From: a bacterium
Lineage (GTDB): Bacteria > Zhuqueibacterota > Zhuqueibacteria > Oceanimicrobiales > Oceanimicrobiaceae
Length of the DNA stretch: 33,060 nucleotides
Reading direction: 5' to 3'
Assembly (NCBI GenBank): GCA_046757025.1
Contig: JBHHXN010000048.1
Location: 1-33,060, forward strand
Below are positions 1 to 33,060 of this stretch, one piece after another. The notes under the pieces are model-generated. The model saw only the letters and a program-made list of their open reading frames with translations, was not told where the DNA came from and did not search any database. How positions within the stretch are numbered: position 1 is the first letter of the stretch; each line of letters opens with the position of its first letter. The position numbers and the translations under genes are program-made.

Positions 1-732
<732 letters not shown>

Positions 733-794
733 TGTTGTTTGTTTCCAAAAATAATTAAATCTCAATGGACGACAGAGCCATGCACACTCTTATT

Positions 795-865
795 TGCCAA
801 AGAACCAAAAAAATTGCCCAAACCACATTCGGAATGGGCAACAGCCAATATAATTGTTAAAGAAC
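795..865 (-). promoter_or_regulatory. two boxA-like antitermination sites in the rrn leader
   Basis: GTTCTTTAACA (865-855) and GTTCTTTGGCAA (~805-794) resemble boxA (TGCTCTTTAACA). A TTGCCC..GGGCAA hairpin lies between them (~814-841). Confidence 0.55.
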
Positions 866-875
866 TAAAAGTCAA
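847..875 (-). promoter_or_regulatory. rrn P2-like sigma70 promoter
   Basis: TTGACT (875-870), 17 bp spacer, TATATT (852-847) on the minus strand upstream of 16S. Confidence 0.6.
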
Positions 876-935
876 GTATTTTTTTATATTAGTGCTGTTT
901 TTTTATGCTGCATTTTTTCAAATTTTGCAGAGTGT

Positions 936-963
936 AATATAAACATTTCTCAATTAATGTCAA
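936..963 (-). promoter_or_regulatory. rrn P1-like sigma70 promoter
   Basis: TTGACA (963-958), 16 bp spacer, TATATT (941-936). AT-rich upstream tract; a 16-bp spacer is typical of rrn P1. Confidence 0.65.
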
Positions 964-1148
964 GAGAAAAATAATATATTTTTGAAAAAATCACGAGTGA
1001 TAATTACGTGTGGTTTACAAAGCACACTTTCAGTGATATTACACTCTCATGAGCAGTTGTATATTAAATCAAGATGTATGTTTAACAAGGTCTTCACTCA
1101 TTTCTGCAAGTTTTCTTATACAATTTTACCTATTTCACTGCAATGAAA

Positions 1149-2387
1149 CTAAGAATCTTTCAAAAGCAAGCGATGATAACGCTTTTTACCTGCGCGCAAG
1201 GTAATGACCCCGTTTTCACAATTGCTCTCGTTTAAAATGGCATCGACACTTTCAATTCTCTGATGGTTTACATACGCCCCGCCTTGTTTAATCAACCTTC
1301 GCGCTTCACTTTTTGAAGCCGCCAATCCTGTTTCAGCAAGGATATCCACCAGTAACTTCCCTGTCTTTAAATGAGCCAAACTAATATCAGAAGACGGCAC
1401 GGCGCTGGCATCGTCATTGAACTGCCCAAAAAGGCTTTGCGATGCTTTTCGCGCTTTCTCGGCCTCTTGCAAACCATGGCTAATTTTCGTAGCCTCAAAG
1501 GCTAACCTTGCTTTTGCGACATTCTTTTCTGCGCCCTTTAAACTACTTAATTCCTCAATCTCCGGCATTGGCAGAAAAGTGTAGTACGCTAAAAATCGTT
1601 TGACGTCGCGATCATCTACATTCATCCAAAATTGATAGTATTCATAAGGAGTCGTTTTGGTGGCATCTAACCAGACGGCCCCAGAAGCCGTCTTTCCCAT
1701 TTTTTGTCCGCCAGCGGTTGTTATCAATGGCCAGGTGATACCTTCCGCTTTTGCTGCTTCTACCCGTCGAATCAAGTCAGTTCCCGCAATGATATTTCCC
1801 CATTGATCATCACCTCCGAGCTGAATAGTACAGCCGAATCTCTTGTACAGCTCTAAAAAATCATAAGCTTGCAAAATTTGATAATTAAATTCTAAAAAAG
1901 ACAAACCCGATTCCAGGCGTATTTTGTACGATTCGGCTGTCAACATTCTATTGACACTGAAATGCCGCCCAATACTGCGCAGGACATCGATGTATTTCAA
2001 CTCAAGTAACCAGGTGGCATTGTGTACGGCCAATCCCTGCTTACCATCAATTTGAAAATAACGCGCGATTTGGGATTTAATTTTTTCTGCATTTTTACTG
2101 ATCGCCTCGAAAGAAAGCAATTTACGCATTTCTGTCTTGCCGCTGGGATCGCCAATCATCGCGGTTCCGTCGCCAATGATGGCTATGGGGCGATGGCCAC
2201 ATCGCTGCAGATGAGCAAGCGCCATTAAACCTAATAAGTTGCCTACGTGCAAGCTGTCGGCGGTGGGATCAAATCCCACATACGCGGTCACTCGCCCTTT
2301 CGTAAATGATTCACGTACGTTTTGTTCGTCAGTGACTTGTTTAATAAAACCCCGTTCATTCAGAATATCAAAAGCATTATTTTCCAA
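1149..2387 (-). CDS. tyrS: tyrosine--tRNA ligase
   Basis: YVGFDPTADSLHVGN (HIGH), QLGGDDQWGNI, KMGKT (KMSKS), C-terminal S4 domain (SKSEARRLIKQGG). TTG start with AGGA upstream. Confidence 0.97.
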   Translation of the reverse strand: MENNAFDILNERGFIKQVTDEQNVRESFTKGRVTAYVGFDPTADSLHVGNLLGLMALAHLQRCGHRPIAIIGDGTAMIGDPSGKTEMRKLLSFEAISKNAEKIKSQIARYFQIDGKQGLAVHNATWLLELKYIDVLRSIGRHFSVNRMLTAESYKIRLESGLSFLEFNYQILQAYDFLELYKRFGCTIQLGGDDQWGNIIAGTDLIRRVEAAKAEGITWPLITTAGGQKMGKTASGAVWLDATKTTPYEYYQFWMNVDDRDVKRFLAYYTFLPMPEIEELSSLKGAEKNVAKARLAFEATKISHGLQEAEKARKASQSLFGQFNDDASAVPSSDISLAHLKTGKLLVDILAETGLAASKSEARRLIKQGGAYVNHQRIESVDAILNESNCENGVITLRAGKKRYHRLLLKDS

Positions 2388-2569
2388 TATACTAATCCTA
2401 TATTTGATTATTCCATGTTTCTATTAATTTACTTGTGTAAACTGATCTCAAATTTATGATGTTTCTGGTTGATTACTGTAGAGTTAATGAAATACCCAAC
2501 GACAATCGACTGGATTTGACGTATCCATTTATTTGTAAACTGGCAGTGCGAATCCTTTTTCAGTTCATA

Positions 2570-3028
2570 TCAATGGCGCTGCTTTTGTTTGAGTACTTTC
2601 CTTAATTCGCGGTCCGATTCCCTTTTTGCAATATCCTTACGCTTATCGTAAATCTTTTTACCTTTTGCCAACGCCAATTCTACCTTGACGTGGCCATATT
2701 TGAAATAAAGTTTTAATGGAACCAGTGTCAGTCCTTTCTCCTGTACTTTCCCGATCAACTTTTTAATTTCATTTTTATGTAACAACAGTTTTCTTGGCCG
2801 CAATGGATCGTGGTTATTGATGTTTCCGTGCGAATAGGGACTGATGTGCGCATTGAACAGGAATATCTCACCATTTTTTATGTTTGCATAGCTGTCCTTT
2901 AAATTCGCACGTCCGGCTCGCAGTGATTTAACTTCCGTGCCGGTAAGCACGATGCCCGTTTCTAACGTAGATAATATCTGGTATTCATGCCGTGCTTTCC
3001 GATTGGTTGCGATGATTTTTTCACTCAT
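2570..3028 (-). CDS. smpB: SsrA-binding protein
   Basis: [44 protein letters not shown] motifs. Confidence 0.98.
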
Positions 3029-3080
3029 AGTACAAAATTAATAGATTTCATGCCAAAAGTCAACATCGTCTTAAAAATTC

Positions 3081-3109
3081 TTGACTTTGTTGTTAACAAT
3101 TTTTACATT
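3081..3109 (+). promoter_or_regulatory. sigma70 promoter of tRNA-Leu
   Basis: TTGACT (3081-3086), 17 bp spacer, TACATT (3104-3109), about 30 nt upstream of the tRNA. Confidence 0.55.
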
Positions 3110-3139
3110 CTCTCGCAATAATATGTCGCAACTTCATTC

Positions 3140-3226
3140 GCCGAAGTGGTGAAACTGGCAGACGCGCACGGTTCAGGGCCGTGTGTCCGCAAGGACGTGT
3201 GGGTTCGAATCCCACCTTCGGCACCA
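3140..3226 (+). tRNA. tRNA-Leu(CAG)
   Basis: Acceptor stem GCCGAAG/CTTCGGC, anticodon arm CACGG-TTCAGGG-CCGTG, long variable arm GTCC-GCAA-GGAC, GGTTCGAATCC T-arm, encoded ACCA end. Confidence 0.97.
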
Positions 3227-3260
3227 ATAATCAACATTTTTTCATTTTTGTATTTGAAAA

Positions 3261-3305
3261 AAAAGCGGCAATAAAAAGAATTTCAACTTGTTTATTGCCG
3301 CTTTT
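3261..3305. terminator. bidirectional intrinsic terminator
   Basis: Inverted repeat AAAAGCGGCAATAAAA / TTTTATTGCCGCTTTT between the convergent tRNA and zinc-ribbon gene. Confidence 0.8.
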
Positions 3306-3309
3306 GCGT

Positions 3310-3328
3310 TTTTTGTAACCTACAAAAA
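3310..3328 (-). promoter_or_regulatory. candidate bacterial SECIS element for the zinc-ribbon gene
   Basis: TTTTTGTA-GGT-TACAAAAA perfect 8-bp stem; the loop begins with G 21 nt after the UGA. Confidence 0.6.
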
Positions 3329-3332
3329 TAAA

Positions 3333-3542
3333 TCAGTTCGCTCACGTAAACCCTTTACCGGGCAAACAACCACCCAGGCTCTGACCGGAATCGCTGCCGG
3401 CAGAAGCAAAGGTTGACAAAATTTTTTCTGGGAACGGAGCACCGCATTCAGGACAATTCAAATCCTTCCCGTCGGCGCCGATTTTCTGCAACACGTCGAA
3501 TTGAAATTCACAATTCTTACATCGATATTCATAAATTGGCAT
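3333..3542 (-). CDS. FmdB-family zinc-ribbon protein, candidate selenoprotein (UGA at 3344-3342 read as Sec; otherwise ends at 3342)
   Basis: MPIYEYRCKNC...CPECG zinc ribbon; ATG at 3542 with GGAG SD. C-terminus CLPGKGFT-UGA-Ala-Asn-UGA followed by a SECIS-like hairpin. The family call is solid; Sec readthrough is inference. Confidence 0.85.
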
Positions 3543-3557
3543 CCGGTTCTCCAAATG

Positions 3558-3719
3558 TTAATTTAACTTTGCTGTTTTATTCTCTTTTTTTTTGATTTCA
3601 CATTTCTCCGAAATGTCATTTGGATTTGTCATTCAAGTGTGGATCCCCAATCTGGGTAATACAAATTTTATCACAAAAAAATAACCAGCGAAAATCAAAA
3701 TAACCTCTAATGTCTCCAT
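3558..3719 (-). CDS. small single-TM membrane protein, candidate selenoprotein, 53 aa (METLEVILIFAGYFFVIKFVLPRLGIHT-U-MTNPNDISEKCEIKKKENKTAKLN)
   Basis: AAGGAG SD just upstream of ATG 3719; hydrophobic N-terminal helix; in-frame TGA at 3635-3633; the frame stays open to TAA 3560-3558, 15 nt before the next ATG. Not in the ORF track. Confidence 0.7.
3600..3616 (-). promoter_or_regulatory. candidate bacterial SECIS element for the small membrane protein
   Basis: ACATTTC-GGA-GAAATGT perfect 7-bp stem; the loop begins with G 23 nt after the UGA. Confidence 0.62.
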
Positions 3720-4077
3720 TACGACTCCTTTTTTTGACTTGTGATTAACAAGTTACGAATTCAAAAATCACACAAATGTCTTCGATTCATCAACATGATT
3801 TTTCCTGATAATGAATGAAAACAAACCCGACGATTACAATATGAAAAACTGCGCATTTATTCCTGGACAAATCATCTCATACACAAATAAACTATTTCAT
3901 TTTAAAATTAGATACAAAAGCCGTAGAAAAGATACCATTTTCTATTGTCTTTTTCAATCTCAATTTGAAATTGTGCTTGATTATTGATTACTGAAATCTT
4001 AATTTAATCATACCAAAAATCCTGACAATTGAAGACAAAAGGATTATTCAAAAAGCTAATGAAAAAAGGAGAAACCC

Positions 4078-4371
4078 ATGCCAACTTTTATTCGTCTGGT
4101 CAACTTGACTGAACAAGGCGCCAGAAACATGAACAAATTGCCAGCCATGATTAAGGAAACCGAAGACATCATGGAAAAACACAACACAAAATTGCTCCAT
4201 CTTTACACGACTTTGGGCAATTACGATCTGATAACGATCATCGAAGCGCCCGACGCCGCCACCGCAGCAAAGGTCTCGGCACTCATCGCAGCCCAAGGCA
4301 ATTTTCGAGCGGAAACCCTGGCGGCCGTGACCATCGAAGAGTACATGGAAGGCGGTGTGGAAGAAAAGTAA
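4078..4371 (+). CDS. GYD domain-containing protein
   Basis: MPTFIRLVNLTEQG...YTTLGNYDLITIIEAPD...ETLAA pattern; AAGGAG SD. Confidence 0.88.
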   Translation: MPTFIRLVNLTEQGARNMNKLPAMIKETEDIMEKHNTKLLHLYTTLGNYDLITIIEAPDAATAAKVSALIAAQGNFRAETLAAVTIEEYMEGGVEEK

Positions 4372-4440
4372 AATTATTGAATTTTTTTTCAGCTTCTGAA
4401 GATAGCGCAAAACAACCTTTTTTGAGCCGCCATCTCCATC

Positions 4441-5193
4441 TTAGTTTTTTGCAGTAAGCAATCCCTCACGTTGTTTTCTGGCCTCAAAAAACAGCAAAGC
4501 GGCAGCCACCGAAGCATTCAGTGAGTTGACTTTACCGAACATGGGAATTTTCACTAACAGGTCACAGTTCGATTTTACCAGCCGATGCAGGCCCTTGCCC
4601 TCAGAGCCGATAACCATGGCCAGAGCTCCAACCAAATCCGCTTCATAGTAATCCACATCAGCTTCCTGATCCGCCCCCACAATCCAAATATTCTTACTTT
4701 TCAATTCATCGATGAGATAATTCAAATTTGATACCTGCACAGTAAGTACGTGTGCTGTAGCACCGGCTGAGGTTTTCACCACCGTAGGTGTGACGCCCGC
4801 TGATCTTCTTTTCGGAATAACGATGCCATGCAAACCCGCACCGTCAGCAGTACGAATAATCGCGCCCAAATTATGCGGGTCTTCGATGCCATCCAGTAAC
4901 GCTAAAATAGGAGGCTCCCGCAGTCGGGCGCTTTTTTCGAAAATATCACCGATCGTGGCATAATCACGGGCTGTTGAAATGGCTACCACCCCCTGGCTTT
5001 TTTGATTTGCAGACATCTTGAAAAGTTCTTCTTTCGAAACAAATTCTACCGGCAGCCGGACTTTTTTTGCCATTGAAATAATCTCTTGGATTTGCACACC
5101 CTGTGCGTGCCGGGCAATAACGATCTTTTGAATCGACTTACCGGCTTTCAGAGCTTCCAACACTGAATTGCGCCCATAAATGATTTGTGACAC
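4441..5193 (-). CDS. rlmB: 23S rRNA (guanosine-2251-2'-O)-methyltransferase RlmB (SpoU family)
   Basis: IYGRNSVLEAL, LDGIEDPHNLGAIIRTA, GSEGKGL, IPMFGKVNSLNASVAA. Confidence 0.92.
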   Translation of the reverse strand: MSQIIYGRNSVLEALKAGKSIQKIVIARHAQGVQIQEIISMAKKVRLPVEFVSKEELFKMSANQKSQGVVAISTARDYATIGDIFEKSARLREPPILALLDGIEDPHNLGAIIRTADGAGLHGIVIPKRRSAGVTPTVVKTSAGATAHVLTVQVSNLNYLIDELKSKNIWIVGADQEADVDYYEADLVGALAMVIGSEGKGLHRLVKSNCDLLVKIPMFGKVNSLNASVAAALLFFEARKQREGLLTAKN

Positions 5194-5507
5194 TACTCAA
5201 CTCATCCCTTTTTTATCAACAAGCAATTGGTGAATATTCGTTGAAATGAAATTATAATTTTACAAAAAGTCAATCAAAATCAGAACCCTGTTATTATAAA
5301 CATATTCAACTAACTTGAACGATATTAAGCGCCTGAAACACTCTTGAACCCGTTTAAATAAATGCATTCGCCGGCAAATATATTCGCTGTTATTTGATTA
5401 CCTCAAATTATTGGTCGATTGCAGAAAACTTCTTGACATTTTGATAAAAAATCTTAATATTTTCTTTGCTCTTTCGCAATCACCACAATTGAGAGCTTCT
5501 GGAACTT

Positions 5508-5993
5508 ATGGTCAACATAAAACGGAGCCGTAAAATAAAAGGGGATCCCATCAAACTCTGGCAGCTTATCAACCAGGTTGAGCGTTATCCTGAGTGGTTG
5601 CCCGGCGTTGTTGAAGCTCGTATTACTTCTAATCCTTCTGATAACAACAGCGGTCTGGGAAGACAACAGCTGATCAAAACCGATATGAAATTGGGCAAAG
5701 GCGAATCGCTGCAGGAAGTTATTGCTTGGGAACCACCCCACAAAATCACCTGGCAGCATCTGAAAGACGTGGTTGACGGCAAAGAATTCAAGCACGCCAA
5801 GGAAATTAAAACTACCCTTTCAATTACCAACAATAAAGGGGAAGTAACCTTCCGCATGGTCGGCTCCTGGAAAGCGCGAGGTATCTCCGGGCAAATCATG
5901 AACCGATTTATGAAGCGGATAATGGCGAAAAATTTCGAAAAAGCCTTTAACAATTTGGAAAAAATTTTGAACAACGAAACCGCCAGGACCTGA
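5508..5993 (+). CDS. SRPBCC (START/polyketide cyclase-like) family protein
   Basis: LWQLINQVERYPEWLPGV, EVIAWEPPHKITW, C-terminal amphipathic helix. Candidate promoter TTGACA(5433)-16-TAATAT upstream. Confidence 0.8.
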   Translation: MVNIKRSRKIKGDPIKLWQLINQVERYPEWLPGVVEARITSNPSDNNSGLGRQQLIKTDMKLGKGESLQEVIAWEPPHKITWQHLKDVVDGKEFKHAKEIKTTLSITNNKGEVTFRMVGSWKARGISGQIMNRFMKRIMAKNFEKAFNNLEKILNNETART

Positions 5994-5998
5994 AGTAT

Positions 5999-6775
5999 TT
6001 GCACTCCATAAAAGGTTTTCTCATCGATTTAGACGGCGTTCTGTACGTTGAAAACAAAGTGATCGAGGGTGCCGTAGATGCCGTAAATTTTCTGCAAGCT
6101 CACCCATTCGAATGCCGTTTCCTTACCAACACGACCATGCTCTCCAGAAAAGCCCTGCTCAAAAAATTGACCCATTTCGGCTTTACCGCTCGCGAGCTGG
6201 ATATTTTCAACACGTGCGTGGTGGCAGCACACTGGTTAAAACTCCAGAACGTCAAACGGCTACACCTGTTATTGCCCAAAGAGGCCCAAGCCGATTTTTC
6301 AGAGTTTGAAATCACCACAGAAAATCCCGAAGCCGTGGTGGTCGGCGACCTGGGACGAGGATTTAACTTTGACGTTCTAAATCAGGCGTTCAGGTTGATC
6401 AAAAATGGCGCCAGACTGATCGGCTTGCAAAAGAATCGCTTCTGGCAAACACTGGAGGGGCTATCCCTGGACGTTGGTGCCTTTGTGGCCGCGCTGGAAT
6501 ACGCATCGGAAACCGAAGCGACAATCATCGGCAAACCCAATCGAGCTTATTTTGAAATGGCAGTACAGGATATGGGTGTACCTGAGCAAGAAATCGTCAT
6601 GATTGGCGACGATATTTTCACGGATATCAAAGGCGCTAACGCGGTGGGCCTCAAAAGCCTGCTGGTGAAAACCGGTAAATATCAATTCGATTCAATTGAA
6701 ACGGTCGATTTTAAGCCCGATTGGATTCTAAATTCCATCGCCGATTTACCGCAATGGCTTGCAAAGAGGATTTGA
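5999..6775 (+). CDS. HAD-IIA hydrolase (LHPP/HDHD2-like phosphatase)
   Basis: IDLDGVLY, FLTNTT, IIGKPN, MIGDDIFTDIKGA, LVKTGKY motifs. Confidence 0.9.
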   Translation: MHSIKGFLIDLDGVLYVENKVIEGAVDAVNFLQAHPFECRFLTNTTMLSRKALLKKLTHFGFTARELDIFNTCVVAAHWLKLQNVKRLHLLLPKEAQADFSEFEITTENPEAVVVGDLGRGFNFDVLNQAFRLIKNGARLIGLQKNRFWQTLEGLSLDVGAFVAALEYASETEATIIGKPNRAYFEMAVQDMGVPEQEIVMIGDDIFTDIKGANAVGLKSLLVKTGKYQFDSIETVDFKPDWILNSIADLPQWLAKRI

Positions 6776-6833
6776 CTTTTTAAGCGAAATCTAAAAAACA
6801 TCAGAACGCAGGTGGCGACCCACAGACGGTTTT

Positions 6834-7532
6834 TTACAATAAATCCCGCAATTCGAGTAGGTCGCGAATCTCCACGTCCGCCTGGCCGTTTTGCGGGAAG
6901 CTCCCGTGAGGATTAAAGTAAACGGCATACCATCCCGCTGATTTTGCACCCTGGATATCGATCTCATAGGAATCGCCCACATAAATCAATTCATTTGCTT
7001 GAGCATCGGCACAATCTCGCGCGTAGTCGAATATTTGCTTTGCGGGTTTCATGGCGCCGGCCTTGCATGAATACACTTTATGCACAAAATAAGATTCAAA
7101 CTGGGTGTTTTTTAACTTACGCTCCTGCGTAGCCGTAAATCCGTTGGAGAGAATGCCCAGTTGATATTTTCGAGATAAAAATTTGAGGATTTTTTCTGCG
7201 TTCGGCAGCACAAAGGCCTGCCTGGAATAAATTTCAAAATAGCTCTCGGATAATTCATTAGCCCTATCATTGCGGGCATTTAATTGCCGCAAAGTTAATT
7301 GAAAACGCGACAACCTGAGCTCCTCGGCACTGATTTCTCCTTCACCGTATTTCCGCCATAAAACGAGATTAATTTTATGATACACCTCCAAAAATGCTTG
7401 CGAAGAAAGCAAATGAAAGATTTCTGGATATTGTTGCATGAGCCTCAACAACGCTGTTTTTTCAGCGCGATTGTGATCGAACAACGTGTTGTCCAGATCA
7501 AAAAAGACCGTTTTAATGTTTTCAAATTTCAT
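6834..7532 (-). CDS. YjjG-family HAD-IA nucleotidase
   Basis: FFDLDNTLFD, ILSNGF, MKPAKQIF, YVGDSYEIDIQGA. Confidence 0.88.
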   Translation of the reverse strand: MKFENIKTVFFDLDNTLFDHNRAEKTALLRLMQQYPEIFHLLSSQAFLEVYHKINLVLWRKYGEGEISAEELRLSRFQLTLRQLNARNDRANELSESYFEIYSRQAFVLPNAEKILKFLSRKYQLGILSNGFTATQERKLKNTQFESYFVHKVYSCKAGAMKPAKQIFDYARDCADAQANELIYVGDSYEIDIQGAKSAGWYAVYFNPHGSFPQNGQADVEIRDLLELRDLL

Positions 7533-7802
7533 AATTTACAGGCCAAATTAACCATTTTCATTCACTAATACAAGGACAATTTCAGATAACTGTAGATTGG
7601 CAGAAATCAACTAAGCTCCTGTTTTTTGGTTAATATTTTTATGCTAAAAAACAAAGACTTACAAAAATATTGCCAAACAACAGTCAGATAGCCTTCTTCG
7701 CCAAAACTCAGAAATTTCTTTAGAGACTCTCAAATTGAAAGTCTTGCATTTACATGTGAGATTTATTAAATTAACCGCTTCAGATTACTGTGTACAAGGA
7801 GT

Positions 7803-8873
7803 GTGATGATGCAAGCAAAGAAAAGAATCGCGGTGATTCCCGGAGACGGCATCGGGATTGACGTTACCCAAGAAGCGATGAAAATACTAAACAAATTGCA
7901 AACCCTGCACGATTTGCCCCTGGAAGTGCATCATTTTGACTACGGCGCCGAAAGATATTTGAAAGACGGCGCCACCATGCCTGAGGAACAGGTAGAGGCA
8001 TTCCGAAAGGATTTTGACGCAATTTATATCGGAGCGTTAGGCGATCCGCGCGTTCCAGATATGGCGCACGCCAAAGACATTCTGCTGGGATTGCGATTCA
8101 AACTGGATTTGTTTGTAAATTATCGACCCGTCAAATTAACGGACCGCAAGCTCTGTCCATTGAAAGATAAAACAGAAAAAGACGTGGATTTTGTGGTTTT
8201 TCGAGAAAATACCGAAGGCTTATATGTCGGCATGGGCGGCATATTCAAAAAAGGTACCCCCGATGAAATCGCTACCCAAGAAGATGTGAACACCCGCAAA
8301 GGGGTGGAGCGCATCATCCGTTATGCTTTTGAATATGCCAGGCAAAAAGGGCGCTCCAAAGTCACCATGTCTGATAAAAGCAATGCTTTACGATTTGGTC
8401 ACGACCTTTGGCTGCGCACTTATGAAGAAGTAGGCGCGGAATATCCGGATATTGAAAAACAACATCTGTACATCGATGCGCTCACCATGCAGATGGTTAA
8501 AAAACCCGAGCAATTCGAAGTCATCGTGACCTGTAATATGTTCGGCGATATCGTAACCGACCTGGGGGCGCAGCTTCAGGGGGGGCTGGGGTTGGCGGCA
8601 TCTGGTAACCTCAATCCGAATGGCACTTCCATGTTTGAACCGGTGCACGGTTCGGCACCTAAATATGCTGGTCAAAACACGGCTAATCCCATGGCTGCGA
8701 TTCTAACCCTGGGCATCATGCTCGATTATTTGGGTTATCCAGATTTGAACACCGTCATCGAAAATGCGGTGGTAAAAGCGATTAAAACCAATAATTGTAC
8801 GAAAGATTTAAATGGTAAATTGGGCACAAAAGAGGTTGGCGATTTTATTTGTGAGAGGGTTGAACAGCCTTAA
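7803..8873 (+). CDS. 3-isopropylmalate dehydrogenase / beta-decarboxylating dehydrogenase family protein
   Basis: [43 protein letters not shown]. No other leu genes adjacent, so the substrate is uncertain. Confidence 0.88.
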
Positions 8874-8877
8874 AGTC

Positions 8878-9279
8878 TTAAGTATTTTTGATTTTATCTA
8901 ATTGCCGCCTTTCTTTTTTTGTGGGGCGGCCTTTGTACTTTCTCCTTCCCGCTTTATCCCATTCATTCAGCAGCTCAAAAAGCGATTTCGATTCATCCGA
9001 AAGGATCGGGGTGTGCTCCTGGTAGAGCGATTTCGCATCCTTATTTGAAATACTTTTGTACACAATATCCAGCACGTCGAACGTGCGATACTTACTTTTC
9101 GCTTTCAGATTTATCTGGTCGCCGATTTTGATCATACGTGATGGTTTGGCTTTGCGATTGTTGACCTTCACTTTGCCATCCTCACACGCGCGTATGGCCA
9201 GAGCACGGGTCTTGCATAGTCGGCTGATTTTCAGCCATTTGTCCAGACGAATCTTTTTTTCAGGAGCGTCTTCGGGCAC
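8878..9279 (-). CDS. S4-domain RNA-binding protein, Hsp15/HslR-like
   Basis: IRLDKWLKISRLCKTRALA...GKVKVN and C-terminal GRPTKKERRQLD. Confidence 0.9.
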   Translation of the reverse strand: MPEDAPEKKIRLDKWLKISRLCKTRALAIRACEDGKVKVNNRKAKPSRMIKIGDQINLKAKSKYRTFDVLDIVYKSISNKDAKSLYQEHTPILSDESKSLFELLNEWDKAGRRKYKGRPTKKERRQLDKIKNT

Positions 9280-9407
9280 GGTATCGTTGCTGATGCATGA
9301 AAAAGAAAGGTAGTTATGTAGAAAAAATACGACTTTTCCTGGAAGGAATCAAGTCCATTCTCGAACAGACGTTTGGGAGGATGCTTACAGGCGGGCCGAT
9401 TGTCGCC

Positions 9408-10667
9408 TTAACTATCCGTACGGATTCTGGCATAAAGCGTTTTGGGCGTGATGCCGAGCATTTTAGCAGCTTTCGATTTGTTTCCCAGGGTCATACGCAG
9501 CGCTTTCTTGATGTGCTCCTCAACCATATCATCCAGAGTTGGATATTTGGAATTAGCAATATCGGAGAAATCCAGTTGGTGCAGGTGCTTGGGAAAAAGG
9601 ATGGGATCGGGAGAGGTCAAAAGCAAACATTCGATTATGATATTTAACTCGTCGTAATTTAACGGCCAATTGTAATTGATCAATAGTTCATAAAGCTCAT
9701 CTGAAATCACTTCTGAGCTAGACAACAACGCTTTTTTCTTTTTTTCGAATACCAGTGAAATAATGTTTCTCATCTCGTGTTTGCGTAAGCGCAACGGATC
9801 AATTCTAAACTCAATTTTCTCAAGCCTTTCAATAAGCTCGGCAAGCTCGGGATTTTTATTTGGATCTACTTCCTGCTGATTTGAAATAGAAGCGATGAGA
9901 CGAAAATTTGGCAGTTGATTTCTAGCGATATCGTGGTTGTCATCCATTTCTGCGGTAATACTCAAAAGAAAGGCGTGTTCTTCCTGGCTTAAATTTTCAA
10001 TACCTTCAAGAAATAACGTATCGCCATTTTGTAAATTGTACGGCATGATATTTTTTAAGCTAGGGCTGCAAAGTTTATGAAAAAACAATTTGCCATCGAT
10101 TTCTTCGCTGATGACTTTTGCCAGTGTGACGGGTTGTGTGCCGATTTCAGAACGAATTAATATAGACGCAAAACGGTTTGGCGTGTCGTGACTTTTAATG
10201 CGCTCTTCCAATTCTTGAAAATCAATATTGAGTAGCTTTTGATAATATTTAATGTTGTCCCTCTCGTTTTTTTCGAAATTGTCCAATTTTCGGCGCACGC
10301 GGTTGAATTCAATGGCGCTTTTTATGGTGAGTTTCAGATCCAGCATGTCTATTGGTTTGCCATGATATTGAAATACCCCCATTTTCAAAAATTCATGTTT
10401 TAGTACAATATCCTGGCCAGAAATAATCACCATCGGTACGGTTGGATTGGACTTGAGCAGCTTTTCCACCATGGAAAACGGATCCACGCTCAATCCCGGC
10501 ATATTCACATCCAGAATGGTGGCGTTTAACTTCCAGATGTTTGCCTCAAATTTTTCAAGAACTTCGTTCCAATTTCGTGCTATCAATAATTGATGGTCCT
10601 TTTGAAGTAATCTGACCATAAAATCTAAAAAGGTTTGTTCATCGTCCGCAATTAGAAGTGTCGTCAT
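9408..10667 (-). CDS. NtrC-like response regulator (receiver + degenerate AAA+ + Fis-type HTH)
   Basis: Receiver LLIADDE, LDVNMPG, ISG, KP; FRLIAS, PLRLRKHE, YNWPLN; C-terminal GNKSKAAKMLGITPKTLY. ATG 10667 with AGGA SD is preferred over 10712. Confidence 0.85.
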   Translation of the reverse strand: MTTLLIADDEQTFLDFMVRLLQKDHQLLIARNWNEVLEKFEANIWKLNATILDVNMPGLSVDPFSMVEKLLKSNPTVPMVIISGQDIVLKHEFLKMGVFQYHGKPIDMLDLKLTIKSAIEFNRVRRKLDNFEKNERDNIKYYQKLLNIDFQELEERIKSHDTPNRFASILIRSEIGTQPVTLAKVISEEIDGKLFFHKLCSPSLKNIMPYNLQNGDTLFLEGIENLSQEEHAFLLSITAEMDDNHDIARNQLPNFRLIASISNQQEVDPNKNPELAELIERLEKIEFRIDPLRLRKHEMRNIISLVFEKKKKALLSSSEVISDELYELLINYNWPLNYDELNIIIECLLLTSPDPILFPKHLHQLDFSDIANSKYPTLDDMVEEHIKKALRMTLGNKSKAAKMLGITPKTLYARIRTDS

Positions 10668-10825
10668 GGTATCTTCCTGTTTTGGGTTATGAATTGAATA
10701 ATTTTTACCCACTTGCCAATACTTTTGAAATCAATATAACAATTTTACTTTCAAAAACCAGTGTTGTTACTAAATTTTAATCGAATTAATCCGCGAAATC
10801 AATAAACTAAATTAGTTCTGTCGAG

Positions 10826-11176
10826 TCAATTCATTTCGGTAGCGACAAAATCCCGCAACTTTTCAAGTAATATTTTCACTTCTAATGTATCCAACTTGTT
10901 ATCGTTTAATATTTTTCGCAAGTGATGCTGCAGAACGCGAAGCTTTTTGTCATCATAAGTATGCGACGCCAGGTTTTCCATGGCGTGATCAATTAAATCC
11001 TCAATCTGAGTGGCCTCGTATTTGGATGGCAGATGCGTGATGATTTCGGCTTTGAATAATTTCAAGCTTTTCTGGACAACAAGCCGCGGCACTTTCTGGG
11101 GTGTACGATATTGATAGAGTATAACAGCAATGATGAGAACCGCGGCAGGAAAAATAAATTTGAAGAGTTTCTTCAT
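10826..11176 (-). CDS. hypothetical protein with N-terminal membrane anchor
   Basis: 116-aa ORF, hydrophobic N-terminus followed by a helical domain. Confidence 0.65.
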   Translation of the reverse strand: MKKLFKFIFPAAVLIIAVILYQYRTPQKVPRLVVQKSLKLFKAEIITHLPSKYEATQIEDLIDHAMENLASHTYDDKKLRVLQHHLRKILNDNKLDTLEVKILLEKLRDFVATEMN

Positions 11177-11470
11177 AACACCCTATTCCCAAATCACAGC
11201 GAGGTCAAAAAACTTGGAGATTCCATAAGACGTAAAAAATCGATTTGATGAAACCGTCATACACTATTCTCTAATAGTAAAAAAATCTACACCACAAACT
11301 CAAGTAATTAATGAAAATTCCCCAAATCTCCAACAAAGGATCATAATTGACATCTTAGAACACTGTATCAAAATAGTATAATTCTTTGGTTATTGTACGA
11401 AATTGTAATTGCCCCCCTTAAAACACATAAAAAATTATTAATTATAGCCTTAAATCGCCTATTTATTTTT

Positions 11471-11486
11471 TGGCATATAAATTGCA
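11471..11486 (+). promoter_or_regulatory. sigma54 (-24/-12) promoter
   Basis: TGGCAT-ATAAA-TTGCA matches TGGCAC-N5-TTGCW with exact GG-N10-GC spacing, about 60 nt upstream of ATG 11545. Confidence 0.75.
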
Positions 11487-11544
11487 GCCGTACATTGGTG
11501 TTTAGTCAAGGAAGACTTTTGTATTAAAATAAATAGGTGACATC

Positions 11545-12564
11545 ATGAAAAGGTTATTTTACATCACAGTCATTTATGGATTGATTTTATTGAGCACTTA
11601 TGCAAATGCACAGAATTCAGGCACGCTCTGGATCAAAACATTCAATGCGGGTAGCAACGATTTAAACGATCCCGGAATCGACAAAAAGGCTTTAATGACT
11701 CTGGACAGCCTCATGCAGATAAAAAATATTGAAGTCACTTTTTGGGGCGCGGCAGATGACCTAAAATGGAATTTGGATGGCCGCTCGCTTCATACCAATA
11801 TTTCGGATGCACTCAATGATGCCAAGCGGTTAGGTCGCGCTCGGGCGCTGAAAGCGCGTTACGGTCGAGGCAACATCGGCATCACCCACGAAAGTGTGGC
11901 CGGTGTGAAAGTGCAGTGGACTATCGTTTCGAAAGCAAATTTTACGCAAAATATTGACCAACTACGCCAAGAAAATCATGAAATTAAAAAAGAACTAGAT
12001 GAAGTCAAAAACCAAATTCAAAGCTTAAAGCCGGAGCAAGCCGCCAACGGCCACCACAGTGCGAATGGCAATAATGGCAATCACAGCTCGAACGGTTCTA
12101 ACGACAATTCTCATCTCGTGGTGAAAGAAGGGTTAACATTTAACTGGCGCTTGCAAGCTGGCATGTGGACCTGGCAATCGAGGGCCAAGGGCAGTATTTT
12201 GTCGCCCTCTGTGGCATTAAATATCATCATTGGAAAAACCGCCTTCGTCATTCAGGGGGGAGTAACTCCCTGGCACATCGCTACGGAGTTTGGCAATCAA
12301 TCCGAATCATTTGTTTACACCGGCATCAAATACATGAAAAACGACCGATTCGGATTCACCATCGGTGGATTCCGTGGGTGGAAATTTTTCACCGACACCG
12401 ACAACTGGTCCTTTAAAACGACCGGTATAGCAACAGGGATCGTGATTCAGCATAAATTTGTTGAGCTTAATCCTACTCTCACCTATTCCAGCGTCAATGC
12501 CCTGGATCTCGAGGGTCGCTGGCGGTTAGGGGGTTCATTGGGATTAAATATCAACATCAATTGA
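11545..12564 (+). CDS. secreted/outer-membrane protein: OmpA-like N-domain, coiled coil, C-terminal beta-barrel-like region
   Basis: Signal peptide (..YANA-Q); FWGAADD...NDAKRLGRARAL resembles the OmpA peptidoglycan-binding fold; heptads IDQLRQENHEIKKELDEVKNQI; alternating aromatic/Gly beta strands to the C-terminus. Confidence 0.65.
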   Translation: MKRLFYITVIYGLILLSTYANAQNSGTLWIKTFNAGSNDLNDPGIDKKALMTLDSLMQIKNIEVTFWGAADDLKWNLDGRSLHTNISDALNDAKRLGRARALKARYGRGNIGITHESVAGVKVQWTIVSKANFTQNIDQLRQENHEIKKELDEVKNQIQSLKPEQAANGHHSANGNNGNHSSNGSNDNSHLVVKEGLTFNWRLQAGMWTWQSRAKGSILSPSVALNIIIGKTAFVIQGGVTPWHIATEFGNQSESFVYTGIKYMKNDRFGFTIGGFRGWKFFTDTDNWSFKTTGIATGIVIQHKFVELNPTLTYSSVNALDLEGRWRLGGSLGLNININ

Positions 12565-12651
12565 AATACATAGTGAGGATACCTTATTTTATTATCTCAA
12601 GCTATGTTTGGTTATAAATTGTCTCGAATAGTCAGGCAAGGAGGTTTGGCT

Positions 12652-14388
12652 ATGAAGAATATATGGTTATACATCGCAATTGTCTGTCTGAGTTGCAGTA
12701 AAGCACAGCTTCCAATCGCACCGGAGCTGAAAACCACCATAGAAATCACAGCCATCAATCTGGATGGCCAAACAATCGATTCCGTGCAAGTCTATTTGGA
12801 CGGCAAATTAGCGGGCCTCACTCCTTACACAAATAGTCGCATTCAAACCGGCTTACACTCTTTCAGATTGATGAAGGAAGGCTTCCTGGTTTACACCCAC
12901 CAGTTGCTCATTGAAGAAGGGCAGTTTTACAACATCGAAGCGGTTCTGAGTCCCCTGCCTTCCAACGAAGGCGAATTATTAATTACGGTTAATTTGGAAT
13001 CGACCCTGGTCGTGGTCAAAGACGTCAATGAAAATACGGTAGTGGAAACGCACTCTCAGTCCTCATCGCATATTTTGCCCACGGGGGCGTATATTGTCAG
13101 CGGAGAAAAACCCGGTCTGCCGAAAGTGGTAAAAGCTGTAGACGTGCATGCCAGTCAAACCTCCATCGTCAATTTAGAGCTGGCATTACCGGAAGATGAT
13201 CCACCGTCTTTAGAGTTCATCGTAGCCGAAGACACTGTTCAAATAGGCGCGCCTATCAATTTGAGCTGGCAATCAAACGGCTACCAGGTGATCCTGGATC
13301 AAGGCATTGGCATTCGTGGACCGAGTGGCTCAGAAAAAGTCATTTGCAACGCACCAGGCATGAAAGTATTTACGGCTACCGCTTACGGTAAAAACAATTT
13401 AACCACTTCCAAAACGGATACCGTACTCGTGGTGGTTCCTGCAGTCGAGCCTCCCAGTTTAACTTTCTCAGTGTTAGCAGATAGCGTAGAATTCGGGGAC
13501 CCGGTGCAAATCGAATGGAGCTCAAACGGCTATCAGGTGGTGATCGATCACGGAGTGGGCGCACGCGGACCCATTGGCAGCGAAGAGCTTTTCTTTAAAA
13601 ATCCCGGCAAAAAGGTGTTCACAGCCACAGCTTACGGCGAAAATAACGTTTTCACCATTGTGCAAGATTCTGTTTACATTAAAGAAGCTGAAAATCCCAC
13701 CCTGCCGGTGATCATGCTGACGACTACGCCCACGGTTTCAGTCAATTCGCCCGCCACGATTACCTGGTTTTCCCAAAACGCCGATTACGTGGTGGTTGAT
13801 TACGTTGACAACGCCGACTTGCAGGGCAGCGTTACAAAAACCTTCTCTACGCCCGGCACCCGCTTCGTCACTGCCACAGCATTTAACCAGGCAGGATATT
13901 CCACCGTCAGCGATACCATCGAAGTAGTAGAACCGCCGGTGGTGGCGGTGGATGATATCATTGTTGCGACAAAAAGTTTTGTGCGCGCCGACAAGGGTGA
14001 AGCCGGCATGGTTGATCGCAAAGCAGCGACCTTTGAAATCACTACACCTGGTAAATACCGCATTTATACTGAGGCGTGGTACAACAGCGGCGACGCCCAA
14101 TTAAACGAGAGTTTTTATCTGGAAGTGCGGGATGATTCCAACGGAATGTTTTTCCCCAAAAATCCAAATGCCGGCCTGTACAAAGTGGTTGCGGACGATC
14201 CTGGCGAACCGCACACTGCTTCAAGAGAAAGCGGGGTATTTCAACTCTCGGCTGGCACCCATTATATCGACGTCAATCATTATGCTAAAATTGCCGAATT
14301 CTATCCGCAGTTTCTGAACGGGAGCGGCATAACCGGCCCTGAAAGCATAAAACTATTAGGATTCAAGCTCAAATATGAAGGCGAATAA
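12652..14388 (+). CDS. lipoprotein with PEGA domain(s) and three tandem Ig/PKD-like repeats
   Basis: GGAGG SD before ATG 12652; lipobox-like VCLS-C; PEGA motif VYLDGKLAGLTP..GLHSFRLMKEGF; repeated W.SNGYQV..D.G.G.RGP.GS..PG.KVFTATAYG. Confidence 0.78.
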   Translation: MKNIWLYIAIVCLSCSKAQLPIAPELKTTIEITAINLDGQTIDSVQVYLDGKLAGLTPYTNSRIQTGLHSFRLMKEGFLVYTHQLLIEEGQFYNIEAVLSPLPSNEGELLITVNLESTLVVVKDVNENTVVETHSQSSSHILPTGAYIVSGEKPGLPKVVKAVDVHASQTSIVNLELALPEDDPPSLEFIVAEDTVQIGAPINLSWQSNGYQVILDQGIGIRGPSGSEKVICNAPGMKVFTATAYGKNNLTTSKTDTVLVVVPAVEPPSLTFSVLADSVEFGDPVQIEWSSNGYQVVIDHGVGARGPIGSEELFFKNPGKKVFTATAYGENNVFTIVQDSVYIKEAENPTLPVIMLTTTPTVSVNSPATITWFSQNADYVVVDYVDNADLQGSVTKTFSTPGTRFVTATAFNQAGYSTVSDTIEVVEPPVVAVDDIIVATKSFVRADKGEAGMVDRKAATFEITTPGKYRIYTEAWYNSGDAQLNESFYLEVRDDSNGMFFPKNPNAGLYKVVADDPGEPHTASRESGVFQLSAGTHYIDVNHYAKIAEFYPQFLNGSGITGPESIKLLGFKLKYEGE

Positions 14389-14469
14389 GAATAACTGATT
14401 TTCTTCTGCATCCGGGTCAACCGCTGTCTGAACAGCCTTATGGGATTGTTACAGGCAGCGGTTTTCTTA

Positions 14470-15618
14470 TTAGAAAACGTACTGACCATCTCTCATAATG
14501 ACTTCTTTTCGCTTTTCCGGATACACAAACACCACCTCTTTTACCATCACCTGACCTTGAATTTCCGGTAAATAAATGCGATCGATATGCACGACATTTT
14601 CGGGTTTATTGAAATCTTCAGGTGAAGTAGCGCCGCCAAAATGATCGCTGCGACCGAAGGCGATGTGCAAGCCCAGCTTTTCATCCAGGAGGATTTCCCC
14701 CATGGGTTTGATTCCGAACGGCTGTAAAACCCCAAAACCGATTTCGGCGAGGTTGCCGTAAGCCGGCTCAGCTTGCAATTTTTGTCTTTCTTTCTCAGAT
14801 ACCTTTCCCTGCGATTTCACCGCCACAGCGCGGTTGTTTTGAATTTCGTAAAACACCACTTCGTAACCAAACTGTACCGGCAAAACGCCACGGGTTTGGC
14901 TTGCCTCCGTCAATTCCCCCTCGTACGGAACAATGTAAGACTCGCCGCTGGGGAGATTGCCAGCCAGGCCGCGTTCGCGCAAAAGTCCGCTGCTGGCGTG
15001 CCCCAGACGATGCCGGACATCTACAAATAGTTGAAACGTTTTGCCCTGTACCTGGAACTGCATCTCCAAACACATAGCTTCATCCAAGCGGGTTTTGATT
15101 TTCATGACCTGGGCGTGTACCTGCTCATAATCCAGACTCAATGCTGGCAGCATCTGGCGAGAGAATCCCGGCATGGTGACCGCGCTGAATTGATATTTTT
15201 TTGCAAGAATTTTTAATGGAGCGGTGGCAGAAAATTGCGTGAGCGCCAGAACGATGTCTGCCTCACTGAGTCTATTTGAGAAATCCCACTCCGCCCCACT
15301 TGCCCTCAAAATAGCTGCGGAAACCTTTGCAGGATTTCCAGACCAGGAATAGGCGCTCGCTGGAAAATCCGCGTTGTTGCTGCCGGTATTTTCGTAATAC
15401 AGCAAATCGACTTCTTCAAGATGGAGCTCGTGTTTTATCATCTGCAGTTTAATTTTCCAATCCTCAGCCAGCAGCCGGCGTTCTTGCCAACCAGGATTAT
15501 CCAACACCCGTTCATTGGAGACATCTACGAGAATGAACAAAACTCGATCATTGGCGGTCGGCGAAAATACCGTTCGCAGTAGTTGTTTTAATTGATCGGA
15601 TGTTAAATTTTTATTCAT
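14470..15618 (-). CDS. M29-like (thermophilic metalloprotease/aminopeptidase) family protein
   Basis: GNLPSGESY, AEIGFG, ILLDEKLGLHIAFGRSDHFGG, VHID motifs. Confidence 0.75.
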   Translation of the reverse strand: MNKNLTSDQLKQLLRTVFSPTANDRVLFILVDVSNERVLDNPGWQERRLLAEDWKIKLQMIKHELHLEEVDLLYYENTGSNNADFPASAYSWSGNPAKVSAAILRASGAEWDFSNRLSEADIVLALTQFSATAPLKILAKKYQFSAVTMPGFSRQMLPALSLDYEQVHAQVMKIKTRLDEAMCLEMQFQVQGKTFQLFVDVRHRLGHASSGLLRERGLAGNLPSGESYIVPYEGELTEASQTRGVLPVQFGYEVVFYEIQNNRAVAVKSQGKVSEKERQKLQAEPAYGNLAEIGFGVLQPFGIKPMGEILLDEKLGLHIAFGRSDHFGGATSPEDFNKPENVVHIDRIYLPEIQGQVMVKEVVFVYPEKRKEVIMRDGQYVF

Positions 15619-15644
15619 GTGTCGCTTTCGATTTTTGAGGTTAC

Positions 15645-15673
15645 ACCTTCCTGGTTTTTTAAACCTGGAAGGT
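15645..15673. repeat. REP-like palindrome
   Basis: ACCTTCCTGGTTT-TTT-AAACCTGGAAGGT inverted repeat with one mismatch. Confidence 0.65.
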
Positions 15674-15679
15674 TTTGCA

Positions 15680-15928
15680 CTAGGCCTTTTTCACTGCTCG
15701 CAGGATCGCCACCAGCACCACTGCGCCGATAAAGGCCACGATGATTTCACCCAAAATAGGCCGTAATTTCACCTCTATATTCAGGGTGTCAAATATCCAA
15801 CCGCCCAGCACGGCGCCGATTAAACCCACGACAATATCTCCGATCACGCCGTAACCTTTACCCCGCATGACTTTTCCAGCAAGACAGCCCGCGATTAAAC
15901 CGACGATCAACCAGGTTAATATGCTCAT
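15680..15928 (-). CDS. GlsB/YeaQ/YmgE family stress-response membrane protein
   Basis: WLIVGLIAG.LAG...G.GVIGDIVVGLIGAVLGGWIF...AFIGAVVL; AAGGAGG SD. Confidence 0.92.
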   Translation of the reverse strand: MSILTWLIVGLIAGCLAGKVMRGKGYGVIGDIVVGLIGAVLGGWIFDTLNIEVKLRPILGEIIVAFIGAVVLVAILRAVKKA

Positions 15929-15977
15929 CTTTTCCCTCCTTACATTTAGTTTTCAGGCTTACGCAAAATGAAAATAT

Positions 15978-16026
15978 GGAGCGGTGCTCCGGCTTCAGTC
16001 TGCGGCAACCTGAAGGTTGCGCACCC
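15978..16026. repeat. REP-like paired palindromes
   Basis: GGAGC-GGT-GCTCC and GCAACCT-GA-AGGTTGC hairpins in an intergenic region. Confidence 0.5.
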
Positions 16027-16114
16027 TATTTTGCCGAATTTTATTAGTTGTCAGTGTTTTCTTAAACCGGCTTCCTCTTGCAAAACGGTTGTGTTTGCTT
16101 GATCACCCACGTTT

Positions 16115-18118
16115 TCAACGAATTAATATCATCTTCCGAGTTGTCACGAAATGCTCGGTTTCGATTTTATAAAAATACAAACCACTGGCTGCCTGCGAGT
16201 TTTGATCGGTTAATCCATCCCAGATTACGAAATGCTTGCCGGCGCCCAATTGCGCATGGGTCAGGGCTCTGATTTCCTGGCCGCGGGTATTCAATATTTT
16301 AACGGTCACCCCGGCAGTTTCAGCCAGTTCAAAATGGATTCGCGTGGAGGCATTAAATGGATTGGGGAAATTCTGAAACAAGACTAAAGCAGCCGGTGCT
16401 TTCAAATTAGTACGAATCACCTGAGAATATCTAAACGCGCCATCGAAATCCAATTGTTTGAGGCGGTAAAAATAAACTCCTGAAGCCAGATGTTTATCAA
16501 CAAAGGTGTAATGCTGAGGACTCGTGGTGGTGCCCGCGCCTTTTACAAAGGCCACTTTTCGGAATTCGGTAGCAGATGTTTTTCTCTGCACTTCAAAGCC
16601 ATAATTATGGGTTTCCGTAGCGGTGCTCCACAACAACATGACGCGATTCTCATTCATAACCTGAGCACGAAACGAGGTCAGCTCCACTGGCACGAACAGA
16701 TCGGAAGACACCAGATCGCCCCAGGTACAGGGCACGGTATCTTCTGCGCCGGTGGGCCAGCGGTCATCGCCGGCGCCGGTATTCGCATCCCAGAATGAAA
16801 TACCCAGGGTGTCGGACGAGCCGGGAGCCACGCCTAATTTGGTGTACGCAATGCGAAATTCGGCCTGCCAGTTTTTAGCGCCCACACTGCTTGCCGAAAT
16901 CCAGCCGCTGGGGGAATTTGCGCTCCAGCCGGCGCCCGATCCCTGATCTTCCTGCATCTGGCCATTTATGGCGCGGGTGAGTCGGTAATCGTCGGTTTGA
17001 GGGGTGCTGCCGCCATCGTGGGCGGTGTCCAGGTAAATGCGGGCCGAACTAGAAGCCGATAAATCGGTCATGTTGAAAGCCACATACAAATAGGTGCCAT
17101 CGACTTTGTAGTACACTCTGGTGGTATCCTTATTTTGAATGACCTGTGCGCTGTCGGCGTCGGTGTATTCACCGGCCGCGATGGCGCCGTTGATCGTGGG
17201 CTGCACCGCAAAGGGCGCGTCGGCAATAAAGGACTGGGGTTTGGCTTTGGTCACGGAGGTCCAGTGCTGCCAGGGAATGGCCATATTGGTGTGAGTAGTG
17301 TTCGCCCAATTATCGTGTACGATCACCCATAAACTGTCGGTTTTGCCAGCCGGCTTGAAATTTCGCCAGTAACCCACGCCGGTGACGGCGTGACCGATGC
17401 CGCCGGTACCGGTCTCTTCATTCCAATCCTCCTGAGGCGCTTCGCTATTGTCAGGGGTGGGCGATTGTTGAACAGGCTGCCCCCAAGTATAAATATGAAT
17501 GGTAGCGCCGGTGGTCGGATCGATTTCGGTCTGATTGGCATAAACAGGATTCCAATATAAAAAGGTGATCAGGACCGGTCGGCCAGAATCGATCTCAGCC
17601 GCCTGAAAATCAAATCCGTTTGTATAAACGGTTTGAACGATCCAATCGTAACCCATTTTTCCTACTGGCGGCAAGGAAGGATTGCCGAATTGGTGATCGC
17701 GGTCCCAGCGCACGAACTCAGTTAAGCCGGGTTGAATATCCTGATTGATGGTGCCCTTCACTCCCGTGTTCGCACGACTGGTGCTGCCCAAATCGTTGGT
17801 GTCCATAAACCAGCCGATGGTATCGCTGGCGACATTCGCAGCCCAGCCATTCATGACGCCGTTGGCGCCGGGCTCACAGATGACGTCATCCCAATAGCGG
17901 GTAATGTTTAAAGCCGCTGTGGGGGTGCACCAATTGCTCTGATTCGATTTGGGCGGCTGGTTTTCATCCGGCACATTCGGAATAAAAACTTGCGTAGGCA
18001 GCTGCGCGAAAACGCTTTGCGAGCAGGCGACCGAGAGCGCCATCAAAAAGCGGATTAATACAGAGGAATGCGTTCTTTTCAGTAAGCATTCCGTTAGAAA
18101 GGACTTATTGAGATTCAT
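16115..18118 (-). CDS. secreted multidomain protein: papain/C39-like Cys-protease domain, DOMON/CBM9-like domain, FlgD-Ig/T9SS-type C-terminal domain
   Basis: QSNWCTPTAA (Cys), GHAVTGVGY (His), VHDNW (Asp); PTINGAIAAGEY..YLYVAF..IYLDT..WQAEFRI; VPVELTSF; LFQNFPNPFN...WDG...ASGLYFY..TRKMILIR. GGAGG SD. Confidence 0.75.
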   Translation of the reverse strand: MNLNKSFLTECLLKRTHSSVLIRFLMALSVACSQSVFAQLPTQVFIPNVPDENQPPKSNQSNWCTPTAALNITRYWDDVICEPGANGVMNGWAANVASDTIGWFMDTNDLGSTSRANTGVKGTINQDIQPGLTEFVRWDRDHQFGNPSLPPVGKMGYDWIVQTVYTNGFDFQAAEIDSGRPVLITFLYWNPVYANQTEIDPTTGATIHIYTWGQPVQQSPTPDNSEAPQEDWNEETGTGGIGHAVTGVGYWRNFKPAGKTDSLWVIVHDNWANTTHTNMAIPWQHWTSVTKAKPQSFIADAPFAVQPTINGAIAAGEYTDADSAQVIQNKDTTRVYYKVDGTYLYVAFNMTDLSASSSARIYLDTAHDGGSTPQTDDYRLTRAINGQMQEDQGSGAGWSANSPSGWISASSVGAKNWQAEFRIAYTKLGVAPGSSDTLGISFWDANTGAGDDRWPTGAEDTVPCTWGDLVSSDLFVPVELTSFRAQVMNENRVMLLWSTATETHNYGFEVQRKTSATEFRKVAFVKGAGTTTSPQHYTFVDKHLASGVYFYRLKQLDFDGAFRYSQVIRTNLKAPAALVLFQNFPNPFNASTRIHFELAETAGVTVKILNTRGQEIRALTHAQLGAGKHFVIWDGLTDQNSQAASGLYFYKIETEHFVTTRKMILIR

Positions 18119-18237
18119 AATTTCTCCTCCGCTTCAGATAACTGAGGCGTGTTTCATGAACAAGAAGCTGCGCAGGATTTTGCAGCGGCTATTTTACGCA
18201 AGCTCAATTCCCTGCCATTTCATTTTTAGCCGCGATT

Positions 18238-18858
18238 TCATTTGATGTTGCTTTGAATCTCTTCTAAAATGCCTTCCAGCCAATCCCGATCGCAGGCGAT
18301 ATCGTAATTGTCGGTATCGATCACCAGCACTTTCCAGGTTCGAGATATTCGCTTAATCCAATTGTCATAACCGATGTTCAACTGGGCCAGGTATTCGCGG
18401 TCGATATCGCGTTCGTAGGAACGGCCGCGTTTGCGAATTCGGCTCAACAACGTCCAGGTGGATGCTTTGAGGTACACCACGATGGCTGGCTTTTTTAAGG
18501 TCTTGACCATGGCGTGGTAAAGATTGCGATAGGATTCGTAATCCCGTTCTGGCATCAAGTCTCTAAGAAATAAATTCTCTGCAAAGATCTCGGCATCTTC
18601 GTAAATGGTACGGTCCTGAATACACGGCGCTGGGCTTTTTTGAATTTTGAGATGGTCTTTGAATCGCTGGGTGAGGAAGAAAATTTGTGAATGGAATGCC
18701 CATCGCCGCATGTCCTGATAAAAATCCGCCAGAAAGGGATTTTTCACCTCTGGCTCATAAAAAACTTTCCAGCCAAATCTTTCGTGTATGAGTTTGCTTA
18801 GACTGGTTTTTCCGACACCTATGTTACCTGCAATGGCAATTAGGTTTGACTTCGACAA
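18238..18858 (-). CDS. deoxynucleoside kinase
   Basis: AIAGNIGVGKTS P-loop, NPFLADFY, QDRTIYED, RIRKRGRSYE. Confidence 0.93.
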   Translation of the reverse strand: MSKSNLIAIAGNIGVGKTSLSKLIHERFGWKVFYEPEVKNPFLADFYQDMRRWAFHSQIFFLTQRFKDHLKIQKSPAPCIQDRTIYEDAEIFAENLFLRDLMPERDYESYRNLYHAMVKTLKKPAIVVYLKASTWTLLSRIRKRGRSYERDIDREYLAQLNIGYDNWIKRISRTWKVLVIDTDNYDIACDRDWLEGILEEIQSNIK

Positions 18859-19065
18859 AGAATTTCCTTATTATTTATCAAGCTGGTTAAAAACGGTCAA
18901 CTGTGATTCTTTTTACCTACCTGTCATGCCGTATAAATTAATCTGATTCAAATAAAATAAACGATTTGACCACGAGAAAATTGGGGAAATGGACTCGATT
19001 AATTTCTATATTTCTTGTACAAAATGCAAGCATTTTTACATAAATTTCAGGTTTTTCCAATTGGT

Positions 19066-19094
19066 GCAAACCTTTTTGGGCGCTAATGGTCTAA
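19066..19094 (+). promoter_or_regulatory. putative ECF-sigma autoregulatory promoter
   Basis: GCAAACC ... GTCTAA (AAAC core, 17 bp, GTCTAA) immediately upstream of the ECF gene. Confidence 0.55.
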
Positions 19095-19106
19095 TTGACT
19101 GAATAT

Positions 19107-19694
19107 ATGAATCTTATGGATCACGAAGAAAAAGCCTTGATCAAAGAAGCCCAGAGAGGCAATCTATTGGCGTTTGAATCGCTAGTTAAAAAATATGATC
19201 GACAGGTTCTGCAGCTTGTGTACAGTTTTGTGCAAAATACTCAGGACGCCCAGGACATTTACCAAGAGATATTCGTTCGCGTGTTTAAAAACATCCACCG
19301 CTTTCAATTTAAAAGCCAGTTTTCAACCTGGTTGTATCGAGTGGTGGTGAATTATTGCATAAACTTTAAGAAGCGCTTTAGCTACTCGAAACCACATTTT
19401 TCGTTGAATCATGCGCCGGAAGAGAGCGGAGAAACCTGGACGATCACCATCCAGGGGAAGGAATTGAATCCCGAGGACTCGTTGCTCAACCTGGAATTGT
19501 CCCGTGAGATCGAGTCAGCTTTGGAAACGTTATCTGATCGACAAAAAACCGTGTTCATTTTGCGGCACTATCACGGTCACAAACTCAGGGAAATTGCGGA
19601 AATAATGCACTGTTCAGAAGGGACTATAAAAAACTATCTGTTCCGTGCAACACAAAAAATGCAAAAGTTATTACATTCTTATGTACGATCCTGA
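19107..19694 (+). CDS. ECF RNA polymerase sigma factor
   Basis: AFESLVKKY, DAQDIYQEIFVR, FSTWLYRVVVNYC, EIAEIMHCSEGTIKNYLFRA. Start uncertain (19095/19107/19116). Confidence 0.95.
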   Translation: MNLMDHEEKALIKEAQRGNLLAFESLVKKYDRQVLQLVYSFVQNTQDAQDIYQEIFVRVFKNIHRFQFKSQFSTWLYRVVVNYCINFKKRFSYSKPHFSLNHAPEESGETWTITIQGKELNPEDSLLNLELSREIESALETLSDRQKTVFILRHYHGHKLREIAEIMHCSEGTIKNYLFRATQKMQKLLHSYVRS

Positions 19695-19716
19695 TTTAAC
19701 CTTTTAGGTGAGAGGA

Positions 19717-20676
19717 ATGAATTCAAATAAACATTTGGAAAAATGGCTTCCCCTCTACTTATACGATGAACTGCCTGCCGAAGAAAAAAAAGAGCTGGAG
19801 GTGCATTTACAATACTGCCAGCGTTGTCGTGGACAGTTAGATGAGATGCGCGCATTGCATGAAGCCCTCGACTGTAGAAAGCAAGGCCAGCCCACCGAAG
19901 CGGTTCTGATGGACCTACGCAAGGATTTGCGTGACCGTTTGCAGGTAGAACGGCGAAATCTCTTCCAGGAAACGTGGTGGCTTAAAATCCGAGACGCATT
20001 TCGGATAGAGCGGTTCGGCGTGCCATGGCTGGCCGCCGCGACCATTCTGATAATGGGATTTTTCCTCGGGCGTTTTAGCGGCTCTGGCGTAGAAAGGGAG
20101 AGCCGTTTACCGACGCAGGTGACGGCAAAATTCCCAGATGAACAATTTGCTCAACCTTTGATTTCCAATATCGATTTGATGCAGTATGATCCCGAATCGG
20201 GGAAGGTGACGGTGCGCTACAAGAGCGTGAACGACGTTTTTCTCGAGGGCAATATCCATGATGAATCCGTACGCAAGTTGTTGGTGCACGTGCTGCGCCG
20301 GGAGGATCACCCCGGACAACGTTTGACGGCGGTTAAAGCCTTTGGCGGTCAAAATACCGTGGACGCAGAAATCGAGCAGGCGCTGATTTATGCGGTCGAA
20401 CACGACCAAGTGGATGGCGTGCGCTTGAAAGCTGCGCGGGTTTTGAAGACGCTGCCCATCAATAATAATATCAAAGCGGTCTTTATCCGCGTGCTCCTGA
20501 AAGATTCCAACCCGGCCATTCGAATAGAAGCCGTGGACGCTTTGAGTAAATTGAAAAGCGAAAAAGATGTCGTACCGATTTTACAAGACGTTGCCCGAGA
20601 TGATGACAATGAATATATTCGGCTCAAATCTTCCAAATTGCTGGAGCGGCGTGAAAATCCATCAGCCGAGAGATAG
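19717..20676 (+). CDS. zinc-finger anti-sigma factor with TM helix and periplasmic HEAT repeats
   Basis: HLQYCQRC (HxxxCxxC ZAS motif), TM WLAAATILIMGFFLG, HEAT-like GVRLKAARVL / AIRIEAVDAL repeats. Start could be 19708. Confidence 0.85.
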   Translation: MNSNKHLEKWLPLYLYDELPAEEKKELEVHLQYCQRCRGQLDEMRALHEALDCRKQGQPTEAVLMDLRKDLRDRLQVERRNLFQETWWLKIRDAFRIERFGVPWLAAATILIMGFFLGRFSGSGVERESRLPTQVTAKFPDEQFAQPLISNIDLMQYDPESGKVTVRYKSVNDVFLEGNIHDESVRKLLVHVLRREDHPGQRLTAVKAFGGQNTVDAEIEQALIYAVEHDQVDGVRLKAARVLKTLPINNNIKAVFIRVLLKDSNPAIRIEAVDALSKLKSEKDVVPILQDVARDDDNEYIRLKSSKLLERRENPSAER

Positions 20677-20872
20677 AGGAACACAACGAACAAAAATAAT
20701 GAAAAAAAGGTACGACATAGAGCGGAACTTTCATGAATTATTTGTTTAAAATTCGAATAAAAGTGACTGTTAAACGCAGGAAAATTGATTGTCTTATCTG
20801 AGTGATAAATGTTAATCACTAATCAACAAACACAAACCCCATGAAAATGGAAAATAAAGGGAGAAACTTAGA

Positions 20873-22174
20873 ATGAAAATCAGGAAGGTTTATGCCAGAA
20901 ATTTGGTTGCTTTGGTTTTTCTTTTTTTCTGGATTTTAGGTAGCAGCTCGCCCACGATTTCCCAGGAAATCGTTAAAAAGGGTCGATATTTTGTGGCTGA
21001 AATCACTAAAAATTTTACCGTAAAACCGGGCGGGACGTTGCGAATTTATGACGTCCGCGGAGACGTACGCATCGAAACCTGGGCTCAAAATAAAGTCACC
21101 GCCAACGAAATTAAGAAAATGGATGTGTTCACGCGCGAAGAGGCGGAAACCGTTCTCAAAAAATCCGCCGCCAGTTATGAGCAGCGAGGAAACGTCGTCG
21201 AGATTGGCGGAGAATATCACAGCCGGGATTGGATCACCAGCACTTTTGAGGTGAAGGTGCCCAAAACGTTTAACGTGGATATTGAAACCCGCGGCGGAGA
21301 TTTAAGCGTGACCGATTTGATCGGCGATGTGGACTTAAAAACCTCCGGGGGCGATATCGACCTCGACGATATCGACGGCGAGATTGACGCGCGTACTTCC
21401 GGCGGGGATATCACGGTGATGAATTCTAAACAGCGGGTGAATCTGAAAACCTCCGGTGGAGATTTACGTCTGAAGAACATCGGCGGACCTTTGCTCGCCA
21501 AAACCTCCGGCGGCGATATCATCCTGACTCAATCTGAAGACAAAGTCGATTTGAACACCTCTGGCGGCGACATCGAAATTACAGACGCTGGCGGGACAGT
21601 GAAAGCCCATACTTCCGGTGGAGATATCGATGTGAACACGTCTCGCGGAGCGGTGGAGGTACACACTTCCGGCGGCGACCTTGTTCTCAGAAACATCGGC
21701 GGTTCGCTGGAGGCATCGACTTCCGGCGGCGACATCGAGGGGCGAAGCATCAAAGGAAATGCCGATGTGTCCACTTCCGGCGGTTCCATCAAGATGAAGG
21801 ATGTGCAGGGCGGCGTACGCGCCAAAACCGCCGGCGGCGACCTCGACGTTGAAATCACTTTGACCGATTTTGCTAAGGAACACGGGGTGTATATGCGCAC
21901 GGCAGGCGGGGAAATCAGTCTCACCATTCCAGAAAAATTGCCGGCCACCATTCGGGCGGTAATTGAGATTACCGACCGCTGGGAGGATTATAATATTTAT
22001 TCAGATTTCCCTTTAAAAATTTCAGAAGAAGCCGGCCGTGAACGGAGTGAACGCAGCCGACGCCGGCGCAGCCGAAGATTTATCGTCAGCGAAGGCGATA
22101 TCAACGGCGGCGGCGATATGATCGAATTGTTCACTACCAACGGCAACATTCAAATCAATAAATTGCGAAAATGA
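20873..22174 (+). CDS. DUF4097 family beta-strand-repeat exported protein
   Basis: Signal peptide followed by many T(S/A)GGD(I/L) repeats with ~19-aa period; ends LFTTNGNIQI. Confidence 0.9.
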   Translation: MKIRKVYARNLVALVFLFFWILGSSSPTISQEIVKKGRYFVAEITKNFTVKPGGTLRIYDVRGDVRIETWAQNKVTANEIKKMDVFTREEAETVLKKSAASYEQRGNVVEIGGEYHSRDWITSTFEVKVPKTFNVDIETRGGDLSVTDLIGDVDLKTSGGDIDLDDIDGEIDARTSGGDITVMNSKQRVNLKTSGGDLRLKNIGGPLLAKTSGGDIILTQSEDKVDLNTSGGDIEITDAGGTVKAHTSGGDIDVNTSRGAVEVHTSGGDLVLRNIGGSLEASTSGGDIEGRSIKGNADVSTSGGSIKMKDVQGGVRAKTAGGDLDVEITLTDFAKEHGVYMRTAGGEISLTIPEKLPATIRAVIEITDRWEDYNIYSDFPLKISEEAGRERSERSRRRRSRRFIVSEGDINGGGDMIELFTTNGNIQINKLRK

Positions 22175-22204
22175 CTTTCCTGGGAATTTGAGTTTTAGAC
22201 TGTT

Positions 22205-22334
22205 CCGGACACCCCCTGTGGTCCCCCACAAGGAGGACAAAAGGTTTCCTTCCTTGAAGGGGAATCAAAAGTCCCCCCCTTGAGGGCGAACCAAAAATTT
22301 CCCGCCTTGAGGGGGGATCAAGGGGGGTGTCTGG
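22205..22334. repeat. composite palindromic REP/MITE-like element
   Basis: Outer inverted repeat CCGGACACCCCC / GGGGGTGTCTGG enclosing three ~28-nt TTCCC.CCTTGA.GGG.GA units. Confidence 0.7.
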
Positions 22335-22428
22335 GCGTGCCGAAAAATTCCCCCACCATCAATTTATTAGCGATTAAAACACAACCGTAACGGACGGTAA
22401 AGTAAGCTGAGCTTTGGAGTAAAATGCG

Positions 22429-22454
22429 AAAGCCCGGATAAATTCCAGGGCTTT
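22429..22454. terminator. intrinsic terminator-like hairpin
   Basis: AAAGCCC-GG...CC-A-GGGCTTT between the convergent DUF4097 and PP2C genes. Confidence 0.55.
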
Positions 22455-22479
22455 GTTATTTTCTGTACAAAAAGCGGTG

Positions 22480-24864
22480 TTACTCCGTTATCTTTACCAC
22501 CACCATCGTCAGATCATCGTGCTGCGCAGAGCTGCCCGCAAATATGTTGATTTCGTTGGTGATTTGCTCCAGAATGTTCTGTGCGGTTCGTTCGGCGTTT
22601 TTGTGGACGATTTCACGCAGCCTTTTCTCGCCAAACTCATCGCCTTTTTTATTCATGGCTTCAGAAATGCCGTCCGTGAAAAAGATAAAAACATCTCCGG
22701 TCTCGATAGGTAAGCAGATTTCTTCTATGATATTTTTAAAAAGTGTGCCTTTTTCCAAGCCAATTGCCAGACCATTAGAATTTAACAACTGCGGATCATG
22801 CCCATTGCATTTATGAAATATGATGGGATTGTGGCCCGCACGAGCAAAAGTCAATGTGCTATTGGAAAGATCAAACAATCCATAAATCATACTGATGAAA
22901 ATTTCGTTGGGGGCGTTTTCGTAAAAAATCGAATTCATTTCTGTGAGCATTTTTTTAGGCGCCGGATTGGATTTGGTCAGAGTTTTGATGATGCCTTTCA
23001 CCATGGTCATGTAGAATGCCGCGGAAACCCCTTTACCCGCCACGTCCCCGATCACCACTCCCAGTGAATGATTGCCATTGAGAATAAAGTCATAATAATC
23101 GCCACCTACCTCCAGGGCGGGCCGGCATAAGCAGGCAATATCCAGTTTCGGTACCGACGGCACCGACTGCGGCAAGAACCGCATTTGCACGTTTCGGGCG
23201 ATTTCCAACTCTTTCAGGAATTGTTCGTGTTCAGCAATGCGACTGACGTATTCCGGCACATAATGTTCGAAATCTTCCACTGAATGTTTGCTGAAACAGA
23301 AATAAAGCCCTAAAAATAAAAAGCCCAGAACAAAGATGGCGGCTACAATCCCTGGCGGACTGATGAGCCCACCGGGTAAAATGTTGATGAACGAAAGTTC
23401 GATAAAAAAATTCACGATGAAAAGGGAAATCAGGATGCTGATGATATTTAATCTGAATGTGATAAAAGACCAGAAAACAGCCAGGGGCAGAAATAGAAAA
23501 AAGGCCAGATAAGTTGGGCGCAGATAATATAATTGCAATCCTGAAAAATTGATGAACAGCGCCACCAGCATGATCAGCAGAGTTTTGTTTTGTATTTTTG
23601 ATCGTAGGTACGCCACCCAGAATGAAAACAAGGTCATGCCGATAAACAGCATCGAAACTAATTTTCTGCAAATGGCAGAGACGACCGCCACGTTATTTCT
23701 AAATATCCAGAAGACATCGTCGTCGAAGGAAAGATAACCGATTTGGAGGTAGCTTGTGAGCCAGAATAAACCGCCAAATAGGATCAGAGTCAGCCCGGAT
23801 AAAAATAAGGCATCCAGTATGGCTTTACCAAATTCGCGAACTCTGAAAACACCGCGAAATAACACATCGCTCAAAGCCACCTGTTGCTTCCAGGTTTCTC
23901 GGTTAAGCGATTCAGTCACCGAAAAGACCACCAGGATGCCGAGCGCTGCAAACAGACCAGCGAAACCGCCGCCAAACAAAATACCTTCCCAGGAAGGCCA
24001 TTCTTCAATCGCCAGATAGCTCCACATCAATACAAACACCGCTATGGCCAGCCAGAAAGCTCGTTTAAATTCAAGCTCATCGTGTTTGAGACGTTTGAAA
24101 AAGACACTTACAATGAAAACGGTGATCATGCCCCAGAAGATGAACATGATCACCATGGCAGCCACTTCACTGGTTTTGTTGATTTCTGGAAAGCTGAAAT
24201 TGTCGAAATCCAGGGTCATGCGTGAGCGAAATTCGGTGATCTCCCGACCCGAAATTTTCACATCATATCGCTCTGTTAAAAACGAGGAAATAGCTGATGG
24301 CTTCCAGAAATAGAAATCATAATGTAAAACCCGGTCGTCTTTTCTGATGGTTTTGTTGCGCAGAGAAATGGTGGTGGTGTCCACATTTCGCAGATGCAGA
24401 AAATCTCTGGCCATCTGCAACGCGTCTTCTTCTTCCAGGTTGGGAGGTCGGATCAGGTAAGGGGCAAATTGCCCCATGCTCACGAGACGGCCGTTAAAAT
24501 CGTATCCCACCAGAAACTCAACGTGCTGCTTGCCTTCTTTTTTAGTGCTTAGTTCGCCTTCCCAGGTTACCTGCCACTGTCCGACTGGCACCTGGCCGTA
24601 GTACTTTTCGTCATTTAAATAGAGCTGCACAAAATGCAACAGTTTTTTATCGATATCCATCTGGATTTTCCGGGTCAAATCCAGGTCGGCCAGGTCGGAA
24701 TTGTTGAACTCTTTTTCTGCTTTGGCTAAAATTTCACTTTTTGGAATTTTTTGCTTGAAAAATTGCACAATCTGGGAGTTCGAAACCAGGCCGAAGTAGG
24801 CTGCCATCAGCATACAGCCGATGACGGCCAGAAAAATAGAAAGTTGTTTGTTCAGTCCGGACAT
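22480..24864 (-). CDS. multi-TM membrane-bound SpoIIE/RsbU-type PP2C serine phosphatase
   Basis: ELEIARNVQMRFLP, VGGDYYD, IGDVAGKG, RAGHNP, FTDGISE, QHDDLT; N-terminal periplasmic domain followed by many TM helices. Confidence 0.92.
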   Translation of the reverse strand: MSGLNKQLSIFLAVIGCMLMAAYFGLVSNSQIVQFFKQKIPKSEILAKAEKEFNNSDLADLDLTRKIQMDIDKKLLHFVQLYLNDEKYYGQVPVGQWQVTWEGELSTKKEGKQHVEFLVGYDFNGRLVSMGQFAPYLIRPPNLEEEDALQMARDFLHLRNVDTTTISLRNKTIRKDDRVLHYDFYFWKPSAISSFLTERYDVKISGREITEFRSRMTLDFDNFSFPEINKTSEVAAMVIMFIFWGMITVFIVSVFFKRLKHDELEFKRAFWLAIAVFVLMWSYLAIEEWPSWEGILFGGGFAGLFAALGILVVFSVTESLNRETWKQQVALSDVLFRGVFRVREFGKAILDALFLSGLTLILFGGLFWLTSYLQIGYLSFDDDVFWIFRNNVAVVSAICRKLVSMLFIGMTLFSFWVAYLRSKIQNKTLLIMLVALFINFSGLQLYYLRPTYLAFFLFLPLAVFWSFITFRLNIISILISLFIVNFFIELSFINILPGGLISPPGIVAAIFVLGFLFLGLYFCFSKHSVEDFEHYVPEYVSRIAEHEQFLKELEIARNVQMRFLPQSVPSVPKLDIACLCRPALEVGGDYYDFILNGNHSLGVVIGDVAGKGVSAAFYMTMVKGIIKTLTKSNPAPKKMLTEMNSIFYENAPNEIFISMIYGLFDLSNSTLTFARAGHNPIIFHKCNGHDPQLLNSNGLAIGLEKGTLFKNIIEEICLPIETGDVFIFFTDGISEAMNKKGDEFGEKRLREIVHKNAERTAQNILEQITNEINIFAGSSAQHDDLTMVVVKITE

Positions 24865-24876
24865 TTGGGGCTGGAA

Positions 24877-25443
24877 TTATTCCTTAAACGATTTGGTGAA
24901 TTCATAAAAACTATCTTTCCACCAGGCCACGGTTTTTTCGGGTCCCACCAGTTTGATAAAATAAGGACCGGCGCTGGTCTCGATGATGCTGGCTAACATT
25001 CGAAAGCCGGGCTTTTCTGTATGCGTACGCGCCAGGGGTCTGGTTTTAAACAGGTACGTGCCGGTTAAATCGATAATCGTTTGGTTTAAATTATTCACTT
25101 TGGTTTTTGTCACTCTGGCGACTTCTTCGGATGTGCGGCCGTCCGGCTGCGTGAACTGGGAATACCATCTTCTGATATTTGCCTCCACACCGCCGCCTTC
25201 GCCTTGAAAATAAAAAAGAATACAGGAAGCATCTTCGGGGTCGCCTTGCACTTTAGGCAATCTATATTGAGCTTTACGAAAGGGTGAATTTGAAGTTTCC
25301 TTGATCCAGCCGGCCGGCATAGTCCAGCTCACGACCCCGGACGATTCAAGAGATGGTGGTTCCGCATTTTGCTGTGTTGTTTTTTCAGTTTGTTCACTGC
25401 AAGCAGCAAAGAGGGCCAGCAGAGGTAAGATATATTTAATCAT
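24877..25443 (-). CDS. hypothetical lipoprotein
   Basis: Lipobox LFAA-C; motif GGGVEANIRRWYSQF, YFIKLVGP; AAGGAG SD. Confidence 0.8.
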   Translation of the reverse strand: MIKYILPLLALFAACSEQTEKTTQQNAEPPSLESSGVVSWTMPAGWIKETSNSPFRKAQYRLPKVQGDPEDASCILFYFQGEGGGVEANIRRWYSQFTQPDGRTSEEVARVTKTKVNNLNQTIIDLTGTYLFKTRPLARTHTEKPGFRMLASIIETSAGPYFIKLVGPEKTVAWWKDSFYEFTKSFKE

Positions 25444-25833
25444 TTGGTTAATGACTCCTTCATTTGAATGAATAAATTGATGATATGATTTTCAGCTCGA
25501 TGTTTTTTGTAAAAAGGTCCCTGAATGACTCAATGAATGCTACGCGTAAATACAAATGTTAAAACTAACTGGATGAATTTGAATACCTTTTAGACTGGAT
25601 AAATGAACGGCCATTTTTTAATTGACTCGGAGAATATAATCGAAATAGATGAAAAAAGCAACTCAGTTCAACACAGGTATAAAATAAAAATTGCCGATAG
25701 AATGCGGGAAATACGTACTGATTTGACGGGGTACACCGCAGAGGAGAACAGGTCGGAGACGGTCTTCGGACAACGCTCTCCCACGTAAAAAGTTAGGTTA
25801 AAGAAAAGTTCAGTCGGCTGCAAAATACGCTAT

Positions 25834-26424
25834 TTAGAACAAACCAAAAATGTATTTGGTGATGGCGTAAGAGGATGACAGCAGCAGCGAATTCATGCCC
25901 ACTTGCGAGCCGATGAGGGTGCCTAACAAAGGGGTCACGATCAAATCGACCCCGCTGGGAGGTTGTTTCCAGCCTTCCACGGTGTATTCAAACAAAGTGC
26001 TTTGAATCAGCGTGCCGGCGGCGCTGGCTTTGTGTGAGAAGCCGCGGTTTTTGTAAAAAGCATAAACACTGGCGCCCAGCAAGGGATGGCCGATGTAGTT
26101 GGTGATCCAACCGTCGCCGTCCGGAATTTCCGGCAGCGTGGCCATGTTTTTGAGCCAGCGTTTGAAATTTGAGCGTCGGATATCCCGCCCCAGTCCGCGA
26201 TTGATAGTGAAAACAAATCCCCACTGAATCGTGTACGAAAAAACCGAAGTCTTAAAGTAGCTGAGATGCTCGCCATTCCTGGCCAGCACTGAATTCAAAC
26301 GATAGGGACTGTAATTATTGTTTGAGGCCGGAGGATTGCACCATGCAGGCTCCAACGCAGAAAAAAACGTCAAACAAAGAAGGCTGAGTACAAGAAGAAA
26401 AATTGTTCTGTCCATAGAAATCAC
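25834..26424 (-). CDS. DUF3943-like membrane protein
   Basis: DGDGWITNYIGHPLLG..Y...RG, FEYTVEG...PSGVDLIVTPLLG motifs. Confidence 0.72.
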   Translation of the reverse strand: MISMDRTIFLLVLSLLCLTFFSALEPAWCNPPASNNNYSPYRLNSVLARNGEHLSYFKTSVFSYTIQWGFVFTINRGLGRDIRRSNFKRWLKNMATLPEIPDGDGWITNYIGHPLLGASVYAFYKNRGFSHKASAAGTLIQSTLFEYTVEGWKQPPSGVDLIVTPLLGTLIGSQVGMNSLLLSSSYAITKYIFGLF

Positions 26425-26934
26425 CCATGATTATTGAGGCAGTTTAATAAAATAACAACGCGATTGAAACATCACTTTGCGGTGGAGTTCAGATTGCTCA
26501 AGTATCTGTTTCCGGGAAGAAAGCAGAAAATCCGTTGGTCGTGGTCGATAGGATTATTAGATGAATCGCTCAACTTTTGTAATATAACAATTTTTATTTA
26601 AATTTAAAGAAAAATATTTATTTACCATAAAAACGGTTACATCTCTTTAATTAAATTCGGCAACAAAATGTGTAAAATAAATATAAAACCTGAAAATGGT
26701 TCGGTCTATTCGATTATTTTCGGCTCTTTTACTCTTGACAACTTGAGAAATATTTATTAACATATTGCACCGCAATTGGGCCCAATGACAACGATAAAGT
26801 GATTGAAGCATTAGACCCGCGAAAAATCGAACGTCTTGATGGTGGGTGAGGGCGCAATTGTCCGATTAGCTTGCACCCGGAATGACAAGCGGACAAGATT
26901 AAAATATTGATCAAAATTCAAAAGTATATCTGAA

Positions 26935-27399
26935 TTGCACCACCACTCAATCTACACCTTAGTTGAGAACGTCCGCAGTTTGTACAATGTCGGAGCGATT
27001 TTTCGAACGGCAGACGGCGCCGGTGTGGATAAAATATTTTTGACGGGCATTACCGGGCAGCCGCCTCAGCGGGAAATCCGAAAAGTGGCGCTGGGAGCGG
27101 AAGAATCGGTGCCCTGGGAGTACGCTCCAAAAAGTTTGCCGTTGCTCGAACAACTGAAATCACAAGGTGTTCAGATCGTGGTACTGGAAACGACGCCGAA
27201 CAGCCGGCCGTACTATGCAGTAAACTACACTTTGCCTTTGTGCCTGGTGGTGGGGCATGAATTTCACGGTGTGAGTCAGGAAGTCATAGACGCCGCAGAC
27301 TTGCTGGTGCAAATTCCCATGCAGGGAGTCAAAATATCCTTAAATGTAGCGGTTGCTTTCGGCATCGCTGTTTACGAAATAATTAAAACAAGCAAATAG
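26935..27399 (+). CDS. TrmH/SpoU family RNA methyltransferase
   Basis: ENVRSLYNVGAIFRTADG, VGHEFHGV, IPMQGVKISLNVAVAFG. TTG start uncertain. Confidence 0.88.
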   Translation: MHHHSIYTLVENVRSLYNVGAIFRTADGAGVDKIFLTGITGQPPQREIRKVALGAEESVPWEYAPKSLPLLEQLKSQGVQIVVLETTPNSRPYYAVNYTLPLCLVVGHEFHGVSQEVIDAADLLVQIPMQGVKISLNVAVAFGIAVYEIIKTSK

Positions 27400-27412
27400 A
27401 GGGGATACGGCC

Positions 27413-28135
27413 ATGTCAACATTTTCGACTATTTTACTGATCGCCATCGTAATTATTCTTGGGTTTGTGGGATATTATTATCTTGATAATATTGCCCCGC
27501 TGCAGAGCTCATTGAAAGAACAGCAGCTCAAAAATCAGGAGCTCATTTTTAAAGTTGAGCAACTGGAGCGTAAAAATGCCGACTTAGCACAGCAGCTGGA
27601 AGAAAAGATTCAGGAAATTTCCCAGGAAAAACAGGAAGAAATCAATAGATTAAAATTGACGTATGAGGATTTGATTTCCGAGCTAACTGAGCAGATCGAC
27701 AAAGGCGAAATCACCATTACCCGCCTGGCCGACCAGCTAAAAGTCAACATTGTCGATAGAATAATATTTCCATCGGGTAAAGCCGAGCTGAGTGAGGATG
27801 GCATCAAAGTGCTGAAACGAGTAGGTAATATTTTAAAAGAAGTCAAAGACAAACAAATAAGAGTGGAGGGCCACACCGACAATGTACCCATTCACCGCAA
27901 CCTGAAAGGTCTTTACCCCACCAATTGGGAGCTTTCTGTGGCCAGAGCGACCAACGTCGTGCGGTTTTTGCAGGAAGAAATCGGCATCGATGCCAGACAC
28001 CTGGAAGCGACCGGCTTGGCGGAGTTCAGACCGATTGCTTCCAATAAATCCCACAAGGGCCGGGCGCAAAATCGCCGTATTGAAATTTTACTTTTACCGC
28101 AACAGAAAAGTCAATCTAAATTAACAAAAAAATAA
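27413..28135 (+). CDS. OmpA/MotB family protein (N-terminal TM, coiled coil)
   Basis: FPSGKAEL, RVEGHTDNVPI, NWELSVARATNVV, NRRIEI. Confidence 0.9.
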   Translation: MSTFSTILLIAIVIILGFVGYYYLDNIAPLQSSLKEQQLKNQELIFKVEQLERKNADLAQQLEEKIQEISQEKQEEINRLKLTYEDLISELTEQIDKGEITITRLADQLKVNIVDRIIFPSGKAELSEDGIKVLKRVGNILKEVKDKQIRVEGHTDNVPIHRNLKGLYPTNWELSVARATNVVRFLQEEIGIDARHLEATGLAEFRPIASNKSHKGRAQNRRIEILLLPQQKSQSKLTKK

Positions 28136-28147
28136 CAGGAGATCGCT

Positions 28148-29149
28148 GTGGTAAATCAATGGAAGGTGGTACAGTTTGGCCTCGGCCCCATTGGCATCGA
28201 GGCGGCAAAATTGGTGATGAAAAAAAACAACTTGCAGCTGGTTGGCGGCGTCGATATCGCTCCCGAAAAGGTAGGAAGGGATTTAGGCGAGCTGCTGAAT
28301 TTGAATCAAAATCTGAACCTGCAGGTTTCGAACGATCCTGCAAATCTCTTTGCTGAAGTGAAACCGGATGTGGTTTTGCATTGCACCGGTTCATTTCTGA
28401 ACCGTGTGGAAGAGCAGCTGCGGCTTTGCATCGAAGCCGGCGTTTCCGTCGTGTCGTCCTGTGAGGAACTGTTTTATCCCTATCATCGCGACGCGGCATT
28501 TTGTGAGCGCATCCATGCGGCGGCGAAACATCATGACGTCACGGTGATGGCCACCGGCGTGAATCCGGGCTTTTCCATGGATGCTTTGGCGCTGGCCATG
28601 ACCAGTGTTTGCACCGAGGTCGAAAAAATACAGGTCACGCGCATCGTAGATGCTTCCAAACGCCGGCAGCCGCTGCAAAAGAAAGTGGGCGCCGGCCTGA
28701 ACGCGGATGATTTTAGAAAATTGGTGAATGACGGCAAATTGGGTCACATCGGTCTGGTGGAATCGCTGCTGGCAGTGGCAGATAAACTGGAATTTGACCT
28801 CGACGAGGTGCAGGAAAGCATCGATCCAAAAATCAGCGACAGAACGGTAGAAACGCCCTATTTGAAGGTGTCCGCTGGGGAAGTGGCTGGTATTTTGCAT
28901 GTAGCGCGCGGTCTGAAAAACGGCGACGAGCGCATCAAACTGGAGCTGCAAATGTACGTCGGAGCGGATGAGCCCATGGACTGTGTACAAATAGAGGGGA
29001 ATCCCCCCATCCATTTAAAAGTGGCTGGCGGCATTTTTGGCGACAGCGCCACCATCGCGCGCATGGTCAACGCGGCGCCAGTGGTGGCCGAAGGCGCCCC
29101 GGGCCTGAAAACCGTTCTGGATTTGCCCATGCCTTTTTGCATCCGATGA
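28148..29149 (+). CDS. dihydrodipicolinate reductase-like / Ord-like NAD(P)-dependent amine dehydrogenase family protein
   Basis: Rossmann QFGLGPIG, VVSSCEEL, TGVNPGF, GHIGLVES, GGIFGDSAT, APGLKTVLDLP. Confidence 0.82.
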   Translation: MVNQWKVVQFGLGPIGIEAAKLVMKKNNLQLVGGVDIAPEKVGRDLGELLNLNQNLNLQVSNDPANLFAEVKPDVVLHCTGSFLNRVEEQLRLCIEAGVSVVSSCEELFYPYHRDAAFCERIHAAAKHHDVTVMATGVNPGFSMDALALAMTSVCTEVEKIQVTRIVDASKRRQPLQKKVGAGLNADDFRKLVNDGKLGHIGLVESLLAVADKLEFDLDEVQESIDPKISDRTVETPYLKVSAGEVAGILHVARGLKNGDERIKLELQMYVGADEPMDCVQIEGNPPIHLKVAGGIFGDSATIARMVNAAPVVAEGAPGLKTVLDLPMPFCIR

Positions 29150-29318
29150 TGGTTGCAAGGAATCGAAGAAACGAGCTGTTTTGTGGCTGCAGGTAGCGGA
29201 TGCCTTGTTTTATAAGACTTTCATTTTATTTGATTGGCTGGTTGAACGGATGCCGCCTCGGCTTCCGCAGAATGAAATTACCAAGGGGCGTTCAGGCTGC
29301 AGCGGAAGCAAGCTAAAA

Positions 29319-29654
29319 AGATTGTGTGAAAAGTCGAAATGTAACTTAAAAACCAAGAATGCCACTACGGTCATTCCCTGTCTTGAGGGACAAACTGGAA
29401 GAATCTTATTGTTAGGGCCTATGTCCTCTATTTCAGAAATCGTTGTAGGGTTCACAAAATCCAATAACCGCTACCGCGCTTCAACCTGAGCGGAGTCTAA
29501 GGGTGAAGTTCCTGGTTTTCCGAATTTGATTTGGGACACACCATGAAGCCAGGTATCCGACAATTCATTTCGAAATGGAGCACTAAGGTGCTGTTTATTA
29601 AAAAGAATCTTCCAGAATGACAAAAATCATTGCGTTGGACTTTACACGCAACCT
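29319..29654. mobile_element. MITE-like non-autonomous element
   Basis: Terminal inverted repeats AGATTGTGTGAAAAGTC (29319-29335) / GACTTTACACGCAACCT (29638-29654), 14/17 match; internal GTCATTC...GAAGAATCT, CCTGAGCGGAGTCTAAGGG and CAGAATGAC repeat motifs; no transposase. Confidence 0.55.
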
Positions 29655-29714
29655 CTGCAGGTTGAACAGCCTGTTTTGCAGAAGTCTGACACCACAAACT
29701 AAAGGGAGGAAATA

Positions 29715-30014
29715 ATGGGAGCAAAATTGTTGACAGTGACTATCGGCTCACTGTTGATCATCTGGTTTATCGATTTGTTTACCCTTTGGTATGCGAAATT
29801 CTTAAAACGATGGATGCCGAATCTCAAAATCAGACATCTTTTAGGACACCTGGTTTGGGCCATACTGGCCATCGGATTTTGGAGTACGCTTTATCGCAAT
29901 CATCTACCCGAAACGTTTAGTCCGACGTATTTGTTTTTTGTTCTGTTCATCTACAGCATCCGCGGCCTGATCGGATCATTTATAAACGTACGCAACCAGA
30001 GTCAGGATAATTGA
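29715..30014 (+). CDS. hypothetical 3-TM membrane protein
   Basis: GGGAGG SD; three hydrophobic segments. Confidence 0.75.
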   Translation: MGAKLLTVTIGSLLIIWFIDLFTLWYAKFLKRWMPNLKIRHLLGHLVWAILAIGFWSTLYRNHLPETFSPTYLFFVLFIYSIRGLIGSFINVRNQSQDN

Positions 30015-30229
30015 ATAGCGCGCACAAGACAATTGTTTGTGGGTGGATTAGAGGCCAGCTAACCTGCAGCAGTTAGCAGGAAAGACCTGTGGAACTAGCT
30101 GAATGGTTGTTTGCCTCTTTGATTGCACGCGGAATGAATTGCAAGAAATTGCACACGCTTGCGTGTTCCTTCCCACGTAGGCGTACATGAAGCCAAGAAA
30201 TTAAAGATTATTCAGTTAGATTCTGATAT

Positions 30230-31156
30230 TTATTCAATGAGAAAGCTATAAATCCAGCGAGCCAGACCGATGATGACAAGGATGATGCCTTCTTTTCGGG
30301 AAATAATCCATTTCGTGCGCATAAAAACCAAAACCACCAAAACCATCAGAACTAGCACCACCAAATTGGCTCGGGCGGACAAGTCCACTGGTAAATCGCG
30401 CATGATCGCGGCCAACCCTAAAACGCCGAACATGTTAAATATGTCGCTGCCGATCAAGTTGCCCACGGAAATACCGTAGCGTTTGCGCATGGCCGCCACC
30501 AATGAAGTGGCAAATTCCGGTGCCGAGGTTCCCGCAGCCACCACCGTGGCGCCAATAACCCATTCGGAGATGCCAAATGATTTCGCCAGATTTACAGCCG
30601 CTGTAACCATAAAATGTGACCCACCTAATACCATTCCCAGTCCGAGCAGCAGTAACGCCGGATCCCACCAGCGCAGCTCGCCCGCCGGAATTTCAGCGTC
30701 CAGCGGCTGGCGCTGCCAGTAAAGAAAGCCGATGTATATGATCAGGAGGCTGAATAAAAACACCCCTTCAAGCCGGTTCAAATGCAGATTCCATAGCAAA
30801 ATCGTCAGCAAAATGGCGCCTGACAATAAAAACATTCCGTCGCGAAAAATAACGGTCTTATTGGTCTTCAGGCTGTGAATGATGGCGGTTCCGCCGAGAA
30901 TGAAGCCCAGGTTAAAAATATTCGATCCGACGATATTGCCCACAGAGATGTTGCCCATACCTTTGAGAGCGGCCAGAATCGTTACGCCGAATTCCGGGGC
31001 CGACGTTCCAAACGCCACAATGGTCAAGCCGATGATCAATTCCGATATTCCCAGCCGTTTGGCGATTTTCGCTGAGGCGTCCACCAGCCAGGCTGCACCC
31101 TTTCCAATGACAACTATGCTTACTATTATGATTACCACATCCTTGACAATTTCCAT
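30230..31156 (-). CDS. calcium/sodium antiporter (YrbG/CaCA family)
   Basis: Two alpha-repeats: GLTIVAFGTSAPE...GNIVGSNIFN and GATVVAAGTSAPE...GNLIGSDIFN. Confidence 0.94.
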   Translation of the reverse strand: MEIVKDVVIIIVSIVVIGKGAAWLVDASAKIAKRLGISELIIGLTIVAFGTSAPEFGVTILAALKGMGNISVGNIVGSNIFNLGFILGGTAIIHSLKTNKTVIFRDGMFLLSGAILLTILLWNLHLNRLEGVFLFSLLIIYIGFLYWQRQPLDAEIPAGELRWWDPALLLLGLGMVLGGSHFMVTAAVNLAKSFGISEWVIGATVVAAGTSAPEFATSLVAAMRKRYGISVGNLIGSDIFNMFGVLGLAAIMRDLPVDLSARANLVVLVLMVLVVLVFMRTKWIISRKEGIILVIIGLARWIYSFLIE

Positions 31157-31430
31157 TCAACGACTCCCAGTCAATTTGAAATTAACCGCTTCTGATAATC
31201 CATAAAACCATTTGTTCGAATCTATTACAACCTATAATGAGCGAATGAGTGTTGTATTGGCCTTTCAACGGGTTCACGGTTCCGGATCAAAGGTGTTCAC
31301 GCTTCAGAGCCTTTGTCAAAAGTCGGCTACCGACCATTTGTCATTCTCTGCGTTACGGGACGAGCAGGAGGATTTTTTTTAGTTTGGAAGTAAAGTGGGC
31401 CGGTTTTGAAAATATTTACTACCGGTTTTT

Positions 31431-32453
31431 TCATATTGCTAATTCAGATTTAATGTCTGCTAAAATATCTTTTAGATGTGGCGTCTGGAACCAGCTCTTT
31501 TCCGTTAATTCGTTGCAGAATGCCATGTACAGTTGGGAAATCAATTCATGCAACCGGACCGGTAACGGCGGCGGTGCTGGGACGTGCTGCTTCCAATTGA
31601 GCTGATCTTTAAGTTTGGCCTGACTGACGGATTCGTACCAGAGGGTTTTTCGATAATAAATTCGGGCGACTTCTTTGCTCACCGGGATGCCTTCATAAGC
31701 AAATCGACATTCGTCCGGTGTTCCCAGCACATCCACCAGCAACAGCCGGCGGTTTGCATCCATGCCAAACTCAAGTTTACCGTCTTCCTGTACCAGACCA
31801 ATTCGAAGGGCTTGCTCTGTGATCATTTCATCGATGAGCAACGTGGTGCGCTTGATGTCGGCTAATTCGTCATCGGAAATGCCGGCCAGGTTTTTGGCTT
31901 CTTCCCAGGAAAGATAGCGATCCGTGGCTTCCAATTTGGTAGAAACGTCCAGAATCGGGGGTGAGAGTATTTGCCCGGAAACCGGCATCTGATTCAGCCC
32001 CATTTCGCTTAAAGTTAAGCTGCCCTCGTTTAATCTTTTAAACACACTCGAGCCTTCCGGCAAGGCGTTTCTGTAGATGATTTCTAAAGGAATTAGAAAA
32101 TTTTTTAGGTCGTTATGATAAATCGAATAATCGTAAGCATCCTGCATGACCGGAGGTTTTAACACTTGCAGCAATTTAACTTGCATGATATCCACGGGCT
32201 TTGTTAATTCTGATAAATGTTTTACGCTGTTTTCATGTACCAGACCCAAATAATGGGTGTGGATGTTCATGCTCTCCAATTTTTCAAAAAAGTAAGCGCC
32301 AATCAGACACAGGGCTTTGCCTTTGTTGGTGATGTGGTCGGGCATTTCACCCCAGTCGAATACCGAATACCGATCTGAAAAATTAAAGTTACCGACCCCA
32401 TGCTCATCGGCAGTCGAATTTTTTAGTACGGTTAAATCTTTGACACTTCCCAT
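31431..32453 (-). CDS. purC: phosphoribosylaminoimidazole-succinocarboxamide (SAICAR) synthase, long form
   Basis: MGSVKDL, FSDRYSVFDWG, IPLEIIYRN, DVSTKLE, DGKLEFG, DVLGTPDECRF. Confidence 0.92.
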   Translation of the reverse strand: MGSVKDLTVLKNSTADEHGVGNFNFSDRYSVFDWGEMPDHITNKGKALCLIGAYFFEKLESMNIHTHYLGLVHENSVKHLSELTKPVDIMQVKLLQVLKPPVMQDAYDYSIYHNDLKNFLIPLEIIYRNALPEGSSVFKRLNEGSLTLSEMGLNQMPVSGQILSPPILDVSTKLEATDRYLSWEEAKNLAGISDDELADIKRTTLLIDEMITEQALRIGLVQEDGKLEFGMDANRRLLLVDVLGTPDECRFAYEGIPVSKEVARIYYRKTLWYESVSQAKLKDQLNWKQHVPAPPPLPVRLHELISQLYMAFCNELTEKSWFQTPHLKDILADIKSELAI

Positions 32454-32499
32454 TTGTCTTCCTGCTTAAAACATTTTAATTTTATGAACTGTTACTGCG

Positions 32500-32619
32500 T
32501 TATTTCAGAAACCAGCCCAAAAGAATTATAATAATTAGCAAAATGCCAAATAGGATGAGTATCCAGCCGCCACTGATGGATTTTTCTTCTTGCTGCTTCT
32601 GGTTCTCAGGTTTTGACAT
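32500..32619 (-). CDS. small C-terminally anchored membrane protein, 39 aa (MSKPENQKQQEEKSISGGWILILFGILLIIIILLGWFLK)
   Basis: ATG 32619 to TAA 32500; hydrophilic N-terminus plus a strong ~20-aa TM helix; same strand as, and just upstream of, purC. SD weak. Confidence 0.55.
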   Translation of the reverse strand: MSKPENQKQQEEKSISGGWILILFGILLIIIILLGWFLK

Positions 32620-32910
32620 GGCTTTGAATTCTTTTCCTCGAAAAATGTCCTACTTCTTATCCTGCACAAGAGTTCCCGTTAGATGATTTTTGAATGACTC
32701 ATCCATTCGAGATAACAGAGGTGTTTTACTAATTACAATTGTGCAAGAAGCGCTTGAGAAACGCACTCGATTTTGTGGTTCAGGTCAAGTTGCTATTTTA
32801 AGGTTTTTTGATGAATAGATCAATAAATATTGTCTTGAACCGCAAAAAATATTTGATATTGAGAAGATAGATCTACGGCTATCCAGTTAGCTCAGCAAAC
32901 TTCCAGAATG

Positions 32911-33041
32911 GTCATTCTGCGCGATCCCGCTCAGCGGGAGAGCGAAGAATCTCATGCTACTGAGCTTGATTGAATGAATAAAGTTTGGTGGTCTGAGATT
33001 CTTCAGTCGCGGAGTTTATCCTGAACAACGCCGAAGGGCTC
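32911..33041. repeat. GTCATTCTG-type REP/MITE-like palindromic element
   Basis: GTCATTCTG...AGCGAAGAATCTC paired with GAGATTCTTC (32995-33004), internal TCCCGCT-C-AGCGGGA hairpin, CCTGAACAACGCCGAAGGG motif shared with the 29319 element. Confidence 0.65.
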
Positions 33042-33060
33042 AGTTCCTATATTGAAATAC

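Follow-up and report, generated by a model that had tools for sequence, protein, structure and literature searches.

Described selenoprotein systems and layout of the locus

Selenoproteins have been described in the FmdB family of zinc ribbons (TIGR02605), and in the form listed in passages of three surveys, selenocysteine (Sec) replaces the first two zinc ligands to give a UxxU motif (PMC2398784, PMC13188914, PMC9312934). The listed representative of the radical-SAM family TIGR04167 (rSAM_SeCys) harbors its Sec near the C terminus as Cys-x7-Sec-Gly, with GFT before the Sec. Several UGA-recoded genes can share one transcript, as in grdA-grdB, prdB-prdC, frhA-frhD-hdrA, SAO, and Tso, and none of the operons listed in the corresponding section of PMC13188914 consists of a membrane micropeptide and a zinc ribbon. 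Furthermore, a family of small peptides with one hydrophobic helix and the motif LP[KR][LM]G-xx-T-U is already predicted as a selenoprotein among the searched entries of the deep-Sep supplement.

The window analyzed here, a stretch of 33,060 nucleotides, carries two consecutive minus-strand genes with together less than 400 nt of coding sequence and, as the original prediction had it, an in-frame UGA directly after a Thr codon in each. Gene 1 (3558..3719, minus strand), read through its TGA, encodes a membrane peptide of 53 amino acids with one helix (hydropathy peak, 2.14). It starts with ATG at 3719, preceded by a Shine-Dalgarno-like AAGGAG (3725..3730, minus strand), has its TGA at 3635-3633 (codon 29, after ACT), and ends with TAA at 3560-3558. 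The 15-nt gap between this stop and the next ATG indeed holds the Shine-Dalgarno-like site that had been claimed for it (GGAG; 3549..3552, minus strand). Gene 2 (3333..3542, minus strand; ATG at 3542) encodes a zinc ribbon of 69 amino acids that scores 59.8 bits against TIGR02605 (cutoff, 31.3) and has its CxxC...CxxC ligands intact. Two codons, for Ala and Asn, separate its TGA (3342..3344, minus strand; codon 67, after ACG) from a second TGA at 3335-3333, which is the true stop; that gene 2 ends two residues past the UGA goes beyond the original prediction. With Sec predicted at the first TGA, the flexible tail reads Cys59-x7-Sec67-Ala-Asn, in agreement with the soluble zinc ribbon with a C-terminal Cys...Sec tail that had been proposed.

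A terminator-like hairpin with a U tract (3256..3305, minus strand; -20.8 kcal/mol, z = -6.55) likely ends the two-gene transcript; the consensus scan, whose loop limit is 8 nt, did not catch it. The pair's neighbors in the window are housekeeping genes, namely tRNA-Leu, smpB, tyrS, and a gene for a GYD protein, and none of these is a sulfur gene. Downstream of the pair lie tRNA-Leu(CAG) (3140-3226, plus strand), smpB (2570-3028, minus strand), and tyrS (1149-2387, minus strand), and smpB and tyrS likewise lie downstream in four other loci. The window also contains the 5' part of a 16S rRNA gene (1-732, minus strand), cut by the contig end, and a gene for a 667-amino-acid protein with a FlgD-Ig/Por-secretion-type C-terminal domain (16115-18118, minus strand). 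An Rfam scan of the window returned the 16S rRNA and one tRNA, nothing else.

In a comparison by eye, gene 1 agrees with the family predicted in the deep-Sep supplement in the single helix, the LP[KR]xG-xx-T-U motif after it, and the position of the Sec. It differs in having Asn where the entries listed in the supplement have Cys five residues on (+5), a feature drawn from six entries of a family without a formal model or definition. The label of this family is absent from the family table of its own paper, from Table 1 of PMC13188914, and from Pfam and NCBIfam 20.0, and the searched passages of its source state no link to a zinc ribbon. In Pfam and NCBIfam 20.0, searched with 30 members, no model for gene 1 was found; the ESM Atlas holds one unnamed cluster, and the viral contigs and plasmids searched contained no homologue.

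Gene 2 belongs to the same zinc-ribbon family as the listed FmdB selenoproteins, but its four Cys ligands are intact and the predicted Sec lies in the tail, 1 to 3 residues from the end. (The "FmdB" of PMC11227280 is formylmethanofuran dehydrogenase B and unrelated to gene 2.) Table 1 and the operon section of PMC13188914 list neither this tail site nor the pair, and both are likewise missing from the passages searched in PMC9312934, PMC2398784, and PMC5029168 and, by term search, from the deep-Sep and PMC5029168 supplements, from full-text searches, and from NCBIfam 20.0 (subscription papers and bioRxiv supplements lay outside this scope). With gene 1, an obscure predicted family gains a further member, and with gene 2, a known family gains a variant with a new Sec site; the two-gene operon is uncatalogued in the literature and databases searched. 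Since the family of gene 1 was already predicted, novelty is confined to the Sec site of gene 2 and to the pairing. Across many genomes, the pair would extend the known selenoproteins by a new Sec site and a new operon.

Candidate SECIS hairpins and the selenocysteine machinery

Both UGAs are followed by hairpins with GG loops at the distances originally given. Hairpin 1 (3600..3616, minus strand) has a 7-bp Watson-Crick stem and a GGA loop (3609-3607) 23 nt past the UGA. Hairpin 2 (3310..3328, minus strand) lies past the stop codon and has an 8-bp stem and a GGT loop (3320-3318) 21 nt past the UGA; it was ruled out as a terminator because the terminator-like hairpin is a separate structure on its 3' side. 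Both agree with the bacterial SECIS consensus as given in the relevant part of PMC13188914, i.e., a G at loop position 1 or 2 and a loop 16 to 37 nt from the UGA, and both fold weakly in this copy. Compared with shuffled sequences, z-scores were -0.70 for hairpin 1 and -0.31 for hairpin 2, each weak when taken alone, and ViennaRNA opened or shifted the apex of hairpin 2.

The claim that two such matches side by side are unlikely by chance is borne out by counts in the same genome. A strict rule (perfect stem of at least 7 bp, GG-triloop, 13 to 34 nt downstream of the TGA) was satisfied by none of 1421 TGA stops of long open reading frames and by 37 of 221,335 TGA triplets, both UGAs of the pair included. 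Among these 37 are two further sites resembling known selenoprotein types, labeled by motif against the entries of Table 1 in PMC13188914: a UshA-like CxU site in a long frame (G000:C27, near 6348, minus strand) and an AhpD-like CxxU site (G000:C45, near 10758, minus strand), each with a strict GG-triloop hairpin.

Across homologues, hairpin 1 covaries, so that the conserved downstream hairpin expected for this gene is found. All seven stem pairs show compensatory changes, and 90.8% of cells are paired, compared with 33 to 60% for slid partners; none of 500 shuffles reached the observed level. The set comprised 49 of 57 phylum loci, and the result is favored by the removal by eye of the other eight, which have their loop elsewhere. 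Under a loose SECIS rule, 153 of 166 gene 1 loci passed (28 expected from shuffles), as did 62 of 65 gene 2 loci (22.5 expected) and 8 of 16 Cys forms of gene 1 (2.85 expected). Such locus counts overstate the evidence because kin are not independent. Synonymous variation in gene 1 continues through codons +2 to +6 past the UGA and is gone at +8 and +9, which form the hairpin apex. The family shows two SECIS registers, with the loop about 23 nt past the UGA in this phylum and, for the majority of metagenome loci, about 16 to 17 nt past it, with the +5 Cys codon forming the stem there.

The Sec machinery that decoding would need is present: selA, selB, two selD genes, and tRNA-Sec were all found in this genome (94.8% complete). 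One selD, directly behind selB, carries an in-frame TGA itself, with a hairpin (4 bp) that passes the loose rule only (G000:C73). The other lies in a frame of 738 amino acids (239-2452, plus strand, of the excerpt of G000:C344), the N terminus of which, judged by its motif, resembles a NifS-type cysteine desulfurase; the frame is probably a fusion of such an enzyme with SelD. Names carried by database homologues suggest that this phylum is KSB1, and the presence of selABD has been reported for KSB1 genomes in passages of PMC9012183. We found selB in 120 of 167 genomes of the phylum and in 89 of the 100 with gene 1; selA was present in 9 of the remaining 11, so that 98 of the 100 have selB or selA, and the two in which neither was found are 73% and 78% complete. 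Among genomes with a Cys form of gene 1, 3 of 11 carry selB, a count from genomes whose completeness is not established.

Conservation of the two predicted selenocysteine sites

We consider it very probable from the sequence comparisons that both UGAs are decoded as Sec, with SelB reading each hairpin. Of the 167 genomes of this phylum, 100 have a homologue of gene 1, and the site, counted in 185 unique loci, is TGA in 168, Cys in 16, and TAA in 1; 11 of the Cys loci (GTDB) came from a search pattern that demanded Cys. Among the 118 metagenome matches listed, obtained with a pattern that admitted TAA, TAG, TGA, TGG, TGY, or TAY at the site, 114 have TGA, 4 have TGC, and none has TAA or TAG, the codons that would have spoken against the original prediction. 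In a second phylum, gene 1 was found in 56 of 201 sampled genomes, with 29 TGA and 1 TGC in the best 30 loci.

The competing view is that at least one of the UGAs is a plain stop, leaving a 28-amino-acid peptide with a TGA-ATG restart and a 66-amino-acid ribbon with tandem stops. It can draw on the weak local hairpins, on an ATG, CTG, GTG, or TTG right after the gene 1 UGA in 131 of 166 loci, and on database proteins, 74 of 101 of which (gene 1) and 95 of the best 150 of which (gene 2) end at the site. Yet a non-start codon follows the UGA in the other 35 of the 166 loci, the Cys forms run on in frame with the same motif, and the terminator is a hairpin separate from hairpin 2. The single TAA copy (G136) would also suit plain stops, but it has no start codon nearby; the Sec-type ribbon of this selB-positive genome is unlinked and without the tail Cys, still ending TGA-Ala-Ser-TAG. 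Both G136 genes look decayed, the start of gene 1 being lost. Taken with the invariance of the first gene 2 stop described below, we regard plain stops as very improbable and return to decoding as Sec.

The shortened database entries are what had been anticipated, namely that gene callers truncate both proteins at the UGA. Of the 101 database proteins for gene 1, 74 stop short of the site; the remainder show Cys (17), Trp (4), or Arg (2) there or lack the motif (4). The six Trp and Arg residues may reflect read errors, calls under an alternative code, or true substitutions. The expected alignment of Cys with the UGA was thus obtained for gene 1, in these 17 proteins and in the 11 GTDB loci; for gene 2, it was seen in 0 of the best 150 matches. 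The +5 Cys is kept in 150 of 166 TGA loci of gene 1; this copy has Asn34 instead, a point not in the original prediction, and since Cys-bearing close relatives occupy the same locus, Asn34 appears to be a loss in this copy. Of 170 gene 1 loci, 162 have more Lys and Arg behind the helix than ahead of it and the other 8 are ties, and this charge bias suggests that the C-terminal part with its U-x4-C segment would face the cytoplasm.

For gene 2, all 44 read-through ribbon members match TIGR02605, and none of the 44 varies at C8, C11, C30, or C33. A structure model reaches a pLDDT of 83 to 88 over residues 1 to 40 and 51 to 55 beyond; Foldseek searches with it gave nothing at an E value of 0.001 or better and returned generic zinc ribbons only. 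A GenBank homologue is annotated as a zinc-ribbon protein, no more. All 65 linked ribbons (at most 1 kb from gene 1) have the TGA, followed by Gly or Ala in 61 of 65 and by a stop 1 to 3 codons on in 63 of 65. This second stop varies (n = 63; TGA in 26, TAA in 25, TAG in 12), whereas the first TGA is invariant, which argues against plain stops, and the same pattern holds for all 13 linked ribbons found in the second phylum. The second TGA as another Sec codon was ruled out, as TAA or TAG stands there in 37 of 63 homologues and the triplet lies 12 nt from the loop. Among unlinked FmdB paralogues, 3 of 14 end in TGA (a count that omits one Sec-type and one unparsed locus), and neither of the two in this genome does (0/2). 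One linked ribbon (1232-1441, minus strand, of its excerpt) has a Cys-rich tail and a TGA without a short tail after it; a non-Sec paralogue may have taken its place.

F[TSG]-Cys was found at the gene 2 site in none of the best 150 of 21,362 matches, so the Sec call for gene 2 is made without the usual support from Cys pairs; this lack of a Cys form speaks for a plain stop. Of these 150, the 95 shortened proteins end at the residue just before the site, and the Cys-rich tails of FmdB paralogues do not align one to one with the gene 2 tail. Filters based on Cys homology would overlook gene 2.

Gene linkage, neighborhood, and possible function

The conserved gene order sought for the pair exists in at least two phyla. 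A ribbon stands beside gene 1 in 45 of 59 phylum loci and 28 of 115 metagenome loci, many of the latter with short flanks, and lies downstream of gene 1 in 51 loci and upstream in 14. Beside Cys forms of gene 1 it was found in none of 11 GTDB loci; in the genome G114, the genes flanking the Cys form are those found in relatives and the ribbon is absent. In the second phylum, gene 1 occurs without the ribbon in 17 of the top 30 loci. For the "two-component" part of the proposed Sec redox/metal module, gene linkage is the sole basis.

Thioredoxin, DUF6132, DUF2892, DUF302, rhodanese, TauE, and class-V aminotransferase families cluster around persulfide handling. Neighbors that recur beside the pair's relatives are DUF6132 (20 loci), a thioredoxin-like lipoprotein (15), thioredoxin (11), and a glutaredoxin-like protein (8), besides CoA-disulfide reductase-rhodanese, MBL-rhodanese, TauE, and DUF302. 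In the second phylum, where the scan covered 68 of 117 candidate open reading frames, DUF2892/YgaP-like proteins (11 loci), thioredoxin (5), class-V aminotransferases (3), which are likely cysteine desulfurases, DUF302 (3), and ArsR (1) were found. A redox or sulfur neighbor is present in 39 of 59 phylum loci compared with 9 of 115 metagenome loci, many of these with short flanks. A literature search joining DUF2892 or DUF302 with persulfide returned nothing relevant.

Because these neighbor families cluster around persulfide handling, we favor a sulfane-sulfur relay and put the whole reading, in which the two selenoproteins form a selenol-thiol relay that carries sulfane sulfur at the membrane's inner face, at a probability of about 0.5. 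Decoding of both UGAs as Sec would yield a membrane-anchored peptide and a zinc-ribbon protein. Judging from the neighbors, the U-x4-C segment of the peptide and the flexible C-x7-U tail of the ribbon may then accept persulfide sulfur or an oxidizing equivalent, an assignment for which we see roughly even odds, and would hand it on; thioredoxin or the CoA-disulfide reductase-rhodanese enzyme could reset the relay. As the pair stands alone among housekeeping genes here, the functional argument comes wholly from relatives. Against a relay speak the missing +5 Cys of this copy, the housekeeping rather than sulfur genes beside the pair in the window, the low share of metagenome loci with a redox or sulfur neighbor, the 22 loci that have an ECF sigma factor as neighbor in its place, and the frequent occurrence of gene 1 without the ribbon. 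A more tentative picture, to which we give less credit than to the relay as such, is a widespread and so far unannotated two-selenoprotein micro-operon forming a dedicated membrane persulfide relay, in which a novel type of swinging Sec-tipped arm (C-terminal C-x7-U, SECIS past the stop) would exchange sulfur with a U-x4-C anchor, the ribbon being dropped when the anchor reverts to Cys. Through the pair, the uncharacterized FmdB family and an orphan membrane peptide would gain testable redox chemistry; both proteins are small enough to synthesize, and the many natural SECIS variants of gene 2 are under no coding constraint.

The recurrent DUF6132 neighbors have an invariant C-x4-C after their helix that resembles the U/C-x4-C of gene 1; homology of the two was not accepted (profile probability, 10%).

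Read-through of gene 1 ends within -14 to +27 nt of the gene 2 start in 46 of 51 loci, and ECF sigma factors (22 loci) and zf-HC2 anti-sigma factors (12 loci) recur nearby. These observations would suit a regulatory pair, in which translation of gene 2 would be coupled to read-through of gene 1 as a selenium or redox sensor, or in which the peptide would signal to an ECF sigma/anti-sigma pair, and passages of PMC13188914 give FmdB the label "putative regulatory protein." Coupling is at odds with the ribbon lying upstream in 14 of 65 loci and with thioredoxin between the two genes in 5 second-phylum loci; moreover, Cys forms with the same downstream motif occur, and helix and U-x4-C are conserved as protein. 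We therefore judge a regulatory role improbable and prefer the sulfane-sulfur relay.

Both proteins might instead be selenoproteins that bind soft metals or metalloids such as As(III), Cu(I), or Hg(II) and pass them on, with the C-x7-U tail as capture arm and the membrane peptide as docking site. The Cys-x7-Sec spacing of 37 of 65 ribbons recurs in the Cys-x7-Sec-Gly of TIGR04167, the Cys-rich C-terminal tail of ArsL binds As(III) according to passages of its report (10.1101/2024.02.01.577332), FmdB paralogues have Cys-rich tails, and RND exporters and ArsR are among the neighbors. The TIGR04167 protein is unlike gene 2 in being a 300-residue enzyme with a CxxC before the spacer, and the ribbon compared with this genome's TIGR04167 tail gave no significant match (hhalign profile probability, 2.2%; E = 0.021). 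Homology of the tails was not accepted, and the likeness is best treated as an analogy. In addition, the ribbon tail usually offers two ligands, not three, and ars, mer, and cop genes are not recurrent among the neighbors scanned. Metal handling consequently seems unlikely to us, though less so than regulation, and the sulfane-sulfur relay remains the preferred reading. The TIGR04167 radical-SAM gene of this genome (1375-2409, plus strand, of the excerpt of G000:C12) is a Cys form ending CxxC-x7-C and is preceded by a small CxxC-type gene.

Follow-up and report, generated by a model that had tools for sequence, protein, structure and literature searches.

The window, the whole stretch of DNA that was analysed (33,060 nucleotides), carries on its minus strand a small gene of the FmdB family, the product of which scores 59.8 bits against the TIGR02605 profile (cut-off 31.3). 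The gene begins with the ATG at 3542-3540 and continues for 66 codons up to the residues GGCLPGKGFT, where it meets a TGA (3344-3342) that is followed by GCG, AAC, and a second in-frame TGA at 3335-3333. The database record of the protein is 66 residues long. With the first TGA read as selenocysteine (Sec), the product would likely be a selenoprotein of 69 residues, composed of a zinc ribbon, a Gly/Ser linker, and a tail with the arrangement Cys59...Sec67-Ala-Asn. A sequence-only reading of this DNA had described a CxxC/CPxCG ribbon, a Gly/Ser-rich linker, a lone Cys, and GFT-UGA, with a second UGA two codons further on, and all of these elements are found among the features of the locus:

3333..3542, minus: full coding sequence if UGA67 encodes Sec (69 aa, ending GGCLPGKGFT-U-AN, final TGA included)
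3548..3552, minus: GGAGA, Shine-Dalgarno-like by its sequence only, 5 nt before the ATG
3393..3542, minus: FmdB zinc ribbon, residues 1-50, with Cys8/11 and Cys30/33 (TIGR02605; confident in the structure model, pLDDT 88-93 for residues 1-40)
3345..3392, minus: Gly/Ser-rich tail with the lone Cys59 (3368-3366) and GFT, predicted to be disordered (pLDDT 52-58 across residues 41-69, with U modelled as C)
3342..3344, minus: in-frame TGA, likely Sec67 (TGA in 126 of 127 genes, relatives and the window gene together)
3333..3341, minus: Ala68-Asn69 and the likely true stop (TGA 3335-3333); the second stop is frame-specific in relatives
3310..3328, minus: weak SECIS-like hairpin in the 3' UTR with an 8-bp stem and a GGU (or A-GGU-U) loop, in a register that differs from that of close kin
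3261..3305, both strands: strong 15-bp hairpin that probably serves as an intrinsic terminator in both directions (z -5.2 on one strand and -4.4 on the other)

The hairpin at 3261-3305, which folds at -20.8 kcal/mol (z -5.2) on the minus strand and is followed there by a U run, sits between two convergent genes, FmdB (minus) and tRNA-Leu (3140-3226, plus), and was not called by a consensus terminator scan. The SECIS-like hairpin is distinct from it, as had been proposed. The neighbours of the window gene (RlmB, a GYD-domain protein, tRNA-Leu, and SmpB) represent a housekeeping context, with no redox genes. The GYD-domain gene (4078-4371, plus) lies between rlmB and the FmdB gene, whereas two relatives of the same family (L004 and L023) have an uninterrupted row of rlmB, zinc-ribbon gene, and smpB.

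Gene samples

Five samples of genes were gathered, from related genomes (61 genomes, with 50 of about 154 matches taken), a GTDB pattern scan that was blind to the codon after F[ST] (at least 121 loci), the Acidobacteriota (301 genomes, with a pattern that demanded any stop or Trp codon, and was thus blind to Cys twins), the Chloroflexota (201 genomes, by profile search, with the best 30 loci read), and metagenomes (56 loci). Once identical copies had been removed, the first four samples provided 233 genes, of which 127, including the window gene, end in C-x(1-9)-F[STG]. These relatives are not independent, given their kinship; judged by their record titles, they come from several phyla, and their identity to the window protein ranges over 27-61%. 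All 62 aligned members match the FmdB family in a profile search, and C59 and F65 are invariant in alignment A1, in part because of how the members were selected. Carriers account for at least 38 of the 61 genomes searched in the class of the window. Among the cultured, Sec-positive carriers is Longilinea arvoryzae (locus L127), with the predicted ending GHFS-U-AG. The RNA runs listed (n = 16) gave a value for shared words of only 0.04.

Stop codon, extension, and hairpin across the family

The sequence-only reading had predicted that the stop after endings of the GF[ST] type would be overwhelmingly TGA in Sec-positive genomes, followed by a G-loop hairpin, and this is borne out by the genes gathered, in which 126 of the 127 distinct genes ending in C-x-F[STG] have TGA, and 114 have a hairpin at +19 to +27 with a G in the first two loop positions. 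The sole TAA belongs to a gene with a Cys-rich tail and no hairpin, in a genome with no detected Sec genes. In the 76 other FmdB genes that served as a control, the stop codons are divided among TGA (34), TAA (28), and TAG (14). Haft and Gwadz asked for at least 10 examples with TGA in all of them, a standard against which the family presents 126 of 127.

The short extension that follows the TGA is also marked. In 122 of the 126 genes, codon +2 or +3 is a further in-frame stop, a count that falls to 3 and 2 when the two alternative frames are read. The codon after the UGA encodes Ala or Gly in 119 of the 126, with all eight synonymous codons in use, a conservation that is judged on one or two residues only, and synonymous variation is also present in the codons that precede the UGA.

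A G-loop hairpin at +19 to +27 is present in 82 of 92 members, in comparison with a mean of 5.3 in shuffled sequences (maximum 12, 100 shuffles). The same test is passed by nine of the 76 other FmdB genes, several of which are tail variants with a short extension, and by 44 of the 1401 TGA-ended long ORFs of the window genome. The stem sequences differ from gene to gene, as they would be free to do in a 3' UTR. The same signature was recovered without the tail pattern in the Chloroflexota and in metagenome contigs. Judged from these genes, the arrangement across the relatives goes far beyond chance.

Selenocysteine machinery and co-occurrence

The window genome contains selA, selB, a TGA-containing selD, and one tRNA-SeC, so that the machinery of the host is in place. 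A heuristic scan of this genome returned 79 candidate UGA sites, most of which are probably noise. The candidates include, by motif, what we take to be SelD, a GrdB-like protein, a hydrogenase large subunit, a thioredoxin-like protein, and a methyltransferase, and the loops after the UGA of the SelD, GrdB-like, hydrogenase, and thioredoxin-like genes (CGUGA, GGC, CGGGU, and GUU) are of the types found in the FmdB family. Three of the sites presumably represent selenoproteins, these being an arsenite-methyltransferase-like gene with SCU (C23 near 38396, minus), a thioredoxin-like gene with WUAC (C37 near 17630, plus), and a GrdB-like gene with VUPMC (C2 near 8374, plus).

Two further observations concern this genome. 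Besides the Sec-type selD on C73, a second SelD domain, free of TGA, lies in a 755-residue open frame (G000:C344:1415-2341). An in-frame TGA on G000:C6 (near 86952, minus) stands within ITMT-U-GCPTEP, with 195 codons open before it and 79 after it and a strong GGU-loop hairpin, and is a candidate for an uncatalogued UxC selenoprotein.

The form had been expected to depend on the presence of the sel genes, and it does track the Sec machinery. The close relatives provide little contrast, given that 56 of 60 have selA. In the GTDB scan, among the matches listed, 49 of the 54 members lie in selA-positive genomes, as do 44 of the 65 other genes. Four of the five selA-negative hosts of members among these matches, together with one from the related genomes (G046), have selB and/or tRNA-Sec; the fifth case (L168) has a Cys-rich tail and no hairpin, in a genome without any detected Sec gene.

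A further comparison comes from the Acidobacteriota, in which selA is present in 230 of 301 genomes (G202, flagged as unpublished, being counted only in this tally). The pattern was matched in 39 genomes, 37 of them selA-positive, and the two selA-negative matches (G377 and G467) have Cys-rich tails and lack a hairpin, and neither selB nor tRNA-Sec reaches the cut-off in them, although G377 has selD. The Sec-tail form is thus present in 37 of 230 selA-positive genomes versus none of the 71 selA-negative ones. One counter-case is G127 (L079, an assembly of 2.3 Mb), which has a Nitrospirota variant with a hairpin, whereas selA, selB, and tRNA-Sec were not found and selD is partial; incompleteness of the assembly is a possible reason. 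The link with selA was examined in the related, GTDB, and Acidobacteriota genomes.

Probable selenocysteine at the apparent stop

The proposal that the apparent stop of this zinc ribbon may be Sec is thus supported by the identity of the stop, the second stop, the hairpins, and the link with the Sec genes. Recoding of the UGA as Sec across the Sec-tail FmdB family is, on this comparative evidence, very likely. The insertion of Sec at UGA67 in the window copy is probable, at roughly 0.8, and is less sure than that of the family because this copy has the weakest hairpin, which folds no better than shuffled sequences and is shifted in register. Neither the best 150 protein representatives nor the related-genome and GTDB genes contain a homologue with Cys in place of the U, so that the usual proof by Sec/Cys pairs is not available here.

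The decoding mechanism of the Sec-tail FmdB genes is the standard, ordinary one. By analogy with the standard bacterial pathway, SelB with Sec-tRNA would bind the G-loop hairpin just past the UGA, Sec would be inserted at UGA67, and two further codons would be translated before termination. If this is true, the annotation of a common small protein of Sec-using bacteria stops short of the residue that is likely to be the active one, and gene callers have cut a three-residue ending both in the window and in relatives from several phyla.

Possible role of the tail

In the product, Cys59 and Sec67 might alternate between reduced and selenenylsulfide states, with a thioredoxin-type partner that might re-reduce the pair and a zinc ribbon that might serve for structure or docking. 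A redox arm of this kind, formed by Cys and Sec and carried on a zinc-ribbon scaffold, has about an even chance of being correct, and is favoured because a same-strand WCxxC gene adjoins (within 700 nt) 14 of 71 Sec-tail genes (15 matches, one doubtful) versus none of 43 other FmdB genes, although these thioredoxin-type neighbours come from only about three to four lineages. In the Acidobacteriota and Chloroflexota the neighbour is TrxA, which lies upstream, and in the class of the window it is a DsbH-like thioredoxin on the downstream side; a CoA-disulfide-reductase-like gene follows two members. For the annotation of the surroundings of the genes, 68 of 108 neighbouring ORFs were scanned. 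A Foldseek search with the structure model returned no match at E <= 0.001, only generic zinc-ribbon and rubredoxin folds, and the sequence search of the PDB recovered generic zinc fingers only, with no informative solved relative.

The main rival to the redox arm accepts the insertion of Sec and makes the tail a second metal site, for the handling of Cu, Hg, As, or Fe-S, for example, rather than a thiol-redox arm. The metallothionein-like Cys-rich tails of sister FmdB genes, often in the same genomes, are in line with this, as are a member (L175) that lies behind an ArsR-family gene and the CC/CU motifs tied to metals in the SAO system, in the available part of the preprint (bioRxiv 10.1101/2022.07.06.499078). 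The tail provides just two chalcogen ligands, however, with a variable spacing (the Cys lies 4-11 residues before the stop), and the genes that recur nearby encode thioredoxins and CoA-disulfide-reductase-like proteins rather than metal transporters. A metal site appears less likely than the redox arm.

Beyond the redox arm itself, a broader picture may tentatively be drawn, which we rate below it. The Sec-tail genes would form a widespread, Sec-obligate group with no Cys twin, absent from the catalogues examined, in which a disordered Cys/Sec arm and thioredoxin would constitute a redox switch or relay, and this arm may have been built more than once (as C...U, U...C, and UxxC), opposite the form with the Cys-rich tail. 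A switch or relay of this type would provide a first mechanistic handle on the so-called FmdB regulator.

The hairpin of the window copy and the remaining alternatives

A hairpin at SECIS distance had been noted in the window, and the stem arms TTTTTGTA-GGT-TACAAAAA are indeed found at 3328-3310, with a loop that begins at +25 (the U of the UGA being 1), although this copy is atypically weak. The stretch from the UGA to +45 folds at -4.5 kcal/mol (z 0.07), with 101 of 200 shuffles folding equally well, and the hairpin is the weakest of 126 family genes, in which the median is -12.1. It does not pass the -3 stem filter of the analysis itself. Given that this small hairpin is not significant alone, the case for recoding rests on the relatives. 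The proposed GCG/CGC lower stem is present in the minimum-energy fold of the window, but conservation of this element can be ruled out, since no more than 29 of 126 genes pair nt 4-6.

Bacterial SECIS elements are described, in the available text of PMC13188914, as having a loop of 3-9 nt, a stem of 4-16 bp, a G in the first two loop positions, a distance of 16-37 nt from the UGA, and a free energy of -7.5 kcal/mol or lower. The window hairpin fits this consensus in its loop size, stem length, G[G/U] loop start, and spacing (8 bp, GGU or A-GGU-U, 21 nt from UGA to loop), whereas its energy, over 45 nt, misses the threshold, which is reached by 110 of 126 members, in a comparison where the length of the folding window may differ from that of the published program. 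In close kin, AACC pairs with GGTT around a TGTA loop. The window keeps TGTAGGTT, but its 5' arm is a run of T, and a new stem forms around GGU, three bases further on. Remodelling of the SECIS is plausible, since the loop and spacing match the published N1-G[G/U]-N-N2 pattern, and the register shift fits a remodelled SECIS, but would also fit a decaying one. A metagenome scan for very close kin, which might have clarified this odd hairpin, returned none, the nearest full-length match being 51% identical.

It is therefore conceivable that the family consists of selenoproteins, while the SECIS of the window copy has decayed, and translation mostly ends at the first UGA to yield 66 residues. The weakness of the hairpin and the loss of the ancestral pairing point in this direction. 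We nevertheless consider it improbable, given that the 8-bp stem is perfect, the A-GGU-U loop at +25 lies inside the range of the family (+19 to +27) and occurs in relatives too, and UGA-Ala-Asn-stop is intact. By the same measure, in addition, the selD hairpin of the window genome is about as weak (-3.1 versus -2.8 for the window gene), and an AU-rich GGU-loop SECIS in the 3' UTR has been accepted for SaoC, in the available part of bioRxiv 10.1101/2022.07.06.499078.

Far less probable is that the UGA is an ordinary stop family-wide, and the hairpin a terminator or mRNA-stabilising element. Every database entry examined does end at this point (of the best 150 of 25,081 protein representatives, 116 terminate in F[STG] and none has a U), and TGA is common in the window genome, where it ends 1405 of 3860 long ORFs. 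An ordinary stop, however, leaves unexplained the near-exclusive use of TGA, the frame-specific second stop, the Ala/Gly codon with its free third base, the G-first loop at a fixed distance, and the absence of the form from the 71 selA-negative genomes, while the window already has a separate strong terminator. That an altered genetic code or leaky read-through places Cys, Trp, or Gly at the UGA is scarcely credible, given that no support for it was found, that TGA is so frequent an ORF end in this genome and the only UCA-anticodon tRNA reported is the tRNA-SeC, and that the pattern goes with the Sec genes across phyla.

Relation to known selenoproteins

The probable Sec of the window FmdB protein has a precedent in the same family. 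In the available text of PMC2398784, an FmdB-family selenoprotein is predicted from two Global Ocean Sampling (GOS) reads, and the same entry is tabulated as U/CxxU or UxxU in PMC9312934 and PMC13188914. It shares the TIGR02605 domain and a predicted Sec with the window protein, but belongs to the long-tailed 'GWYETD' subfamily, and its U takes the place of a Cys within the ribbon, in the first CxxC motif. In the window protein, all four ribbon Cys, including Cys8 and Cys11, are encoded by Cys codons, and the U represents a separate, C-terminal site for which no Cys twin was found.

The C-terminal site appears to be real, widespread, and uncatalogued. In the available parts of PMC9312934 and of the 119-family table of PMC13188914, no C-terminal Sec is given for FmdB, and only the GOS-type site is repeated. 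The terms 'FmdB' and 'zinc' are absent from the main text available for BSepDB (PMC13326102), deep-Sep (PMC12013277), and SelCysML (PMC13745706), as are 'FmdB', 'zinc ribbon', and 'TIGR02605' from the BSepDB supplement, which may be incomplete. No selenoprotein model in NCBIfam (June 2026) fits the Sec-tail group, and no C-terminal Sec in the FmdB family was encountered in the literature outside subscription papers, the families of Haft and Tolstoy (2025) being covered through a review table only. Literature that joins 'FmdB' and 'selenoprotein' through formylmethanofuran dehydrogenase refers to an unrelated namesake. A C-terminal Sec without a Cys twin would escape any search that relies on Sec/Cys pairs, and PGAP, according to the authors of bioRxiv 10.1101/2022.07.06.499078, cannot predict a C-terminal Sec.

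The closest parallels in form are SaoC (Cys-Sec-COOH) and KCU-star/DUF466, which, as described in the available part of that preprint, also have a stop-like C-terminal Sec and a 3' UTR SECIS with a GGU loop, and were missed by annotation. They are not homologous, and have an adjacent CU and clear CC homologues, whereas in the Sec-tail FmdB proteins the Cys is 4-11 residues away and 1-6 residues stand after the U. The eukaryotic selenoprotein S, in which the penultimate Sec is proposed to pair with an upstream Cys (in the available text of PMC3628699), provides a functional analogy only; it is a membrane protein with a eukaryotic SECIS, and no homology is claimed. The dual CXXC motif small selenoprotein (NF041197) is likewise small, with two CxxC motifs and Sec, which, going by the name of the model, lies between these motifs, but its matches are weak (best E 0.0069) and limited to six of 62 members, and the window protein does not match it.

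Cysteine counterparts and variants of the tail

Genomes without Sec had been expected to have Cys at this site, an expectation that failed. No Cys was found at the U position after F[STG] in the best 150 of the 25,081 protein representatives, nor in the 171 genes from the related-genome and GTDB samples (among the matches listed), and Sec-negative genomes instead lack the Sec-tail form.

The ending GF[ST], which had been suggested as the mark of the group, is its commonest ending, but is too narrow to define it. Beyond the F[STG] group, the combination of TGA, hairpin, and short extension occurs in a further 21 genes. These include Chloroflexota variants with C...GG-U-GI and endings such as CAPSSGG-U and CGPVG-U, and a Nitrospirota variant, GGG-U-G[IV]xSC-TGA (L079, L124, L132, and L140), in which a Cys follows the U, the hairpin overlaps the final stop, and three of the four hosts have selA. 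The Cys partner may thus stand before or after the U, depending on the lineage, with a spacing of 4-11 residues where it precedes the stop. In short FmdB genes with at least two Cys in the last 12 residues, the signature is present in only three of 55.

Two long-tailed 'GSGWY' FmdB genes that also belong to these 21, L064 (U-GPKC) and L123 (U-KTC), both from position 301 onward, have G-loop hairpins. They group with the long-tail subfamily that lacks Sec (SH-aLRT 98), which suggests a separate gain of the C-terminal Sec. The ribbon tree (48 residues, a random subset of 116 rows, a quick search, and 8 of 112 branches starred), the labels of which miss members with weak hairpins, including the window gene, is too weak to count the origins of the Sec tail.

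Two single genes depart further from the common form. In L150, which has a GFT-TGA-G end and a hairpin, some 35 extra in-frame residues after STRFT part this end from the ribbon, in the manner of an insertion or duplication, and L245 has a GGFK-U-C-TGA tail with a hairpin, in which an adjacent U-C pair is combined with an upstream Cys.

Follow-up and report, generated by a model that had tools for sequence, protein, structure and literature searches.

The window analysed here is a 33,060-nucleotide stretch of a bacterial contig (JBHHXN010000048.1, assembly GCA_046757025.1). The features of the locus, with the basis on which each was placed, are as follows.

3558..3719, minus strand: 53-codon gene with UGA predicted to be read as selenocysteine (Sec), ending in a TAA stop at 3560-3558 (sequence and homologues)
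3725..3730, minus strand: Shine-Dalgarno (SD) motif AAGGAG, 5 nt upstream of the ATG at 3719 (sequence)
3651..3716, minus strand: predicted single membrane helix, residues 2-23 (AlphaFold2 and flank charge)
3636..3659, minus strand: conserved LPRLGIHT segment directly before the putatively recoded codon (family consensus LPxLGVPT)
3633..3635, minus strand: in-frame UGA, predicted Sec29 (codon counts in homologues)
3618..3620, minus strand: AAT (Asn34) at U+5, the position of the family Cys (comparison of 195 TGA-form sequences)
3600..3616, minus strand: putative bacterial SECIS-type hairpin ACATTTC-GGA-GAAATGT with a 7-bp stem (folding and family covariation)
3600..3602, minus strand: TGT (Cys40, U+11) (codons compared across 10 close relatives and 5 metagenome loci)
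3342..3542, minus strand: FmdB-family zinc-ribbon gene (TIGR02605, E 1.9e-16, over the cut-off; PF09723)
3261..3305, either strand: perfect 15-bp inverted repeat with T-runs flanking both sides (z -4.4 and -3.9)

Read along the minus strand, the gene runs from its ATG at 3719 through 28 codons that end in LPRLGIHT, to a TGA at 3635-3633, an ATG at 3632, and a 24-codon tail. The elements described in the original prediction (the AAGGAG motif, LPRLGIHT-UGA-ATG, the 24-codon tail, and the hairpin at 3616-3600) are all present in the sequence, on the minus strand. The FmdB gene starts 15 nt past the stop of the 53-codon gene and carries a GGAG motif of its own. The two genes likely lie on one transcript, and the repeat at 3261-3305 is likely a bidirectional terminator that separates this operon from the gene for tRNA-Leu(CAG) at 3140-3226. 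A promoter scan gave signals at chance level only. The letters of the gene are identical in contigs of four out of four DNA runs, all from one hydrothermal-vent study, where two of the runs are possibly the source of this sequence.

Farther out, the 5′ part of a 16S rRNA gene occupies window positions 1-732 on the minus strand, and the open reading frames at 1149-2387 and 2570-3028 are, judging from their translations, presumably tyrS and smpB. The order rlmB-like gene, 53-codon gene, FmdB gene, smpB is seen again in two homologous loci (L020 and L024). In the window, a divergent GYD-domain gene (PF08734; 4078-4371, plus strand), accompanied by an AT-rich gap of about 350 bp, sits between the 53-codon gene and the rlmB-like gene; no GYD-type reading frame is listed at the matching position in L020 or L024.

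The central question at this locus is whether the in-frame UGA is recoded. A search for related loci with the single window sequence confirmed none, and phmmer with the window protein against 1.84 billion representatives returned two long, unconvincing matches. Searches with one sequence thus lacked power, and homologues were sought with profiles and in six frames. Following the test put forward with the original prediction, which was to search with the N-terminal 28 residues and inspect the next codon, we ran a profile of the 28 pre-UGA residues only, and thus unbiased as to what follows them, over 167 genomes of the window's phylum. It matches in 99 of these genomes. Of the 100 matches, 96 continue with TGA, one with TGC, and one with TAA, and the remaining two run into contig ends. 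A DNA pattern that leaves the recoding site free but requires the downstream Met-Ser and Cys finds at least 120 loci, with 109 TGA, 10 TGC or TGT, and one chance match among the matches listed. At the DNA level, Cys orthologues with TGC or TGT at the site are present in 11 genomic loci. In the order of a Geobacter-labelled genome, a profile that includes the window protein matches in 106 of 121 genomes; 112 of the 113 matches in this Geobacterales-type sample contain a TGA, and the recoding site is TGA in all 10 loci inspected. For the counts that follow, the chance match (L118, ATC), two contig-end matches, and duplicates were dropped to leave 195 distinct TGA forms, and in all homologue counts related sequences are non-independent. 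Throughout alignments A2 and A3, P22, G25, and T28 are invariant.

A different reading of the same codon is that UGA is a true stop, so that one peptide of 28 residues is made and a second of 24 residues is initiated on its own (the alternative offered with the original prediction), or that it encodes Trp. An ATG does follow the UGA in 179 of the 195 distinct TGA forms, and a protein search with 463 matches includes, among its best 120, 6 forms that end at the motif and 3 with Trp there. One homologue (L242, G136:C54) has TAA at the Sec position; it lacks a convincing hairpin, its genome has selA, and it is possibly a pseudogene. Yet the Met is also retained in all 11 continuous Cys forms, and the codon in its place is none of ATG, GTG, TTG, or CTG in 11 of the 195 TGA forms. 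Of 200 TGA-form homologues, 135 have an SD-like motif ahead of the first start, but just 26 of 205 sequences have one ahead of the post-UGA Met, and the reinitiation alternative thus found little to sustain it. The residue aligned at the site is Cys, in 111 of the same best 120 protein matches, where every name given is "hypothetical", and the Trp entries are likely gene-caller readings in code 4. The identity of the codon is also fixed at the UGA site and drifts at the true stop past the tail (TAA 75, TGA 65, TAG 51), the opposite of the varied stop codons that the original prediction had named as the sign of ordinary termination at the motif. Of 80 loci, 73 have a read-through frame that ends between -15 and +25 nt from the FmdB start; the two remaining frames do so in 21 and 7. 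Taken with the association of TGA with Sec machinery described next, these observations leave a true stop or a Trp codon extremely improbable.

A UGA that is read as Sec should occur in genomes equipped for it. In the window's genome, selA, selB, selD, and tRNA-Sec are all found over curated cut-offs. Two selD genes exceed the cut-off there (G000:C73 and G000:C344), of which one lies beside selB and contains an in-frame TGA, and the other is inside a 755-codon frame that is probably a fusion. Across all 10 Cys loci and 40 of the 109 TGA loci, the latter hand-picked to match taxa, selA occurs in 37 of 40 genomes with the TGA form versus 2 of 10 with the Cys form; for tRNA-Sec the counts are 35 of 40 versus 1 of 10. 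Within the phylum, selA is present in 91 of the 96 genomes with a TGA form; the 5 without a match, like the 3 of 40 outside the phylum, are drafts. The codon at the site thus tracks the Sec machinery.

The hairpin lies inside the coding tail, with its GGA loop starting 24 nt past the UGA, which corresponds to a 23 nt spacer. Bacterial SECIS geometry, as given in a 2026 review, comprises a loop of 3-9 nt, a stem of 4-16 bp, a G in loop positions 1-2, and a distance of 16-37 nt from the UGA (PMC13188914, Fig. 2 legend), and the window hairpin (7 bp, GGA loop, 23 nt spacer) fits all of these limits. The same source sets an energy criterion of -7.5 kcal/mol or lower for its SECIS model and states that some SECIS elements fail the model (PMC13188914). 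At -5.2 kcal/mol the window hairpin fails this value, where the folding window or program may differ from that of the model, and it is among the weakest 20 of 193 in a family with a median of -9.1 kcal/mol. Taken alone, it stands at chance level (z from +0.09 to -1.10 over four folds); a comparable hairpin follows 2,252 of the 221,385 TGA triplets in the window's genome (1.0%), and Rfam gives no match at the hairpin. Its significance emerges only at the family level. A stem of at least 6 bp is present in 157 of the 195 distinct TGA forms versus 2 of the 11 Cys forms, compared with 22±4 in synonymous-recoding controls (maximum 31 and 37). In a gap-free alignment of 70 randomly chosen sequences, covariation reaches 0.585, compared with 0.232 when shuffled and at most 0.282 when slid, and two-sided changes are found in all 7 stem pairs. 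These comparisons indicate that the hairpin is selected as RNA across the family.

Comparison thus shows the UGA to be a conserved, Cys-interchangeable codon with a covarying hairpin, in a genome with Sec machinery, and three independent lines of evidence (machinery, hairpin, and the end of the read-through frame) agree with the prediction of a single-helix microprotein that contains Sec and has its SECIS in frame. Because established bacterial SECIS biology links such a combination of conserved UGA, covarying hairpin, and machinery to SelB, the family almost certainly inserts Sec at the UGA in a SelB-mediated manner, and the window copy very probably does so as well.

What sets the window copy apart is its Cys. 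The family motif is LPxLGVPT-U-M-S-x-x-C, with the Cys at U+5 in 191 of the 195 distinct TGA forms, and an Asn at this position is unique to the window copy among those 195. The Cys that had been pointed to at U+11 is present, but as the family partner of Sec that role falls to U+5. Close relatives have CGT (Arg) at U+11, where the window copy has TGT (Cys40), and by codon comparison the Cys40 codon is one half of a compensatory G-C to A-U exchange that leaves the stem intact. Elsewhere in the family, L212 and L214 show a one-residue shift of the partner (U-x5-C). Identity of the window copy to its relatives is normal over the membrane part with LPxLGxxT (0.42 vs 0.44) and lower over U+1 to U+5 (0.22 vs 0.39). 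In a poorly resolved tree built by a quick method from 33 columns, with 5 of 126 branches well supported, no branch in its group is longer than that of the window copy (0.94); the tree requires 5 changes between Sec and Cys, of which the well-supported branches force only 1.

These peculiarities raise the possibility that the family is a real selenoprotein while the window copy is decaying, or only weakly read through, and contributes little. The unique loss of the U+5 Cys, the weak hairpin, and the long branch would all fit such a course. They are offset by an intact SD motif, helix, and LPxLGxxT segment free of extra divergence, by the retention of the UGA and an open tail, and by a stem saved through a two-sided change. 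A relative, L027 (G004), has likewise dispensed with the Cys, having Tyr at U+5, and keeps both its UGA and an intact hairpin. We regard decay as improbable. Since the stem-preserving swap and the normal identity of the membrane part persist despite the lost Cys and weak hairpin, selection for Sec insertion seems to continue while the U+5 partner Cys has been lost or moved.

No family model in Pfam or NCBIfam scores above noise, with a best E of 0.015 for 17 members and nothing for 7 Cys forms at E 1e-4. The family is, however, already listed by name as a predicted selenoprotein, with six entries, in one paper's supplement (deep-Sep). Compared by eye, these six entries share the short hydrophobic N-terminus, the LPxxG[VI]xT-U-[ML]-x3-C motif, and the charged tail of the family, and two of them come from LCP-89 genomes. 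The window copy shares with them the N-terminal helix and LPRLGIHT-U (again by eye), but has Asn at U+5, where all six entries have Cys, and a Cys at U+11, and it was filed as a divergent homologue. In the portions of the deep-Sep paper at hand, the family appears as a label only, with no passage in the main text and no matching row in Table S1. A source for the "Geobacter lovleyi" label was absent from the available parts of PMC2398784, PMC9312934, PMC5029168, PMC13326102, PMC13745706, or the PMC11227280 supplement; in the accessible part of the 2026 review, no row of Table 1 names the family or its motif, and "lovleyi" is absent (PMC13188914). In the sources checked, the family has never been modelled or functionally described. 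The window protein is thus a divergent new member of an already flagged family of predicted selenoproteins.

Several known systems resemble the family in part. With the bacterial Sec/Cys redox pairs that depend on SelB and SECIS, as tabulated in the review, it shares the in-frame UGA, the hairpin within the gene, the loop G, the existence of Cys orthologues, and the co-occurrence with selA, selB, selC, and selD (PMC13188914, Table 1). It differs from them in being without a thioredoxin fold or other domain, and in a U-x4-C spacing in place of UxxC or CxxU (PMC13188914). A second likeness is to SELENOK and SELENOS, for which the Pfam models gave no match to the window protein (E up to 1) or to 17 members (E up to 0.5). 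In those two proteins Sec lies near the C-terminus, whereas in the present family it follows the helix by about 6 residues, and the analogy is one of build only. They are likewise small, with one hydrophobic membrane helix and Sec in a disordered segment, while the helix of SELENOK has been argued to be amphipathic (10.1101/2021.05.15.444318). DUF6132 (PF19628) proteins are also small and membrane-bound, have a C-x-[ST]-G-x-C motif of equal spacing, and are encoded near the family in 44 of 217 loci. Homology between the two was considered and set aside: hhalign gives 4.8% over 12 columns that cover the motif only, and DUF6132 has two helices versus the one predicted here.

AlphaFold2 models the window protein as one confident helix (residues 2-23, pLDDT about 90) with low confidence past it. 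Over 204 sequences, the mean charge is -0.9 before the helix and +1.7 in the 12 residues preceding Sec. By the positive-inside rule, the basic flank of a membrane helix lies on the cytoplasmic side. With an acidic flank before the helix and a basic one after it, the rule therefore points to an N-out/C-in helix, likely placing Sec some 6 residues past the membrane and facing the cytoplasm. The tail that follows is charged and variable in both sequence and length (median 27). A lipoprotein reading was dismissed on inspection, as the N-region is acidic and V-P-T-C does not form a lipobox. Foldseek against the PDB gave no match, and the ESM Atlas returned one unnamed cluster at 0.88, a lead only.

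How the protein might act is best approached through its gene neighbours. FmdB is a same-strand neighbour in 98 of 217 loci and DUF72 in 28 of 217. All 98 FmdB-linked loci carry TGA forms, and none of the 11 Cys forms is FmdB-linked. Such a linkage would suit a regulatory role, in which Sec-dependent read-through brings ribosomes to the FmdB start and renders the zinc-ribbon gene selenium-responsive, and the stop of the tail abuts the FmdB start in the same 73 of 80 loci noted above. Tight spacing is, however, ordinary in any operon, and FmdB has its own GGAG; the FmdB neighbour is missing from all 10 of the Geobacterales-type loci (L265-L274), and the Cys forms retain the whole peptide motif. 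A mainly regulatory role is therefore quite improbable in our view.

Redox and sulfur markers provide the second recurring theme. The marker list (Trx, TlpA, CcdA/DsbD, ArsR/SmtB, CoA-disulfide reductase with or without rhodanese, OsmC, DUF302, YgaP-like, DUF6132) was drawn up after the neighbours had been seen, and with a background of one genome, that of the window, markers lie within about 2 kb of 32 of 79 cross-phylum loci versus 3.4% of random windows. No marker is found at the other 47 of the 79 loci, nor in the window, where only FmdB is present. In L082, the order is thioredoxin, DUF6132, Cys form, CcdA-thioredoxin fusion, with a similar arrangement in L108, and this apparent operon is the best candidate for a membrane electron relay. 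Four planctomycete Cys forms (L047, L049, L103, L104) are followed by a YgaP-like membrane protein, with a cytochrome bd subunit I-like gene also present in three of them. In 7 of the 10 loci L265-L274, the gene converges with an operon on the opposite strand that is tlpA-ccdA-like, as named from translations and from profile matches in related loci. A CoA-disulfide reductase adjoins near-identical peptides in L068, L110, and L123 (labelled Flavobacterium psychrophilum, Cyanobacteriota, and Obscuribacteraceae, the first label probably wrong), and in L068 it carries rhodanese. In L169 and 7 related loci, a multiheme cytochrome lies downstream that matches the (seleno)protein ExtKL model at a score below the cut-off.

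Some of these neighbours could also be read in terms of metals, with Sec and Cys as ligands for soft metals or metalloids (As, Hg, Cu, Zn) at a membrane chelator or hand-over site that works with the zinc ribbon. ArsR/SmtB lies near 10 of the 79 loci and the FmdB zinc ribbon near 15 of the 79, in addition to its frequency overall, and the 2026 review proposes such roles for a number of small selenoproteins (PMC13188914). No metal exporter or arsenic or mercury gene recurs, though, while Trx, TlpA, CcdA, and CoA-disulfide reductase do, and the ArsR representative tested matched no specific metal-sensing subfamily. We consider metal binding unlikely as the main role.

A membrane-tethered Sec/Cys redox site is favoured because both the motif and the gene neighbours point to the handling of thiol and sulfur redox chemistry. 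Our overall reading, to which we give a probability of roughly 0.6, is that the window encodes a 53-residue inner-membrane selenoprotein whose Sec forms a thiol/sulfur redox site facing the cytoplasm. The UGA would be read as Sec through SelB and the in-gene hairpin, and the single N-out/C-in helix would set Sec just past the membrane, before the variable charged tail. Here, Sec may react with peroxide or with sulfane sulfur (per- or polysulfide) at the membrane and then form a Se-S bond to the Cys of U-x4-C, at U+5, a bond that thioredoxin or an enzyme of the CoA-disulfide-reductase type could re-reduce. This redox cycle, which we infer from motif and neighbours, has in our estimate a somewhat better than even chance of being correct in its reaction, bond, and thioredoxin-type recycling. 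In the window copy, which is without the U+5 Cys, Sec might act alone or Cys40 might serve as the substitute. A bolder extension, speculative and on balance doubtful, holds that the family, with its bare helix plus U-x4-C, is a bacterial counterpart of SELENOK and SELENOS and an overlooked, near-core membrane redox module of many phyla that exchanges electrons or sulfane sulfur with DUF6132, CcdA, and thioredoxin and couples selenium supply to FmdB, and that in the window copy the compensatory change in the SECIS created a replacement resolving Cys, at U+11 for the one lost at U+5.

Going by their labels, records with the family include Acidobacteriota, Planctomycetota, KSB1, Geobacteraceae, Syntrophobacteraceae, Thermodesulfatator, Armatimonadota, Myxococcota, Akkermansiaceae, Verrucomicrobiota, and Obscuribacterales, among others; a Cys-form pattern, which required the Cys, had no match in viral contigs or plasmids. 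Records labelled KSB1/Zhuqueibacterota contain peptides identical to those of some relatives, which makes this phylum the likely origin of the window. With 99 of 167 genomes of the phylum and 106 of 121 Geobacterales-type genomes, the family is far commoner than its single listing implies. Gene callers truncate or overlook it, and it has no Pfam or NCBIfam model, so selenoproteome counts drawn from those libraries or from the 2026 table miss it. The recoding mechanism itself is ordinary, and the function of the family is inferred. With just an anchor and a Sec/Cys pair, a selenoprotein could hardly be simpler. Its covarying hairpin offers a clean data set for SECIS models, and its natural Sec and Cys alleles allow a direct test of what Sec adds over Cys.
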